Part shown: positions 1 through 64,000 of the stretch, in pieces
How positions within the stretch are numbered: the stretch's first letter is position 1
Layout: each line of letters starts with the position of its first letter
Assembly: GCF_018977255.1 (NCBI RefSeq)
Contig: NW_024704742.1
Span: 69,566,001 to 69,630,000, forward strand
Source: Callorhinchus milii
Taxonomy: Eukaryota
Direction of reading: 5' to 3'
DNA: 64,000 nucleotides
Translations under genes and position numbers: made by a program
The notes under the pieces: model-generated
Databases searched by the model: none
Told to the model about the DNA's origin: nothing
What the model saw: the letters and a program-made list of their open reading frames with translations, nothing else

Positions 1-427
1 GTTTTATATAAAGCGACTCATCAATTTGAAGCAAATCGCAAAGCCTCCCCATTCACTACCCCTTTTATGCCTAGGGAGGAACTGTAACGAGCATTGTAGT
101 TACAGCTTATTAAATGTCAATTTGTTATCTATCTGCTCGCACAAAGAGAAACCTCTTAAACTGCAAAATATGTATTAATCCTGCAGCTAATGCCAGATAA
201 TTTGCCTGGGGTATTAAATAATTTAATATGCAAATCTGTGCAAAATTACCATGCTTTGTGTTCAGAATTAATACATTTTACTAATTCCAACAAAAAAAAA
301 CACCCATAAAGTGTTTAACACATGGTTTCCTATTTCATTTCATATGTGTACACCAGAAACAAAAAAATATTTTATTTTGTTTTTGTATCTCTTAACACAG
401 AGGTTAGTTTTGAGGACACTTTGAATG

Positions 428-710
428 GGCAAGAATACTGCTGTCTGGCAAGTTTTCCTGCTGATTGTCCAGCTTGGATGGTCCTAACCATTAGGGCTTT
501 GGCTTTTAGGGCTAACAGGAGCTGAGTGGGAGAATTCCCTATCCCCAGTGACTGGTCTGCCCTTGCAAGTACTGCCGATGAGCTAGGCTGGCTGTAATGT
601 CATTAGCAGTGCCCTGCAATATTATATTAGAGACCATCACAGAGGGCTGGCTCGATTCCGATATTCCATTGCTAAGCATATCACCTCAGAGCCAGTTCGG
701 ATCCCACTTA
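428..710 (-). repeat. Unclassified interspersed repeat, family C (5' part)
   Basis: Reverse complement matches 57650-57965 (GGAATCGAGCC, GGGCAGACCAGTCACTGGGG, CCCACTCAGCTCCTGTTAGCC, AAAACTTGCCAGACA). Confidence 0.75.
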
Positions 711-1060
711 CCATCACCGCCCCCCCACCCCACCCCCAGGAAGATAGACACTGAAGATGTCTGTCTGGGTTCAGATCTGATTTACTTTTCTCAGCAGCTT
801 ACAGAATTTGGCAATTGTAGAGTTCAGTCTTACACTTGAAGGTGTTTTTCTGTACTTCTAAAAAGAAACTTGGGGAAAAAAAAGCTTCAGAATTGGCGTT
901 TCCCAAATTATAGACACTCTGAAAATAATTATACAACAATAATCCTTGCATTCAACATAGTGCCTTATCACACTGACAAATCGTCTCAAAGAGATTTGCA
1001 AGATTTCTACAACCACAAAACTTCATTTTTATACAGCGTCCTTCGTGTAGGATAATGTGA

Positions 1061-1397
1061 AGTCCTGTAGCTTATTTGTTAAAGCACTTGCCTCTCAAGT
1101 AAAAGGTCATGAAGCCGATTCCCGGGGAGGGCAAAAACCTTAGGTAAGTTTCCTTACCTACACACCACTGTTTACCTCGAAGTAAGTAGGAACCCGGTTG
1201 TTAGTTAATTAGCAGATCATTTTCCAGGGGTAAAAAAAATGTTGTCACTCAATCCATAACTGTTTGTGGGACATTGCTGTGGGCAATTGGTTACCGTATT
1301 CGCCCACAAACTATACAGTCATTTCACTGTACAGGAGATTCTGTGAAGTGCTTTGAGACGTCTTGAATACGTAAATGCCAGGATTATTATTATTATT
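1061..1397 (+). mobile_element. SINE family A (tRNA head + CORE-like + Deu 3' half + L2-like tail)
   Basis: Colinear with the other family A copies; (ATT)n tail. Confidence 0.85.
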
Positions 1398-2325
1398 AAT
1401 GTGTTGCAGAAGGGAGAGGTGACCATAAGCACGGTCAAAAGAGGTAGGCTTTAAAGTGGAATTTAAAGACAGAGAGAGGAGCGAGGCAGACATTTTTTAC
1501 TGTAGAGTGTAGTGACTATGAATTTTGTAGATGAACGCGGCATACATTGACTGCTGTGTTTGTTGACTTGAACACAGTCACTACACTTTATAGTGAATGC
1601 ATACATTTTATCAAATGCAAGGATTATTTTTCTTATTATCTATCTATTTGGAAGGATCACATTACTAGACATCCGGAAAACTTTTTTGACTTAAAAAGTG
1701 TAGCAGCTGTTTTTTATATAAAAAAAAGAAAAATAAATCCAGCAGAATTATTCCAGTGCCTCAGTCAAATGGTGAAGGAAAGGATTGAACAGTTAGGATA
1801 GGAGAGGGAGAGGAGAGGAGCATGGAGAGAGGTGAGAGGAGAGAGAGGGAGATAGGCAGGTAGATGGTATCTCAAACTGAATGGTAAGGACATGTCAGTA
1901 AGCATTCATTTCTGATAACTAGATTAATCAGAAGGGAGCCAGTGGAGGACAAAACCAACTATTTCATCCGCTGCCACACTGACCTGCTCAGATAGATTAT
2001 CTACATTGTCTGTACATCTGTCAGTATCTATCCATTTATTGGCTATCTGTCTGGATCGATGTATCTGTCTGTTTCTATTCGTCTCACCATTTCTTACTAT
2101 CTACCTACCATTCTCTCTCTCTCTGTCTCCTCTCCCCTCTTTCCTCTACCCTCACTCCCATCATCTGATCTCTCCTAACTGCTCTTGCCTCTTCTCTCTC
2201 TCTCCTCTCTTCTATTCCCCCTCACCACTATCTCTACTCTACTAACTCTTCGCATCGCAAAAACAATTGGTCACTCAATCCATGACAGTTTGTGTGCAAC
2301 TGGCTGCCGCGTTTTGCCCACAAAA

Positions 2326-2640
2326 TATAATAATAATAATAATCCTTGCATTTGATATAGCGCTTTTCACGTCTTCTCGATGACTCAAAGTGCTTCACAG
2401 AATAGACTGTAAGTGAATTGATCGTATATTTGTGGACAAACCACGGCAGCCAATTGCACACAGCAATGTCCCACAAACAGTCGTGGATTGAAAATGACCA
2501 ATTTATTATTGTTTTGTTTTGGAGGGATTATTATTAGGTGTGTGGAGTAAGGAAACTTGCCCAAGGTTTTGCCCTGCCTGGAATTGAACCCAGGTGTCTC
2601 ACTTGCAAGGCGAGTGCTCTAACCACTGAGCTACAGGATT
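2326..2640 (-). mobile_element. SINE family A short form, nested antisense in an older SINE 3' part (2260-2738, +)
   Basis: Host consensus CACAAAATATACAGTC is split, with ATATA on both sides of the insert. Confidence 0.85.
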
Positions 2641-2789
2641 GTGATATACAGTCAATTCACTTTACAGTATATTCTGTGAAGTTCTTTGAGACGTCTCAAT
2701 GATGTGAAAAGGCACTATATCAAATACAAGGATTATTATCTTACTCCTCTCTCTCCTATTTCCTCTTGTCCACCCAACTATAATAAACA

Positions 2790-3085
2790 GGTCCATATCG
2801 GCCTGTCCATTCCCTCTGCTTGGCTTGCCTCACCATCGTCATTCGAGCCTTCATCCTCTCCAACCCCACCCTTTGGAACTCCATCCCATAATCCCTTCAC
2901 CTCACTCCCTCCGTTGCCTCCTTCGAGGCACGTCTCTAGACCCTCCTCTTCGACTGTGCATTGCTACCCTCCCCGTCCCCCCACCCCTCCTGATCCCAAG
3001 CTCGGGTACAAATCCCTGACTATCCAGGACCTTGTCCACATGATGTGAAAAGATGCTGCACAAATGTAATTTGTTTTGTTGATAG
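2790..3085 (+). mobile_element. L2 LINE 3' fragment
   Basis: [12 protein letters not shown] remnant plus L2 3' UTR ending AAATGTAATTTGTTTTGTTG. Confidence 0.75.
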
Positions 3086-3420
3086 TGTTGATAATATATT
3101 TAATATATTCTTGTTGCTATTTTTCAGAGCAGCACAGTCTAAAGCAGTAACTAAAACAGTCAATGAGCTTGTGATGAAATATAAAGTGCTTGATGGCAGG
3201 GACTGTATCTGATCAGAATATCTGATTTCAATTTCCACTTATGCCATTTTAAGGTTGTGGATAAAATCTATCATCTGAAATTGAATGGTAAGGACATGGC
3301 ATTGTCCTCTGATTTCTGATAAACTGGGCCAATAGAAAAGTGCGGAAATGTTTGCAAAAAAATTGCAGAATGCTTAAGAAATCTTCTGGGAACTTGCAGG
3401 GAAATCTTTTAAGTTTTCAT

Positions 3421-4455
3421 AGATTCATAGAATATTACGACACAGAAGGAGGCCATTCGGCCCATCGAGTCTGTGCCGGCTCTTTGACAGAGCAAGTCAC
3501 TTTCACTAACTCCAATCACCAGCTTTCTCCCCATAACTCTGCAAACCCGTCTTTCCCAGATACCCATCCAGTTCTCTCTTAAAAGCATTACCCTTTCAGG
3601 CAGATCATTCCAAATTCGAACTCGCTGAGTAAAAAAATTTCTTCTAACCTCCCCTCTGCTTCTTTTGGTAGATACCTTAAGACTGTGACCCCGGTCACAG
3701 ACACACCTACCAGCGGAAACAGCTTTTCCCTATCTAGCCTGTCGAAACCTATCATGATCTTGAAGACCTCTATCAGGTCCCCGGGTAACCTTCTCTGCTC
3801 TAATGGGAAAAGTCCTAACTTCTCCAGTCTGTCCTCATAGTTAAGGTTCCCCATTCCTGGTATCATTCTCGTGAATCTCCTCTGTACCCTTTCCAGTGCC
3901 TTAATGTCCTTCCTGAAGTAAGGTGCCCAGAACTGGACGCAGGACTCCAGCTGAGGCCTAACCAGTGTTTTGTATAGATTAATCATACCCTCCCTACTCT
4001 TATACTCTATGCCCCTACTAATAGAGCTCAGTACACCAAATGCCTTTTTTACTGCCTTATCTACCTGCCCCGCTACCTTTAATGATTTACTTACTTGAAC
4101 ACCCAGATCTCCTGGAGTCCTGTAGCTCAGTGGTTAGAGCACTCGCTTTGCAAGTGAGAGACCTGAGTTCAATTCCAGGCAGAGGGCGAAACCTTGGGCA
4201 AGTTTCCTTACTCCACACAGAGCCTAATAATAATCCCTCCAAAACAAAAAACAATAATAAATTGGTCATTTTCAATCTACGACTGTTTGTGGGACATTGC
4301 TGTGCGCAATTGGCTGCCGCATTCGCCCACACATATACAGTCAATTCACTTTACAGTATGTTCTGTGAAGCGCTTTGGGACATCCTCCCGACATGAAAAG
4401 CGCTATATCAAATGCAAGGATTATTATTATTATCTCTCTGTATGGTCACACCCCT
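3421..4455 (-). mobile_element. CR1 LINE 3' fragment nested in the hAT element, itself split by a SINE (4114-4433)
   Basis: ORF 3588-3986 LYKTLVRPQLESCVQFWAPY...LERVQRRFTRMIPG is the CR1 RT C-terminus. 3' UTR GAATGGCCTCCTTCTGTG followed by TTCTATGA-type tail. Confidence 0.9.
4114..4433 (+). mobile_element. Young tRNA-derived SINE, family A short subfamily (A')
   Basis: tRNA-like head with A box (TAGCTCAGTGG) and B box (GTTCAATTCC), Deu-like 3' body, L2-like stem-loop tail, (ATT)n. Near-identical to 45326-45649 and 52451-52778. Confidence 0.9.
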
Positions 4456-4484
4456 GCGGAAAAATTGCAGAAGTTTAGTTGGTG

Positions 4485-4765
4485 CTATTGAGAGACGCAT
4501 TTTGCTGTTAACCTACATGCTTCATGCTCAGGAATAAGCTCTTTCAAGTATTTATTACAAAGCTGTGATGGTGTTGGAATAGTCCCTCGCTGTTTCGTGC
4601 ACTTGCATAGAAACTCTTGGAAGGCAGGACCTTTTTCAAGCGGTATGTCTGGTCTAGTCAAACACTGCACAAAGTCCAATATGAATTCTTTCCTCTCCAT
4701 AGATGATGCAGTGGCTCTAGAGAAGCAGGTTGTTAGAGCAAGTTGTCTCTGAGGTCCAAATCCAC
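4485..4765 (-). pseudogene. CGGBP1-like / hAT transposase remnant, downstream exon (helical DNA-binding/dimerisation region)
   Basis: Acceptor TTTTTTCCTTTCTAG|GT at 4766/4765. Open frame GFGPQRQLALTTCFSRATASSMERKEFILDFVQCLTRPDIPLEKGPAFQEFLCKCTKQRGTIPTPSQLCNKYLKELIPEHE resembles the CGGBP1 C-terminal half (QDFVKMCLEANIPLEK...GGSIPKSDQLRRAYL). Ends at TAG 4487-4485. Confidence 0.85.
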
Positions 4766-4854
4766 CTAGAAAGGAAAAAATAAAAATTAATCTTCATGAT
4801 GCATTTGTCGTTAGAAATGTTCTATCTATTTGTTTTTATTTGCTGTGGTTGCTT

Positions 4855-5143
4855 ATGTGCCCACCACTGGCAGGTGAGCCTTCAGACACTTTGCCCCCCC
4901 CTGGACCTCCATCCCGCAGTCCCTCCGCCTCACCAGCCTCCTTCAAGACCCGCCTCCTTCAAGACCCATCTCAAAACCCATTTCCTCTTCGACCGTGCCT
5001 TTGATCATCCTCCATCCCTCCCGATCTCCGGCCTCCCTGATCCCAACCCCCAGCTCGAGTCCGAAACACTGATTGTCCAGCGCCTTGGGACATCCTCCCG
5101 ACGTGAAAAGCGCAATACAAATGTAATTTTGTTGCTGTTGTTT
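4855..5143 (+). mobile_element. L2 LINE 3' fragment within the intron of the CGGBP-like remnant
   Basis: SFKTHLKTH-LFDRAF ORF2 end; tail GCGCCTTGGGACATCCTCCCGACGTGAAAAGCGC followed by (GTT)n. Confidence 0.85.
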
Positions 5144-5274
5144 TAAAATTCAATCAAAAAAGGAGAGAGATTAATTTATGCAATTATACAAATTAAGATT
5201 TCCTTTCAAAATTAGAGTGAAAGCACATAATTATACATTTTCATTTCATAGTATTTATATCAAAAGCAGTTTAC

Positions 5275-5480
5275 CTTTATTTTTTTCTTGATTGACGCTT
5301 CCTCGAGTTAACAATGTTTCTGAGATTTCATGTGCTCAGCAACGGTGCACTTGCGAACACAATCAATTGTGTGACAGCAAACGGGGCAAAACAACTGCCC
5401 CCCTTCTATATGAAGGTCATCTGGAGAGAGTACAATTCTACCTGTACGACAGACGGAAAATGAGAGGTTGCGGCTCCTTG
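5275..5480 (-). pseudogene. CGGBP1-like / hAT transposase remnant, zf-BED exon (disrupted)
   Basis: Translation RIVLSPDDLHIEGGQLFCPVCCHTIDCVRKCTVAEHMKSQKH resembles the CGGBP1 zinc finger as I recall it (LHEDGGKLFCTSC...HVRKSAISDHLKSKTH). In-frame TAA/frameshift just after KH. Splice donor AAG|GTAAAC at 5275/5274. The 5' limit is approximate. Confidence 0.85.
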
Positions 5481-6037
5481 GCTTCCTCACGGGATTTGCA
5501 AAACCGTTTGGATATTTTTGTATTGTACAACTTAAAAAATCCACTATCCCTGATTAAAACTGTAGGTATATATTTCCTAAAAACCTACTTATGTTTAAAA
5601 TACTAAATATTTTAATTTGAATAGTTACCGAGAATAGCTCTTACCAAGAATTCTCCGCGATAGTGTGTGACACGGCTGCTTTTCCTGTCGAGGTTTACTC
5701 ACCAGTGAAGTCGATTTCCTGCACATGCCGCTCCTGTCATCCCCAAATTCACTGTGCCACTCATGCGCGATCAGAACCTCTCCGGCCATATTAGTGGCGT
5801 CGAGCAAACAGTGTGAAAGGCCTGGGGCCAAGCGCACTGTGTGTAAAGGTTAGTACCTGAGGGACTGTTTGTAGCGGGCGAGGGCTGTTGTAGCTGAATG
5901 TGCGGAGAAAGTGTGCTCACACATTTCCATTGGCCCAGCTGATAACTAGAGATTAGCATAGAATATGTATTCTCTGGTCAAGGCCTTGATGTAGAGGTGA
6001 CTGCCTGTCAGGAGTCTGTCCCATCCAAATCCAATCA

Positions 6038-6393
6038 TGCAGTCTTGTAGCATACCGGCTACAGCACTCACCCCGCAAGCGAGAGGGTGCAGGTTTGATT
6101 CCCGGGCAGGGCAAAACCTTCGGCAAGTTTCCTTACTCCGCACACTTACCGATCCCGGTTGTTAGTCGATTGGTAGATTGGGGGGAAAAATCCCATGTTT
6201 AAAAAAAACATTCAAAAAAATTGCCACTCAATACACGACTGTTTGTGGGACACCACTGGGCGCAATTGACTGCTGCTTTTGCCCACAAAATACAGTCAAT
6301 TCACTCTGCAGTATATTTTGTGAAGCTCTTTGAGATGTCGCAACAATGTGATAAAGTGCTAAATCAAATGCAAGGATTATTATATATTATTAT
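6038..6393 (+). mobile_element. SINE family A
   Basis: tRNA head, GGCAAGTTTCCTTACTCC, Deu 3' body, (ATT)n. Confidence 0.85.
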
Positions 6394-7633
6394 CGATGCT
6401 CCAGGCTGGCTGGTCTGTCAGCAGCAGTGCCCTGGAGTACTGTGGCCTGGTTCAAGAACTGGACTACTGAGCGAGACGCCAAAGAGGGTGGATTCTGATA
6501 TTCCGTTGCCAAACATCTCACGTTGGAGCTCGTGAGTAGATCCTGTCTGTGCCTGTTCAGGGGACTGTTATAGATTCATCACACTTCAAAAAGAGAAGGG
6601 AGTTTCTCTTCGTGTCGTGGCCAATAATCATCCAGTGTTCCCCGCCAACACTGTATTGAACTGTCCACCCAGACTGTGAACTCAAAGCCCCAACAGGGGC
6701 TTGAACCCTTCTGACTCAGGGGTGAGAGTGCCACTGACCGAGCCAGGCAGACATGTAAGGAATGTGGGGAGTTAGCAAATTGGTTGTATAGGCATTCGGC
6801 TACAAAATACACAGTCACTAAACTTTGCACTTTACAGTAAATCCTATGAAGCCTTTTAAGATGTCCCCTCGACACAAAGACGCTGTATCAAATGTAAGGA
6901 TTATTATTGTTTTTAGGTTTCATATGTCAGACACCCATCTGTCCCCAAATATTTATTATTGATAAGAAATAGCACAAAACAACAGCAACAGCATTTATAT
7001 AGCACCCTTCACTCGCTGCGGATTAGTTTCTTGGAAGCATGACATTTGATACAGCACCTTTCTTGTCAGGAGGATATCTCAAAACGCAGGATTTATTTTA
7101 AGGTTCAAATATACAGGCGATACACATTACAGTATATCCCGTGAAGCACTTTGAGATGATTCAACCACATGATCAGGTGCTGTATCAATTGCGAGAATTA
7201 TCATGATTTTATTTGCCTGTGTATTTTGCAGGCAAAATCCCGTTCCATCTGGCTGCCTATTTACAGCAGGGTCGGAGACTCTTGGCTTTAACATCATTCC
7301 CTTCACGTGGGCTTTGGGAATAATCATAATACTTCAATAGCTCTCGTGTGAATGGGGAGGTGGGCGGAAAAACACAGCAAAATTGAGTGACCTTCGAGCA
7401 CAGTGAAGGAAATTATATGTGAAGCATTGGGCGACAAGTGCTCTTTATGGACTAATTTCTCCTGAGGCACGTTCTGTTCATGTACAATGCAAAGTTTTGT
7501 CTGTGTGTAGTTGGGGGGGGGGGGGGGGGGAGGGAGGGTGGCATGGGATGTCAGAGGTAGGGGGACGTAGTAAAGTGTGACACAGATTTTGTGAATTGTA
7601 AACATTCGGAGGGCAGCACATGTGTCAGCAATA

Positions 7634-7900
7634 TGTCAGCCTGGCTCACTCAGTGGCATTCTTGTCTCTGAGCCAAGTCGCCATGCTGGGACTCATATAG
7701 TAAGGCTGTCGTTCCAGCGCAGTGTTGGGGGGTGAGCACCACATTGCAAGAAATGCCGTCCTTCAATGAGATGTTAAACCGAGGTCCTGTCTGTGTTTGT
7801 ACGGGTGGATGTTAAAGATCCCACGGTGCTACTCAAAAAGCAGAGGAGGTTTCTCCCAGTATTCTGGCCCAAACTCGCCAACATAAAAAAAAAAGGTCAT
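7634..7900 (+). mobile_element. Deu-domain SINE family B (SacSINE1/AmnSINE1-like), partial
   Basis: GATGTTAAACCGAGGTCC...GGTGGATGTTAAAGATCCCACGGTGCTACTC Deu-domain motif. Confidence 0.75.
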
Positions 7901-8209
7901 TCACGCTATAATAATTATAATTTGCATTGGATACAGTGCCTTATCATACCATTGAGATATCTCAAAGAGCTTCACAAGATGTATTGTAAAGTGATTTGAC
8001 TGTATTTTGTGGGCAAAACAGATGTTCTGCATTCCTTCTCCATGGCTGTTTGTAGGATGTTTCTGTGCACAAATTGGCTGCCATGTTCACCTACAGTATG
8101 CTAAGTAAGTGTTAAGGTGTTGCGTCGGGTGACGGGTAGCACCCTATCACTATATAAATGCAAGTTGTTGTTGTTCTGTAACAAACGCAAAAAAATTATA
8201 ATTAAATTT

Positions 8210-8400
8210 AGTGTTTAATTGTTCAACAGATGTGAATGAACCTCTGGGCTCTGGTGATCATTGTGAGGTTAGGTTGACAATGTATGGAAAGGTTAAGCCA
8301 AGTGTAATAATACAGAGGTGTGTCAGTCTGGCCAAGCGAATACAGGGACAGTGGAGAAGGATTACGCGAGGAGCAGAATTGGGAGACAAAGTAGAGGAAA
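8210..8400 (+). mobile_element. CR1 LINE endonuclease-region fragment
   Basis: VNEPLGSGDHCEV resembles the EPLGxSDH motif at the end of the CR1 APE domain. Confidence 0.55.
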
Positions 8401-8486
8401 AAGGAAATTTCATTCAATAAAATATAACCATTCAATTTGATACAGCACCCATCATGTGGCAAGGATGTCTCAAGTCTCTTCACACT

Positions 8487-9602
8487 AATAATTCTTGCTT
8501 TTATTATAGAGCCTTATCACTTCACTGAGATGTCTCAAAGCACTTCACAGAATATACTGTAAAGTGGATTGACTGTGTAGTTTGTGGGAGAAATGTGGCA
8601 GCCAGTTGTGCACAGTAGTGTCCCACAAACAGTCGTGGGTTGAGTGACTAAATTTTTTTTTGAAGGATTTAGAACCATGGAAAGCAATCTGCCAATCGAC
8701 TAACAACCGGGTTTTTAACATAACATAACAATATGTAGGAGCAGGAGTAGGCCATTCGGCCCATTCAATGATGGCTGATCTTGTAATCTAACTCCAGCTA
8801 ATAACCTAACCCTGCCTTATCCCCATATCCCTTAATCCCTTTTGCAATAAGAAATCTATCTCAGTCTTGAATATGTTCAAGGACTGAGCGTCAACAGCCC
8901 TTTGAGGTAGCGAGTTCCATACATTCACCACCCTTTGAGTGAAGAAGTTTCTATAAGATCCCCTCTAATTCTTCTATATTCTAGAGAATATAGGCCCAAA
9001 TTGGTCAGCCTATCCTCGTAACTCATCCCCTTCATCCCTGGCACTAACCTAGTAAACCTACGCTGCAGCCCCTCCAAGGCAAGGACACCTTTCCTTAAAT
9101 AAGGAGACCAAAACTGCACACAGTATTCCAGGTGTGGTCTCACCAGGGCCCTATACAGTTGCAGCAAGACTTCCCTACTCTTATACTCTAATCCTTTCAT
9201 AATGAAAGCTCACATACCGTTCGCCTTCCTAATTGCTGCTGCACCTGCAGACTCACTCTCTGTGATTGGTGTACAAGGACACCCAAGTCCCTCTGGACGC
9301 CAACACATTCCAATCTCTCCCCTTCTAAGAAATAACCCGCTCGACTGTTTTTGCTACCTTGGTGGATGACTTCGCACTTCCCTACATTATACTTCATCTG
9401 CCACCAACCTGCTACCTTTCTATGTCTCACTGCATTTTTTTAATGTCATCCTCTGTGTTGACACTTCCTCCACTTTTATTTACTGCTAGGTAAACAGAGG
9501 AGTGTGGAGTAAGGAAACCTAAGGTTTCACCCTTTCCGGGAATCGAACCCAGGTCCTCTCACTTGTGAAACGAGCTTGCTAAGCACTAAACTACGAGACT
9601 CT
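8487..9602 (-). mobile_element. SINE family A split by a CR1 insertion (SINE parts 8487-8716 and 9478-9602)
   Basis: The two halves join into a complete family A copy at AACCGGGTT|...TTACTGCTAGGTAAACAGAGG. Confidence 0.8.
8718..9470 (-). mobile_element. CR1 LINE 3' fragment
   Basis: ORFs WQMKYNVGKCEVIH...QRDLGVLVH and LYRALVRPHLEYCVQFWSPY. 3' UTR GAATGGCCTACTCCTGCTCCTA followed by (TATGT)n. Confidence 0.92.
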
Positions 9603-9802
9603 AAAGTGCAGTGACTGTATTTGTGGGCTAATAAGTAGCCAATTTGTACATAGCATCATTCCACAAACAGCCATGAAGTGAATGGGTGATTTTATTTGGG
9701 ACCCAGATTTATCATCTTGTCTAAAGGACGGCAACTCCGATAAGGCAGCACTCCCTCCATCACTGCACTGGAGTGTCAGCCTTTAGGGGTTGTAGGGAAC
9801 CC

Positions 9803-10130
9803 AGAAACATAGGAGCAGGAGAAGGCCATTCAATCCCTCAAGCCTGTTCCGTCATTCCGTTAGATCATGGCTGATCTGCACCTCAACTTCATTTGCCCGC
9901 CTTTGCTCCGTATCCCTTTATACCCTTAGCTAATCCAAATCTATCCATCTCAGTCTTGAACGTTTCAATTGATCCAGCATCCACAGCTTTTTGGGAGAGA
10001 GAGTACTAGATCTCCACTACTCTTTGTGTGAAAAACTGCTTCCTCATTTCACTCCTAAATGGCCTAGCTTTAATTTTAAGATTATGCCCCCTTGTTCTGG
10101 ATTCCCCACCAGAGGAAATAGTTTCTGTGT
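9803..10130 (-). mobile_element. CR1 LINE 3' end
   Basis: Reverse complement of ...GAATCCAGAACAAGGGGGCATAATCTTAAAATT...GAATGGCCTTCTCCTGCTCCTATGTTTC. Related to 51185-51541. Confidence 0.85.
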
Positions 10131-10789
10131 AGGGTTAACAGAAGCTGAGTAGGTAGAATCCCTGCTTCCTTTTATCTAACATGAATAAGTTAGGGGAAGT
10201 GTGGGTGTGTGTACACGTGAGAGGGATGCAGGGGAAGAGAAAAGAAAAGACAGGAGGAAAGAGAAAGGCAGAAATACCAAGACCAAAGGATCCAAGGAAG
10301 GAGGTCATAATAAACCTCAAGGCCACGCAGAAATATTTCAAAAGGCACATGTGAGTGAGGATTGAGAGATTTGGAAAGGATGTCTGAGCTAAATAAAAGG
10401 AGAATAAGTAAAGCGTTCAGTTCAAATGGTGCAATATAATTTTCATTTATGTAATACGTTCCAAACTGGGAAACTTTCTCAAAATGCTTTATAATAATAA
10501 TAATAAAATATTCTGGTACTAAGCGAAAGGAATGGCTAGGGTGGTGAGACAAAGAAGTAGAGTGGTGGTGGAGGGGAGAAATTATGTTGTGGAGGGATTT
10601 AAGGACAAGGATCTTGAACATTGATTCCTAGGGAGGACGAAACTTTAGGCAAGTTTCCTTACTCCACACGCCTCTGTTTACCTAGCAGTAAATAGGAACC
10701 CGCTTGTGAAGGATCTTGACAAGGACAAATTCATCTGGATGTGTGTGGTTGGAAGCCAGCAGAGCCAAGTAAGGATGGGATGGGGGTGA

Positions 10790-11112
10790 TAATAATATTA
10801 ATCCTCACCTTATTACCTCATTGAGATGTCTCAAAGCACTTCACAGAATACATTGTAAAGTGAATTGACAGTATATTTTGTGGGCAAATTGAAGCAGCCA
10901 ATTGCGCACAGCAGTGTTCCACAAACGGTGGTGGAGTGGGTGGCCACATTTTTGGGGGAGGGATTATTGTCCCCGGAAAGCAATCCACCAATCGACTGAC
11001 AACTGTGTTCCTACTTACTGCTAGGTAAACAGAGACGTGTGGAGTAAGGAAACTTGCCAAACGTTTGCCCTCACCGGGAATCGAGCCTAGGTTCTCTCAC
11101 TTGCAAGATGAG
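10790..11112 (-). mobile_element. SINE family A inside a fragmented L2 (-) spanning ~10495-11330
   Basis: Family A body and head. Flanks carry L2 RT C-terminal remnants (FKILVLKSLH; WLPT). Confidence 0.75.
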
Positions 11113-11604
11113 TGCTATGGGATCTCAAACTTAATCTAATGCGTTGTTGGGGAGCCAGCAGAGTTGAGCGATGATAGAGTTCATAGGCTTGGAGAGCCTG
11201 ATGTGGGAGAGGACACGGGCTGCAGAGTTCGGGAACGTGTGCAGCAAAGAGCTGGGGAATCCAGCAAGGAGGAGATGGCAAAGTCATCTGGATGTGATGA
11301 AGGCACAAAGTGAGAAGCACAGGCCTTTTGTTTAAGCTTTGTTGGCAGTAAGTAGCGAGGTTATGAGAGGCAATGATCCTGTCACTCAGCCTCCAGCACC
11401 AGAGACCAGCCACTGCGCTCATTATCAAACCATTGCTAAATTGAAACGTGTGCTAATTGCTTTACTTCAATTTGTGAAGCAGACAGTGAGAAAGATAGAA
11501 GGTGCATTGACTTCAGTGCCTGACAGTCCACTAGAACTCTAGTTCTCTGATGATCGTTATATGGTTTATTGATTCCCAATGAGCTCAGTCCGTCAACTTA
11601 TGTA

Positions 11605-11890
11605 AGCACACTGGGGCACCTAATTTGGTCAGCCATGTGTCTGACACATGTGGAAACCCATCACTGTGCTTAAAGAGTATCCAAACCAGCTGACCAAACA
11701 AGTTAAGACTGAGAATACCACATATGTTACATCACCTACACACTGAAATCTCCCCGTGTCTGGAATGGAATATATACTCCCTGGAGGGACGCACCCTACT
11801 TGCTTAATTCTAGACCGTACTCGGCAGAGCTTCATAAGAGCCAAGCCAAGGGGAAACTCCATTCACATACTGCTAGAGTTTAACCAGCTG
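11605..11890 (-). repeat. Unclassified family C (3' part)
   Basis: Reverse complement of CTCCAGGGAG...TTCCATTCCAGACACGGGG...TGGTTTGGATACTCTTTAAGCACAGTGATGGGTTTCCACATGTGTCAGACAC. Confidence 0.8.
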
Positions 11891-12179
11891 TTGTTCTGTC
11901 CTTCAGATGAAATGTTAAACTGAGCTCCCATCTTTGCTTGTACATGTGGACATTAAAGATCCCGTGGCGCTACTCGAAAAGGGACGGTAGTTTATCTCTC
12001 CTGGTGTCCTGGCTGACAATCTCCCAGAATCAATTGATGGTTTTACCAGATGGCTGTTTGTGGGACATTCATAAATTCGCAAATAATGGTATAATAATGG
12101 CAAATAATGGTATCTGAAGATGGTCGTTAGCACAATGTGAGTGAATTTGTTTATAGTGTAGAAGCTGCTGCTCACACAG

Positions 12180-12520
12180 CAACAACACTCAACAACAAAA
12201 ACTTGCAATTATAGAGCACCCTTCATGCAGGGCAGAGTCTCGGAGCACTAAACAGTGGAGGAGCCTGATGCTGAGCTGGCAGGAGGGAGGAAGTGACTGT
12301 AAGCACAGTTGAAGAAGAAGGTCTTCAGTCTTCATCTAAAACGGGAGGGAGAGGGCAAGGTGGAGGGATTGGGGAAGAGAGTTCTAAAGCTTCGGGGTGC
12401 AGTGGCTGAAAGAACAGCTGCTGACAATGGAAAAGGGGACAAGGGACAAGCAGGAGGCCAGAGCCAGATGAGCAGAGACAGTGGGTAGTGGAGTGTGGAG
12501 AAAGCAGGTCTGAAAGTTAG
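12180..12520 (-). mobile_element. L2 LINE 3' fragment (second 3' UTR subfamily)
   Basis: LKTFFFNCA-type end. Tail GTGCTCCGAGACTCTGCCCTGCATGAAGGGTGCTCTATAATTGCAAG followed by (TTG)n. Confidence 0.75.
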
Positions 12521-13164
12521 CAAAGGTAACTCTTAAGCAGCAAGCAGTGTAACCTTATGTCAAGGATCAAATAATGATTGATCCAAGACCAGACTACTTG
12601 CTAACCACGCTGGCAGAAACCATTACCCCAAGCGATCCACCAATCGACTGACAACCGGGTTCCAAGTTGCTGCTAGGTAAACAGAGACATATGGAGTAAG
12701 GAAATTTGTTTAAGGATTCACCCTGCCCGGGAATCAAACTCAGATCCTCTCGCTTGCGAGGTGAGAGCACTAACCACTATGCTACAGGACTACAAAATCT
12801 GTCTCGATGTTATAAACCATATGAAATATAAGGATTATAAATTTCTGTCTGATTATTGGGTAGCTCACACCTGTTAAATTGAGAAACTACAACCAGCTGA
12901 AATTGAGCAATTAAATCCTGCAAAGCAATTAATTAGCCTTTAATTGGCACACACTGAGCAGAACATCCGGCCAGTGACTAGCTAAATACACCAAACGCTG
13001 TGTGATGTGTGCCACCCTCACTGACTTCATCAAACTGTTTGAGCCCACTGCCAGTTTGGATTACAGAGCTTCTGACAAGGGTTCTTGTGTGTGGTTAAGG
13101 CAGGATCTGCTAACTAGTTGTTTTTGGTAGTTAAGAGGTAAATAAATCAAATATATAAATAAAT

Positions 13165-13560
13165 CCATGCATCAGGAAGAAGTCCCAAAGTGCTTCACAG
13201 GATTTATGAAAGTGGAGTGACTGTGTATGTGTAGGTGAATGCAGCAGCCCAATTGTACACAATCAATAACCCACAAACTGTTGTGAAACAAATGATGCAT
13301 TTTATTTGGGGGATTGTCAGCCCAGACACCGGGAGAGAAAAAACCCTTCTCTTTTTGAATAGTGCAGTGGGATCCTTTAATGTTCATTTGAACAGGTGCA
13401 GACGGGACCTCAGTTAAACGTCTCATCCGAAGGGCGATACCTCTGACTATGAAACAAACTCCCAGCACTGTGTTGGAGTGCCAGCTTCGACTATGTGAAG
13501 GCCTGAACCCACAACTTTTTGACTCAGAAGCAAGAGTGCTATCACTGAGCCAGGCTGACA
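13165..13560 (-). mobile_element. Deu-domain SINE family B
   Basis: Head TGTCAGCCTGGCTCAGTGATAGCACTCTTGCTTCTGAGTCA, Deu domain, L2-like tail. Confidence 0.85.
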
Positions 13561-13644
13561 CCTGTCCAATACCAGTAGTCTAATTCCAATAGTTAAGGTG
13601 TTTCCAATAATACACAGTATTATTGTGACAGCAACAAACATTTA

Positions 13645-13950
13645 AAAGCCCTAATGGGTGGTTCTAGCTGAACAAGCAGCAGTTAGCCTGCCAGACCCAA
13701 TGCACACTCTGGGGTCCCCAAACCTTGGCTCTTGCTAACATGCGCCTATTGCTTTCTGGAATTAGAGAAGCAGGGTACATTCCTCCAGGGAGAGAGTATG
13801 TATTCCATTCCAGACAGGGGGAACTTCCCATGTGTAGGTGGTGTATATTTAAGAAATTCTCAGTCTGGCTTGGATACTGTTAAGCACAGCAATGGGTTTC
13901 TGCGTATGCCAGACACCTGGCTGACCCCGAAAAAGAGTCTTGAATTCCCA
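13645..13950 (+). repeat. Unclassified family C (3' part)
   Basis: AAAGCCCTAATGGG...CACACTCTGGGGTCCCCAAA...GGATACTGTTAAGCACAGCAATGGGTTTCTGCGTATGCCAGACAC. Confidence 0.8.
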
Positions 13951-14029
13951 GCCGGACGTTCCATAATAGAGACCTGTTTTCCCTTTATAGCATTGGGCTG
14001 CTTCTTAGGTGAGTCCCAGCCTAAACCTG

Positions 14030-14330
14030 GCCTAAACCACCCTTCCTGGTACCCCTGTATCCACACTAAAGCCCACTGGCTTCTTATCACCCTGGAGGTG
14101 TGACTGCCTCCGCTCGGCTGACTCCACTCCAACATCGGCAGCCACACTTTCAGCTGCTTCGCCCTGAAGCTTTGGAATTCTCTCTCCAATCCCTCCACCT
14201 TGCTCCCCTTTTACATCACAACTGAAGACCTTCCTCTTTGACCGTGCTTACGGTCACCTTCTCCCTCCCCCTGGCTTGGTGTCAGGCTTCACCGCTGTTC
14301 CAGTCAAATTGTACAAATAAATGCTTTGTT
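14030..14330 (+). mobile_element. L2 LINE 3' fragment
   Basis: LWNSL / LKTFLFDRAY remnants and L2 3' UTR. Confidence 0.7.
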
Positions 14331-14344
14331 GTGTCTGCCCTCAA

Positions 14345-14545
14345 ATTGCTCTGAATCACCTGCAGCCTTGGTGTCTGAAAATATGGTTCTGAGTTTATTT
14401 TCTCAATGTCACTGGTAACTTTTACATCTCTGCAAGATCCCCTCTGAGACGTCTCCTTTCAAGGCTGAAGAGCTCCAGCTTATTGTGTCATTCCTCCCAG
14501 CTCATCCTTCTAACACTGGGATCAGCCTTGCTGCTCTCAAACACA
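14345..14545 (-). mobile_element. Old CR1 RT C-terminal fragment
   Basis: Minus strand reads RLIPVL...SWEE...LELFSLERRRLRGDLAEM. Confidence 0.7.
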
Positions 14546-15592
14546 CTCCTGCGCCAATAATAATCTTGAATGGCTTGTTTCCTGTCTTGTAATGTTCTAT
14601 TAACAGTAAGTGGCGATTGCTGGTCCTTTGCTGCTAAGAATTCATCTCACCACCTCTCACACTGTAGAAACAATTTCAGCAGCCGCCCGCTTTGAGCTGC
14701 CTATAAAGCCTCTATCCTGCTGTGTGTTCAGTAAACTAATTGGTTTTAATGAAGCAATTATTTACATTTATTAACTTTGGGAGCTCGATCCCGTTAACCC
14801 CTGTTAACCCCAAACCAGCCTTTCCGCTGTGTCCTGACACCTCCTCCTCATTAACTCCCACTGTCTCTGAATCGTCTCCTCACTGACCCCCTTGTCTTTG
14901 ACCTCATCCCGTCCTCACTGACCCCCTCCTCTATGACGGCATGGTTGAGTGGACTCGAGGCCTGTGCTCTCAAAAACAACAAAAACAAATTACTTTCCCC
15001 TTTCACATCGGGAGGATATCCCAAGGCACTGGGCAGTCAAGTGTTTACACCTGAGCTGTGGGCTGCAGTTCAAGAAAGCTGGAGGACAACAACAACTTGC
15101 ATTTATATAGTGCTTCCTGCGCAGCGTCTCAGCAGGTGGTGGTGAAGGAGGCAACTGCTCTTATCTCTAAACTTCACTTACAAAATTCACAGTCACAGTA
15201 AAATCCTGTGAGGCGCTTTGATATGTCCTCCCCAAGTGTGTCAAATGAAGGATTAGTTATCGAATCCCTGTGAAGCTGCTGCTATGCTGTAAGTCGCGTG
15301 TGTGTGAAAAAAATGCAAAAATAGACAAGTGAAACGTTTCCACTCCACTGCTTCTGAATTGTTGTCTCACCAAAATAACCCACCGCGCAGAGTGAGATAA
15401 ATATAGAGAGAGAGGCAAGTAGGAAGGGGACAGAAAACAGCTTTTAACTGCCTCCATTTGTTTCCTGTTTGATTTTTGAAAGCACTTTATGACAGACGTC
15501 CTCCCAATACAAAAGGTGGAATACATTATACACTACATTGGTTAGAACAACAACGACAACAAAATTACATTTGTATAGTGCCTTTGCAGTCG

Positions 15593-15937
15593 GGAGCACT
15601 AACTTCGCAAGTGAGAGGACACGGGTTCAATTCCCAGGCAGGTCGAAACCTTAGGCAAGTTTCCTTACTCCACTCGCTTCTGTTTACCTAGCAGTAAGTA
15701 AGAACCCAGTTGTCAGCTGATTGATGGATTGCTTTCCAGGTTTAATATCTTCAAAAAAAGAATAACTTGGTCACTCAATCCACAACAGTTAGTAGGACAC
15801 TGCTGTGCGCAGTTGGCTGCTGCATTTCACTCACAAAATATGCAGTCCATTCACTTTACAGTATATTCTGTAATGCACTTTCAGACATTCAACGGCATGA
15901 TAAGGCGCTATATTAACTGCAAGGATTATTATTATTA
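15593..15937 (+). mobile_element. SINE family A
   Basis: B box GGTTCAATTCC, CORE-like block, Deu 3' body, (ATT)n. Confidence 0.85.
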
Positions 15938-17449
15938 TAAAAATGTAAATTGTATTATATTGGCATATTGGGATTTTTCACCCACAAAATATACACTCAA
16001 TTCACTTTACAGTATGTTCTGTGAAGCGCTTTGAGACGTCTAAAAGACGTAATAAGGCGCTATATCAAATGCAAGGATTATTAGTATTATTATATTTTGA
16101 GGTTATTTAATTGCTGCCAGTAGTTTTCATTAAACATTTTCAGTGGCTACGATGGGGGAAATTGAGAACGTTTTTGAATATTTATCCTTGAGTTTGATAC
16201 CGTTGAAACATCTCAAAGCATTTCACAGGATTTTACTATGTGTTTTACAGTAAAATCTTGTTAGTTTTGTGAGTGAACATGGCAGTGAATTTGCGCACAG
16301 TGATATCTCACAAACAGTCATGAAGTGAGTGATAGATTTTATCTGGGGGATTGTTAGCCAGGGCACATTTGTTTCGCCCATAAATATACAATCAATTCAC
16401 TTTACAGTATATTCTGTGAAGCGCTTTGAGACGTCTAAAAGATATGAAAAGCGCTATATCAAATGCAAGGATAAAAAAAGGACATCGGGAGGGGCTTTAG
16501 TGTTTTTGTATGCTGTAATGCACCGTCCCCAGGTGCCTTTTATACTCGTAATGTTTAATTTGGGGTCTCAATAAAGTTCCTTGAGGAATTAGCGCTTTGG
16601 GACGTCCTCCCGACGTAAAAGGCGTTCCATAAATGTAATTTTGTTGTTGTTGTTGTTGTAGCAGTTGCTGTGTAGCTGTTTGCGGGCCTTTGCTGGCGTG
16701 TGTAAGCTACCATAACTGACCACAAAACCCTGACTGCCATGTTTGCCCACGAAATATACAGTCAATTCACTTCACAATATATTCTGTGAAGTGCTCTGAG
16801 ATGTCTCGATGATGTAATATCAAATGCAAGGATTATTATTATTATTTCAAGTGAAGTGCGCTGGATAAACACACGTTCCCTGCTGCCAGTGTGTGCCTAA
16901 CAATGTGGGCTATTGGATGCTATTTTTGTCGGTTCAGTAATATCCTCGGGGAATATGTAGTCAGTTTTAAAAGGCTATTTCTGGACATGCCTCTGGAGCT
17001 TTTGCTAACTGAAAGGCTGCATTAGCATTGCTTGTTCAGTTAATACAGTTCACAGCTTCCTTGGCTTCCCAGCCATTGACTTTACACCCGTCTCTTCTCT
17101 CCAAAGAGATGGGGAAATTGTCTTACTCTCTTTGTTGGTGACAGGTAGATAGAAGTCACAGAAGCAAAGGAGAGGGGAAGAGGTGTGGGGGAAGAAGTCA
17201 AGGAATAAAATGTTGACATGCTGCAATTTCAGAATACAAAAGATCTAAACTTTAGTGAATGATTCCTTTAATTTTTTTCTTTGTCTTTCTCTCCCTATGC
17301 AAGAATTTAAAGTATCAAAATATCTCAGAGCGCTTTACAGTGATCACTGACATTGCAGGGAAACACAGCAGCTAATTTATTATTAATTTGTTAATAAAAT
17401 TAATTACTAATTATTTAATTAATTCTGAAACACTATTAATATATTAACA

Positions 17450-17790
17450 ATAATTTGGTACAGTGCTTTTTCATGCCAGGAGGATGTCTTAAAGCACTTC
17501 ACAGATTTTAAATGCAGAGACTGTGTATTTTGCACACAGCAATGTGCCACAAAGAGCTATGAAGCGAAAGGCCAATTTTAACAAGGGATTGTTGGCAAGG
17601 ACACAAGGAGGAACTCACTTCGCTTTTTTCATGGTATCTTTATTCGCTGACTGGATCTCAGTTCAGAATTTTATCTGAAAGACAGCACCTCCAGCCCAGA
17701 GCTCCATCCATATTGCACTCGGAGTCTCTGATGTGAGGCTTGAACACACAAACTTCTGACCTAGATGGCAGTGTGCAACTAACTGAGTAA
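17450..17790 (-). mobile_element. Deu-domain SINE family B, degraded
   Basis: Degenerate head, Deu and tail motifs. Confidence 0.65.
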
Positions 17791-18028
17791 AGCTGGTTAA
17801 TATTGGCAAGGGGTAGGGATGGGATGGGGGAGAGTAGGAGGGAAGGTAAGCTAAACAATGTGTAATAAAGAGAACAATACTCACTGCGGTTGTTAAGTGG
17901 TGATTTATTTGAACGCTACATATATTTTCAGCGTTGAGCTTGCTGTACTGTATTTGCCAGTCATGGCGGGGCTCCACTCTGTTAAAGGGAAAATTGACAG
18001 CTCATATAGACTTGTACTTACAGATATA

Positions 18029-18623
18029 ATAATAATAAGAATTCCTTGCATTTGATACAGCTCCTTATCACTTCTTTGAGACGTTTCAAAGTGCTTCACA
18101 GATTGTACTGTAATGTGGAGTGACTGTGTATTTTGTGGGTAAACCGCAGCAGTCAATTTTGATTCCCACAAACAGTCGTGAATTTAGTGACCAAATTAAT
18201 TTTTTTAGGCTTTTTTCCGGGTGAGGTGGGGGATTATTATCCCTGAAAAGCGATCTGCCAATCGACTAACAACTGGGTGCCTACTACTAATAATAATAAT
18301 AATCCTTGCATTTGATATAGCACTTTTCACGTCGGGAGGACGTCCCAAAGCGCTTCACAGAACACACTGTAAAGTGAATTGACTGTATATTTGTGGGCGA
18401 ACGCGGCAGCCAATTGCGCACAGCAATGTCCCACAAACAGTCATATGGATTGAAAATGACCAATTTATTATTGTTTTGTTTTTTTGGAGGGATTATTAAT
18501 GGTTAGGTAAACAGAGGCGAGTGGAGTAAGGAACTTTGCCTAAAGTTTTGTTCCACCCTGGAATCGAACCCAGGTCTCCTTGTTTGCGAGGCGAGCACGC
18601 TAACCACTATGCTACAGGACTCC
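18029..18623 (-). mobile_element. SINE family A with a nested 5'-truncated young A' copy (~18288-18500)
   Basis: Host CCTAC(T)TACT|GCTAGGTAAACAGAGG is interrupted by (TAA)n tail plus A' body. Confidence 0.85.
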
Positions 18624-18859
18624 ATAATGGAGAAGGACAAAAGGAGTCGGCTATAGGACCGTAACACATCTAAGCATTCAGATAATCTCATAAACTGTAA
18701 AGGAGGATTATAAAATCCATGTGAACTCCAAGACATGCTTGCTGTTTGATCTGTTCATTGTGAGAACTTGTTCTAATAAACTTGTGTTTACAACAACAAC
18801 ACAGCTCCATTTACACAGAACAGCATCTCAGAGCCCTGCACGGTGCTGGGGTCTGCCGC

Positions 18860-19100
18860 CGAGCAAGGATGAAGGGGGTGGGGGTGGCGAACACAGGCAC
18901 GGTCAAATCGGTGGGATTTAAAAATAGATAAAGAGGGGGGTAAGGCGAAGGATAAATAACGACTGGAACAGGTTGCGAGGAAAGGTGATTAAGGCCAGGA
19001 CACTGGGACTCGTTTAAAAAGCAACTTGATGTTGTGATTGGTGGGGAGGGGGTAGATGGTAGGGTAGATGTGCTGAAGGAATAGATCAGATGGGCCAAAG
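18860..19100 (+). mobile_element. Old CR1 3' fragment
   Basis: WNRL..KVI.A...SFKKQLD remnant followed by GATGGGCCAAA. Confidence 0.6.
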
Positions 19101-19189
19101 GTTTGAGCCCTCACTTGGAGGATGGCAGGTACCAGGAACTCCCTATCAGCACTGGAGGAATGGCTCCCCAAAAAAGCTTGGGATTGTAT

Positions 19190-19561
19190 TAATAATAATA
19201 ATAATCCTTGCATTTGATATAGTGCCTTATCACATCTTCAAAACTTCTCAAAGCGCTTCATAGAATATAGTGTAAAGTAAATTGACCATATATTTTTGGG
19301 GTGAAACGTGGCAACAGTGTCCCACAAACAGTCATTGATTGAGTAAGCAATTTATTATTTTATTTTTTGAAGGGATTATTACGGCACTGTGTCCTGAAAA
19401 GCGATCCGCCTATCGACTAGCAACCAGGTTCCTACTTACTGCTAAGGTTAATAGAGGTGTGTAGAGTAAGAAAACTTGCCCAATGCTTCATCCTGCCAGG
19501 AATCGATCCCAGGTCTCTCGCTTGCGAGGTGAGTGCTCTAACCACTGAGCTACAGGACTCC
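19190..19561 (-). mobile_element. SINE family A
   Basis: Complete from head (GGAGTCCTGTAGCTCAGTGG) to (ATT)n tail. Confidence 0.88.
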
Positions 19562-19707
19562 ACATAACATATTGTAAAACAGGGGCACATATTCGTGGGG
19601 GGCGCTTGGCAGCCAGTCACAGGTTTGCTCGGGAAATTTCCCAAATGCCAGCTAGCCAGTCCACCACTGCCTGTCAGTTGCCTTTTGATCAATTGATCCA
19701 GCCTTGA

Positions 19708-20030
19708 TAATAACAATCTTTATATTTGATACAGCGCCTTGCATGTCAGCAGGATGTCTCAAAGCATGTCACAGGATTTACTGTAAAGTGCAATGAATGT
19801 GTATTTTGTGGACGAACGTGACAGCCAATTTGCACACAGCAATGTCCCATAAACAGCCACGGAATGAATGATCAACTTTATCTGTGGATTGTCGACCAGA
19901 ACATTGGGAGAGACAAACTTCCTCCTGTTTTGAAATAGTGTCACAGGATCTTTACCACCTGAACAGGCACCGATGGGGAGCTCGGTTTAACATCTTATCC
20001 GAAGGGCAGCGCCTCCGACAATGCAGGGCG
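19708..20030 (-). mobile_element. Deu-domain SINE family B
   Basis: Deu domain and L2-like tail. Confidence 0.8.
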
Positions 20031-20746
20031 CCCCCCAAGAATAATCAAGGGAATCGATGCGGTGGGTATGGAGCAGGCAGTGCAACAGTTAATGCTTCAT
20101 TGCTACATAAAGACAGGAAGAGATAAATACCTGGGAGTGATTACAAGAATGTAATTTAATCCGGGATGGGGTGGGGGATTTAAATGTCAATAGAAACCAC
20201 AGGAGGATAGTTTTAAGTGGTTCAATTGGCTGTACTGAAGTCAGGGATTAGATTACCAGAGAGATACCCCCTCTAGGGCATTGGTTATTGTTTTATAATA
20301 TAGTGTTGGATTTCATGGGGTGTTTTTATTCAGCTGAGCATCTGTTTTTGTGTGCTCACTGTCCCTGTCAATGTAAATAGCGACTGCCTGTGTGTTCTGC
20401 CTCTTTTCACTGACCGGCAATGAGGGACCAACCACTGTGATATTATTTACCCCGACGCTCCAGGACTATTAAGTGAGGTTCTGAGCACTTCGTTACAGCT
20501 GTATAATACAATGCAATTGACATTGATACAATGCCTTTCACATCGGGAGGACATCTCAAAGTGCTTTGAAAAAGTGATCTGCATTGATCCTAGCTAGGGG
20601 TAGTTGGGGGGGGTGGAGAAAAATGGCGAAAAGTATGTTAAAAAGGCATGTCTTGAAGGTGGGAAGGGAAAGAAGGGGGTAGGGTGAGTGGGGCGAGCTA
20701 GAGAGATGGAGTTCCAGAGAGGGGTGCAGATTGGCGGGATGGCTTA

Positions 20747-21140
20747 GTGTCAGTCTATTGCAGTGATAGCGCTCTCGCCTCTCGCCTCTGAGTTAGAAGG
20801 TTATGGGTTCAAGCCCCAGATCGATGCCTCAATTGACTTAATCTCAACTGATACTACTGGGGTGTTGACCAATGCTGGGGGCAGCACTACATTGGTGGAG
20901 GTATTGTCCTTTGGATGAAACGTTAAACCGAGGTCCGGTCTGTGCCTGTTCAGATGGACATCAAAGATCCCACAGCTCGATTCAAAACAAGAAATGATTT
21001 TCTGTCTCCCAGTATCTTGGCCAACAATCCCCCAAATAAAATTGCTCACTCAGTACATGGGACACTGCTGTGTGCTCAAGTGCCCAGCCAGCTGTGGAAA
21101 GCACTGCAAGAAGTCCTCCTGATGTGATAGATGCTTTTAA
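20747..21140 (+). mobile_element. Deu-domain SINE family B
   Basis: CTCTCGCCTCTGAGTTAGAAGGTTATGGGTTCAAGCCCC head; GGATGAAACGTTAAACCGAGG Deu domain. Confidence 0.82.
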
Positions 21141-21461
21141 ATATACAGTATATATTATAGCATAGGTTCACGAGATGATATCAGAGATGAACAGTAAATT
21201 CACAGTGAATATATACCCAAATCACAGTGAATCTACAGCAAGATCACAGCGATTCCCCGCAGAAATATTAATCTACACTACAGCAGTGACTCTACTACAA
21301 AAATAAATCAGCGCCACAAGATTTATGTTAACGTTACATCCAGGGAGAGAGCTCTGAGCAGAGAACCTCATCTCACCCTTGGACCTCTCTCACCCTTCTG
21401 GTGGTCTCAAGCTGAACAAAGCATCAGGCAGTGTCCATGGGAAATCAGGAAAATAAATAAG

Positions 21462-21745
21462 AATTGCTAGACGAAAGAAGACCAAGGTCCATCAAGTTCA
21501 CCTACAACCAACATGGCAGTCGCTTGCACATATCATGTCCCAAACTATATAATGTATTCCAAGGTATCATTTCCTAAAAGAAATCTATCTAATTTGCTTT
21601 TGAAAGAAAAACCCTCGGCCTGGTTTTAATTCCTTGCCACAAACCATGCATAGGACCTGTGGAGACATCGCACATGCAGATCAAAGGGTCAATTTAGAAA
21701 AGAATCACATACCCTCTGGTATACATTTAAACTTGTTTTTTTTCA
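21462..21745 (-). mobile_element. Old CR1-type 3' end
   Basis: Minus strand VCGKELK...FKSKLDRFL then GAACTTGATGGACCTTGGTCTTCTTTCGTCTAGCAATT. Confidence 0.6.
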
Positions 21746-22249
21746 TTTTTAAAATGGAAAACACTTTTAGTTAGTTATTGAAACAGCCCAAAGTTTGGGA
21801 ACTTTCTCCGCCTATCCCTTCGCCTTGACCCCTTTCCCTCTTTTAGATCACGACTGAAGACCTTCCTCTTCGACCGTCTTACGGTCAACTCCTCCCTCCC
21901 CCCAGCTCAGCGTCAGTCTCTGCCACTGTTAAGCGCTCCGAGACGCAGCCCCACATAAAGAGCACCGTATAATTGTAAGTTGTTGTTGAAAGCGTTATTC
22001 TATGGCAGATTTGAGGTACAGTGTGAGGGCAGGACAAGGGGTCAGGGAGACTTTATATAGAAATCAAAGTTAAATGAGCCACCATTGGGCTCCAGGCCTC
22101 AGTCTAGTACCTAGACACAAGAGCATTATTATCATCATTATTCTTATTATATTACATTTTTAAAATCATTATTATTATTTTAAAGGTGACTTTCCATTTG
22201 AATAATATGATAATAATCCTTGAATTTAATACAGCATCTGATAAAAATA

Positions 22250-22943
22250 ATAATCCTGCCATATCACGTCTCAAAGTACTTCAGAGAATGTACTGTAAAG
22301 TGAATTGACTGTATATTTTGTGGGTGAAATGTGACAGCCAATTGCACATAGCAGTGTCCCACAAACAGACATAGGTTGAGTGTCATCTTTTTTTCAAGGG
22401 ATTATTACCACTGGAAAGCGATCCCCCAATCGACTAACAGCTGAGTTCCTACTTACCACTTGGTAAACAGAGGTGTGAGGAGTAAGGAAATTCGCCTAAT
22501 AATAATAATAATCCTTGCATTTGATATAACGCCTTATCACGTTTTTGAGATGTCTCAAAGTGCTTCACAGAATTTACTGTAAAGTAAATTGACTGTATAT
22601 TTTGTGGGCAAAACGTGGCAGCCAATTGTGCACAGCAGTGTCCTACAAACAGACGTGGATTGAGTGACCAATTTATTATAATTTTTTTTGAAGGAATTAT
22701 TACCCCCGGACAAGCGATCTGCCAATCAACTAACAACTTGGTTCCTGCCTACTGCTGGGTAAACAGAGGTATGTGGAGTAAGGAAACTTGCCTAAGGTTT
22801 TGCCCTGGCGGGAATCAAACCTAGGTCTCTCGTCAGAGAGGTACGTGCTCTAACCACTGAGCTAAAGTTTCGCCTTGCTGGGGAATCAAACCCAGGTTAT
22901 CTTGCTTGCAAGGTGAGTGCTCTAACCAATATGCTACAGGACT
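22250..22943 (-). mobile_element. SINE family A with a second family A copy (~22498-22863) nested in the same orientation
   Basis: Host GGAAACTTGCCTAA|GGTTTCGCC is split, with CTAA on both sides. Confidence 0.85.
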
Positions 22944-24534
22944 GGACAGTTTCTGTAAAGAGTATGGGGTGAGGACGGGGGGTAAATTGATGCTGTCTCT
23001 TTAGTGCCCAGGGCAGGAAGGTGGGCTGCTTGCTTCCTGCTGGATTGTGAAAATCACTACTGATCTCCACTCAATTAACGTGAACTTATCAGGATCATCA
23101 CCTCCTGCCACTGCTTCCTACTGCCAGACTGATAACAATCCCTGCTTTATAATGCAACAGCTGTAATACTGAAACCAACCCCTCAAAAGACCTTCTGGGG
23201 GCAAACGTCGCAAAATATATCATCACCTCGAAGCCCACGTATAACAGTGAGCACAGCCTTGAATGGGTCCATAACTTGGGTGCAATAACAGCAACAAGGA
23301 CTTGGATTTATATAGCCCCCCTCACGCAGGGCAGAGTCCCAGAGTACCTGACAGGCCTCGATAGAGGATTGTAGAGGAAGTTGGTTGCATGAGTAGGGAG
23401 GTGCCAGGGGATGAATGGATTTGAAGATGTATGAAGGGTGCTAGTATTACAAGCAAGCAAAGTGCTCCAGTGTCACTTTCAGCCTGACCCATTGCACAAT
23501 AGTGATCTGCCAATCGACAAATAACAGGGTTCCCACTTACTGCGCATGGAGTAAGGAAACGTGCCTAAGATTTTGCCCCGCCCAGGAATCGAACCAAGTC
23601 CTCTCGCTTGTGAGGCGAGTGCTTTAGCCACTATACTATTTAAAGACGTAACAAGGCGCTATTACCAAAGCAAGGACGATGATTATTATTGCCATCTCTC
23701 TATGACCCTAAGAGTACAGAGCAGAGGCCTGGGCTTAGTGATCTTAACTTGAGAAGCTGGCACCAAATCAAAGGAACAAATGGCCTCATTGCTAAAATTT
23801 CTATGATTTGACGATAAATGGCTTGCAAACAAAAAAAAAGCACGGAGATACAAAAATAAGTGGCTTCCCATCTCTAGGGCCCAACAGAGTCCTGGGTCAA
23901 TAAAATCTCAGCAGGGCATAAAAATGACCTTTCGGCAATCGCTCAATTTCATTCTGATTCAGCGAATAATAAAACGAGAGAGAAAACAGTTGTAATTTTC
24001 TATGATTGAAGATTAAACAGCTTTTTTTTATTTTGCTGTGGTCAGATATTGATCTCTCGCTGCGTAGCTATGCAGTTCTATCCTCTCTTGCATGTAGGCA
24101 CTTGTTGCGTCCCGCCCGATCAATGAAGCAATTTGCTTTTGGTGTTTTTGTTGCCAAAGGTGCGATGGAGTGAATGAGCACAGACATGAGTCAGCATGTG
24201 TGATAAGCCTCACTTGCATGGGACAGGGGTAATAATTAATAATAGTAACAATAAATACAACAGTCGAACTTCCCATCATAATGTGTTCCGATATATCACA
24301 GGTGTGGTTTATCTCCCGGGTCTGCGTTATATGTGGTAAACTTTTCATTCTTCGGATGAGATGTTAAACCAAGGTCCTGCCTTGTACGTTAAAGATCCCA
24401 CAACACTATTTGCAAATAGAAAGGAGTTTCTTCCACAATCCTGCAAATGAAATTAGTTTTTCATTTCATAGTCATTTGTGGGACATTGGGCAAATTGGCT
24501 GCCGTATTAGCTTACAAAATACACAGATACTTCA

Positions 24535-25947
24535 ATAACAACAACAACTTGGATTTATATAGCACCCTCCACGCTGGACGGCGTCTCAGAGCGCTTCACA
24601 GTAACGGTTCCCGGGGCTGAGCCAGGGGGAGGGGGAGAAAGGAGACCAAAGGCGCAGTCGAAAAGAAAGGTCTTCAGCAGAGACCTGAAAACGGGAAGGG
24701 AGGGAGCGAGGCGAAGGGAGTGAGGAAGGGAGTTCCAAAGCCTCGGGGCATAGTGGCTGAAGACACAGTTGCCAAGAGTGGAACGGAAGAATCGGGGGAC
24801 AAGGAGGAAGCCAGACCCGGAGGAACGAAAGGAACAGGCACTGTTGTGAGGAGAGAGGTCAGAGAGGTCAGGGGTGCAGAGGAGTGGAGGGATTTGAAGA
24901 CAAGGATGAGGATCTTGAAGTCAATTCTCTCTGGGACAGGCAACCAGTGCAGTCTGGCAAGAACTGGGGTAATCCGGGAGCAGAGTTTGGTGTGGGTAAG
25001 AATGTGAGTAGCAGAGTTTTGTATAACCTGGATTTTATGGATAGTAGTGGAGGGGAGACCGGCGAGGAGGGCATTTGAATACTCCAGCCGAGAGGTGACA
25101 AAGGCATGGACTAGGGTTTCAGTGGCTTTTGGAGTGAGGTATTGGCGGAGACGAGCTTTGCTTCGGAGGTGGAAGAAAGCGGTGCTGGTGAGGTACCAGA
25201 TGTGGGGGAGGAAGGATAATTGGGGGTCGAACCTGACGCCGAGGTTGCGTACGGATTCAGAGAGTTTTAGGGGGAGGTCGGGTAGGTGGAGGAGGTGAGA
25301 ACAGTGAGATTTTAGATGTTGACGAGAGCCGAAGAGTATGGCTTCTGTCTTGTCAACGTTCAGCTGAAGGAAATTTGCGCTCATCGAGCCCCTGAGGTCT
25401 GACAGGCAGACAGACAGAACATCAGGGGACTGCGGGTCGCAAAGAGAGGTGGAAAAATAGAGTTGGGTGTCGTCTGCATGGGGAAGTGTACCCCATGTCT
25501 GCGGATGACATCCCCAAGAGGGAGCATATAGATCAGAAAGAGGAGGAGGCCAAGGATGGATCCTTGGGGTACCCCGTAGGTAACCGGGTGAGAGTGGGAG
25601 GAGAAGCCGTTTGTGCAGATGTACTGCTGGTGGTTTGTGAGGTAGGTCTCGAACCAGGCAAGAGCGGTCCCATTGAGGTGGATGATGGAGGAAAGGCGGT
25701 GGAGGAGGATGGTGTGATCATCTGTGTCGAACGCGGCGGAGAGGTCCAGGAGGCAGAGGGAGCCCTGGTCACAGATAGAGAGGATGTCATTTGTGACTTT
25801 CACAAGCGCAGTCTCTGTACTGTGGGCAGCAGGGAAACCAGACTGGAGGGGTTTGAAGAAGGAATGGGTGGAGAGGTGTGCGCGGAGTTTATTTGCAACA
25901 ATGCATTCTAGGACTTTTGCGAGGAAGGGCAGGTTTAAAATAGGGGT
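24535..25947 (-). mobile_element. L2 LINE, 5'-truncated, RT region to 3' end (frameshifted)
   Basis: ORFs KVTNDIL...[13 protein letters not shown]...GVPQGSILG and FLQLNVDKTEAILFG...LHWLPVPERIDFKIL; (GTT)n tail. Confidence 0.95.
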
Positions 25948-26269
25948 TTACAATAAACTTTACAACTTCACAGCTTTACAATGAATCCTGTGAAATGCTT
26001 TGAGACACCTTAATGACGTGAAAGTTGCTGCATCAAATAAAAGGATTCTTAAGATGCAAAGGAAGGGAGTATAAATACAAATTTACATTTCACATTGGGA
26101 GGATGTTTCAAGGCACTGGATACCCAATGGTTTCCACCCAGCTGTGGGCATATGAGGAGTGGGGGGAGATGGCCGAAAGCGCAGTCAAAGAGGAAGGTCT
26201 TGAGATGGACCTTGAAGGGGACAAGGAAAGGACTCAGTTGAAGGGACTCTGGGATGCAGTTCCAGATAA

Positions 26270-26610
26270 CACCAACAACAAAATTACATTTGTATAGCGC
26301 CTTTTACGTCAGGAGAATATCCCAAGGCGCTGGACAATCAGTGTTTCAGACCATGGAGGGCTTTGAAGGTGAGGACCAGGATCTTGAACTGTATCCTCCG
26401 TGTGATGGGAAGCCAGTGGAGTCAGGTTAGGATAGGGGTGATAGGGTCATGGAGCTTGGTGCGGGAGAGGACATCTGCTGGATGATCTGCAACGCCTTGG
26501 GACATTCTCCCTACGTGGAAGGCGCTATACAAATGAAATCTTGTTGTTGTTGTTGTTGTTGCAGCCTATGGAGGGAGGAGTTGGGGAAGTCGACAAGAGA
26601 GGGCTTGAAT
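26270..26610 (-). mobile_element. Rearranged L2 fragments
   Basis: L2 3' tail plus HWLPITRRIQFKILVLTFKALH remnant, with an inserted + strand tail at 26490-26561. Confidence 0.7.
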
Positions 26611-27310
26611 CTCAGCCAAGATTCACTCCAGGAACTGTCGAATACCTGAGAGGGAAACTGTGGGAGGTGAAAACAATGCGTTTACCTCAGATGTGAGAAT
26701 TGTATTTGAGAGTTTTCTAAAACAAAGTGGGACAGCGGGGTCAGGCTGCGTTTCGTTAATGGCGTTCATTAACTCGCCAGATGTTTAGCTGCTAATATAA
26801 AGCTCCAGTCAGCCAGAAGAGGCTGAGTTGTGAAAGCTCCTTGTTCTTCACACAACACTGGGTACGCTTCACCTGCTTCTTTCCCTCCCTTCCATTCCTC
26901 ATTCCCCCACCTGACCCTCCCCTAATACTCTCTGAATTACAATAACAACAACAATTTGTGATTATATGGCACCTGGGGTAGTGTCTCGGCCTGCATGGTC
27001 GAAGAGGAAGGTCTTCAGTCATGATCTAAAAGAGAGCAAGAAGGGGCAAGGCAGAGGGATTGGGGGATAGAGTTCCAATACTTCGGGACATAGTGGCTAA
27101 AAATCAGCCACCAATGGTGGAGTGTAGGGGCAAGGAACAAGCAGGAGGCCAGAGCCAGCCGAGCGAAGGCAGCAGGTGGTGGAGTGCAGAGAAAGCAGGT
27201 CAGAAAGGTAGGGAGGTGCCAAGGTGTGAGTGGAATTTGTAGAAGAGTGAGATAATCTTGAAATTGACCACAATATATATAATTATTAATATATAAATAA
27301 TTATTAATAT

Positions 27311-27632
27311 ATAATAATAATGCTTGCATTTCATATAGTGCCTTATCACATCTTTGAGACATCTCAAGATGCTTCAGGATATACTGTAAAGTGAATTGAC
27401 TGTATATTTTGGTGGCGAAACATGTCAGCCAATTGCACACAGTAGTGTCTCGCAAATAGTCGTGGATTGAAGTGACCAATTTTTTTTAAAGGAATTATAA
27501 CCCCGGAAAAGAGATCCATCAATCAACTAACAACTGGGTTTCTACTTACTGTTTGGTAAACAGAGGCGTGTGGAGCAAGGAAACTTGCCCAACATTTTGC
27601 CCAGTCGGGAATCAACCCAGGTCTCTCGCTTT
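27311..27632 (-). mobile_element. SINE family A
   Basis: Family consensus motifs. Confidence 0.82.
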
Positions 27633-27679
27633 ATACTACATAAATAATAATTGGAAACTAACATAATGTCAAACGCACA

Positions 27680-28385
27680 AGCCAAAGCCTTGGTCAGTCA
27701 GACTGGTCCTAACTGGACAAGCATCAGGGAGCTTGCCAGACAGTGCTCTCAATGTGTGGTTAAACTCCAGCAGTTATCACCCCCTAAACACACACTCTAG
27801 GGTCCCAAAGCCTTGGCTTTTGTCAACCTGGGTCGAATATAGGGGTATATATAGCTAAACATGGTGCGTCTCTCCATGGAGAGAGTGCACATTCTGTTCC
27901 AGACACAGGGAAATTTCCTTGCATACATAAATGGAATTCTCAGTTTGGTTTGGATATGCTGAAGCACGGTGATGGGTTTCCTTTCGATCAGCAGGACTTG
28001 GAAGAGCAGACCAGTCACTGGGGGCAGAGAATCATCCCACTAAGTACCTGTTAATCTTGGGAGCCAGAGGCCTAACAGGTACGGTGGTCCTGGCTGGACA
28101 AGCAGTAGGATAGCTTGCCAGACAGTGCTATCAATGATAAGCTTTGCAGTTTATTTGGTTAGATTCCAGCAGTTACCCCAACGTGCACTCTGGGGTTCCC
28201 AAGCCTCTTGGCAACCTGTGGCTAGTACTTTCAGAACTAGGTAAGCAGGATGTGACCCTCCAGGGAGAGAGCACATTCCCTTCCAACAATCTATCTCTGA
28301 CATTTCCATGTGCAGATGGGATCAATGGAATTCTCAGTTTGATTTGGATACTCTTAAGCATGATGACAGGTTTCTGCATGTGTTG
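27680..28385 (+). repeat. Unclassified family C, two head-to-tail units
   Basis: GGTCCT..CTGGACAAGCA...GCTTGCCAGACAGTGCT...GGAATTCTCAGTTTG.TTTGGATA occurs at ~27704-27980 and again at ~28087-28383. Confidence 0.8.
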
Positions 28386-28451
28386 AATAATATACAGGAC
28401 TACAGTAGTTTCAGAGGGTGATCAGCCATGCTCCATTTGATCTGCCCTGAA

Positions 28452-28720
28452 GGGGTTTAGCTATAATGAGAGGCTGGCTGGACAGGGATTATATTCCTTA
28501 GAGCAGAGGATGTTAAGGGGTGATTGAACTGAAGTATTTAAAATAACAAAGAAGAATTGACAGTTTAGATAGTGGACGACTCTTCCCTCTGGTAGAGGGA
28601 TTCATTACAAAGCGGGCAGAACCTTAAAATCCAAATCAAATGATTAGAGCTGAGGGTTGTCAAGATGTGGAACGCTCTGTTCTAGAAATCAATAGGATGT
28701 TTAAAAGAGAGAAAGACAGA
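28452..28720 (+). mobile_element. CR1 RT C-terminal fragment
   Basis: GFSYNERL...LYSLEQRMLRGD..EVFKI...LFPLVEG remnant. Confidence 0.75.
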
Positions 28721-29002
28721 TGTAATAATAATAATAATGCATGTGTCCATACATCCAAAACTCTGCTCTGCAGTACTTCCCTAAACAAGATGCACACTAT
28801 ACTGAACTCTGCAGTCCATATCCTCCCTCCGAACCAGGCCCTCTGTGAGCCTATAATCCCACCCTTTGACTCCACAGGCTCCCCGTACCCCAGCAGACCG
28901 AGTTCAAGATCTGCATTCTCACCTTCAAAACTTGGTTTGGATTCTCTGAAGCACGGTGATGGGTTTCCTTGTGATTGGCAAGACCTGGAAGGGCAGATCA
29001 GT

Positions 29003-29330
29003 TGTTATGGTTGTTGTTAATGGTGCAGTTATTGTTAATCTTAATGGTGTAGTTGTTGTTGATGTGGTTGTTGTTGTGATTATTGATGTTGATGTACTTT
29101 TTGTTGATATAGTTGTGGTTATTATTGTTGTAATTGTAATTGTTGTTGTGATTTTGGTGTTGTAGTTGTTGTTTCTCTTGTGGTTGTGTTGATGTTATTA
29201 TTGTTGTTGTGGCTGTTGTTGCTGCTGATAATGTTATTGGTGTTGATGTTAAGCGTTCTGAGACACTGTCCCACTGAAGGGCATTATATAATTGCAAGTA
29301 GTTGTTGATGTTGATGTTGTAATTGTTGTT
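29003..29330 (+). repeat. Imperfect (GTT)n microsatellite with an embedded L2 tail
   Basis: GTT/GAT/ATT triplet run; L2 tail at ~29248-29305. Confidence 0.85.
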
Positions 29331-29337
29331 GAATTAC

Positions 29338-29760
29338 AGAAGGATACAGTTCAAGATCCTGGTCCTCAACTTCAAAGCCCTCTATGGTCTTGCTCCCAAC
29401 TACCTCTGTGACCTCCTAACCCCCTACTGTCCTGCCCACTCCCTCCGCTCAGTGGGCTCCAGCCTGCTTCAGGTCCCCCACCTTGCCTGCCTCACCATTG
29501 GCAGGCGGGCCTTCTGCCACTCTGCCCCTACCCTCTGGAATTCCATCCCACAGTCGTACACATCACCCCTCCCTTACCTCCTTCAACACCCATCTCAAGA
29601 CACTCCTCTTCGACCGTACTTTCGATTACCCTCCTTCCCCTCTGCCCTCCACCCTCCCTAATCCCAACGCCCAGTTCGGGTCCGAAGCATTGACTGTCCA
29701 ATGCCTTGGTACGTCCTCCTGATGTGAAAGGCGCTTTACAAATGTTGTCATTGATGTTGC
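29338..29760 (+). mobile_element. L2 LINE 3' fragment
   Basis: RIQFKILVLNFKALYGLAPNYLCDLL...LWNSIP plus 3' tail. Confidence 0.9.
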
Positions 29761-29799
29761 TATTTTTATTGTAGCTGTTTGTTGATGATGTGATGTTAT

Positions 29800-30157
29800 A
29801 ATAATAATAATCGTTGCATTTGATATAGCGCCTTTGAGACATCTCAAAGTGCTTCATAGAATATATTGTAAACTGAATTGATTGTATACTTTGTGGGCGA
29901 AATGCCGTAGCCAATTGCGCACAGCAGTGTCCCACAAGCAGTTATGGATTCAGTGACTAAATTATTATTATTATTTTTTTGAAAAGATTATTACACCCAG
30001 AAAAGTGATCCATCAATCAACGAATAACCACATTCCTACTTATTGCTCGGTGAACAGAGGCATGTGGAGTAAGGAAACTTGCACAACATTTCACCCTGCC
30101 AAGGAATCGAACCCACTCGTTTGTGAGGCGAGTATTCTAACCACTACACTACAGGAC
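29800..30157 (-). mobile_element. SINE family A
   Basis: Family consensus motifs. Confidence 0.85.
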
Positions 30158-30744
30158 GTGTTGTTGTGGTCGTGATTGTTGTTGATGTTGTTATTAATGT
30201 TGTTGTCGCTGTTGGACAGTAAATGTTAGCCAGCTATTTGACATTTCGAGCCTCTCCTTTCCTCCATACTAACCTGTCCATTCCCTCCGCTCACAGTCTT
30301 GAATTCATGCCCTCCTCAAATCCCTGACGAGTGGAAAGAGTGAAGGTGATGGGGCCTCAGTTGATGTCTCATCTGAACGACAATGCAGTCGCTGACAATG
30401 CCGCACCTCCCAGTACTGCACTGGAGTATCAGTCTGCACTATATGAGTTCCAAGTTCCAACTTGGGCCTTGAACTCTTGTGATTGAGAGGCCCATTAATA
30501 ATCACTCATTAACAATATTTGCCTGTGATATTGCGCCTAGAATGTTGAAGCGTCTCAAGGTGCTGTACAGGGATTTCTGTCAAGTATAGTGACTGTGTTT
30601 TAGTAGAAGAACCTTGCGTGTATGTGCGCAATTGGAGTTTTTTCATTAAGTCCTTAATTCTAACTTCTGCATGGTGGAGAACTATAACTGTTGATGTGGA
30701 TGGAGAGAAAAATACAGGCTCAGAGAGAGGGAGGGAGACAGAAG

Positions 30745-31210
30745 AAACAACAACAAAAAGAACAAAAAAAATTACATTTATCTAGTGCCTTTCACCACGG
30801 GAGGACGTCCCAAGGCACTGTATAGGCAGGGAATTGGACCTGAGCAGGGGGTTGGGATCAGGAGGGGTGGAGGCCAGAGAGGGTAGGGGTAGGAAACTGA
30901 CTGAAGAGGAGGGTTTTGAGACGTGCCTTGATGGAGGCAAGGGAGGGAACGAGGTGAATGGACTGTGGGATGGAGTTCCAAAGGATGGGGGCAGAGAGGC
31001 TGAAGGCTTGACCACCGATGGTGAGGCAGGCAGGGTGGGGGACATGGAGCAGGCTGGAACCTGCTGAGCACAGGAAATGGATAGGTTAGTATGGAGTTAG
31101 CAGGTCACAGAGACAGGAAGGAGCAAAGCCATGGAGGGTGTTGAAGGCAAGGATTTTGATCTCTATCCTCTGGGGGATGGGCAGCCAGTCGAGCCAGGTG
31201 AGGTGGTGGA
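30745..31210 (-). mobile_element. L2 LINE 3' fragment
   Basis: WLPIPQRIEIKIL...APSCLCDLL plus L2 tail. Confidence 0.85.
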
Positions 31211-31388
31211 GAAGAGAGTGAGAGAGAGATGAAGAGAGAAAGCAAAGAGAAAGAAAAGCAGAGAAAGAATACAAAAATCTATTGAGGGAGTGAGTGAGTG
31301 AGTGTATTGTCCAAACTCAGTGAATGTATTTGACGACAAAAATCAATGTGATTACATAGAATTAGATAGAACATACAGCACAGAAACA

Positions 31389-32900
31389 ACAACAACAACA
31401 AGTTTCCATTTATCGAGCGCCTTTCACGTCGGGAGGACGTCCCAAGGCGCTGTACAGTTGGGTCAGGACCTGAGCAGGGGGAAAATGGTCAGGGTGAGGG
31501 GAGGGAGGGAGGGAGGGAGGGGGGAAATGGTCAAGGTGAGGGGAGGGAGGGAAGGAGCGAGGGGGGGTAGAGAGTCGAGAGAGGAGCTGAAGGCACGGTC
31601 AAAGAGAAAGGTCTTGAGACCGGCCTTCAAGGAGGAAAGGGAGGAGGCGGCGAAGGCACTGGGGGATGGAGTTCCAGAGCCTCGGGGCTGAGAGGCTGAA
31701 GGCCGGGCCTCCGATGGTAGGGGGGTTGGGGCGGGGGATGTGGAGCAGACAGGAGCCAGAGGAACGGAGGGTACGGGCAGGTAAGTAGGGGGATAGTAAG
31801 TCAGAGAGGTAGGAGGGAGCAAGGCCGTGAATGGCCTTGTAGGTGAGGATGAGGATCTTGAATTCGATCCTCTGGGGGATGGGGAGCCAGTGGAGGCGAG
31901 CGAGGGTGGGAGTGATGTGGTCCCGAAGCCTGGTGCGGGACAGTACATGAGCTGCAGAGCTCTGAATGACCTGCAGTGTGGAGGGAGGGGCCGGGAAGGC
32001 CGGCGAGGAGAGAGTTCCCATAGTCCAGCCTTGAGGTGATAAAGGCGTGGACCAGAGTTTCAGCAGCGTGAGGGGTGAGGTAGTGCCGTAGTCTGGCGAT
32101 GTTCCGGAGGTGATGGAAGGCGGTGCCAGTTGTGGCGCGGATATGAGGGAGAAAGGACAGCTCAGGGTCGAACAGAACACCGAGGTTCCTGATGGCTTTG
32201 AGAGGTGGAGAGTGCAGCCTTGGATGCTGATGCTGTCAGCGCCTGAGGTGCGGAGGCGCTGACGTGAGCTAATCAGGAGGGCCTCAGTTTTGCGCACGTT
32301 GAGCTGAAGAAAGTTGTCTCTCGTCCAGGACTCGATGTCGGACAGGCAGCTGTCAGGACATCGGGGGTCGTGGAGTTGAGGGTAGAGGAGGAAAGGTAGA
32401 GTTGGGTGTCATCCGCATACATGTGGAAGTTAACCCCATGTCTGCGGATGATGTCACCAAGGGGGAGCATATAGAGGGTGAAGAGGAGGGGACCGAGGAC
32501 AGAGCCCTGAGGGACACCGCACGCGACAGTGCGGGGGCTGGAGGAAAAGCCGTTTGTGGAAACAAAGTGAAGACGTTGGGAGAGGTACGACCTAAACCAC
32601 TCAAGGACAGTGCCTTGAAGGTTGAGGTGGGAGGACAAGCGGTGGAGGAGGATAGCGTGGTCGACCGTATTGAATGCTGCCGACAGGTCGAGGAGGCGGA
32701 GGGAGCCCTGGTCGCAGATGGTCAGGATGTCATTGGTGACCTTGACCAGGGCAGTTTCTGTGCTATGGGCAGCACGGAAACCCAACTGAAGGGGTTTGAA
32801 TAATGAATGGGTGGAGAGGAAAGAGCGCAGCTGGGAGGCGACAACTCTTTCAAGGACTTTGGACAGGAAGGGGAGGTTGGAGATGGGCCGGTAGCTTGAT
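31389..32900 (-). mobile_element. Young L2 LINE, 5'-truncated (RT to 3' end), inserted in a CR1 3' UTR
   Basis: [15 protein letters not shown]...LLDLSAAF...[10 protein letters not shown]...YADDTQLY. CpG-rich, so probably young. (GTT)n tail. AGAAACA flanks both ends (31382-31388, 32901-32907). Confidence 0.95.
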
Positions 32901-33483
32901 AGAAACAGGCCATTCGGCTCAACTGATCTATGCCGGTGTTTATGTTCCACATGAGTCTCCTCCTACCCTTCCTCAACTAAGGCTATCAGCATAACCTTCT
33001 CTTTCTTTCTCCCTCATGTACTTATCTAGCTTCCCATTAAATGCATCTATGCTATTTGCCTCAACAACTCCATGTGGTAGCAAGTTCCACATCCCCACCA
33101 CTCTCTGGGTAAAGAAGTTTCTTTTGACTTTACTATTTGATTTATTGGTGACTATTCTATATTTATGGCCCCTGGTTTTGGTCTCCCCCACAAGGGAAAC
33201 ATCTTCTCTATGTCTACTGTATCAAAACCTTTCATAATTTTAAAGCTCTCTATTAGGTCACCCCTTACCCTTCTTTTTTCAAGAGAAAAGAGTCTAAGCT
33301 TGTTCAGCCTTTCCTGATAGATATAACCTTTCAGTTCCGGTATCATCCTTGTAAATCTCCTTTGCACCTTCTCCAGTGCCTCTATATCCTTTCTATAATA
33401 TGGGAACCAGAACTGTGCACAGTACTCCAAGCGTGGTCTAACCAAGGTTCGATATAAGTTTAGCATAATTTCCCTGCTTTTCA
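32901..33483 (-). mobile_element. CR1 LINE 3' fragment (its terminal tail lies at ~31352-31388)
   Basis: LYRTLVRPRLEYCAQFW...; FFTQRVVGMWNLLP...FNGKLDKYM; 3' UTR GAATGGCCTGTTTCT. Confidence 0.92.
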
Positions 33484-33839
33484 TATTAGTTATAAACTGT
33501 GATAATTATCACAGTTGATAATTTTGGGACGCTGCAATTCTCCCCTCCTCCCTCTCCTTTCCCAATCCTTGTTTTTTAAAATGTTCTTTTTATTTACATT
33601 TGCAAAGACCATTCTTCCCTCTCTACTTCTTCTGAACGGTGATATACTTGTAAAAATGTCATATTAAAACGCAATTCCCTTGGGATTCAAAATCCGTCAT
33701 GTAAATTCCGAACCACTTGCATACGAACTGAAATAGAATTTGCAACTTTTTCGGAAACAAGGTTACATTGAGCTGATAACTTTCATTAGTTAACTTAATT
33801 TAAACGTTGTTAAATTTCAAGGTCATCCGGTAACATCAG

Positions 33840-34470
33840 GTATCAGCCTGGCTCAGTCGGTAGCACTATCGTCTATTGAGTCAGGAGGTTGTGTGTTCAA
33901 GCTCACATCTCATAATCCTAAGGTGATGCTCCAGTGCAGTGTTGGGTGGAGGGGGCGGGGGGTTGGGGGAGTCCTGCATTGTCAGAGTCCCCATCCTTTG
34001 GGTGAGATATTTCCAAGCAGGGTGAAACCTTAGGCAAGTTTCCTTACTCCACATGGTTCTGTTTACCGAGCAGCAAGTAGGAACCCAGTTGTTAGTTGAA
34101 CAGTGGATTGTTTTCCTGGGGTAATAATCTCTTGAAAATAAAAAAATAATAATAATTTGGTCACTCAATCCAGAACTGTTTGTGGGACACTGCCATGCAC
34201 AATTGGCTGCTGCATTTCGCCAATAAAATATACCGTCACTACACTTTACAATATATCCCGTGAAGTGCTTTGAGACTCTCAATGACGTGATAAGCGCGAT
34301 ATCAAATACAAGAATTACTATTACATGTTAAACTAAGATCCCGTCTGCGCCTGTTAAGTGGACGTTTAAGATTCCATTGAGCTACTCAAGAAGAGAAAAT
34401 AATTTCTCTCTCCTGGTGTCCTGGCTGACAATCCCCCAGATAAAATTGGACTCCCACTCCATGGCTGCTT
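33840..34470 (+). mobile_element. Deu-domain SINE family B split by a family A copy (~34015-34322)
   Basis: Family B halves join at GGTGAGAT|GTTAAAC. Confidence 0.78.
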
Positions 34471-34807
34471 GTGCACCTCCAACTCTATTGGAATGTCAAC
34501 TTGTGTGAGTTTAATGTCCCAGACATGTATTCTGTGGTTTTGAACCCGCAACCTTCTGATTCAGAGGCAAGCATGCTACTGATTGAGCCAGGTTAACCTA
34601 ATTGGATTGTAACCAAACACAGAAGAGGTAGACAGAAGCTGATTCATATCAGTGGACATAAAGTCCTACCCAAAATGTTGATTTAATCATTTGGATTAGT
34701 TGAAGGGGAGCTGGTTACACAAAACTGTCAGATGCTAAGCATTGGAATGTCCCACATCTAAAATCCTCTTTTATTTCCCAAGCATCCGTGGAGTCAGCGT
34801 AGTATAG

Positions 34808-35412
34808 TTTACATTGCCCGCCTCCGCACGTACCTTACCCCAAACGCAGCCGAAACCCTTGTGCATGCGTTTGTCACCTTCCACCTGGATGACTCAAACG
34901 CAATATTCGTCGGTCTCCCCAGCTCCACTATTCACAAGATCCAGCTCATTCAGAACTCTGCCGCCCACATATTGACCCAAACCAAACTCCGTACCCCCAT
35001 CTCACCAGTTCTGGTCAGGCTCCACTGGCTCCCCATCACCAAACGGATCAATTTCAAGATCCTCACGTTCTTGTTCAAATCTATTCACTCCCTGGCACCT
35101 TCCAGCCTCTCTGATCTCCTCACTTCCCAATCCACCACCTGGCACTGGCCTCCTGCCCGTCCCACGCATTCTCCACCCCACCATCGGAGGTCGTGCTTCA
35201 GCCTCTATGTTCTGAAACTTTGGAACACTGTCCATCAATGCCTCCGTCTTGCCCCTCTTTCCCCTTTTTCAAGTCCCGCCTTAAAGCCTTCCTATTTGAC
35301 TGTGCTTACGGTCACCTCCCCCACACCACCCAGATTGGAGCAAGGCTCCACCACTGTTGAGCACTCTGAGACACTGCCCTGCATGGAGGGCGTTATATAA
35401 GTGCAAGTTGTT
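34808..35412 (+). mobile_element. L2 LINE 3' fragment
   Basis: ETLVHAFVTFHLDDSNA...LHWLPITKRINFKIL; tail ending TGCAAGTTGTT. Confidence 0.9.
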
Positions 35413-35766
35413 ACAGTGGTTAACGCACTCGCCTCACAAGTGAGAGGACTCAGGTTCGATTCTCTGGATGGGGCGAAACCTTAGGCACGTTTTCTTCCTC
35501 CAAATTCCTCGGTTTACCTAGCAGTAAGTAGAAACCCAGTGGTTAGTCAATTGGCAGATCGCTTTCTGGGGGGGAGTAAACCCTTCCCCCAAATAATTGA
35601 TCACTCAGTCCACGACTGACTGTGAGACACCGGTTTGTGCAATTTTGTGTTTCGCCGACAAAATATTCAGTCAATTCACGTGACAGTATATTCTGTGAAG
35701 TGCTTTGAGACATCTCAATGACTGATAAGGTCCTATATCAAATGCAAGGATTATTATTGTTATTAT
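35413..35766 (+). mobile_element. SINE family A
   Basis: Head, CORE-like block, Deu 3' half and tail. Confidence 0.85.
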
Positions 35767-35819
35767 AGCTGAGGTCGTTGGTTATCACTCTGGCTTCAGC
35801 TCTCTTCTCTTGCCATTAA

Positions 35820-36175
35820 GTCAGAAAGTTCTGGGTTCAAGATCCACATTGGGACTTTGAGCTCCCAAGTCAGGCTGACACTCCAGTGCATTGCTGGGGG
35901 GAGCGTTGCATTGTCAGAGGTGCTGCCCTTTGGATGTGATAATAAATTGAGATCCCGTCTGCCTGTTCAGGTGGATAATAAAGCTCCCATGGCACTATTC
36001 GAAAAGGGAAGGGAGTTTCTCTCTCCCAGTCTCCTGAGCAACCATCTTTCAGATAGATTTCGACACTAACTTCATGTCTTTTTATGGGACATTGGCTGTG
36101 TACAAATTGGCTGCTCTGTTGGCCAGTAAAATACACAGTAAAATTACTTTTCAGTAAAATCCTACAAATTGCTTT
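35820..36175 (+). mobile_element. Deu-domain SINE family B
   Basis: Family B consensus motifs. Confidence 0.8.
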
Positions 36176-36769
36176 TTAATAATAATGCTTGCATTTGATA
36201 TAGTGCCTTAGCACATCATAGAAGCATCTCAAAGCACTTCACTGAATATACTTTAAAGTGGATTGACTGTGTATTTTGTGGACCTAACATGGCAGCCAAC
36301 TGCGCACAACAGTGTCTCCAAAAAGGCTTGACACTTCCTTCTGACTTCAAAGGTGCTGTGTCAAAAGCAAGGATTATTATTATGTTGACTTTGTTGCCAG
36401 TCATTTTGAAGCAGGATTGGGTTGACCTTTTGGACGCTGTATTAAATTAGCTCCTTTTAAGAAAAAGGAATAATCCTTTAAAACTCAACATCTGGTTTCA
36501 GTGCAGGTTAAAGTCTGGAGATAAGTGAAGGCACCGATGATCCCTCACTCTGGAAAGCAGCCTGACTGGGATCATGGGAATGTCATCTGTGGAATGCAAA
36601 TGGATCAAGGGAGATTGCAAGTGATAGGCGATAGGCATTCTGGATAATATCCCAACTTACCCCTGAGATCTCATCATTCGCGGCTCAGTTCAGCAAGGCG
36701 ATTTCACCCCCAAGAACTATGACCTGGATCACATCACTGAAGGGACCAAGGAAAAGACTGAAAGTCTGC

Positions 36770-37090
36770 AGTCTTGTAGCGTAGTAGTCAGCTCACTTGC
36801 CTCGCAAGCAGGAGGTTTGATTTCAAGGTGGGGTGAAACTTTAGGCAAGTTTCCTTACTCCACATGGCTCTGCTTACCTAGCAGTAAATTCGAACCCGGT
36901 TGGTTTCTGGGAATATTAATAACTCAAAAAACATTTGGGAACTCAATCCACAACTGCTGTGTGTAATTGGCTGTCGCATTTTGATCACAAGATACATAGT
37001 CAATCCATGTCACAATATATTCTGTGAAGAGTTTTGAGACTTCTCTATGACATGATAATGTGCTATATCAAATGCAAGGATTACTATTGT
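36770..37090 (+). mobile_element. SINE family A
   Basis: Family consensus motifs. Confidence 0.8.
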
Positions 37091-37830
37091 TTATCATTGA
37101 GCACCAGGTATATGGGGGTGGGGGAAATGGGGTTGTATGTGGGATGTGAGTGATTTGTATTTATATTCAAGTGTTTTAAGATATCCTCCTGACGTGAAAT
37201 GCATTGTATAAATGGAAATTTGTATTAGGATATATATTCTGCATACAGATAGTAATTATTCCTGCATTTGATACAATGCTTGTCATGTTGTTACAACGTC
37301 TCAAAATGCTTCACTGTAAAGTGTAGTGATTGTGTATTTGCAGGTGAACACGGAAGCCAATTTACGTCCCAATACACTATGGCTGTTTGTGGAACATTGG
37401 TGTGTATATAGTATTCTGTATGCCTGCGAAAAGCATACACGCAAATAATATATATATACATATGTGTGTGCGTGTCCCACAGCTGTTATTGCTTTTCAAC
37501 AGCCAGTTCAGCATTAATCACTCTGCGGATTACACCCACAAGCCTGTTGAACTGTATCATGGAATAATCACAGCTGTTGTGGACCTTGTAAGAAAGCTAC
37601 CAACATTCTCCAAGTTAAGTTGCTGCTGGCTTCTGTAAGGTGCCAGTCAGTCAGTCGTGCTCAACCACTGCTGCTGGGAAAACTGGGTTCAAGCCCTTTG
37701 TCAGAGACTGGGCTGGACTTTAATAATAAAAGTCTGCTTGGACTTCAGGTCAACATCCCAATAATAAACCTTACATTTGATATAACAGCTTTTACATCAG
37801 GGAAACATCTCAAAGCTCTTTACACAATAT

Positions 37831-38222
37831 AGTCCCGTAGCTTAGTGGTTAGAGCACTCGCCTTGCAAGCGAAAGGACCTGGCTTTGATTCTCGGTCGGG
37901 GTGAAACCTTAGGCAAGTTTTCTCGGGCGGGGCAAAACCTAAGGCAAGTTTCCTTACTCCACATGCCTCTATTTACCTAGCAGTAAGTAGGAACCTAGTT
38001 GTTAATCGAATAGCGGATCGCTTTCCAGGAGTAATGATCCCTCAAGAAATAATAATATTTTGGTCACTCAATCCATGACTGCTTGTGGCACACTGCTGTG
38101 CACGGTTGGCTGCTCCGTTTCACCCACAAAATATATAGTATATCCTGTGAAGCGTTTTGAGATGTGTCAACGTCATTATAAGGCGCTATATCAAATGCAA
38201 GGATTTTTATTTTATTATTATA
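37831..38222 (+). mobile_element. SINE family A with an internal ~30-bp tandem duplication
   Basis: CTCGG.CGGGG..AAACCT.AGGCAAGTTT occurs twice (37891-37951). Confidence 0.85.
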
Positions 38223-38234
38223 ATATATTGTTAT

Positions 38235-38632
38235 TAAAATAATCCTTGCCTTTGAAAAAAACAGCTTTCACATCATGGAGACATCTTAAAGTGCTCCACA
38301 CAATATACTGTAAATGTAATAATTGTATTTTGTGGGTGAACGCGGAAGCCAATTTGCGCACAGCCACATCCCACAAACAGTCGTGAAGTGAGGATTGCCA
38401 GTTCACCAGGAGCAACTCCCCTCTCATTTTGAGTGGCATCGATCTTTAACCACCACCAGGACAAGCACAGACGGAAACTCGGTTTATTGCGTCATCTGAC
38501 ATTGCAGCACCTCCCCACCCCCATCTCCATCAGCGTGTCAAAGACTATATAATTCCGAGCTACGATGTGTGGCTTGAACCCACAACCTCTGGACTCAGAG
38601 GCGAGAATGTTACCAACTGAACCAGGCTGACA
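38235..38632 (-). mobile_element. Deu-domain SINE family B
   Basis: Runs from head TGTCAGCCTGGTTCAG to tail; lies tail-to-tail with the preceding SINE. Confidence 0.8.
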
Positions 38633-38644
38633 CTATTTAATAGA

Positions 38645-38880
38645 ATCCTAATTGAGGTGTTTAAAATTATAAAAGGGCTCGCTAAGGTTAACATGAGTAA
38701 CCTGTTTCCACTGATTGGGAAATCCATAACCAGGGGCCACGAACAGAAGATAGTGACTCGGAGATCTAAAAAGAATTTAGGAGGAATTGCTTCAAACAGA
38801 AAGCAGTGAAATTGTGGAACTTGCTGCCTGAGGCGTGGTTGAATCAGAGAAGTGTGGATGCATTCAAGAGGAAGCTAGAC
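38645..38880 (+). mobile_element. CR1 RT C-terminal fragment
   Basis: LIEVFKIIKGL.KVN...LFPLIGKSITRGH...LWNLLPE...AFKRKLD. Confidence 0.8.
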
Positions 38881-38934
38881 CTTTGTTATGTTCTCGACAC
38901 TCAATGTGTGGAAAACTCTTTTATTCTCAGCTCA

Positions 38935-41900
38935 TTTTATTTTAAAACAAATATATATTTATTTGGTATATAAAATATATATTCAGCTTTCCTCTTAATA
39001 TTAATAATAAAACACACCCATGGCGGAACAAACAAAACATTGCAAAACCGTGACAAATCGCAAACGGCCCCGTCCTTTTGTTCCCCAAGCAATTTTATAA
39101 CTAATACATTCCACTTGCCTCGTGGAAGAAAACCACACCCATAACAGAAAAGAAACACACACGCACCACTTCAATATTTCCAATATAGTGCCCGTTGCCT
39201 TGTGTCGGCCATTACTGTCTCCCACTCTCCTCAAGCGAAGGGACCAGGGCCTCCTCGCTCCTCTATTCTGCAGCCTTTATTTACAGGGAGCAGTTACACA
39301 TTGGGCGAGTCCCCGCGAAGAGGCCGTGCAGCACAGGGTGCCGTGACAGCAGAACTCCAGGGGCCAAACGCGAGAGTAGCCACTGTGTCCTCTTTCACAC
39401 TTACTGGATGTATGCGCACTGCAGGAAGAGGTGCTCCACACTGTCCTTACATCCACAGCCCTCTCAAGGGCAGCATACGGTCAGGGCAAAGCCTCTATAA
39501 TGCATAAAACCCCGGTGCGGAAGGGCCTTTTTGACTGTCATCCAGGCCACATCTTGACAGGGCTGGTGACGAGACGTTCTCCCAGATCTGACTGACAGTC
39601 GCCGAAGGGAACCCAATTATCAGTTCCCTCAACTCCCTCTCTCGGGCAACGCTTATCACCTGCTGTGATGACCACTTGGTGATTTCACGGGGGGTCCACA
39701 GTGTTCCTGGACAGGAATTTTTCTATTTTGGCTGAATACCTCGGGACACTCCATCTGAAAGGAACGTTCCGCAGCGGGCACGCTAGCCTCATCCTTTTTA
39801 ACACTGGGTACAGATAGAAACCAAGCTACGTCTGGCTCGCCCTTACCTTCTCTATCTGGAGCCTTGTGTATCATGGCTCTGCAGACACGATCCATCCCAG
39901 ATCTCCAGATAAAGTGAAAAATGGCTCTGGTGACTGCATGGACACTGTTTTTGGTCAAAGGCTAGACTTACGCCACATACAACAAACCAGAGATCACCTC
40001 GCCCTGAATCACTAGATTTTTCCCAGTGATTGACAGTGAGCACTGTTGCCACCTCCCCAGTTTCTTCTTCACACCCATTATCGCCTCGTCCCAGTTTTTC
40101 TGGCGAGTCTCGAATTATCGGTCAAAACAAAAGACTGTGACATCATATACAGGGAAACCTTGGCTTGTGAGCTGCAGCTGCCCGGGATAGTGACACCTCG
40201 ATGCTCTTGTCTCTCCTGATAGCCTGTCCAAAATGTTCTATGCAGCAGACAAGCAGAGTTGGGGAAAAGGGACACCCCTGCCTGACTCCAGATCTGATGG
40301 GAAGAGTCTGTATTTCGTGTCCATTGATCATGATTGCACTACAGTTATCTCTGTAGAGCAGCCGGAACCCAATATAGAATTTCCTCTCTGAAACCATTTT
40401 TGCAAAGATCTCAAACATGTAATCATGAGATACTGTGTCAAAAGTGTTCTTCTGATCCAGACTGTTGAGGCATCTCCCTGTCCTGCATGTAGGCATTGGT
40501 ATGTCTGAGCAACAGGATTGTCAGAGATCCTCTAGCCCGGAACTGTACAGGTCTGGTCAGAGTGTACCACCTGCTCCAGCACACTCTTAATCATCTCAGA
40601 GGTCACCTTGGCCAGAATCTTATAATCTATATTTAGCAGTAGGTACACTTCCAGAAGGTCTGGTCCTATCTCATCCCGCAGACCGGAGTACCCCATCAGA
40701 AGGCCATCGCCTCCAGGAGTCTTACCGGTCTGAACCTAGTCAACTCTTCCATAGAGAGTGGGTGATCTAGATGTTTCCGGCTCATTTCATCCAACATCTC
40801 TTTTCTGGACTCTTTTTGTTTGTCCCTGTTCTGTCTTGGAGGTTTTGTAAGTTGTTTTACCTCCATCTCTTCTTCGCTGCCTTCTCACTCGAATCTATGT
40901 CTTTCTCGGAAGAGGTATTGTCCAAAGATGATTCCATATTCACCTGCCCAGGTACTAACTTTTCCTCCATGAGCAGCATGACCCCCTCCTCCTATTGCTG
41001 TCCTTTTTACTTCTTTTCCTGTTGCGGCCCTCCTTGTGCGATGGCCCGTTTTTCCTCCATCACCTGCTGCCTTGCCTGGCTTCCGGTTGATGGGTCTGGA
41101 TTGGTTTTTGTCCACTCCTCCTTGGGCAAGTGCAGTAAAGGTGCCCCCTTTCATTGCACAGTTCTCACCTTTTGCCCATAGGGCAGTCTTTTGTCAAGTG
41201 GCCAAAACGTTTGCAGTTCCAACACACAGTTTGTGTGCAGGCTGCAACATAGTGGCCCACCTGTCCGTACCTCAGGCATGCTTGGGGCTGTTCAGGATAG
41301 TACAGGGGGTCCCTTCTCACGGATAATGTGAGCAGCATTCCCCTCACTTCTCCGGTGCAGCTTCAGCCTACCTCCACAGTCTCCTGGCTTCCGGCCGTGT
41401 CTTTTTGACCTACCTATTCCAGCCCACCACGTTTTCACCATCATCCGCATTTGGTTCCACTTCCATGGCCACCTCAGCCCCCATCATCTCACTTCCACTC
41501 CCCACTTTATCCTTATCTGCTATTTCCCCACTTTGCTTCACATCAGCGTTCTCACTTTTCTCCTCTTTTCCTCATCACTTTCTCAGTCCTACTTTTCTCC
41601 TATTTCCCCTTCTTCTCCCTCCCTCTGCTTTCACTTCTCCACCACCATTTCTCCTCTTCCTGCTACCATTACTTGTCCCCCCCACCCCATCTCTCTCCTT
41701 TCAGCTTCCCTGCCATTTTCCCTCCTACTTCTTGTTCTATATCTGGTGCTTTCATACACCTTATCCTCTATTTCTCCTTCTTCCAAACTACACCCCATCT
41801 TCTCTCTCCTCTCCCATTTTTATTCTTTTTCCCCATAACTAGGCAAAAAATTTAACCCGTTTTTTCCTCAACAGGGAAAAAACCCAGACTTTTGCCCATC

Positions 41901-42070
41901 CTTTCCCCAGTCTCCTCTCAGACCTAGCCTGATATAAGACCCCTTGCTCTCTCTATTTTTTCGCTCACCTCAAAAATCTTTTACTCACAAGTTACAAATT
42001 AAATAATCCAACCAAAAACACTCTAGTCAGTTCTTCCTGCTTTTCCATCTCCTGATCCTCCTTCATCCAG
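38935..42070 (-). mobile_element. Decayed Tx1-type (L1 clade) LINE with ORF1 zinc knuckles and ORF2 RT remnants
   Basis: 41165-41347 YYPEQPQAC..YGQVGHYVAAC...CWNCKRFGHLTKDC (CCHC knuckles). 40143-40496 LDQKNTFDTVSHDY...SGVRQGCPFSPTL. 39656-39958 TRAIFHFIWRSGMDRV. AT-rich 3' end. The extension over 41400-42070 is tentative. Confidence 0.82.
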
Positions 42071-42814
42071 ACCAGTCTTGTCCCCTTGTAATTTGATAAA
42101 TTCTAGGTGTTCTGAAATGCTACATTATCTGAGTAAATCTAGATCCAGCCATAATTTCTTTCTCCTGGTGTTCTGGCTGTCAATCCCCCAGATAAAACTG
42201 GTCATTCGCTCCATGGCTGTTTGAAGGGTCATCGCTTCATTGGCTGAGTGTGCCTACAAAACCAGTCACTGCATTTTACAATGAATCTTGTGAAGCGCTT
42301 TAAGGCGTGGCGTGAAAGGCACTGTAGCAAATGCAAGGATTATTATGATTATCGAATATAAGAATCGTTCTTATCAGTTTCTACCCATCAGTCTGTGCAG
42401 TACTGTTACTGGCAATCACAGACTGAGCTGATATCCGAGTACAATTTCTCTCAGTCTGCATGAGCTCTCAGGAACCCTGAAGGTTAAACTCATCTGTGCT
42501 CATACAATTGCCTCCAGCTGTGGTTCCCGAGCACTCACAGAGAGAAGTCAATGGTTCGTCTTGACTGTAATCTGTGTGATGGACCTTGTAAATTACCCAG
42601 TTGACAACTGTTATTACCGGTCAGTGGAAACATTTGGGGAGTGCATGGGGGGTAGTAATTGCTGGAGTTTCACCGCTAACATCACATAAGTTGCTGTTAA
42701 GAGCATTGTCTGGCAAACTTTGCCAATGCCTGTCCATCTAGGCTTTCCCTACCCATTAGGATTCTGGCTTCTTAAGTGTGTTTTCCTGGCTCAGTGTCAA
42801 ACTCTGCCATTGGT

Positions 42815-43137
42815 ATAATAATAGTCCTTGCATTTGATGTAGCACCTTATCAGGTCTTTGAGACGTCTCAAAGCGCTTCACAGAATATACTGTGTATACA
42901 GACTGTATATTTTGTGGGCGAAAGGCAGCAACCAATTACGCACAGCAGTGTCCCACAAACAGTTGTGGATTGAATGATCAATGTTTTGGGGGGGACCAAT
43001 TACTACCCCCAGAAATCAATCTTCCGGTCAACTAACGATCAACTAACAAACCGATTTACCGCTAGGTAAACAGGCATGTGGATTAAGGAAACTTGCCTAG
43101 GGTTTCATCCTGCCCGGGACCACAACACTACAGGACA
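42815..43137 (-). mobile_element. SINE family A
   Basis: Family consensus motifs. Confidence 0.8.
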
Positions 43138-43829
43138 CCATGTTAAGTGCTCTGAGACACTACACCATGTGAAGGGCACTCTATAAATACAAGTTTTTGT
43201 TGTTCTCAGTTTACTTCCTCAATGCCATTCAAACAGTGAACAGTGAGATATCTAGCGGTACACACCAGTGCACTGCCTGACTCTCTCTCTTTCATCCTTT
43301 CCACTTGAAGGTGACTGTATTTAACAGCAAGTCAAACGCTGCAAGAAAGCTAATTGTTCCCACAAAGGTTGCATACTGCCTGCCATTTGTTGATAAGATA
43401 ATTTGCTGCGCGTTGTGTTTTTGTCTCAAACAGTAATATGTGTAATCTGTGCCCATCGTTCTCATTGTCACAGGCAGTGACATTCCTGTAACGGGGAATA
43501 GGGGAGAAGAATCACAAAGTGTGAGAGACAGAGTGTGAGAGAGAGCGAGAGAGAGAGGAGAGAAAAAAATCCAAAGATGCAAATCAAGACTTTTTAATAA
43601 ATATGCAAATGAAGGCAGCAATGAGACTATAATAATTATTAAAAATAGCTTGTTATCCATTTATAAGTTCCTACCTTTCGCGCTGCAATTCTTTCATTTG
43701 TTTCTCTTAATTATAAAAAGGTGTCTGTTTCTTCCTTATTTTTAGTGGTGGGGGGGATGTGGGTTAGGCCATCATTGTCCCATCCGCTTTTAATACCTGC
43801 TAATCACGGTACAGGGCGATAGGACATGT

Positions 43830-44280
43830 TATAATAATAATCCTTGTATTTTATACAGTGCCTTTTCATGTGGGGAGGGCTCATAGCCCTTCGTGGGATT
43901 TTACTGTAAAGTGTAGTGACCATGTATTTTGCAGGCAAATGCAGTAGCTAATTTGCAGACATCCTGCAAAGTGAGTGACCGATTTTATCTTGGTGATTGT
44001 TGACCAAGACACTGGGAGAGAGAAACTCCCTTCTTTTTTTGTAGACAGATGAATCCCAAACGGAGTTTCTCTGTCCCTATGTCCTGGGCGACAATATCCC
44101 CAATACAAGTGATCGTTCACTTGATCGCTGTTTGTAGGGTCTTGTTGTATGCAAAATTAGTTACAATGTTCACAACATACAGTCACTAAACTTTACAATA
44201 AAATCCTTTGAAGCGCTTTGAGGTGTCTTCCTGATGTAGAAAGGCACTTTATCCAATGCAAGGATTATTATTGCTATTAT
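43830..44280. repeat. Two divergently oriented family B SINE 3' halves forming an imperfect inverted repeat
   Basis: 43830-44040 (-) and ~44060-44280 (+) both run from GGAGTTTCTCT to the (ATT)n tail. Confidence 0.7.
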
Positions 44281-44505
44281 TTTATAGCTAGCATTTGAAC
44301 ACCTCCTAATTGATTCCAGCCTTTTGATTAGATTGCACCTGAAGACCTTCCTCTTTGACCGTGCCTACGGTCACCTCCCCCCGGCTTGGCATCAGGCTCC
44401 GCCACTGTTAAGCGTTCCGAAATCTATCCCGTGTGAAGGGTGCTGTGTAAATGCAAGTTGTTGTCGGGTGGAGCAGTGCGTCCAACACTCTCATAATTTG
44501 ACCAG

Positions 44506-44892
44506 CAGTCTGGCTCAGTGGTAGCCCTCTCGACTCTGAATCATAAGGTTGTGGGTTCAAATGGCTCCGATGCAGTGTGTTGCATTGTCGGAGGTGTAGG
44601 CCTTCGGATGAGACGTTAAACTGAGGTCCCGTCTGCCTGTTCAGGTAGATATTAAAGATCCCGCAGCACTACTCAAAAAGAGAAGGAAGTTCTCCCGGAG
44701 TCCCCAAAATAAAATTGGTTACTCACTCCGAGGCTGTTTGTGAGGCATTGTTGTATTGCAGTTGTACTGTGGTGTTTGCTTATAGATACACAGTTACTCC
44801 ATTTCGCAGTAAATCCTGTGAAGCGCTTTTAGACATCCTTCCGACGTAATAAGATGCTATACCAAATGCAAGGATTATTATCATTATTATTA
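44506..44892 (+). mobile_element. Deu-domain SINE family B
   Basis: Head, CTTCGGATGAGACGTTAAACTGAGGTCCCGTCTGCCTGTTCAGGT Deu domain, tail. Confidence 0.88.
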
Positions 44893-44898
44893 TGAGGA

Positions 44899-45313
44899 CG
44901 ATCCTCGTCCTTACCTTTAAGGCCATCCATGGCCTTGCCCCCTCCTACCTCTCTGACCTGCTGACTCCCTACCAACCTGCCCGATCCCTCCATTCAGCAA
45001 GCTCCGGTCTGCTCCATGTCTCCCGCCCGACCCGCCCTACCATCGGTGGCCGGGCTTTCAGCCTCTCTGCCGGCACACTCTGGAACTCCATCCCACGGTC
45101 CCTTCGCCTCGCTTCCTCCCTTGCCTCCTTCAAGGCCGGTCTCAAAACCCTTCTCTTGAATCGTGCCTTTGGTCTCCCTCCCACCTCTCTGCCTTCCCTC
45201 ATCCCTACACCACCCCTTCCCCATGCTCGGGCCCCGACACCTGACTATTCAGAGCTTTGGGACATCCTCCCAACGTGAAAGGCGCTCTATAAATGTAATT
45301 TTGTTGTTGTTGT
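44899..45313 (+). mobile_element. L2 LINE 3' fragment
   Basis: ILVLTFKAIHGLAPSYLSDLL...LWNSIP...FKAGLKTLL; (GTT)n tail. Confidence 0.92.
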
Positions 45314-45325
45314 TATTACTATAAC

Positions 45326-45649
45326 ATAATAATAATAATAATAATCCTTGCATTTGATATAGCGCATTTCACGTCGGGAGGACGTCCCAAAGCGCTTCAC
45401 AGAATATACTGTAAAGTGAATTGACTGTATATTTGTGGGCGAACGCGGCAGCCAATTGCGCACAGCAATGTCCCACAAACAGTCGTAGATTGAAAATGAC
45501 CAATTGATCATTGTTTTTGGTTTTGGAGGGATTATTATTAAGCTCTGTAGAGTAAGGAAATCTGCCCAAGGTTTCGCCCTCTGCCTGGAATTGAACTCAG
45601 GTCTCTCGCTTGCAAAGCGAGTGCTCTAACCACTGAGCTACAGGACTCC
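45326..45649 (-). mobile_element. Young SINE A'
   Basis: Near-identical to 4114-4433. Confidence 0.92.
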
Positions 45650-46325
45650 TGTAATATGTTCCTCAGTGTGTGCTTCCCTGTGAAACAAAAGCTATGTTGC
45701 TTCAGGCAATTCCATCATCAGATTCTGATCTCCGTACCTTCAACGGCCTTGTCTTTGTAAGTCTGGAGTTCATTATCGATCACTCACTGAAGGCTTCCAG
45801 TCGATCTGAGGCCGCTGTCAACAAAGTCAATCAAAATACAAGGCTGCTTCTCAGGGGCCTTTGACTATAATTTCAAAGACATTATTCTAACCTTGCACAC
45901 ATGGCTGGTGGGGGCCACATTCAAACTCCAGCTGCACAGCAGATTCTAAATTGAAGCAAATACATTACTGGCCCCAAAATATTTCCCAGAAATGCCTCAA
46001 AATGCTCGCAAGGTCCTGCAGAATATTCTACCCCCCCTCACCATCCCCCTCCCTTTCACGTCAAAACGTCTTGAAGGGCTCCACATTGTTTTGTGTAAAG
46101 TGTCGATGGAGGATGACTGTGTTTGGCGTCTTTTATCCAAACCTTTCCTCAAGCTGACGACTCCACCCAAATGTAAAGAAATACTTTCTAGTGTCTGTCC
46201 TAAACTTACCCTTCACAACCCTGAGCCCATAGAACACATGATTTACCTTTGGTGAACGCAACAGCCAGTTTGCGCACAGCAATATCCCAGAAATGTTGTG
46301 TAGCGCTACCCCAAGCACTAGACTG

Positions 46326-46650
46326 GACTCCTGTAGTGTATTGGTTAGAGCATTCACCTCACAAACGAGAGGACCTGGGTTCAATTCCTGGGATGCATGA
46401 AACATTAGGCAAGTTTCCTTACTCCACACGCCTCTGTTTACCTCGCAGTAAGCAGGAACCCGGTTGTTAGTCAATTGGCAAATCGCTTTTCCAGGGGTAA
46501 TTAATCCCTTAAAAAAATTTCAATAATAATTTGGTCACTCAATCCATGGTAGTTTGTGGGACACTGCTGTTCGAGTTTGGCTGCCGTGTTTCACCCACAA
46601 AATACACAGTGAATCTGCTTTACAATATATTCTCTGAAGCACTTTGGGAG
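46326..46650 (+). mobile_element. SINE family A
   Basis: Head and intact CORE-like block. Confidence 0.83.
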
Positions 46651-47599
46651 CATCACTGTGTGAGCTCAAAGTCCTAAATTGAAGGGTTGTGGGTTCAAGC
46701 CTCAATTGTGACTTTGAGCTCATACAGTCTAGGATGATAATAATAATAATAATAATAATCCTTGCACAATTATAATAATAATAATCCACGACTCAGAGGC
46801 AAGGGTGCTGCAGACTGAGCCAGGCTGACAGCGTGCGAGGTCTGTTCGTGCTCTATCTCGACTTTTCTGAATTCATATCTTGTTCCGCTCAGCTCTGCTG
46901 GTGAGGCACGGAGCTGATTTGTTTTGTGCTCGCTGTTCACTTCTTTCCATTCACTGTACATTTTGCTAACAATTAGGAGGAAAAGCAATAACATGCTTCA
47001 GATAATTTTCAAATTAGTAGATTAAATAATCCCAGGGAAGCCCTTTAGATTAACAATTCGTCTCCTGCACATTTTCACAGAAACTTGAAATCATCAGTCC
47101 TGTCTCCAGCTTTAGTGTCAGCAATGGGGAGAGAGAAGGGGAGTGGGGAAGAAATAGGAAGGAAGGGCAAAGGGAAGCAAGGGGGGAGAAGGAGAAGTGT
47201 GGGGAGGAGAGTGGGGAACCCCCCCCCCCCCCACCCACACAGTAACTGAAGATTGTTAGCAAAATAATAATAATAATTCTTGCATTTGATATAGTGCCTT
47301 ATCACGTCATTGAGACATCTCAAAGCGCTGCCCAGAATATCTACTGTAAAGTGAATTGACTGTATATTTTGTGAGCAAAACATGGCTCTACAATACTTTA
47401 CAGGACTCCAGGATAGCAGTAAGAAGCAATTCCTTCACTCGGGGCGAGGGGAGTTTACAATTGCCCCCGATGGACTTTGAGACGGTTCAATACCATGGTT
47501 ACCACAATCATACACAGAAGCTATTATTTATTTAACCGTTTCATACTCCATTTGAATAATACGATGTTATATATCAGTATTATATATTGTATTATAATA

Positions 47600-48016
47600 T
47601 TAATGATAATAATCCTTGCATTTGATATGTCGTCAACGTGTCTCAAAGCGGTGTAGTGACTGTGTTTTACAGGTGAATGCAGCATATATGTCGCACACAG
47701 CGACATCCCACAAACAGCGAGCGACCAATTTTATTTGGGTGTTTGTCAGCTAGGATACCAGGAGAGAGAGAAATTCCTTTCTCTTTTTCAAATAGAGCCA
47801 AAGGGTGTTTAACATCCACTTGGATGGCAGACGGAGGGTTCAGTTTAATGTCTCCTATGAGGTACGGCACCTCTGACAATGCAGTGCTCCCCCAGCACTA
47901 CACTGGAGGTTCAGTCTAGATTACCAGTGGGTTCCAAGTCCCAACGATGGGCTGTTCTGAACACACAACCTTCTGACTCAGAGCTGAGAGTGCGACCGCC
48001 TGAGCCAGTCTGACAC
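47600..48016 (-). mobile_element. Deu-domain SINE family B
   Basis: Family B consensus motifs from head to tail. Confidence 0.83.
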
Positions 48017-48501
48017 ACTTTGAATCTATATTTATCCACTTGACTTCACACAAAGACTCCAGTGTTGCCGAGATAATGGCAGCCCACAGTAACGTCTATT
48101 AATTTGCCTCGATATTTTGTTGCAGGGTTTTGACTTTGTTCTTGGCTTTCAATGAGACGAAGAGTCTTGCATTGTGTACGTCGGGCGTTTGATTTGCTTG
48201 TCTCGACTTTCATGTGTTTCCTTTTATTTGTTTCCTTTCTTTTCTCTCGTGGCGTTGCTCGGGATTATTAATCTTCTTCCTTTAAGTTTCAAATAACACA
48301 ATTTCATCTTTTCTGAACATCAAAACAAAACAAAAAACGATGGCATTCACCCTTCAAGACAATTAGGTTTTACAGAATACAAAGGGACTAAGTGAGAGAC
48401 TCATTTCTAAAATGTAGGAGAGAATTTGTAGACTTGTGGCATCTCGACCACTGAAATGCCATTAAGTGCTTTGTTCAATTTAATCCACTTTTGTAAGCTA
48501 T

Positions 48502-48742
48502 TGTGTGTGCCTGTTCATGTGTATGTGTGTGTGTGTACATATGTGCGTATGTGTGTATGTATGTGTGTGCGTGCGTGGGTGTGTGTGTATGCATGTGCAT
48601 GTGTGTATGTGTGTGTGTGTACATGTGTGTGTGTATGTATGTGCGTATGTGTATGTTTGTATGTGTGCGTGTGTGTGTGTATGCATTTGCATGTGCGTGT
48701 GTGTATATATGTGTGTGTACATGTGTGTGTATGCATGTGTGT
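48502..48742 (+). repeat. (TG)n/(TGTA)n compound microsatellite, left part
   Basis: Direct reading. Confidence 0.95.
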
Positions 48743-49696
48743 CATCGAGTCCTGGACGAGAGACAACTTTCTTCAGCTCAACGTGCGTAAAACTGAGGCC
48801 CTCCTGATTGGCTCACGTCAGCGCCTCCGCACCTCAGGCGCTGACAGCATCAGCATCCAAGGCTGCACTCTCCACCTCTCAAAGCCGGTCAGGAACTCGG
48901 GGTTCTGTTCGACCCTGAGCTGTCCTTTCTCCCTCATATCCGCACCACAACTGGCACCGCCTTCCATCACCTCCAGAACATCGCCAGACTACGGCACTAC
49001 CTCACCCCTCACGCGGCTGAAACTCTGGTCCACGCCTTTGTCACCTCAAGGCTGCACTATGGGAGCGCTCTCCTCGCCGGCCTTCCCGGCCCTCCCTCCA
49101 CACTGCAGGTCATTCAGAACTCTGCAGCTCGTGTACTGTCCCGCACCAGACACCGCGACCACATCACTCCCACCCTCGCTCGCCTCCACTGGCTCCCCAT
49201 CCCCCAGAGGATCGAATTCAAGATCCTCATCCTCACCTACAAGGCCATTCACGGCCTCGCTCCCTCCTACCTCTCCGACCTACTATCCCCCTACCTACCT
49301 GCCCGTACCCTCCATTCCTCTGGCTCCGGTCTGCTCCACATCCCCCGCCCCAACCCCCCTACCATCGGTGGTCGGGCCTTCAGCCTCTCAGCCCTGAGGC
49401 TCTGGAACTCTATCCCCCAGTGCCTTCGCCGCCTCCTCCCTTTCCTCCTTCAAGGCCGGTCTCAAGACCTTTCTCTTTGACTGTGCCTTCAGCTCCCCTC
49501 TCGACTCTCTCCCCCCTCCTCGCTCCCTCCCTTCCCTCCCCTCACCCTGACCATTTCCCCCTCCTCGCTCCCTCCCTTCCCTCCCCTCACCCTGACCATT
49601 TCCCCCCTGCTCGGGTCCTGACCCAACTGTACAGCGCCTTGGGACGTCCTCCCGACATGAAAGGTGCTCTATAAGTGGAATTTTGTTGTTGTTGTT
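48743..49696 (+). mobile_element. Young L2 LINE 3' portion inserted in a TG microsatellite
   Basis: [23 protein letters not shown]...; near-identical to the reverse complement of 31389-32337, including the 3' UTR tandem repeat. Confidence 0.95.
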
Positions 49697-50055
49697 GTGT
49701 GTGTGTGTGTGTGTGTGTATGTATGCGTGTCTGAGTATGTGTGTATGTATGTGTGGTGTGTGAGTATGTGTATGTATGTGGATATATGTGTATGCGCGCG
49801 TGTGTGTGCGTATATGTATGTGTGCGTGTGTATGTATGTGTGTGTATGTATGTGTGTGCATGTGTGTGTATGTATGTCTGTGTATATGTGTGCGCATGTG
49901 TGTATGTATGTGCATGAGTATGTATGTATGTATGTGTGTGTGTGTTTGTATGTGTGTATGTGTATATATGTATGTGTGTGTATATGTGCATGTGTGTGTG
50001 TGTATGTATGTTTGTGTATATGTGCATGTGTGTGTGTGTATGTATGTGTGTGTGT
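49697..50055 (+). repeat. (TG)n/(TGTA)n compound microsatellite, right part
   Basis: Direct reading. Confidence 0.95.
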
Positions 50056-50087
50056 TACCCCCTTTTTATACAATTCATTTATAATGA

Positions 50088-50447
50088 TAATAATCTGTGC
50101 ATTAATGCGGTGCCTTATCATGTCATATAGACATCGTAAAGCACTTCACAGAATATATTGCAAAGTGAATTGACTGTGGGTGAAATATGACAGCCAATTG
50201 CACACGGCAATGTCCCACAAACCATCATGAATTGAGTAACCAAATTATTATTAATATTTTTGAAGGAATTATTACCCCCGGGAAAAGCGATTCGCTAATT
50301 GACGAACAACCGGGTTTCTATCTACTGCTAGGTAAACAGGCGTGTGGAGCAAGGAAACTTGTCTGAGGTTGCGCACTGACCGGGAATCAAACCCGTGTCC
50401 TCTCGCTTGCGAGACGAGTGTTCTAGCCACTACTTTAAAGGACTCCA
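50088..50447 (-). mobile_element. SINE family A
   Basis: Family consensus motifs. Confidence 0.83.
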
Positions 50448-51184
50448 GGATTATTATAATTTTAAGATATTTTGGGTGACTGTTCGTGTGTGCATGTGTG
50501 TGGCTTGATATTTACTTTGTTGCAGCTGCACATAACTACAGCGTGTTCATAAAGTCCCACTACCCCCTGCTTCTTTTATACAATGAATTTTTATTTCCTG
50601 TTTCAGATGAAGTTGAGTGTAACAATGTCTAACACCAGTAACTTCCTCCTCACTCCATCATGTTATAGAAGATGTTGGAACGAACATGGTGACGAATCAT
50701 TATCTGCCATGAAAATGATGGGGCTCACACACACCGACCCTCTGGACGTCAAAATACAGTTAAACACTTGTACTGAGTACAATGAAGTGCTTTTAAATAT
50801 AATTATCATCATTCTTCCACATGCTTCAGTCGATGGTCAGTGCACTGTAGAAAATAAACATGGGGTAACAGGACTTTGTGAACACCCTGCAGAATGATTT
50901 TCTTGCAAAATAATTTTACTGCTGTCACACAGATTTTCCTTCACACACTCAAGGTCAGGAGATTCAGGCTCAATAAAGCGGAGATGCTTTCTCCTTTAAG
51001 GTCATTGTATTCAGCAGAAAGACACAGGGAAGCAAAGGGAAACACTCATTGCCAGCAGTATGTGTGTGTGTGAGTACGTGTGTATGTGAGATTCGGCGCA
51101 GTGTGTATTGTAACAGGCACAAGGCAAACTCTCAAACAGATTGGCCCAAAGCATTGATTCACAGATACACAAGCAGACATTAAC

Positions 51185-51541
51185 CAAGGCTTGGTTTGTA
51201 TTCCCTTGAGTTTAGAAGGTTAAATTGTGGTGCGATTGAGGTGTGTAAAATAATAAAGGGATTCGATAGGGTAGCTACAGAGAAACTATTTCCTCTGGTA
51301 GGGAAATCCAGAACAAGGGGGTGTAATCTTTAAAATTAGAGCTAGGCCATTTAAGAGTGAAATCAAACAGTATTTTTCAAACAAAAGGTAGTGGACATCT
51401 GGATCTCTCTCCCCCAAAAGGCTGTGGATATGGAGCAAAGGCAGATAAATAGAGTTGAGGTACGGATCAGCCATGATCTAATAGAATGACAGAACAGGCT
51501 CAAGGGGCTGAATGGCCTACTCTTGTTCCTATATTCCTATG
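51185..51541 (+). mobile_element. CR1 LINE 3' end
   Basis: LGLYSLEFRRL...KLFPLVGKSRTRG; 3' UTR GGCTGAATGGCCTACTCTTGTTCCTATATTCCTATG. Confidence 0.88.
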
Positions 51542-51964
51542 ACACTCACTAGAGAATTCTTTCATATTGAACCTGCTTAAAAAATATTCCCAATTTTTTT
51601 TTCATCTTGACCTTCGAATCAGCTCATCATAATAATAATAATCATCCTTGGATTTGATACAGTGCCTTGTCACGTCATTGAGACGTCCCAAGGTGGTCAA
51701 ATAGGAAGGTCTCTAGTGCAGTGCTGGAGATATCGCTGGATTGTTCTTCGGATGAGTCATTATACAGAGGTCCCGATTGACTGTTCAGGTGGATATTAAA
51801 GATCCCGTGGGACAATTTGATTGTGGCCAACAATCCCCCAAATAAATTGCTTATCCACTCCACAGCTCTGGATAAATTGGGTGTCACATTTACCTAAAGT
51901 CACAGTCATTCCGTTTATAGTAAATTCTGTGAAGATCTTTGAAACACCCTTCCAATGAGAAAGC

Positions 51965-52292
51965 CACAGTATCATTTGCATGGATTTGTCAGAGGTGCCG
52001 TCCTTCAGATGAGACGTTTAACCAAAGTCCCGTCTGCCTGTTCAGATGGATGTTAAAGATCCCATGGCACATTCGAAAAGAGAAGGGAGTTTCTCCTGGT
52101 GTCCTGGACAACAATCCCCCAAATAAAATTGGTCACTCACTACTTGGATTTTTGTGGGAAACTGCTGTGTGCAACTGGCTGTTTTCCTATAAATATACAG
52201 TTGTTCCATTTCTGAGTAATTCTAGTGAAGCACTTTGAGATGTCCTTCCTACATGATAAGGCGCTATATCAAATTCAAGAATTACTATTATT
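51965..52292 (+). mobile_element. Deu-domain SINE family B (5'-truncated)
   Basis: Deu domain and tail. Confidence 0.82.
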
Positions 52293-52450
52293 CTCCTAAC
52301 CAACATCAGAGGTTAATTCTTCAACAACAATGCTCTCCCCCTGCTCTCTGGAGCTCGTCCCCTAAAATCATCCTGTTAACCCTGCAAGACAAAGCCCTAA
52401 CATGTAGGGTGGTCCTAGCTGGACAAGCAGCGTGAAAGCTTGCCAGACCA

Positions 52451-52778
52451 TAATAATAATAATAATAATAATCCTTGCATTTGATATAGCGCTTTTCACG
52501 TCGGGAGGACATCCCAAAGCGCTTCACAGAACACACTGTAAAGTGAATTGACTGTATATTTGTGGGCGAACGCGGCAGCCAATTGCACAAAGCAATGTCC
52601 CACAAACAGTCGTAGATTGAAAATGACCAATTTTATTATTGTTTTTGTTTTTTGGAAGGATTATTATTAGGCGTGTGGAGTAAGGAAACTTGCCCAAGGT
52701 TTCGCCCTCTGCCTGGAATTGAACTCAGGTCTCTTGCTTGCAAAGCGAGTGCTCTAACCACTGAGCTACAGGACTCCA
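52451..52778 (-). mobile_element. Young SINE A' inserted into a family C repeat (~52372-52885)
   Basis: GACCAT on both sides (52446-52451, 52785-52790). Host CTTGCCAGAC|CATGCTATCAATGGCAAG. Confidence 0.92.
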
Positions 52779-53304
52779 CTACAGGACCATGCTATCAATG
52801 GCAAGTTACGCGGTTTTAGCTGGTTAGATCCAGCACTTACCCCAATCTCTGAGGCCTTGCCAACCAAGTGACACCCAGCTGACAAAAAATTCCCTTTGCC
52901 TTGCTTCATCAAAACCCTCTTAACAAAAGCTTTTCTCTGACCATCTTATTTGTTCACATTTCTCCTCCTGACTCTCCTTGTCAAAAGCGTTACGTCAGTG
53001 CAGGTTTTATTTAAAAGATCGATCAGTTTATAACTAAATAGAGAAAGAAACAACTTGCATTTTTACAGCCTTATCAGATCGGAACATCTCTGGATCCTAC
53101 GCAAGCAATTACTATTTTTGTTTGTGGGGGTAGCAAACTCAGCATCTGTTTTGTACACCTCAAGGTCTCGAGCAGCCGTGACTTGGAACTCACACTGACA
53201 GCGCTGGGGGCAGCTCTGTATTGTCAGAGATGCCGTGCTTCGGATTGGAATTTGAGTTGTTCCTCTTTGACTCCGCTTTCGGACATCTCTCCCCCTCCTC
53301 ATAC

Positions 53305-53534
53305 TAATAATAATCCTTGCATTTGATATAGAGCCTTATCACGTTATTGAGACGTCTCAAAGCGCTTCACAGAATTTATTCTAAAGTGAACTGACTGTAT
53401 ATTTTCTGGACTGCTTGGTAAACAGAGACGGGTGGAATAAGGAAACTTACCTAAGGTTTTGTCCCACCTAAGAATCAAACCCAGGTCCCCTCGCTTGCGA
53501 GACGAGCGTGCTAACCACTATGCTATGAAACTCC
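53305..53534 (-). mobile_element. SINE family A, internally deleted
   Basis: Head and tail joined with the middle missing. Confidence 0.75.
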
Positions 53535-54206
53535 AGGCTGCCTTCAGTTCCCACCCCCAGCTCAGCTGCCCGGCTGGCACTGTTAGATGCTTTGAGACAT
53601 CCTCCCCACATGAGAGGCACTGAGTACATTTAAATTGTATTGTATAAGATCACAAGAGAGGTTGAAAGAACCTTTGGCACATCTCATCTCAATCTTCCAG
53701 AATACTCCAAAAGAAATTGTGGGACACTGCTGTGCGCAATTGACTGCCCCCAAAATACACATTTAATTAAATTTACACGATATTCTGTGAAGCGCTTTGA
53801 GACATGATAAGGCGCTAAATCAAATACTTGCCTGTGCCAGTGTTCTGGGCTGGACTGCTTTTCCTGGTGTCTGTATTGCAGTTATTAATCGCTCTCTGGG
53901 TATATTTCCCCATCACTCCCCTGAAATTTGCAAATCTAAACCTGCTGCCTTGATATATTTGGAAACAGCTTTCTTTATTTATTACTTTTTCAGTATAAAG
54001 TGAGGTCACCTCTGAGACATCCAGGGAGAGTGTGTGCATTCCTTTCCGGACAAACAAAATCAGGCAAAATTTCCACCGTGTAAGTGGTGTAAAATATGGA
54101 TTTATGGAACGCTCAGTTAGGGATGGATATCCTTGAAGTGTGGTGATTGGTGTATCAGACATCCGGCTAGCCAACAAAAGCCAACATCACCTCCATTACG
54201 TTGCAG

Positions 54207-54646
54207 TGTCAGTCTGGCTTAGTCGGTAACAATCTCATCTGTGAGTCAGAAAGTTGTGGGTTCAAGCCCTACGTCAGAACTTGGAAGTCATAATGATCAT
54301 TGCAGGGCTGGGGGGGGCAGGTGATGCATTGTTGGAGGCGCCGTCCTTCGGATGAGATGTTAAACCGAGGTCCTGTCTGCCTGTTCAGGTGGATGTTAAT
54401 GATCCCGCGGCGCTATTCAAAATGAGAAGGGAGTTTCTCTATCTCGGTGTCCTGGCCAACAATTTCCCCAAATAAAAAATTGGTCACTCACTCCATGGTT
54501 GATTGTGGGGCATTGCTGTGCGCAAACTGGCTGCCGTGTTTCGCCCACAAAACAGTCACTGCACTTACAGTATATTCTGTGAAGTGTTTTGGGACATCCT
54601 CCTGACGTGAAAGGCACTGTATTAAATATAAGTATTTTTATTATTA
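54207..54646 (+). mobile_element. Deu-domain SINE family B, near full length
   Basis: tRNA-like head (GAGTCAGAAAGTTGTGGGTTCAAGCCC), Deu domain, L2-like tail. Confidence 0.9.
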
Positions 54647-55134
54647 CCAACTTAAAAGGTGTAGCTTGAATTCACACCTACAAATCTGCTTCTGAAACAG
54701 ACACCCTTAAACCCCAAAGGCTTTCTCTGTTTTTATACACAAGTTCACAGGGGACAGCAGCAAATTAAAGTGCACCAAAAGCAAAAGACACATTTGAAGC
54801 TGTAAGGCGGGGGTGGGTGGGGGGTGGTGGTGTGGGGAGAGTGGGGGAAACATGAACAATTTAAAATTCATTTTAAGAGCTTTGAAATATGCAATGCGTA
54901 ATGTAATCCTGGGTCATGTAAAACTAAATGCTCCCCTTAGCTTTTCAGACCCTCTCAACTTTCTATCCCAGCCGACATGTGCAAGCAATAAATTGTAACA
55001 CTGGATGTGAATAATGCCAAAGAAATGATGTACAGCCATGGAGACCTCTTCAACGACAATCTGGGAATGTCGGAATTGAGTCCACTCTCTGTGGTAGTCT
55101 TGGTAGACTAGTTCCTTTCTAATACTTTCTGGAA

Positions 55135-55670
55135 TTAGATAAACAGGATATGTCTCTCCAGTGTGCATTCCATTCTAACAATCTATCACTGAAATTTCGC
55201 CCACGTTTCACCCACAAAACATACAATCAATTCACTTTACAGTATATTCTGTGAAGCGCTTTGAGTCTAGAAGACGTGATAAGGCACTATATCAAATGCA
55301 AGGATTATTATTACTATTATTATTTCCATGAGTAGGTCGGATGGATGGAATTTTCAGTTTGGTTTGGATACACTTATGTATGGGGATGTGGGTTAAACAT
55401 CCTTAAGAGAATATTTTGTAAAAATAACAAAAAATAGTCTACTTCCTAAGCAAAACAGGTCTGAGGTATTTCAGGTAGCTGTTCATGATTTGCACCTAAT
55501 ACTCTCTGGGAATAATTATGCAGGGTTCATCCCTCTGGGGACAGAGAGTATGTCCATACCGGACATAGGAAGATATCTAAGCATAAGTACCTTACGTATG
55601 TAGAACTCTCAGTCTGGTTTGGATAATTTTAAACACAGTGATGGGTTTCTGCATGTGTCAGACACGTTTT
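55135..55670 (+). repeat. Family C, two partial units; the first is interrupted by a SINE tail (~55198-55323)
   Basis: GGAATTTTCAGTTTGGTTTGGATAC and GAACTCTCAGTCTGGTTTGGATA...GATGGGTTTCTGCATGTGTCAGACAC. Confidence 0.7.
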
Positions 55671-55894
55671 TGGGTGGAGGGAGGGAAATACAGTCTTATT
55701 TTAACAGAAATAAAAATTGCAGTCATTGAATAAGTTGAAACACTGGAAGAAGGTTTGTGGGGTGTGGGGGCTGAGGTGGGGAGAGAAGGGTGTGTAAAAT
55801 GTATGTCACAGAAGGAAGCCATTCGGTCCATCATGTCTGCAGCGCTCTCAGAACAAGTTGTCCATTCAATCTCACTGCCCTGGCTTATTCCCCT

Positions 55895-56212
55895 AGTGAG
55901 AGGATCCAGGTTTGAATCCTTGGCGAGAGAAACCTTAGGCAAGTGTCCTTACTCCACACACCTCTGTTTACCTAGCAGTAAGCAGGAACCTGGTTGTTAG
56001 TCGATTGGCGGATCGCTTTCTGGGGCTAATAATCCCTTAAAAAAAGGATCACTCACTCCACCATTGTTTATGGGATATTGCTGTGTAATTGGCTACTATG
56101 TTTCACCCACAAAATACAGTAAATTTAATTTACAGTATATTCTGTGAAACGGTTTCAGCTGTCTCATCTACGTTAAAAGGAGCTATATCAAATCCAAGGA
56201 TTTTATTATTAT
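55895..56212 (+). mobile_element. SINE family A
   Basis: Family consensus motifs. Confidence 0.82.
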
Positions 56213-56759
56213 AGCAAGCCTGTATCTTTCATTTGAGATATAAATAAAAATATCAGAGTGGACATCCAAATATTTCACAGCATTGATTGATTGCATAAAG
56301 GATTTTGCCATTTGCTGGGAGTTGATGGGACAGAGGTTGAAGCCAATAAAAAAACATACATTTGTTACTGTCTGTGTTCAAGAGACAGTTTATTTAATTT
56401 TTTAAGAACCCCATTTCCAATTTTGGCTTTGCAAGTATTAGATGTATCAATCACTGAGTACTCAGAACAGAAGCTTTCCCCCTCCCCAAAGCTCTTGGGT
56501 AGCACCTGGATGTAGCGCCTTATCACATTGTTGAATATATTGTAAAGTGGATCGACTGTATTTTGTTGGCGATCGTGCACAGCAATGTGCCACGAACAGT
56601 TGCATGTTTGGATTGAGTGACCAAAGATTTTTCTATTATTATTATTTTTTGGAGGGATTATTACCCCCGGAAAGCGATCCGCCAATTGACTAATCAACCC
56701 GGTTCCTCTTGCTTGTGAGGCGAGTGCTCTAACCACTACGCTATGGGATGCCAGTTTAG

Positions 56760-57123
56760 TAATAATAATAATCTTTACATTTGGTATAGTGTCTTTCACA
56801 GTGGAAGGATGACCCAAATAGGATATACTGTAAAATGTTTTGTCTGTGTCTTTGTAGGCGAACACAACACCCAATATACACAGTAATGTTCCACAAACAT
56901 GAGATGAATGACCAATTTTATTTGGAAGATTGTCGACCAGGACACCGGGAGTGAAACTCCTTTCACTTTTTAAATTATGCCATGGGATCTTTAATATCCA
57001 CTGAACAGGTCACAGACACGTCCTCGGTTTAACAGCTTATCTGAAGGACGGCCCTTCCAGCAATGCAACATCCTAAGCCTTCTGACTCAGAGGCGACAGT
57101 GCTACCAACTGAGCCAGGCTGAC
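56760..57123 (-). mobile_element. Deu-domain SINE family B
   Basis: Family B motifs with an internal deletion. Confidence 0.78.
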
Positions 57124-57639
57124 GCAGGCTGAGTTAATATTGGGTGGGTGTTGGGTTGGGGGGGTTGACAGCGAATATAATGGTGGGGAGGGGAATGTGT
57201 GAGAGTTAAAAGGTCACGGAGTCCGACAATTGCAGCATTCTTCCTTTGTTCAGTCATCGGCCTCTGTGTCGTATCGCCCACTCAATCTCCATTTCTAACT
57301 CGGCCTTTTTGTTTTCACACGAAAGCCTCAAAGCTTTCCAAAATGAAAGTGGCTTTTCTTTCTCCCATTTTCTCTCTCCGACCTCTAACCCCCATCCCAT
57401 TTCCTGATTCACTTCCTGCAGCTTCCTTCCCGTCTCCACGGTGACCTGCTCGGCTCGCGCTCAGCCCGGCCCAACTTTCCATTTGGGCCACGTTTATCAT
57501 TCATTCCAGAGGATCAGCTCAGCTCACTGGCTTGACTCTGGGTCAGGCGGTGTAGCCTCTGATCATTAACTTGGTCTCAACTGTCCAAGTGGGTGAGAGA
57601 GCTAAGAGGGGTCAAATGATGAATTAACGACTATCCTCC

Positions 57640-58250
57640 TTGTGGAGTGGTAAGCTGGCTCCAAGGTGACATGTTTGGAAACGAAATGTCGGAATCGAGC
57701 CGGGCCTCTGTGGCGGTCTTGCTAGTCTGGTTCCTGAGCCATTAGGGTCCGCAGTGTTCCAGGTCACTGGCGATGATTGCACAGCCAACTTCGCTCACCG
57801 ACAGGATCTGGAAGGGCAAAACAGTTACTTGGGGCAGGGAATCGTCCCACTCAGCTCCTGTTAGCCAAAGCCCTAATGGGTAGGACAGCAGTGGTCCTGG
57901 TATTGAGGGTGGAACAATAGCTGGACAAGCTGGAAAAGCAGCGGGAAAACTTGCCAGACAACGATATCAATGGCAAGATATTCAGGTTAGCTGATTAAAC
58001 TTCAGCAGTTATGCCTCAGCACAAACTCTGGGGTCCCCAAGACTTGGGTCTTGCCAACCTGCGCAGAATGCCCTCCGGAATTATGTCAACATGTTGTGTT
58101 CCTCCTGGGAAAGAGAACGCATTCCATTCCAGACACAGGGAAATTTCCATATGTGGGTGGCAGGCATATGTGGAATTCTCAGTCTGGTTTGGAGACTCTT
58201 AAGCACAGTGATGGGTTTCTGTGTGTACCCTCACACCTGACTGACCAGAT
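57640..58250 (+). repeat. Unclassified family C, longest copy
   Basis: Joins the 5' part (as at 428-710) and the 3' part (as at 13645-13950) colinearly. Confidence 0.8.
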
Positions 58251-58340
58251 TTTTTATCTCAAATTCCAAGCAGATGAAACATTGATTAGAATAATCATCA
58301 TATTTCCCATCTGTCCAAGGACCCCTTCCATTAATAATAT

Positions 58341-58776
58341 TAATAATAATTATTGCATTTGATATAGTGCCTTATCACATCATTGAGACATCTCAAAGCA
58401 CTTCACAGGATATACTGTGAAGTTGATTGACTGTGTATTTTGTGGGCAAAACGCAACAGTCAGTTGCACACAGCAATGCCTCACAAAAGCCATGGAGTGA
58501 GTGATCAATTTTATTTTGGGAGATTATTGGGCAGGAAAGAACCTCCCTTCTCTTTTTGAATAATAGCATGGAATCTTTACCATCCACTTGAACAGGTAGA
58601 TGGGACCTCGGTTTAACGTTTCTCTCGAAGGATGACCCCTCCAACAATGCAACACCCCCCCCTATAACTGCACTGGAGTGTCAGCTAAGACAATGTGTTT
58701 CCAAGTCCTAATGTGGGGCTTGAACCCACAACCTTCTGACTCAGAGACGAGAGCACTATCACTGAGCGAGGCTGAT
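58341..58776 (-). mobile_element. Deu-domain SINE family B, near full length
   Basis: Head, Deu domain and tail. Confidence 0.88.
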
Positions 58777-59040
58777 AAAAGACAGTTTACTTGCTTAAAC
58801 ACCTGATACCTGTAAACCCTGACCAATGTAGAGGTCATCAGCGGAACAGCACTGTCACTGATTCAGTAAACTTTCCCTACCTCAGCTATAGAAAAAAACT
58901 GTTCCTGAAGCACAGACTGGGGACTGACAAATGAATGCTGGCCTCAAAGATTAAATCTGATCTGGGGGTGATTGAAACTGATAAATGTGAAATTAGCTAA
59001 AGCACTTCGACTCGGAATCCTCCAACCCTAAAATAAAAAT

Positions 59041-60267
59041 CTTGCTGACTTCTCTGCTATCTTCGACACTGTCGACCATTCTATCCTTCTCCACCACCTC
59101 TCCTCTCAGCTTAATCTTCATCGACCTGCCCTTGCCTGGTTCAGGTCCCATCTCTCCCACCGTCTCCGCTTTGTCTCCACTGTCAGCTTCTCCTCCAGTC
59201 CCCACACTGTCTCGTGCGGCGTTCCTCAGGGCTCTGTCCTTGGTCCCCTCCTTTTCAATATCTATATGCTCCCTCTTGGTGACATCATCCGCAGACATGG
59301 GGTCAACTTCCACATGTAGGCGGATGACACCCAACTCTACCTCTCACCTCCACCCTCAACTCCAGGACCACTGCTGTCCTGACAGAATGTCTGTCAGACA
59401 TCAAGTCCTGGATGGGAGCTAACTTCCTCCAGTTGAATGTCAACAAAATCGAGGCGCTCCTGCTTGGCTCCCATCAGCGCCTCCACACCTTGGGCACTGA
59501 CAGCATCACGCTTCATGGATACACTCTGCACCTCATGGAGCCAATACCGCACCTCAGCGTCCTGTTTGACTCTCAACTGTCCTTCAACCCCACATCCATA
59601 CCATGACCCGCTCCGCCTTTCCCCACCTCTGCAACATTGCCCGGCTCTGCCACCATCTCACATCACAGCCTGCAGAGACACTCATCCACGCGTTCATCAC
59701 ATCGAGGCTCGACTACACAAATTCCCTGCTTTTCGGCCTCCCCAACTCCTCCCTCCACAAGCTGCAGATCATCCAAAAGTCTGCAGCCCGTGTCCTCTCC
59801 CACACCAGGCTCTGTGACACTATCACCTTCATCCTTGCCCGGCTCCACTGGCTCCCCATCACTCGGTGGATACAGTTCAGGATCCTGGTCCTTACATTCA
59901 AAATCCTCAATGGCCTTGCTCCCACCTACCTCTGTGACCTCCTAACCCCCCTATCAACCTGTCCGCTTCCTCCGCTCAGTGGGCTCTGGCCTGCTCCACA
60001 TCCCCCGCCTTGCCTTCAGTCTCTCTGCCCCCACCCTCTGGAACTCCATCTCGCAGTCCCTCCGCCTCGCCCCTTCCCTTGCCTCCTTCAAGACCCATAT
60101 CAAGACCCTCCTCTTCGATCACACCTTCAGCCACCCTTCTACACCTACCCTCCTCTCCCTCCACCCCTCCTGATCCCAATCACCATCTCAGGCGCTGCTC
60201 AGCGCCTTGGGATGTCCTCCTGATGTGAAAGGCGCTACACAAATATGATTTGTTGTTGTTGCTGTTG
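59041..60267 (+). mobile_element. L2 LINE, 5'-truncated, decayed RT
   Basis: [11 protein letters not shown]...[10 protein letters not shown]...HM*ADDTQLY (stop codon in YADD); LHWLPITRWIQFRIL; (GTT)n tail. Confidence 0.95.
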
Positions 60268-60696
60268 CCCCCTACATTACTAAAGAATCATTCTTAGATT
60301 TGAAACAGGATTTACTGTGAAGTGTAGTGACTGTATTTTGTAGGCAAATGTATATTACTCAACTTGGCTCATTCAGCAGTACTCTTGGCTGTGCAGCTTG
60401 TGGATTCAACAAAAGGTAATAATAATTATAGGAATAATAAATAACCCTTACATTTGGTATAGCGCCTTTCACGTCAGGGGGACACCTCAAAGTGCTTCAC
60501 AGGATTTACTGTTAAGTGGAGGTACTGTGTGTTTTGTGGGTGAACGCGGCAGTTAATTTGTGCACAGCGACGTCCTGTAAACAGCTATGAAATAAGTGAT
60601 CAATTAAAGATAGCTAAGACACATGGAGAAACTCCCTTTTCTACTAGTCAAGGATGATGCTGTGATCTATTGTTACCCAGGCTGGGTCAGTACAGA

Positions 60697-61031
60697 ATAA
60701 CAATAATAATCGTTGCATTGATCGCGCCTCATCACGTCTTCAAGACTTCTCAAAGTGCTTCACAGAATATGCTGTAAAGTGAATTGATTGTATATTTTAT
60801 AGGCGAAACATGGCAGCCTATTGCGGATAGTAGTGTCCCACAAATGTGGATTGTGTGACCAAAATATTTTAGGGGGAGGAATTATTACACACGGAAAGTG
60901 ATTCCGGCAATTGACTAGCAATTGGGTTCCTACTTACTGCTGGATAACCAGAGGCGTGTAGAGTAAGGAAACTTGTCTAAGGTTTCACCCTGCCCGGGTC
61001 CTCTCGTTTGCGAAGTGAGCGCTCTAACCAA
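60697..61031 (-). mobile_element. SINE family A
   Basis: Family consensus motifs. Confidence 0.82.
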
Positions 61032-62914
61032 TGCACGTCAGAGATTTGAGTGAACTTCTTCTGTGCTGAAATTCATGTTGTAAATTTCACCGCAACGCAA
61101 GGGGGAACGTAATCTTGGAAAGAGGATTGCATCCATCACATGCTCCCTCACTCCAAGAGCACATCCCACGTTGCTGTCAAACAGCCTGACACAGTTCGCT
61201 AACAAGCTCCTCTGAAAGAATCAATAACACCAGGGTCAGAGAGCAAGGAGATGGCTCTCCCAGGAGCACGTCTGTATAAAGTTAACCCTGTCTACACCAT
61301 TGTCAATTGCATGTTATAAAGGCCTGTGAAACTACCAATTAGCCATGACAACAACGAGCATTCATGTAGGGTAACATCTTAGAACACGTCACAGAGACAC
61401 TGGGACACTGAGGATAGCTCTAGTGGAGGAGCGAGCACCAACACAGACATGATGGGAGAATGAGCAGGGGAATGGGATTAGAGAAGAGAGCCCCAGTGGG
61501 GATGCGAGCACCAGCACAGACACGATGCTCTCTTTCTGTACACGACAGCGTGGAAACTGAGGACTGCAGGTGGAGCAGAGGCGAGAGATGATAAAAATCC
61601 CTTTATGAAAACAAACGAGTTTAGCACAATGTTCAGACGTGAAATAGCACAATGGGCGGAAAAATAAAACTCATTTAATTGCTGGAAATCCCTGCGTTTA
61701 GACACCCACTGACTGGCTTCCATGCTGAAAGTGTTATCCAGCATTAACTGAAAAAAACTGTCACGCACAACAAGCCTTTAAATAACTGTAATTTCACAAT
61801 CATTACCTTTGAATACTTACTAGAGACATAAAAAGAGGGAGGAAGCGCATTTCATTATTTATTTGGCTTTTTGGTTGGTGGGGGATTCATATCACATCTC
61901 AGCACATCTTGACTGATGTGACAAGGTGCTATATCAAATGATAACTGAGGGTTATCATTTATTAATATAATAATAATCATTGCATTTGATATAGTGCCTT
62001 ATCACATCTTTGAACCATCTTATAGTGCTTCACAGGATATACTGTAAAGTACATTGACTATGTATTTTTTGGGTGAAGCGCAGCTGCACAGAGCAATATC
62101 CCACAAACAGCCATGGAGTGAGTGAACAATTTTGTTTGTCAGTCGGGTGTCTGACACATGCGGAAACCCATCACCGTGCTTAAGAGTATCCAAACCAAAC
62201 TGAGAATTTGCATGAATCATTTTTTTATTTGGGGAATTGTTGGCCAGGACATCGGGAGAAAGTCCCTTCTCTTTTCGAATTGTGCTACGGTATTTTTAAC
62301 ACCCACCACTGAACAGGCGGATGAGATCTCGGTTTAACGTCCCATTTGAAGGACAAATCAGCACACCCCCAGCACAGCATTGGAGTATCATCTTATGTAT
62401 TTTGTGGGCCAAACACAAGTGGGTAGCAATGCTTCCTGACCTCAGTTCTAACCGTCTTAGTCTTGACTTTAAGCCTCTTGTAAACGAATCCCTTGTGCGA
62501 GGGGAAGCGTGGTTCCCCGTCTAACCTGCTTTCAATCTCTTAAAGGGAATCGGAGCAGACTGCAAGTGAAAGGCTGAGGCACAGAAGGAAACACAAAGAC
62601 AATAAAAGGGGAAAGCCATTATTCAATTGACATTGTCTCAGATTCCAGGAGCATCCGCTGTCCTTGCTTTAATTAAAGGGGCAGTCTGCTCGCTTTGCCT
62701 TTATGTTTAACGTGCAATCCATCGTAAAATGATGACTGAAAATGCCAATCTTTTCGCTACATGTTTAAGAGCTGCATTTTGTTGATGTATAAAAAAAAAT
62801 CCTTGCATTTGTTCCAGCGCCTTATCATATTGGTAGGACTAGCCTAGAAAGCTGTAGAGGCGGAATCAATAGAAATGCTTAAATTAGACTTGGGCAGTAG
62901 AGGTATTAAGACGT

Positions 62915-63142
62915 ATAATAATAATAATAATCCTTGCATTTGATATAGCACTTTATCAAATTGTCTAGACGTCTCAAAGTGCTTCACAGAATGTATCTGA
63001 AAGTGGAGTGACTGCATTTTGTGGGCGAGACACAGCAGCCAGTTGGGCACGACAATGTCCTACAAACAGTCGTGCAGTGAGCGACCAATTTTATGTTGGA
63101 CGATTGTTGGCCAGGACACCGGGAGAGAGAAACTCCCTTCTC
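62915..63142 (-). mobile_element. Family B SINE 3' half
   Basis: Deu 3' half and (ATT)n tail. Confidence 0.8.
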
Positions 63143-63156
63143 GTATAAGGCAAAAG

Positions 63157-63470
63157 TGTCAGCGTGGCTCAGTGGTAGTGCTCTCACTTCAGAGTCAGAG
63201 TAACAAGGTTGTGAGTTCAAACCCCACGTGGGGACTTGGAATCAAATTGTCCAAGTTAACACTTCAATGCAGTGCTGGTGGTGTGCTTCATTGTTGGAAT
63301 TGTTATCCCTCGGATGAAACGTTATACGGAGGTACCGTTTGCCAGATAACATAACATGTAGGAGCAGGAGTAGGCCATTCGGCCCTTCGAGCCTGCCCCA
63401 CCATTCAATCATGGCTGATCTTCTAATCTAACTCCAGCTAATAATCTAACCTGGTGGATGTTAATGCGCC
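63157..63470 (+). mobile_element. Family B SINE 5' half interrupted by a CR1 3' tail (63347-63451, -)
   Basis: Host GTTTGCC|...GGTGGATGTTAA is split. The insert matches 8718-8812. Confidence 0.78.
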
Positions 63471-63770
63471 ACAGGATTTTACCGTAAAGTGTAGTGATGT
63501 GCCGGTGACCTCGGCAGCACACAGCATGCGATGAATGTCCCGTAAACAGCTGTGAAGCAGGGTACCAATTTTGTTTGGGACAGGAGAGGAATTAAATCAG
63601 TCGTTCACTTCACAGCTGTTTGCGGCGACATCATTGCGCAAACATGCTGCCGCATTCTCGTAGAAAGCACACGGCTCCAGCGCTTTACCATAAAAAAATC
63701 CTGCGAAGATATCCACTCAAGGTGAAAAGCATGCGCATCAAATGCATTGATTTTTATTATTATTGTTTCA

Positions 63771-64000
63771 AGAGCTGTAGCGTATTGGTTAGAGTACTCA
63801 CCTCGCAAGCGAGAGGACTCGGGCTGGATTCTCGGGCGGGGTGAAACCTTAGGCAAGTTTCCTTATTCCATACATATCTGTAGGAACCCGGTTGTCAGTC
63901 GATTGGCGGATCCCTAACTGAGGGTAATAATCCCTCAAAAAAATTGATCACTCAATTCACGACTGTTTGTGGGACACTGCTGTGTGCAACTGGCTGCCAT
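63771..64000 (+). mobile_element. SINE family A, cut by the window end
   Basis: Head and body motifs. Confidence 0.83.

Follow-up and report, generated by a model that had tools for sequence, protein, structure and literature searches.

Pairs of hAT elements of the Ac/Ds type have short terminal inverted repeats (TIRs), 8-bp target-site duplications (TSDs) with a preference for nTnnnnAn, varied derivatives that have lost internal sequence but neither end and are mobilised in trans, and coding-free short forms with common termini. Most hATs begin with CAG or TAG. In the P family of Drosophila, the KP element is an amplified internal-deletion element whose ORF holds the N-terminal DNA-binding part only, and repressor activity has been shown for it (PMC7776569). 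CGGBPs and hAT-19-type transposases have a bipartite zinc finger and a helical DNA-binding region; most CGGBPs are shorter than 200 aa and/or contain introns, Pfam fails on CGGBP1, and the CGGBP versions encoded by hATs bind motifs within their own subterminal regions (PMC8097297). The Hermes transposase (PDB 2bw3, 4d1q, 6dww, 8edg) has the order finger, DNA-binding region, RNase H and C-terminal domain.

The window, which is the whole analysed stretch of 64,000 nucleotides from Callorhinchus milii, carries at 3324-5938 what is very probably a dead, internally deleted, non-autonomous hAT copy. In our judgement it is an ordinary non-autonomous hAT of the Ds/KP-like kind, and there is no sign of domestication. 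Its family resembles Ac/Ds pairs in all the traits above, including derivatives that keep both ends and were probably mobilised in trans. On the other hand, it differs from them in that the TIR begins with CTGGG and that two forms retaining the whole DNA-binding front end were amplified. A literature search listed no paper specific to this hAT family in C. milii. The features of the copy are as follows (L-numbers denote genomic loci with siblings, P-numbers database proteins).

3316..3323, no strand, left TSD, ctgataaa, 7/8 identical to 5939-5946
3324..3344, plus strand, TIR at the 3' end in gene orientation, with a 19-nt core CTGGGCCAATAGAAAAGTG also present at sibling ends
3345..3404, minus strand, 3' subterminal sequence, aligning to siblings L011, L007 and L012 and to long-copy positions 2626-2661
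3417..4111, minus strand, nested repeat with a 181-aa ORF (3588-4133), absent from siblings at that place
4113..4433, plus strand, nested tRNA-headed SINE, with an Rfam tRNA match at 4120-4182
4479..4518, minus strand, 3' subterminal segment that the internal deletion (junction 4519|4518) fused to exon 2
4485..4765, minus strand, exon 2, with linker and helical DNA-binding region, deletion junction, 10 out-of-frame codons and TAG at 4485-4487
4766..5274, minus strand, GT-AG intron, about 229 nt in siblings
4861..5140, plus strand, SINE-like insertion within the intron, private to the window copy; every sibling joins 4860 to 5141
5275..5515, minus strand, coding part of exon 1, with the former start at 5513-5515 (now ATA), a C-x2-C...H-x5-H zinc finger and TAA at 5308-5310
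5516..5917, minus strand, 5' untranslated and subterminal region, 70-81% identical to siblings
5918..5938, minus strand, TIR at the 5' end in gene orientation, pairing with 3324-3344
5939..5946, no strand, right TSD, ctgataac

The first-pass annotation had proposed a hAT-type element with TIRs and an 8-bp TSD, and the ends bear this out. By direct reading and a repeat finder, 3324-3344 matches the reverse complement of 5918-5938 at 18/21 positions, and the two TSDs agree at 7/8. The same 19-nt terminus bounds many siblings elsewhere in the genome at both ends, and their 8-bp TSDs are mutually different, with a match of 8/8 in L004, L011, L020, L048 and L053 and of 7/8 in L007, L025, L050 and L059 as in the window copy. 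Most of the TSDs fit nTnnnnAn. Since siblings have the same terminus and differing TSDs, the match at the window copy is not due to chance. The copy keeps two transposase exons and thus is not a MITE in the sense of an element without coding capacity.

Nested repeats occupy about 3405-4440 and 4861-5140, and about 1.3 kb of element is left after their removal, as had been estimated. The repeat at 3417-4111, which from the look of its ORF we take to be a LINE 3' fragment, has other copies in unrelated loci (71% at L051 9121-9635, for example); the 181-aa ORF had no Pfam match. The SINE has copies at 90-94% in other loci, and its Rfam tRNA match, at 40.2 bits, exceeds the gathering score of 29. 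The tail of the intronic insertion repeats 4364-4407 at 89%.

With regard to the gene, the minus-strand ORF 5308-5553 carries the finger with the spacing C-x2-C-x15-H-x5-H, and the minus-strand ORF 4485-4793 carries DFV...DIPLEK...GTIP...QL...YL. The proposal that they belong to two exons joined across a GT-AG intron and ending at 4485 holds well. Most of 37 aligned copies retain both the donor (AAG|gtaaac, 5275/5274) and the acceptor (...tttctag|GTGGAT, 4766/4765), no intronless copy occurs among 23 genomic copies listed with both exons, and the TAG lies at the expected place. Moreover, contigs from sequencing runs guessed to be RNA join 4766|5281 and 4767|5307, namely they lack the intron. 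These contigs and the window copy disagree at the listed positions of the gene part, so the contigs appear to be derived from siblings; no RNA run covering the window's own stretch was listed. An alternative acceptor, cag|AGA at 4749/4748, would hold the two ORFs of the window copy in frame. It was rejected, because the contigs join at 4766/4767, because GSGPQRQLALT... just past the 4766/4765 acceptor aligns to the salmonid relative P0003, and because the commonest A-run of the aligned copies (17 nt) gives a phase-1 donor in frame with that acceptor.

The window copy itself is heavily damaged. The first-pass annotation placed its disruption just after the second His, and this is indeed the TAA at 5308-5310, but further lesions are present: the start codon is lost by a change of ATG to ATA at 5513-5515, exon 1 has one frameshift, the A-rich run before the donor is 16 nt instead of 17 nt, which puts the exons out of frame, and an extra 31 bp are deleted at the internal junction. 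Siblings fare no better, and the idea that they might keep an open frame fails, since none of the 37 copies examined (0/37) is free of stops and frameshifts in both exons.

The copy is one decayed member of an old family of at least 66 to 191 candidate copies. Exon 2 gave at least 44 genomic matches at 83-91%. The numbers of first-look candidates were 69 for exon 2, 66 for exon 1, 81 for the 5' end (5760-5938) and 191, of which 40 were scored, for the 3' end (3324-3404). Long siblings of 2.6-2.9 kb (L051, 2662 bp; L053, 2911 bp; L059, 2867 bp; L056, 2579 bp) still encode RNase-H-like and hAT C-terminal parts. L051 continues from ...EHEA into ...VYLFLDETTDSSG... in a 224-aa ORF, which matches DUF659 at 4.4e-5, under the Pfam cut-off; the decayed pieces of L051 alone gave no Pfam match to the hAT C-terminal domain. 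A profile search over 1.84 billion proteins returned 338 matches at E<=1e-3, including the full-length P0023 and P0019, both of which exceed the Pfam cut-offs for Dimer_Tnp_hAT and DUF659. In tblastn, L051 covers residues 97-559 of P0023 (8e-43) and L062 covers residues 538-587 (8e-10). Thus, an autonomous-type partner family exists, whose frames align to residues 97-587 of full-length hAT transposases.

On the other hand, exon 1 of the window copy aligns in tblastn to residues 4-68 of P0023 (35%, 1.3e-8) and 24-59 of P0019 (47%, 3e-7), and exon 2 to residues 97-162 of P0023 (39%, 2.5e-5) and 76-150 of P0019 (37%, 8e-8). Of P0023, the window exons cover nothing beyond residues 4-68 and 97-162, which agrees with the earlier description of a non-autonomous hAT without a catalytic domain. 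The domain order of the family is like that of Hermes, though the relation is very distant: P0023 matches the C-terminus of the Hermes transposase at E 5e-4, and PDB sequence, Foldseek and VIA-align searches linked the N-terminal part to Hermes neither in sequence nor in fold. Elsewhere, elements of 0.7-1.4 kb end in the same termini but have no coding capacity (for example, L048, L022 and L050). By our classification they are the commonest class among the 29 sibling loci found via the 3' end, in about 20 of which the long copy matched only at the ends, or nowhere (L030).

The internal deletion of the window copy is not a private event. Window positions 4519-4860 correspond to long-copy positions 723-1065, and 4479-4518 to 2528-2567. 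In subfamily A, long-copy positions 1099-2527 are deleted between short ATGT repeats, and in subfamily B positions 1128-2386 are deleted, with the junction just downstream of that of A. A query across junction A was spanned whole in 7 places including its own, plus one at 74%, and a query across junction B in 9 places including its own. The window copy, a member of subfamily A, has the right side of junction A (TGTAGGTTA...) minus 31 further bases, and its right-hand breakpoint and junction sequence are common to L002, L004, L010, L020, L064, L065 and L066. The TSDs of A-type copies differ (ATAATGAG in L004, GTCATGGC in L020 and CTGATAAA in the window). The occurrence of junction A in about 8 other copies with different TSDs indicates that the short form itself transposed.

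Both A and B close the ORF just ahead of the first catalytic motif (DETTD). In A, B and the single variants in L007 and L008, a stop comes no more than 2 codons after the junction, and the deletion endpoints lie within about 60 bp of each other, just past the DNA-binding region. This clustering is a mild coincidence, which is also compatible with selection for a DNA-binding-only product, and the copies in the deletion map were mostly found via exon 2, which biases them to forms retaining it. In any case, the CGGBP1-sized, DNA-binding-only ORF is real and propagated. The family is similar to KP in this respect, as an amplified internal-deletion element with the N-terminal part only (A in 7 places, one weaker place and the window; B in 9). 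It differs from KP in that the latter belongs to the P/THAP superfamily and this one to hAT, that every copy here is dead, and that repressor activity, shown for KP (PMC7776569), would be a putative trait of A and B.

The tree of the copies is star-like, with A, B and long copies intermixed; the mean K2P is 0.14-0.16 both inside the classes and between them. The A-type L065 pairs with the long copy L058 at a support of 0.997. Had junction A arisen only once, this grouping would not be expected, unless chimaeras were formed by gap repair. The first-pass annotation had also suggested a domestication-like intermediate. This suggestion finds nothing to support it in a multi-copy, TIR/TSD-bounded element in neutral decay.

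What points to a possible kinship with CGGBPs is the automatic name of an Atlas cluster, the motifs and the account of Yellan et al. 2021 (PMC8097297). For P0002, the best Atlas cluster, possibly its own, carries the name 'CGG triplet repeat-binding protein 1-like' (score 0.96). Exon 2 of the window fell among unnamed clusters (0.91-0.92) and hAT-related families (below 0.9), with a recognition of 1881, lower than the guide value of 2300. No CGGBP name occurred among the cluster members of 20 protein matches, and neither exon 2 (near lengths) nor profile A2 (at E<=1e-3 and at E<=10) reached a protein named CGGBP1. Because a word filter limits the reach of the search, this does not speak against kinship. 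A PDB sequence search with exon 2 and profile A2 gave no meaningful match and no CGGBP1 entry. Pfam returned nothing at E<=1 for either window exon, including zf-BED (PF02892) for exon 1, as it fails on CGGBP1 (PMC8097297), and P0002, P0027 and P0023 had no zf-BED match at E<=0.1. The alignment of the clade reads Y.DGG.LFC..C...H..S..H ... F..D.V...ANIPLEK...P..R.FL...GG..P....LR..YLP.

The predicted model of P0002 (pLDDT 90.3) has two modules, at residues about 1-72 and 76-147. The N-terminal one is modelled as a finger-like beta-beta-alpha fold, with other zinc fingers as the best fold matches (Z 5-6.3), and the second would resemble helix-turn-helix DNA-binding domains in a generic way (Z 4-5.5). 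Foldseek with this model gave nothing at E<=1e-3, and the BED domain of ZBED1 appeared only at E 7.2; the best VIA-align matches, up to Z 6.3, were generic zinc-finger and helix-turn-helix folds. The window exons thus have the CGGBP-like combination of a finger and a Hermes-type DNA-binding region without a catalytic domain, within the size range of CGGBPs (shorter than 200 aa) and with an intron. Unlike the short forms of the published account, which treats them as host genes (PMC8097297), the short gene here is decayed and lies inside a mobile, multi-copy, TIR/TSD-bounded element, of which none of the 37 copies examined is intact. Apart from the TIR, no pattern emerged when repeated subterminal motifs, GCGGA among them, were looked for. 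CpG decay could mask a subterminal motif that contains CGG.

We consider it unlikely that the short forms spread as KP-like regulators, whose product competed with the transposase for the ends or poisoned its multimers, as the KP protein of the P element does. If so, the CGGBP-like ORF would have been functional during the burst, and the mobile cassettes would be raw material for domestication of the CGGBP type. It is in favor of this possibility that A and B, though separately derived and amplified, both retain the ATG, finger, intron and DNA-binding region and both stop within 2 codons of the junction, ahead of DETTD, that transcripts of the family are seemingly spliced, and that most CGGBPs are reported to be short and/or intron-containing and the hAT-encoded versions to bind motifs in their own subterminal regions (PMC8097297). 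However, the ORF is kept in 0/37 copies, the star-like tree leaves no subfamily history for measuring selection, and a repeated CGG-containing subterminal motif, which CpG decay could hide, was not found. Moreover, the commonest class among the 29 loci found via the 3' end consists of short elements that have the family's termini but no coding sequence, so the protein was not needed for spread.

A domesticated CGGBP-type host gene that happens to retain transposon ends is far less probable still. The Atlas name for P0002 and the public 'Uncharacterized protein' models P0001, P0004 and P0156 on family copies would suit it, but these models rest on TE copies bearing lesions, the contigs are apparently derived from siblings, and the window copy is one of many dispersed TIR/TSD-bounded copies, without a start codon and with a nonsense codon, frameshifts and three inserted repeats. 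As for one-off decay, in which a full-length copy was inserted and its middle then went by random deletion, the window copy does have a private 31-bp deletion at the junction and private nested insertions, yet the chance that the truncation arose so is close to nil: the junction and the right breakpoint are shared by the seven siblings given above, whose flanks and TSDs differ from those of the window locus, and a second junction class recurs in 9 places.

The non-autonomous hAT copy that we prefer would have the following history. The parent element was 2.6-2.9 kb long, with TIRs of 19-21 bp, 8-bp target duplications of the form nTnnnnAn and a two-exon transposase gene. Its exon 1 held the ATG and a putatively BED-like zinc finger, and after a phase-1 intron of about 229 nt came exon 2, which encoded three parts in turn: the helical DNA-binding region, an RNase-H-like catalytic domain and the C-terminal domain of hATs. 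In a single old transposition burst, everything from just past '...EHEAFLKKHVEDTDV' to about 135 bp before the 3' end was deleted, possibly by microhomology or abortive gap repair. The resulting subfamily A (about 1.2-1.3 kb, both ends kept) would have been moved in trans to several sites by the transposase of the family, and subfamily B, from the second deletion (1128-2386), would have taken the same course. Both could encode only a zinc-finger and DNA-binding protein of about 175 aa, which was probably a by-product and not a selected gene. After its insertion, the window copy lost the start and acquired the nonsense codon, the frameshift, the further 31-bp deletion and the three retroelement insertions.

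It is a rather improbable idea that CGGBP-type genes may begin as mobile, pre-truncated cassettes, and not mainly by decay at a fixed locus. Such cassettes would contain a promoter, ATG, finger, intron, DNA-binding region and early stop, would arise when a deletion falls on the border between the DNA-binding and catalytic domains, would be spread by the parent transposase and possibly served first as KP-like regulators. If this were true, A and B would be their fossils, and such elements or their descendants would make up many of the short 'CGGBP genes' annotated in fishes and coelacanth.

The window copy is an ordinary kind of relic and a matter of routine repeat annotation. It is also a worked example of how one internal deletion in a hAT yields a CGGBP1-sized, intron-bearing, DNA-binding-only ORF that then spreads by mobility, and A and B against the long form are concrete elements for testing the KP-like regulator idea in hATs. 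Finally, 'independent domestications' counted from short gene models should be taken with caution, because some public models sit on such copies. Over their aligned parts, the models P0001, P0004 and P0156 match translations of the family copies L051, L068 and L019 at 100% identity.

The DNA-binding-only reading frame of the decayed hAT-type copy in the window (the window copy) is probably a consequence of where internal deletions landed in its transposon family. The copy, whose gene lies on the minus strand, has the following parts.

3324-3344 and the reverse complement of 5918-5938: left and right terminal inverted repeat (TIR) arms, 18 of 21 positions agreeing
Around the TIRs: 8-bp target site duplication (TSD), ctgataaa / ctgataac, 7 of 8 matching
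About 3405-4440: nested block, a repeat (181-aa ORF on the minus strand), then a SINE
4861-5140: nested SINE-like piece inside the intron
5308-5553, minus strand: open stretch on the exon 1 side, carrying ...GGQLFCPVCCHTIDCVRKCTVAEHMKSQKH
4485-4793, minus strand: open stretch on the exon 2 side, carrying ...ERKEFILDFVQCLTRPDIPLEKGPAFQEFLCKCTKQRGTIPTPSQLCNKYLKELIPEHEA..., then a stop
5274 (gtaaac start) to 4766 (tttctag end), minus strand: intron between the two open stretches

Three blocks in the window copy are foreign to the element. The block at about 3405-4440, whose SINE head has a tRNA match (4120-4182, 40.2 bits), is absent at the corresponding place in the sibling copies, and 4860 is joined straight to 5141 in every sibling. 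About 1.3 kb is left once the nested repeats are removed, matching the figure of the first-pass annotation, and its description of a fossil hAT transposon with TIRs, a TSD and a spliced, CGGBP1-sized gene without the catalytic domain is confirmed as a whole. Directly right of the TSD, 5947-6160 resembles by eye the tRNA-SINE body at 4113-4433 in opposite orientation (...ggcaagtttccttactcc...).

The 991-Mb assembly holds many relatives, all counts being lower bounds: at least 44 matches to exon 2 (83-91% identity, out of 69 first-look candidates), and at least 40 scored matches each to exon 1 (of 66 candidates), the 3' end (of 191) and the 5' end (of 81). Siblings in which both ends were found have the 19-nt terminus CTGGGCCAATAGAAAAGTG in common, and their 8-bp TSDs vary by locus, with the majority fitting nTnnnnAn. 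The two TSD copies match 8/8 in L004, L011, L020, L048 and L053; another four siblings have 7/8, like the window copy. Long copies are L051 (2662 bp), L053 (2911), L059 (2867) and L056 (2579). In L051, the exon 2 frame continues past ...EHEA as FLKKHVEYTDVYLFLDETTDSSG... for 224 residues, a piece that matches DUF659 at 4.4e-5, under the Pfam cut-off, and after it more pieces can be read in different frames as far as ...RYIWLPVSTADVKRLF... For one chimaera species, several 'Uncharacterized protein' gene models show full identity, where they align, to translated loci of this genome; they lie on L051 (P0001), L068 (P0004, a B-type copy, see below), L019 (P0156) and L011 (P0006, 98.5% in exon 1; also B-type, its TSD matching 8/8).

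Nine natural sibling translations were combined into a profile, and a search of 1.84 billion proteins with it found 338 at E<=1e-3. Among them, P0023 (594 aa, under a sea urchin name) and P0019 (589 aa) score above the Pfam cut-offs for Dimer_Tnp_hAT and DUF659, and P0023 also has a match to Hermes transposase, in the C-terminal region of the latter (5e-4). By tblastn, L051 covers residues 97-559 of P0023 (8e-43) and L062 extends to residue 587. These domains and this coverage place the family among the hATs. The window copy covers only residues 4-68 (5484-5290, 35%, 1.3e-8) and 97-162 (4694-4500, 39%, 2.5e-5), and, judged from these alignments, retains coding sequence for the first ~160 of ~590 residues.

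When the copies were mapped onto the long form (in gene orientation), two internal deletions recurred, and the window copy mapped as 1-1065, 2528-2567 and 2626-2661.

Deletion classes on the long form
Subfamily A (L002, L004, L010, L064, L065, L066): up to 1097/1098, resuming at 2520/2528 (L066 at 2520)
Subfamily B (L011, L012, L015, L045, L049, L068-L071): 1116/1127 joined to 2387
Single deletions: L007, 1074 to 2502; L008, 1098 to 2461; L005, 1260 to 2219

L020, whose map extends to 1098, was assigned to A by junction search and junction alignment. The A junction aligns as ...GAAGACACGGATGT/AGGTTAGCAGCAAAATG..., where the long form has ATGT on either side; the window copy shares the right side of this junction, and 31 more bases are missing to the left of it. 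The A-junction query (111 nt) has full-length matches at 7 places, its own included, and an eighth at 74%; the B-junction query (116 nt) matches in full at 9 places, its own included, two of them, on contig C16, being a recent duplicate pair (K2P 0.017). TSDs differ among the A-type and among the B-type copies; therefore, the deleted forms themselves transposed. In A the frame stops after ...FLKKHVEDTDVG and in B after ...VYLFLND, in either case shortly before the first catalytic motif or inside it. L025 is without the finger and DNA-binding exons. By our own sorting of the long-form map, the 29 sibling loci found via the 3' end comprise three B-type, two or three long and one other deletion form, and about 20 that match the long form at the ends only, or nowhere (L030); these coding-free elements are 0.7-1.4 kb, internally repetitive and mutually related.

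With regard to splicing, the donor AAG/GTAAAA and the acceptor TTTCTAG/GTGGATC are conserved among the aligned copies. Most copies keep the ATG (ACAAAAATGTCCAAACG...), for which the window copy has ATA at 5513-5515. The length of the A-rich run preceding the donor differs between copies; by our own count 17 nt is commonest, giving a phase-1 donor and the in-frame reading ...KNEG/GSGPQRQLALT..., and the run of 16 nt in the window copy breaks the frame. Contigs from two runs of one study (X6 and X7, whose RNA nature is a guess), placed at 85% likeness, join 4766 to 5281, and a second joint links 4767 to 5307 across 26 diverged letters; X6 record 9 (406 nt) runs unbroken across the 4766/5281 joint, which X7 also has. 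The contigs appear to derive from sibling copies, because all or nearly all of their depth differs from the window copy at the tabulated positions. An intronless DNA copy is not their likely source, since in a hand comparison the exon 1 to exon 2 gaps of the 23 sibling copies listed for both exons run from ~70 to ~1370 bp, none near zero. An alternative acceptor at 4749/4748 is disfavoured by the contigs and by the alignment to a salmonid relative, P0003 (...SGPARTQTLASCL...). In addition, X7 record 21 (depth 203.9) joins 4611-4777, the start of exon 2, to 5691 and skips the finger exon; the joint lies near GTGAGT at 5702-5697, the letters between are not known, and either alternative splicing or a deletion in a sibling could account for the joint. 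A long copy at 45.10 Mb of contig C5 (L013/L055) is without most of the intron, with one deletion edge near the acceptor and an exon-exon gap of ~70 bp against ~230 elsewhere.

In an alignment of 37 copies, of which 9 are A, 9 are B and 19 are long or other, we scored stops and frameshifting indels against majority columns; the two stretches scored run from the start codon up to the A-run and from the acceptor to ...EHEA. No copy is clean in both stretches (0/37); majority columns may mis-call homopolymer frameshifts, so single events are soft and the overall picture is not. In exon 1 of the window copy, ATG has become ATA, and there is a stop (TAA, 5308-5310) and a frameshift, one of each; exon 2 is free of both as far as the junction. 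Pairwise K2P averages 0.160 (A-A), 0.142 (B-B), 0.151 (long-long) and 0.149-0.156 between classes, and the FastTree topology is a star in which A, B and long copies intermix, a pattern that fits a single old burst followed by neutral decay. An exception is the grouping of L065 (A) with L058 (long) at support 0.997, which would call for repair chimaeras or recurrent deletion. Several family copies (L005, L065, L054, L058/L042 and others) lie within ~0.9 Mb of contig C12 (8.04-8.91 Mb); possible causes of this cluster and of the L065/L058 grouping are local hopping, segmental duplication and repair chimaeras. Fragments of another same-family copy, one 5'-end piece and two catalytic-region pieces, lie ~0.55-1.2 kb before the first base of the window (C1:69564814-69565450), ~4 kb from the window copy.

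The simplest account of the family is a system like Ac/Ds, with autonomous copies plus internally deleted short forms mobilised in trans, as proposed here. Autonomous copies would have come first; internal deletions would have arisen during the burst, that of A possibly by slippage or abortive gap repair, as the short repeats at its junction suggest; the short forms would then have been mobilised in trans, and all copies would have decayed. The first-pass annotation had proposed a mobile non-autonomous element that could be a domestication-like intermediate or a repressor-type derivative, and this interpretation is supported in part: the mobility of the short forms stands, and no sign of domestication was found at the window locus. 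A KP-like role for the A and B short forms seems rather improbable. It is suggestive of such a role (PMC7776569) that both amplified forms break at one domain boundary with an immediate stop; however, our sample is biased to copies retaining exon 2, elements without coding sequence occur more often, and none of the 37 copies is intact.

The indications of a putative kinship to CGGBP are indirect. The domains of CGGBP1 are not detected by Pfam, the Panther/InterPro model matches 29 of 824 hATs, chiefly hAT-19, and the majority of CGGBPs outside amniotes contain introns, are shorter than 200 aa, or both (Yellan, Yang and Hughes 2021, PMC8097297). Fossils of hAT19 from amniote ancestors are described by Frith 2022 (PMC9004415). 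Our 37-sequence clade alignment reads Y.DGG.LFC..C....D..R..T...H..S..H ... F..D.V.....ANIPLEK...P..R.FL.K....GG..P....LR..YLP. This pattern (Y.DGG.LFC ... ANIPLEK ... YLP) is presumably also that of human CGGBP1. P0002, a 147-aa public model ending ...HVEDTDVG, is an A-type product; the Atlas cluster nearest to it, possibly that of the query itself, bears the name 'CGG triplet repeat-binding protein 1-like' (0.96, 192/256 features), and a zf-BED/DBD_Tnp_Hermes cluster ranks sixth (0.92). The structure predicted for P0002 with the clade alignment, a confident model (pLDDT 90.3), has a finger-like and a helical module. The folds that it matches are generic ones, zinc fingers at Z 5-6.3 and, at Z 4-5.5, helix-turn-helix DNA-binding domains, those of Mos1 and SETMAR among them.

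Elsewhere in the window, a 229-aa open stretch at 32276-32962 on the minus strand has a reverse-transcriptase domain (RVT_1, 1e-28) and therefore marks a LINE or another kind of retroelement; none of the remaining eight long open stretches that were tested in the window matched Pfam. A young and apparently intact hAT of the same clade and a different family is present outside the window as L072 (1614-4996, contig C429) and L073 (contig C400); it is ruled out as the partner of the fossil family because its identity to that family is 34-35%. The two copies are 98.9% identical with unrelated flanks, measure 3383-3417 bp, and have perfect 21-bp TIRs (CAGTCCCTCCAGAAAAACGCG) flanked by 6-bp direct repeats, AGTAAC at one locus and ATAAAC at the other. 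Each has three open stretches (121, 261-263 and 277 aa), the third above the Pfam cut-off for Dimer_Tnp_hAT (26.3 vs 21.4 bits), and the DNA-binding part reads ...INIPLSKTDHPALRKFL...NGGAIP...QL..MYL.
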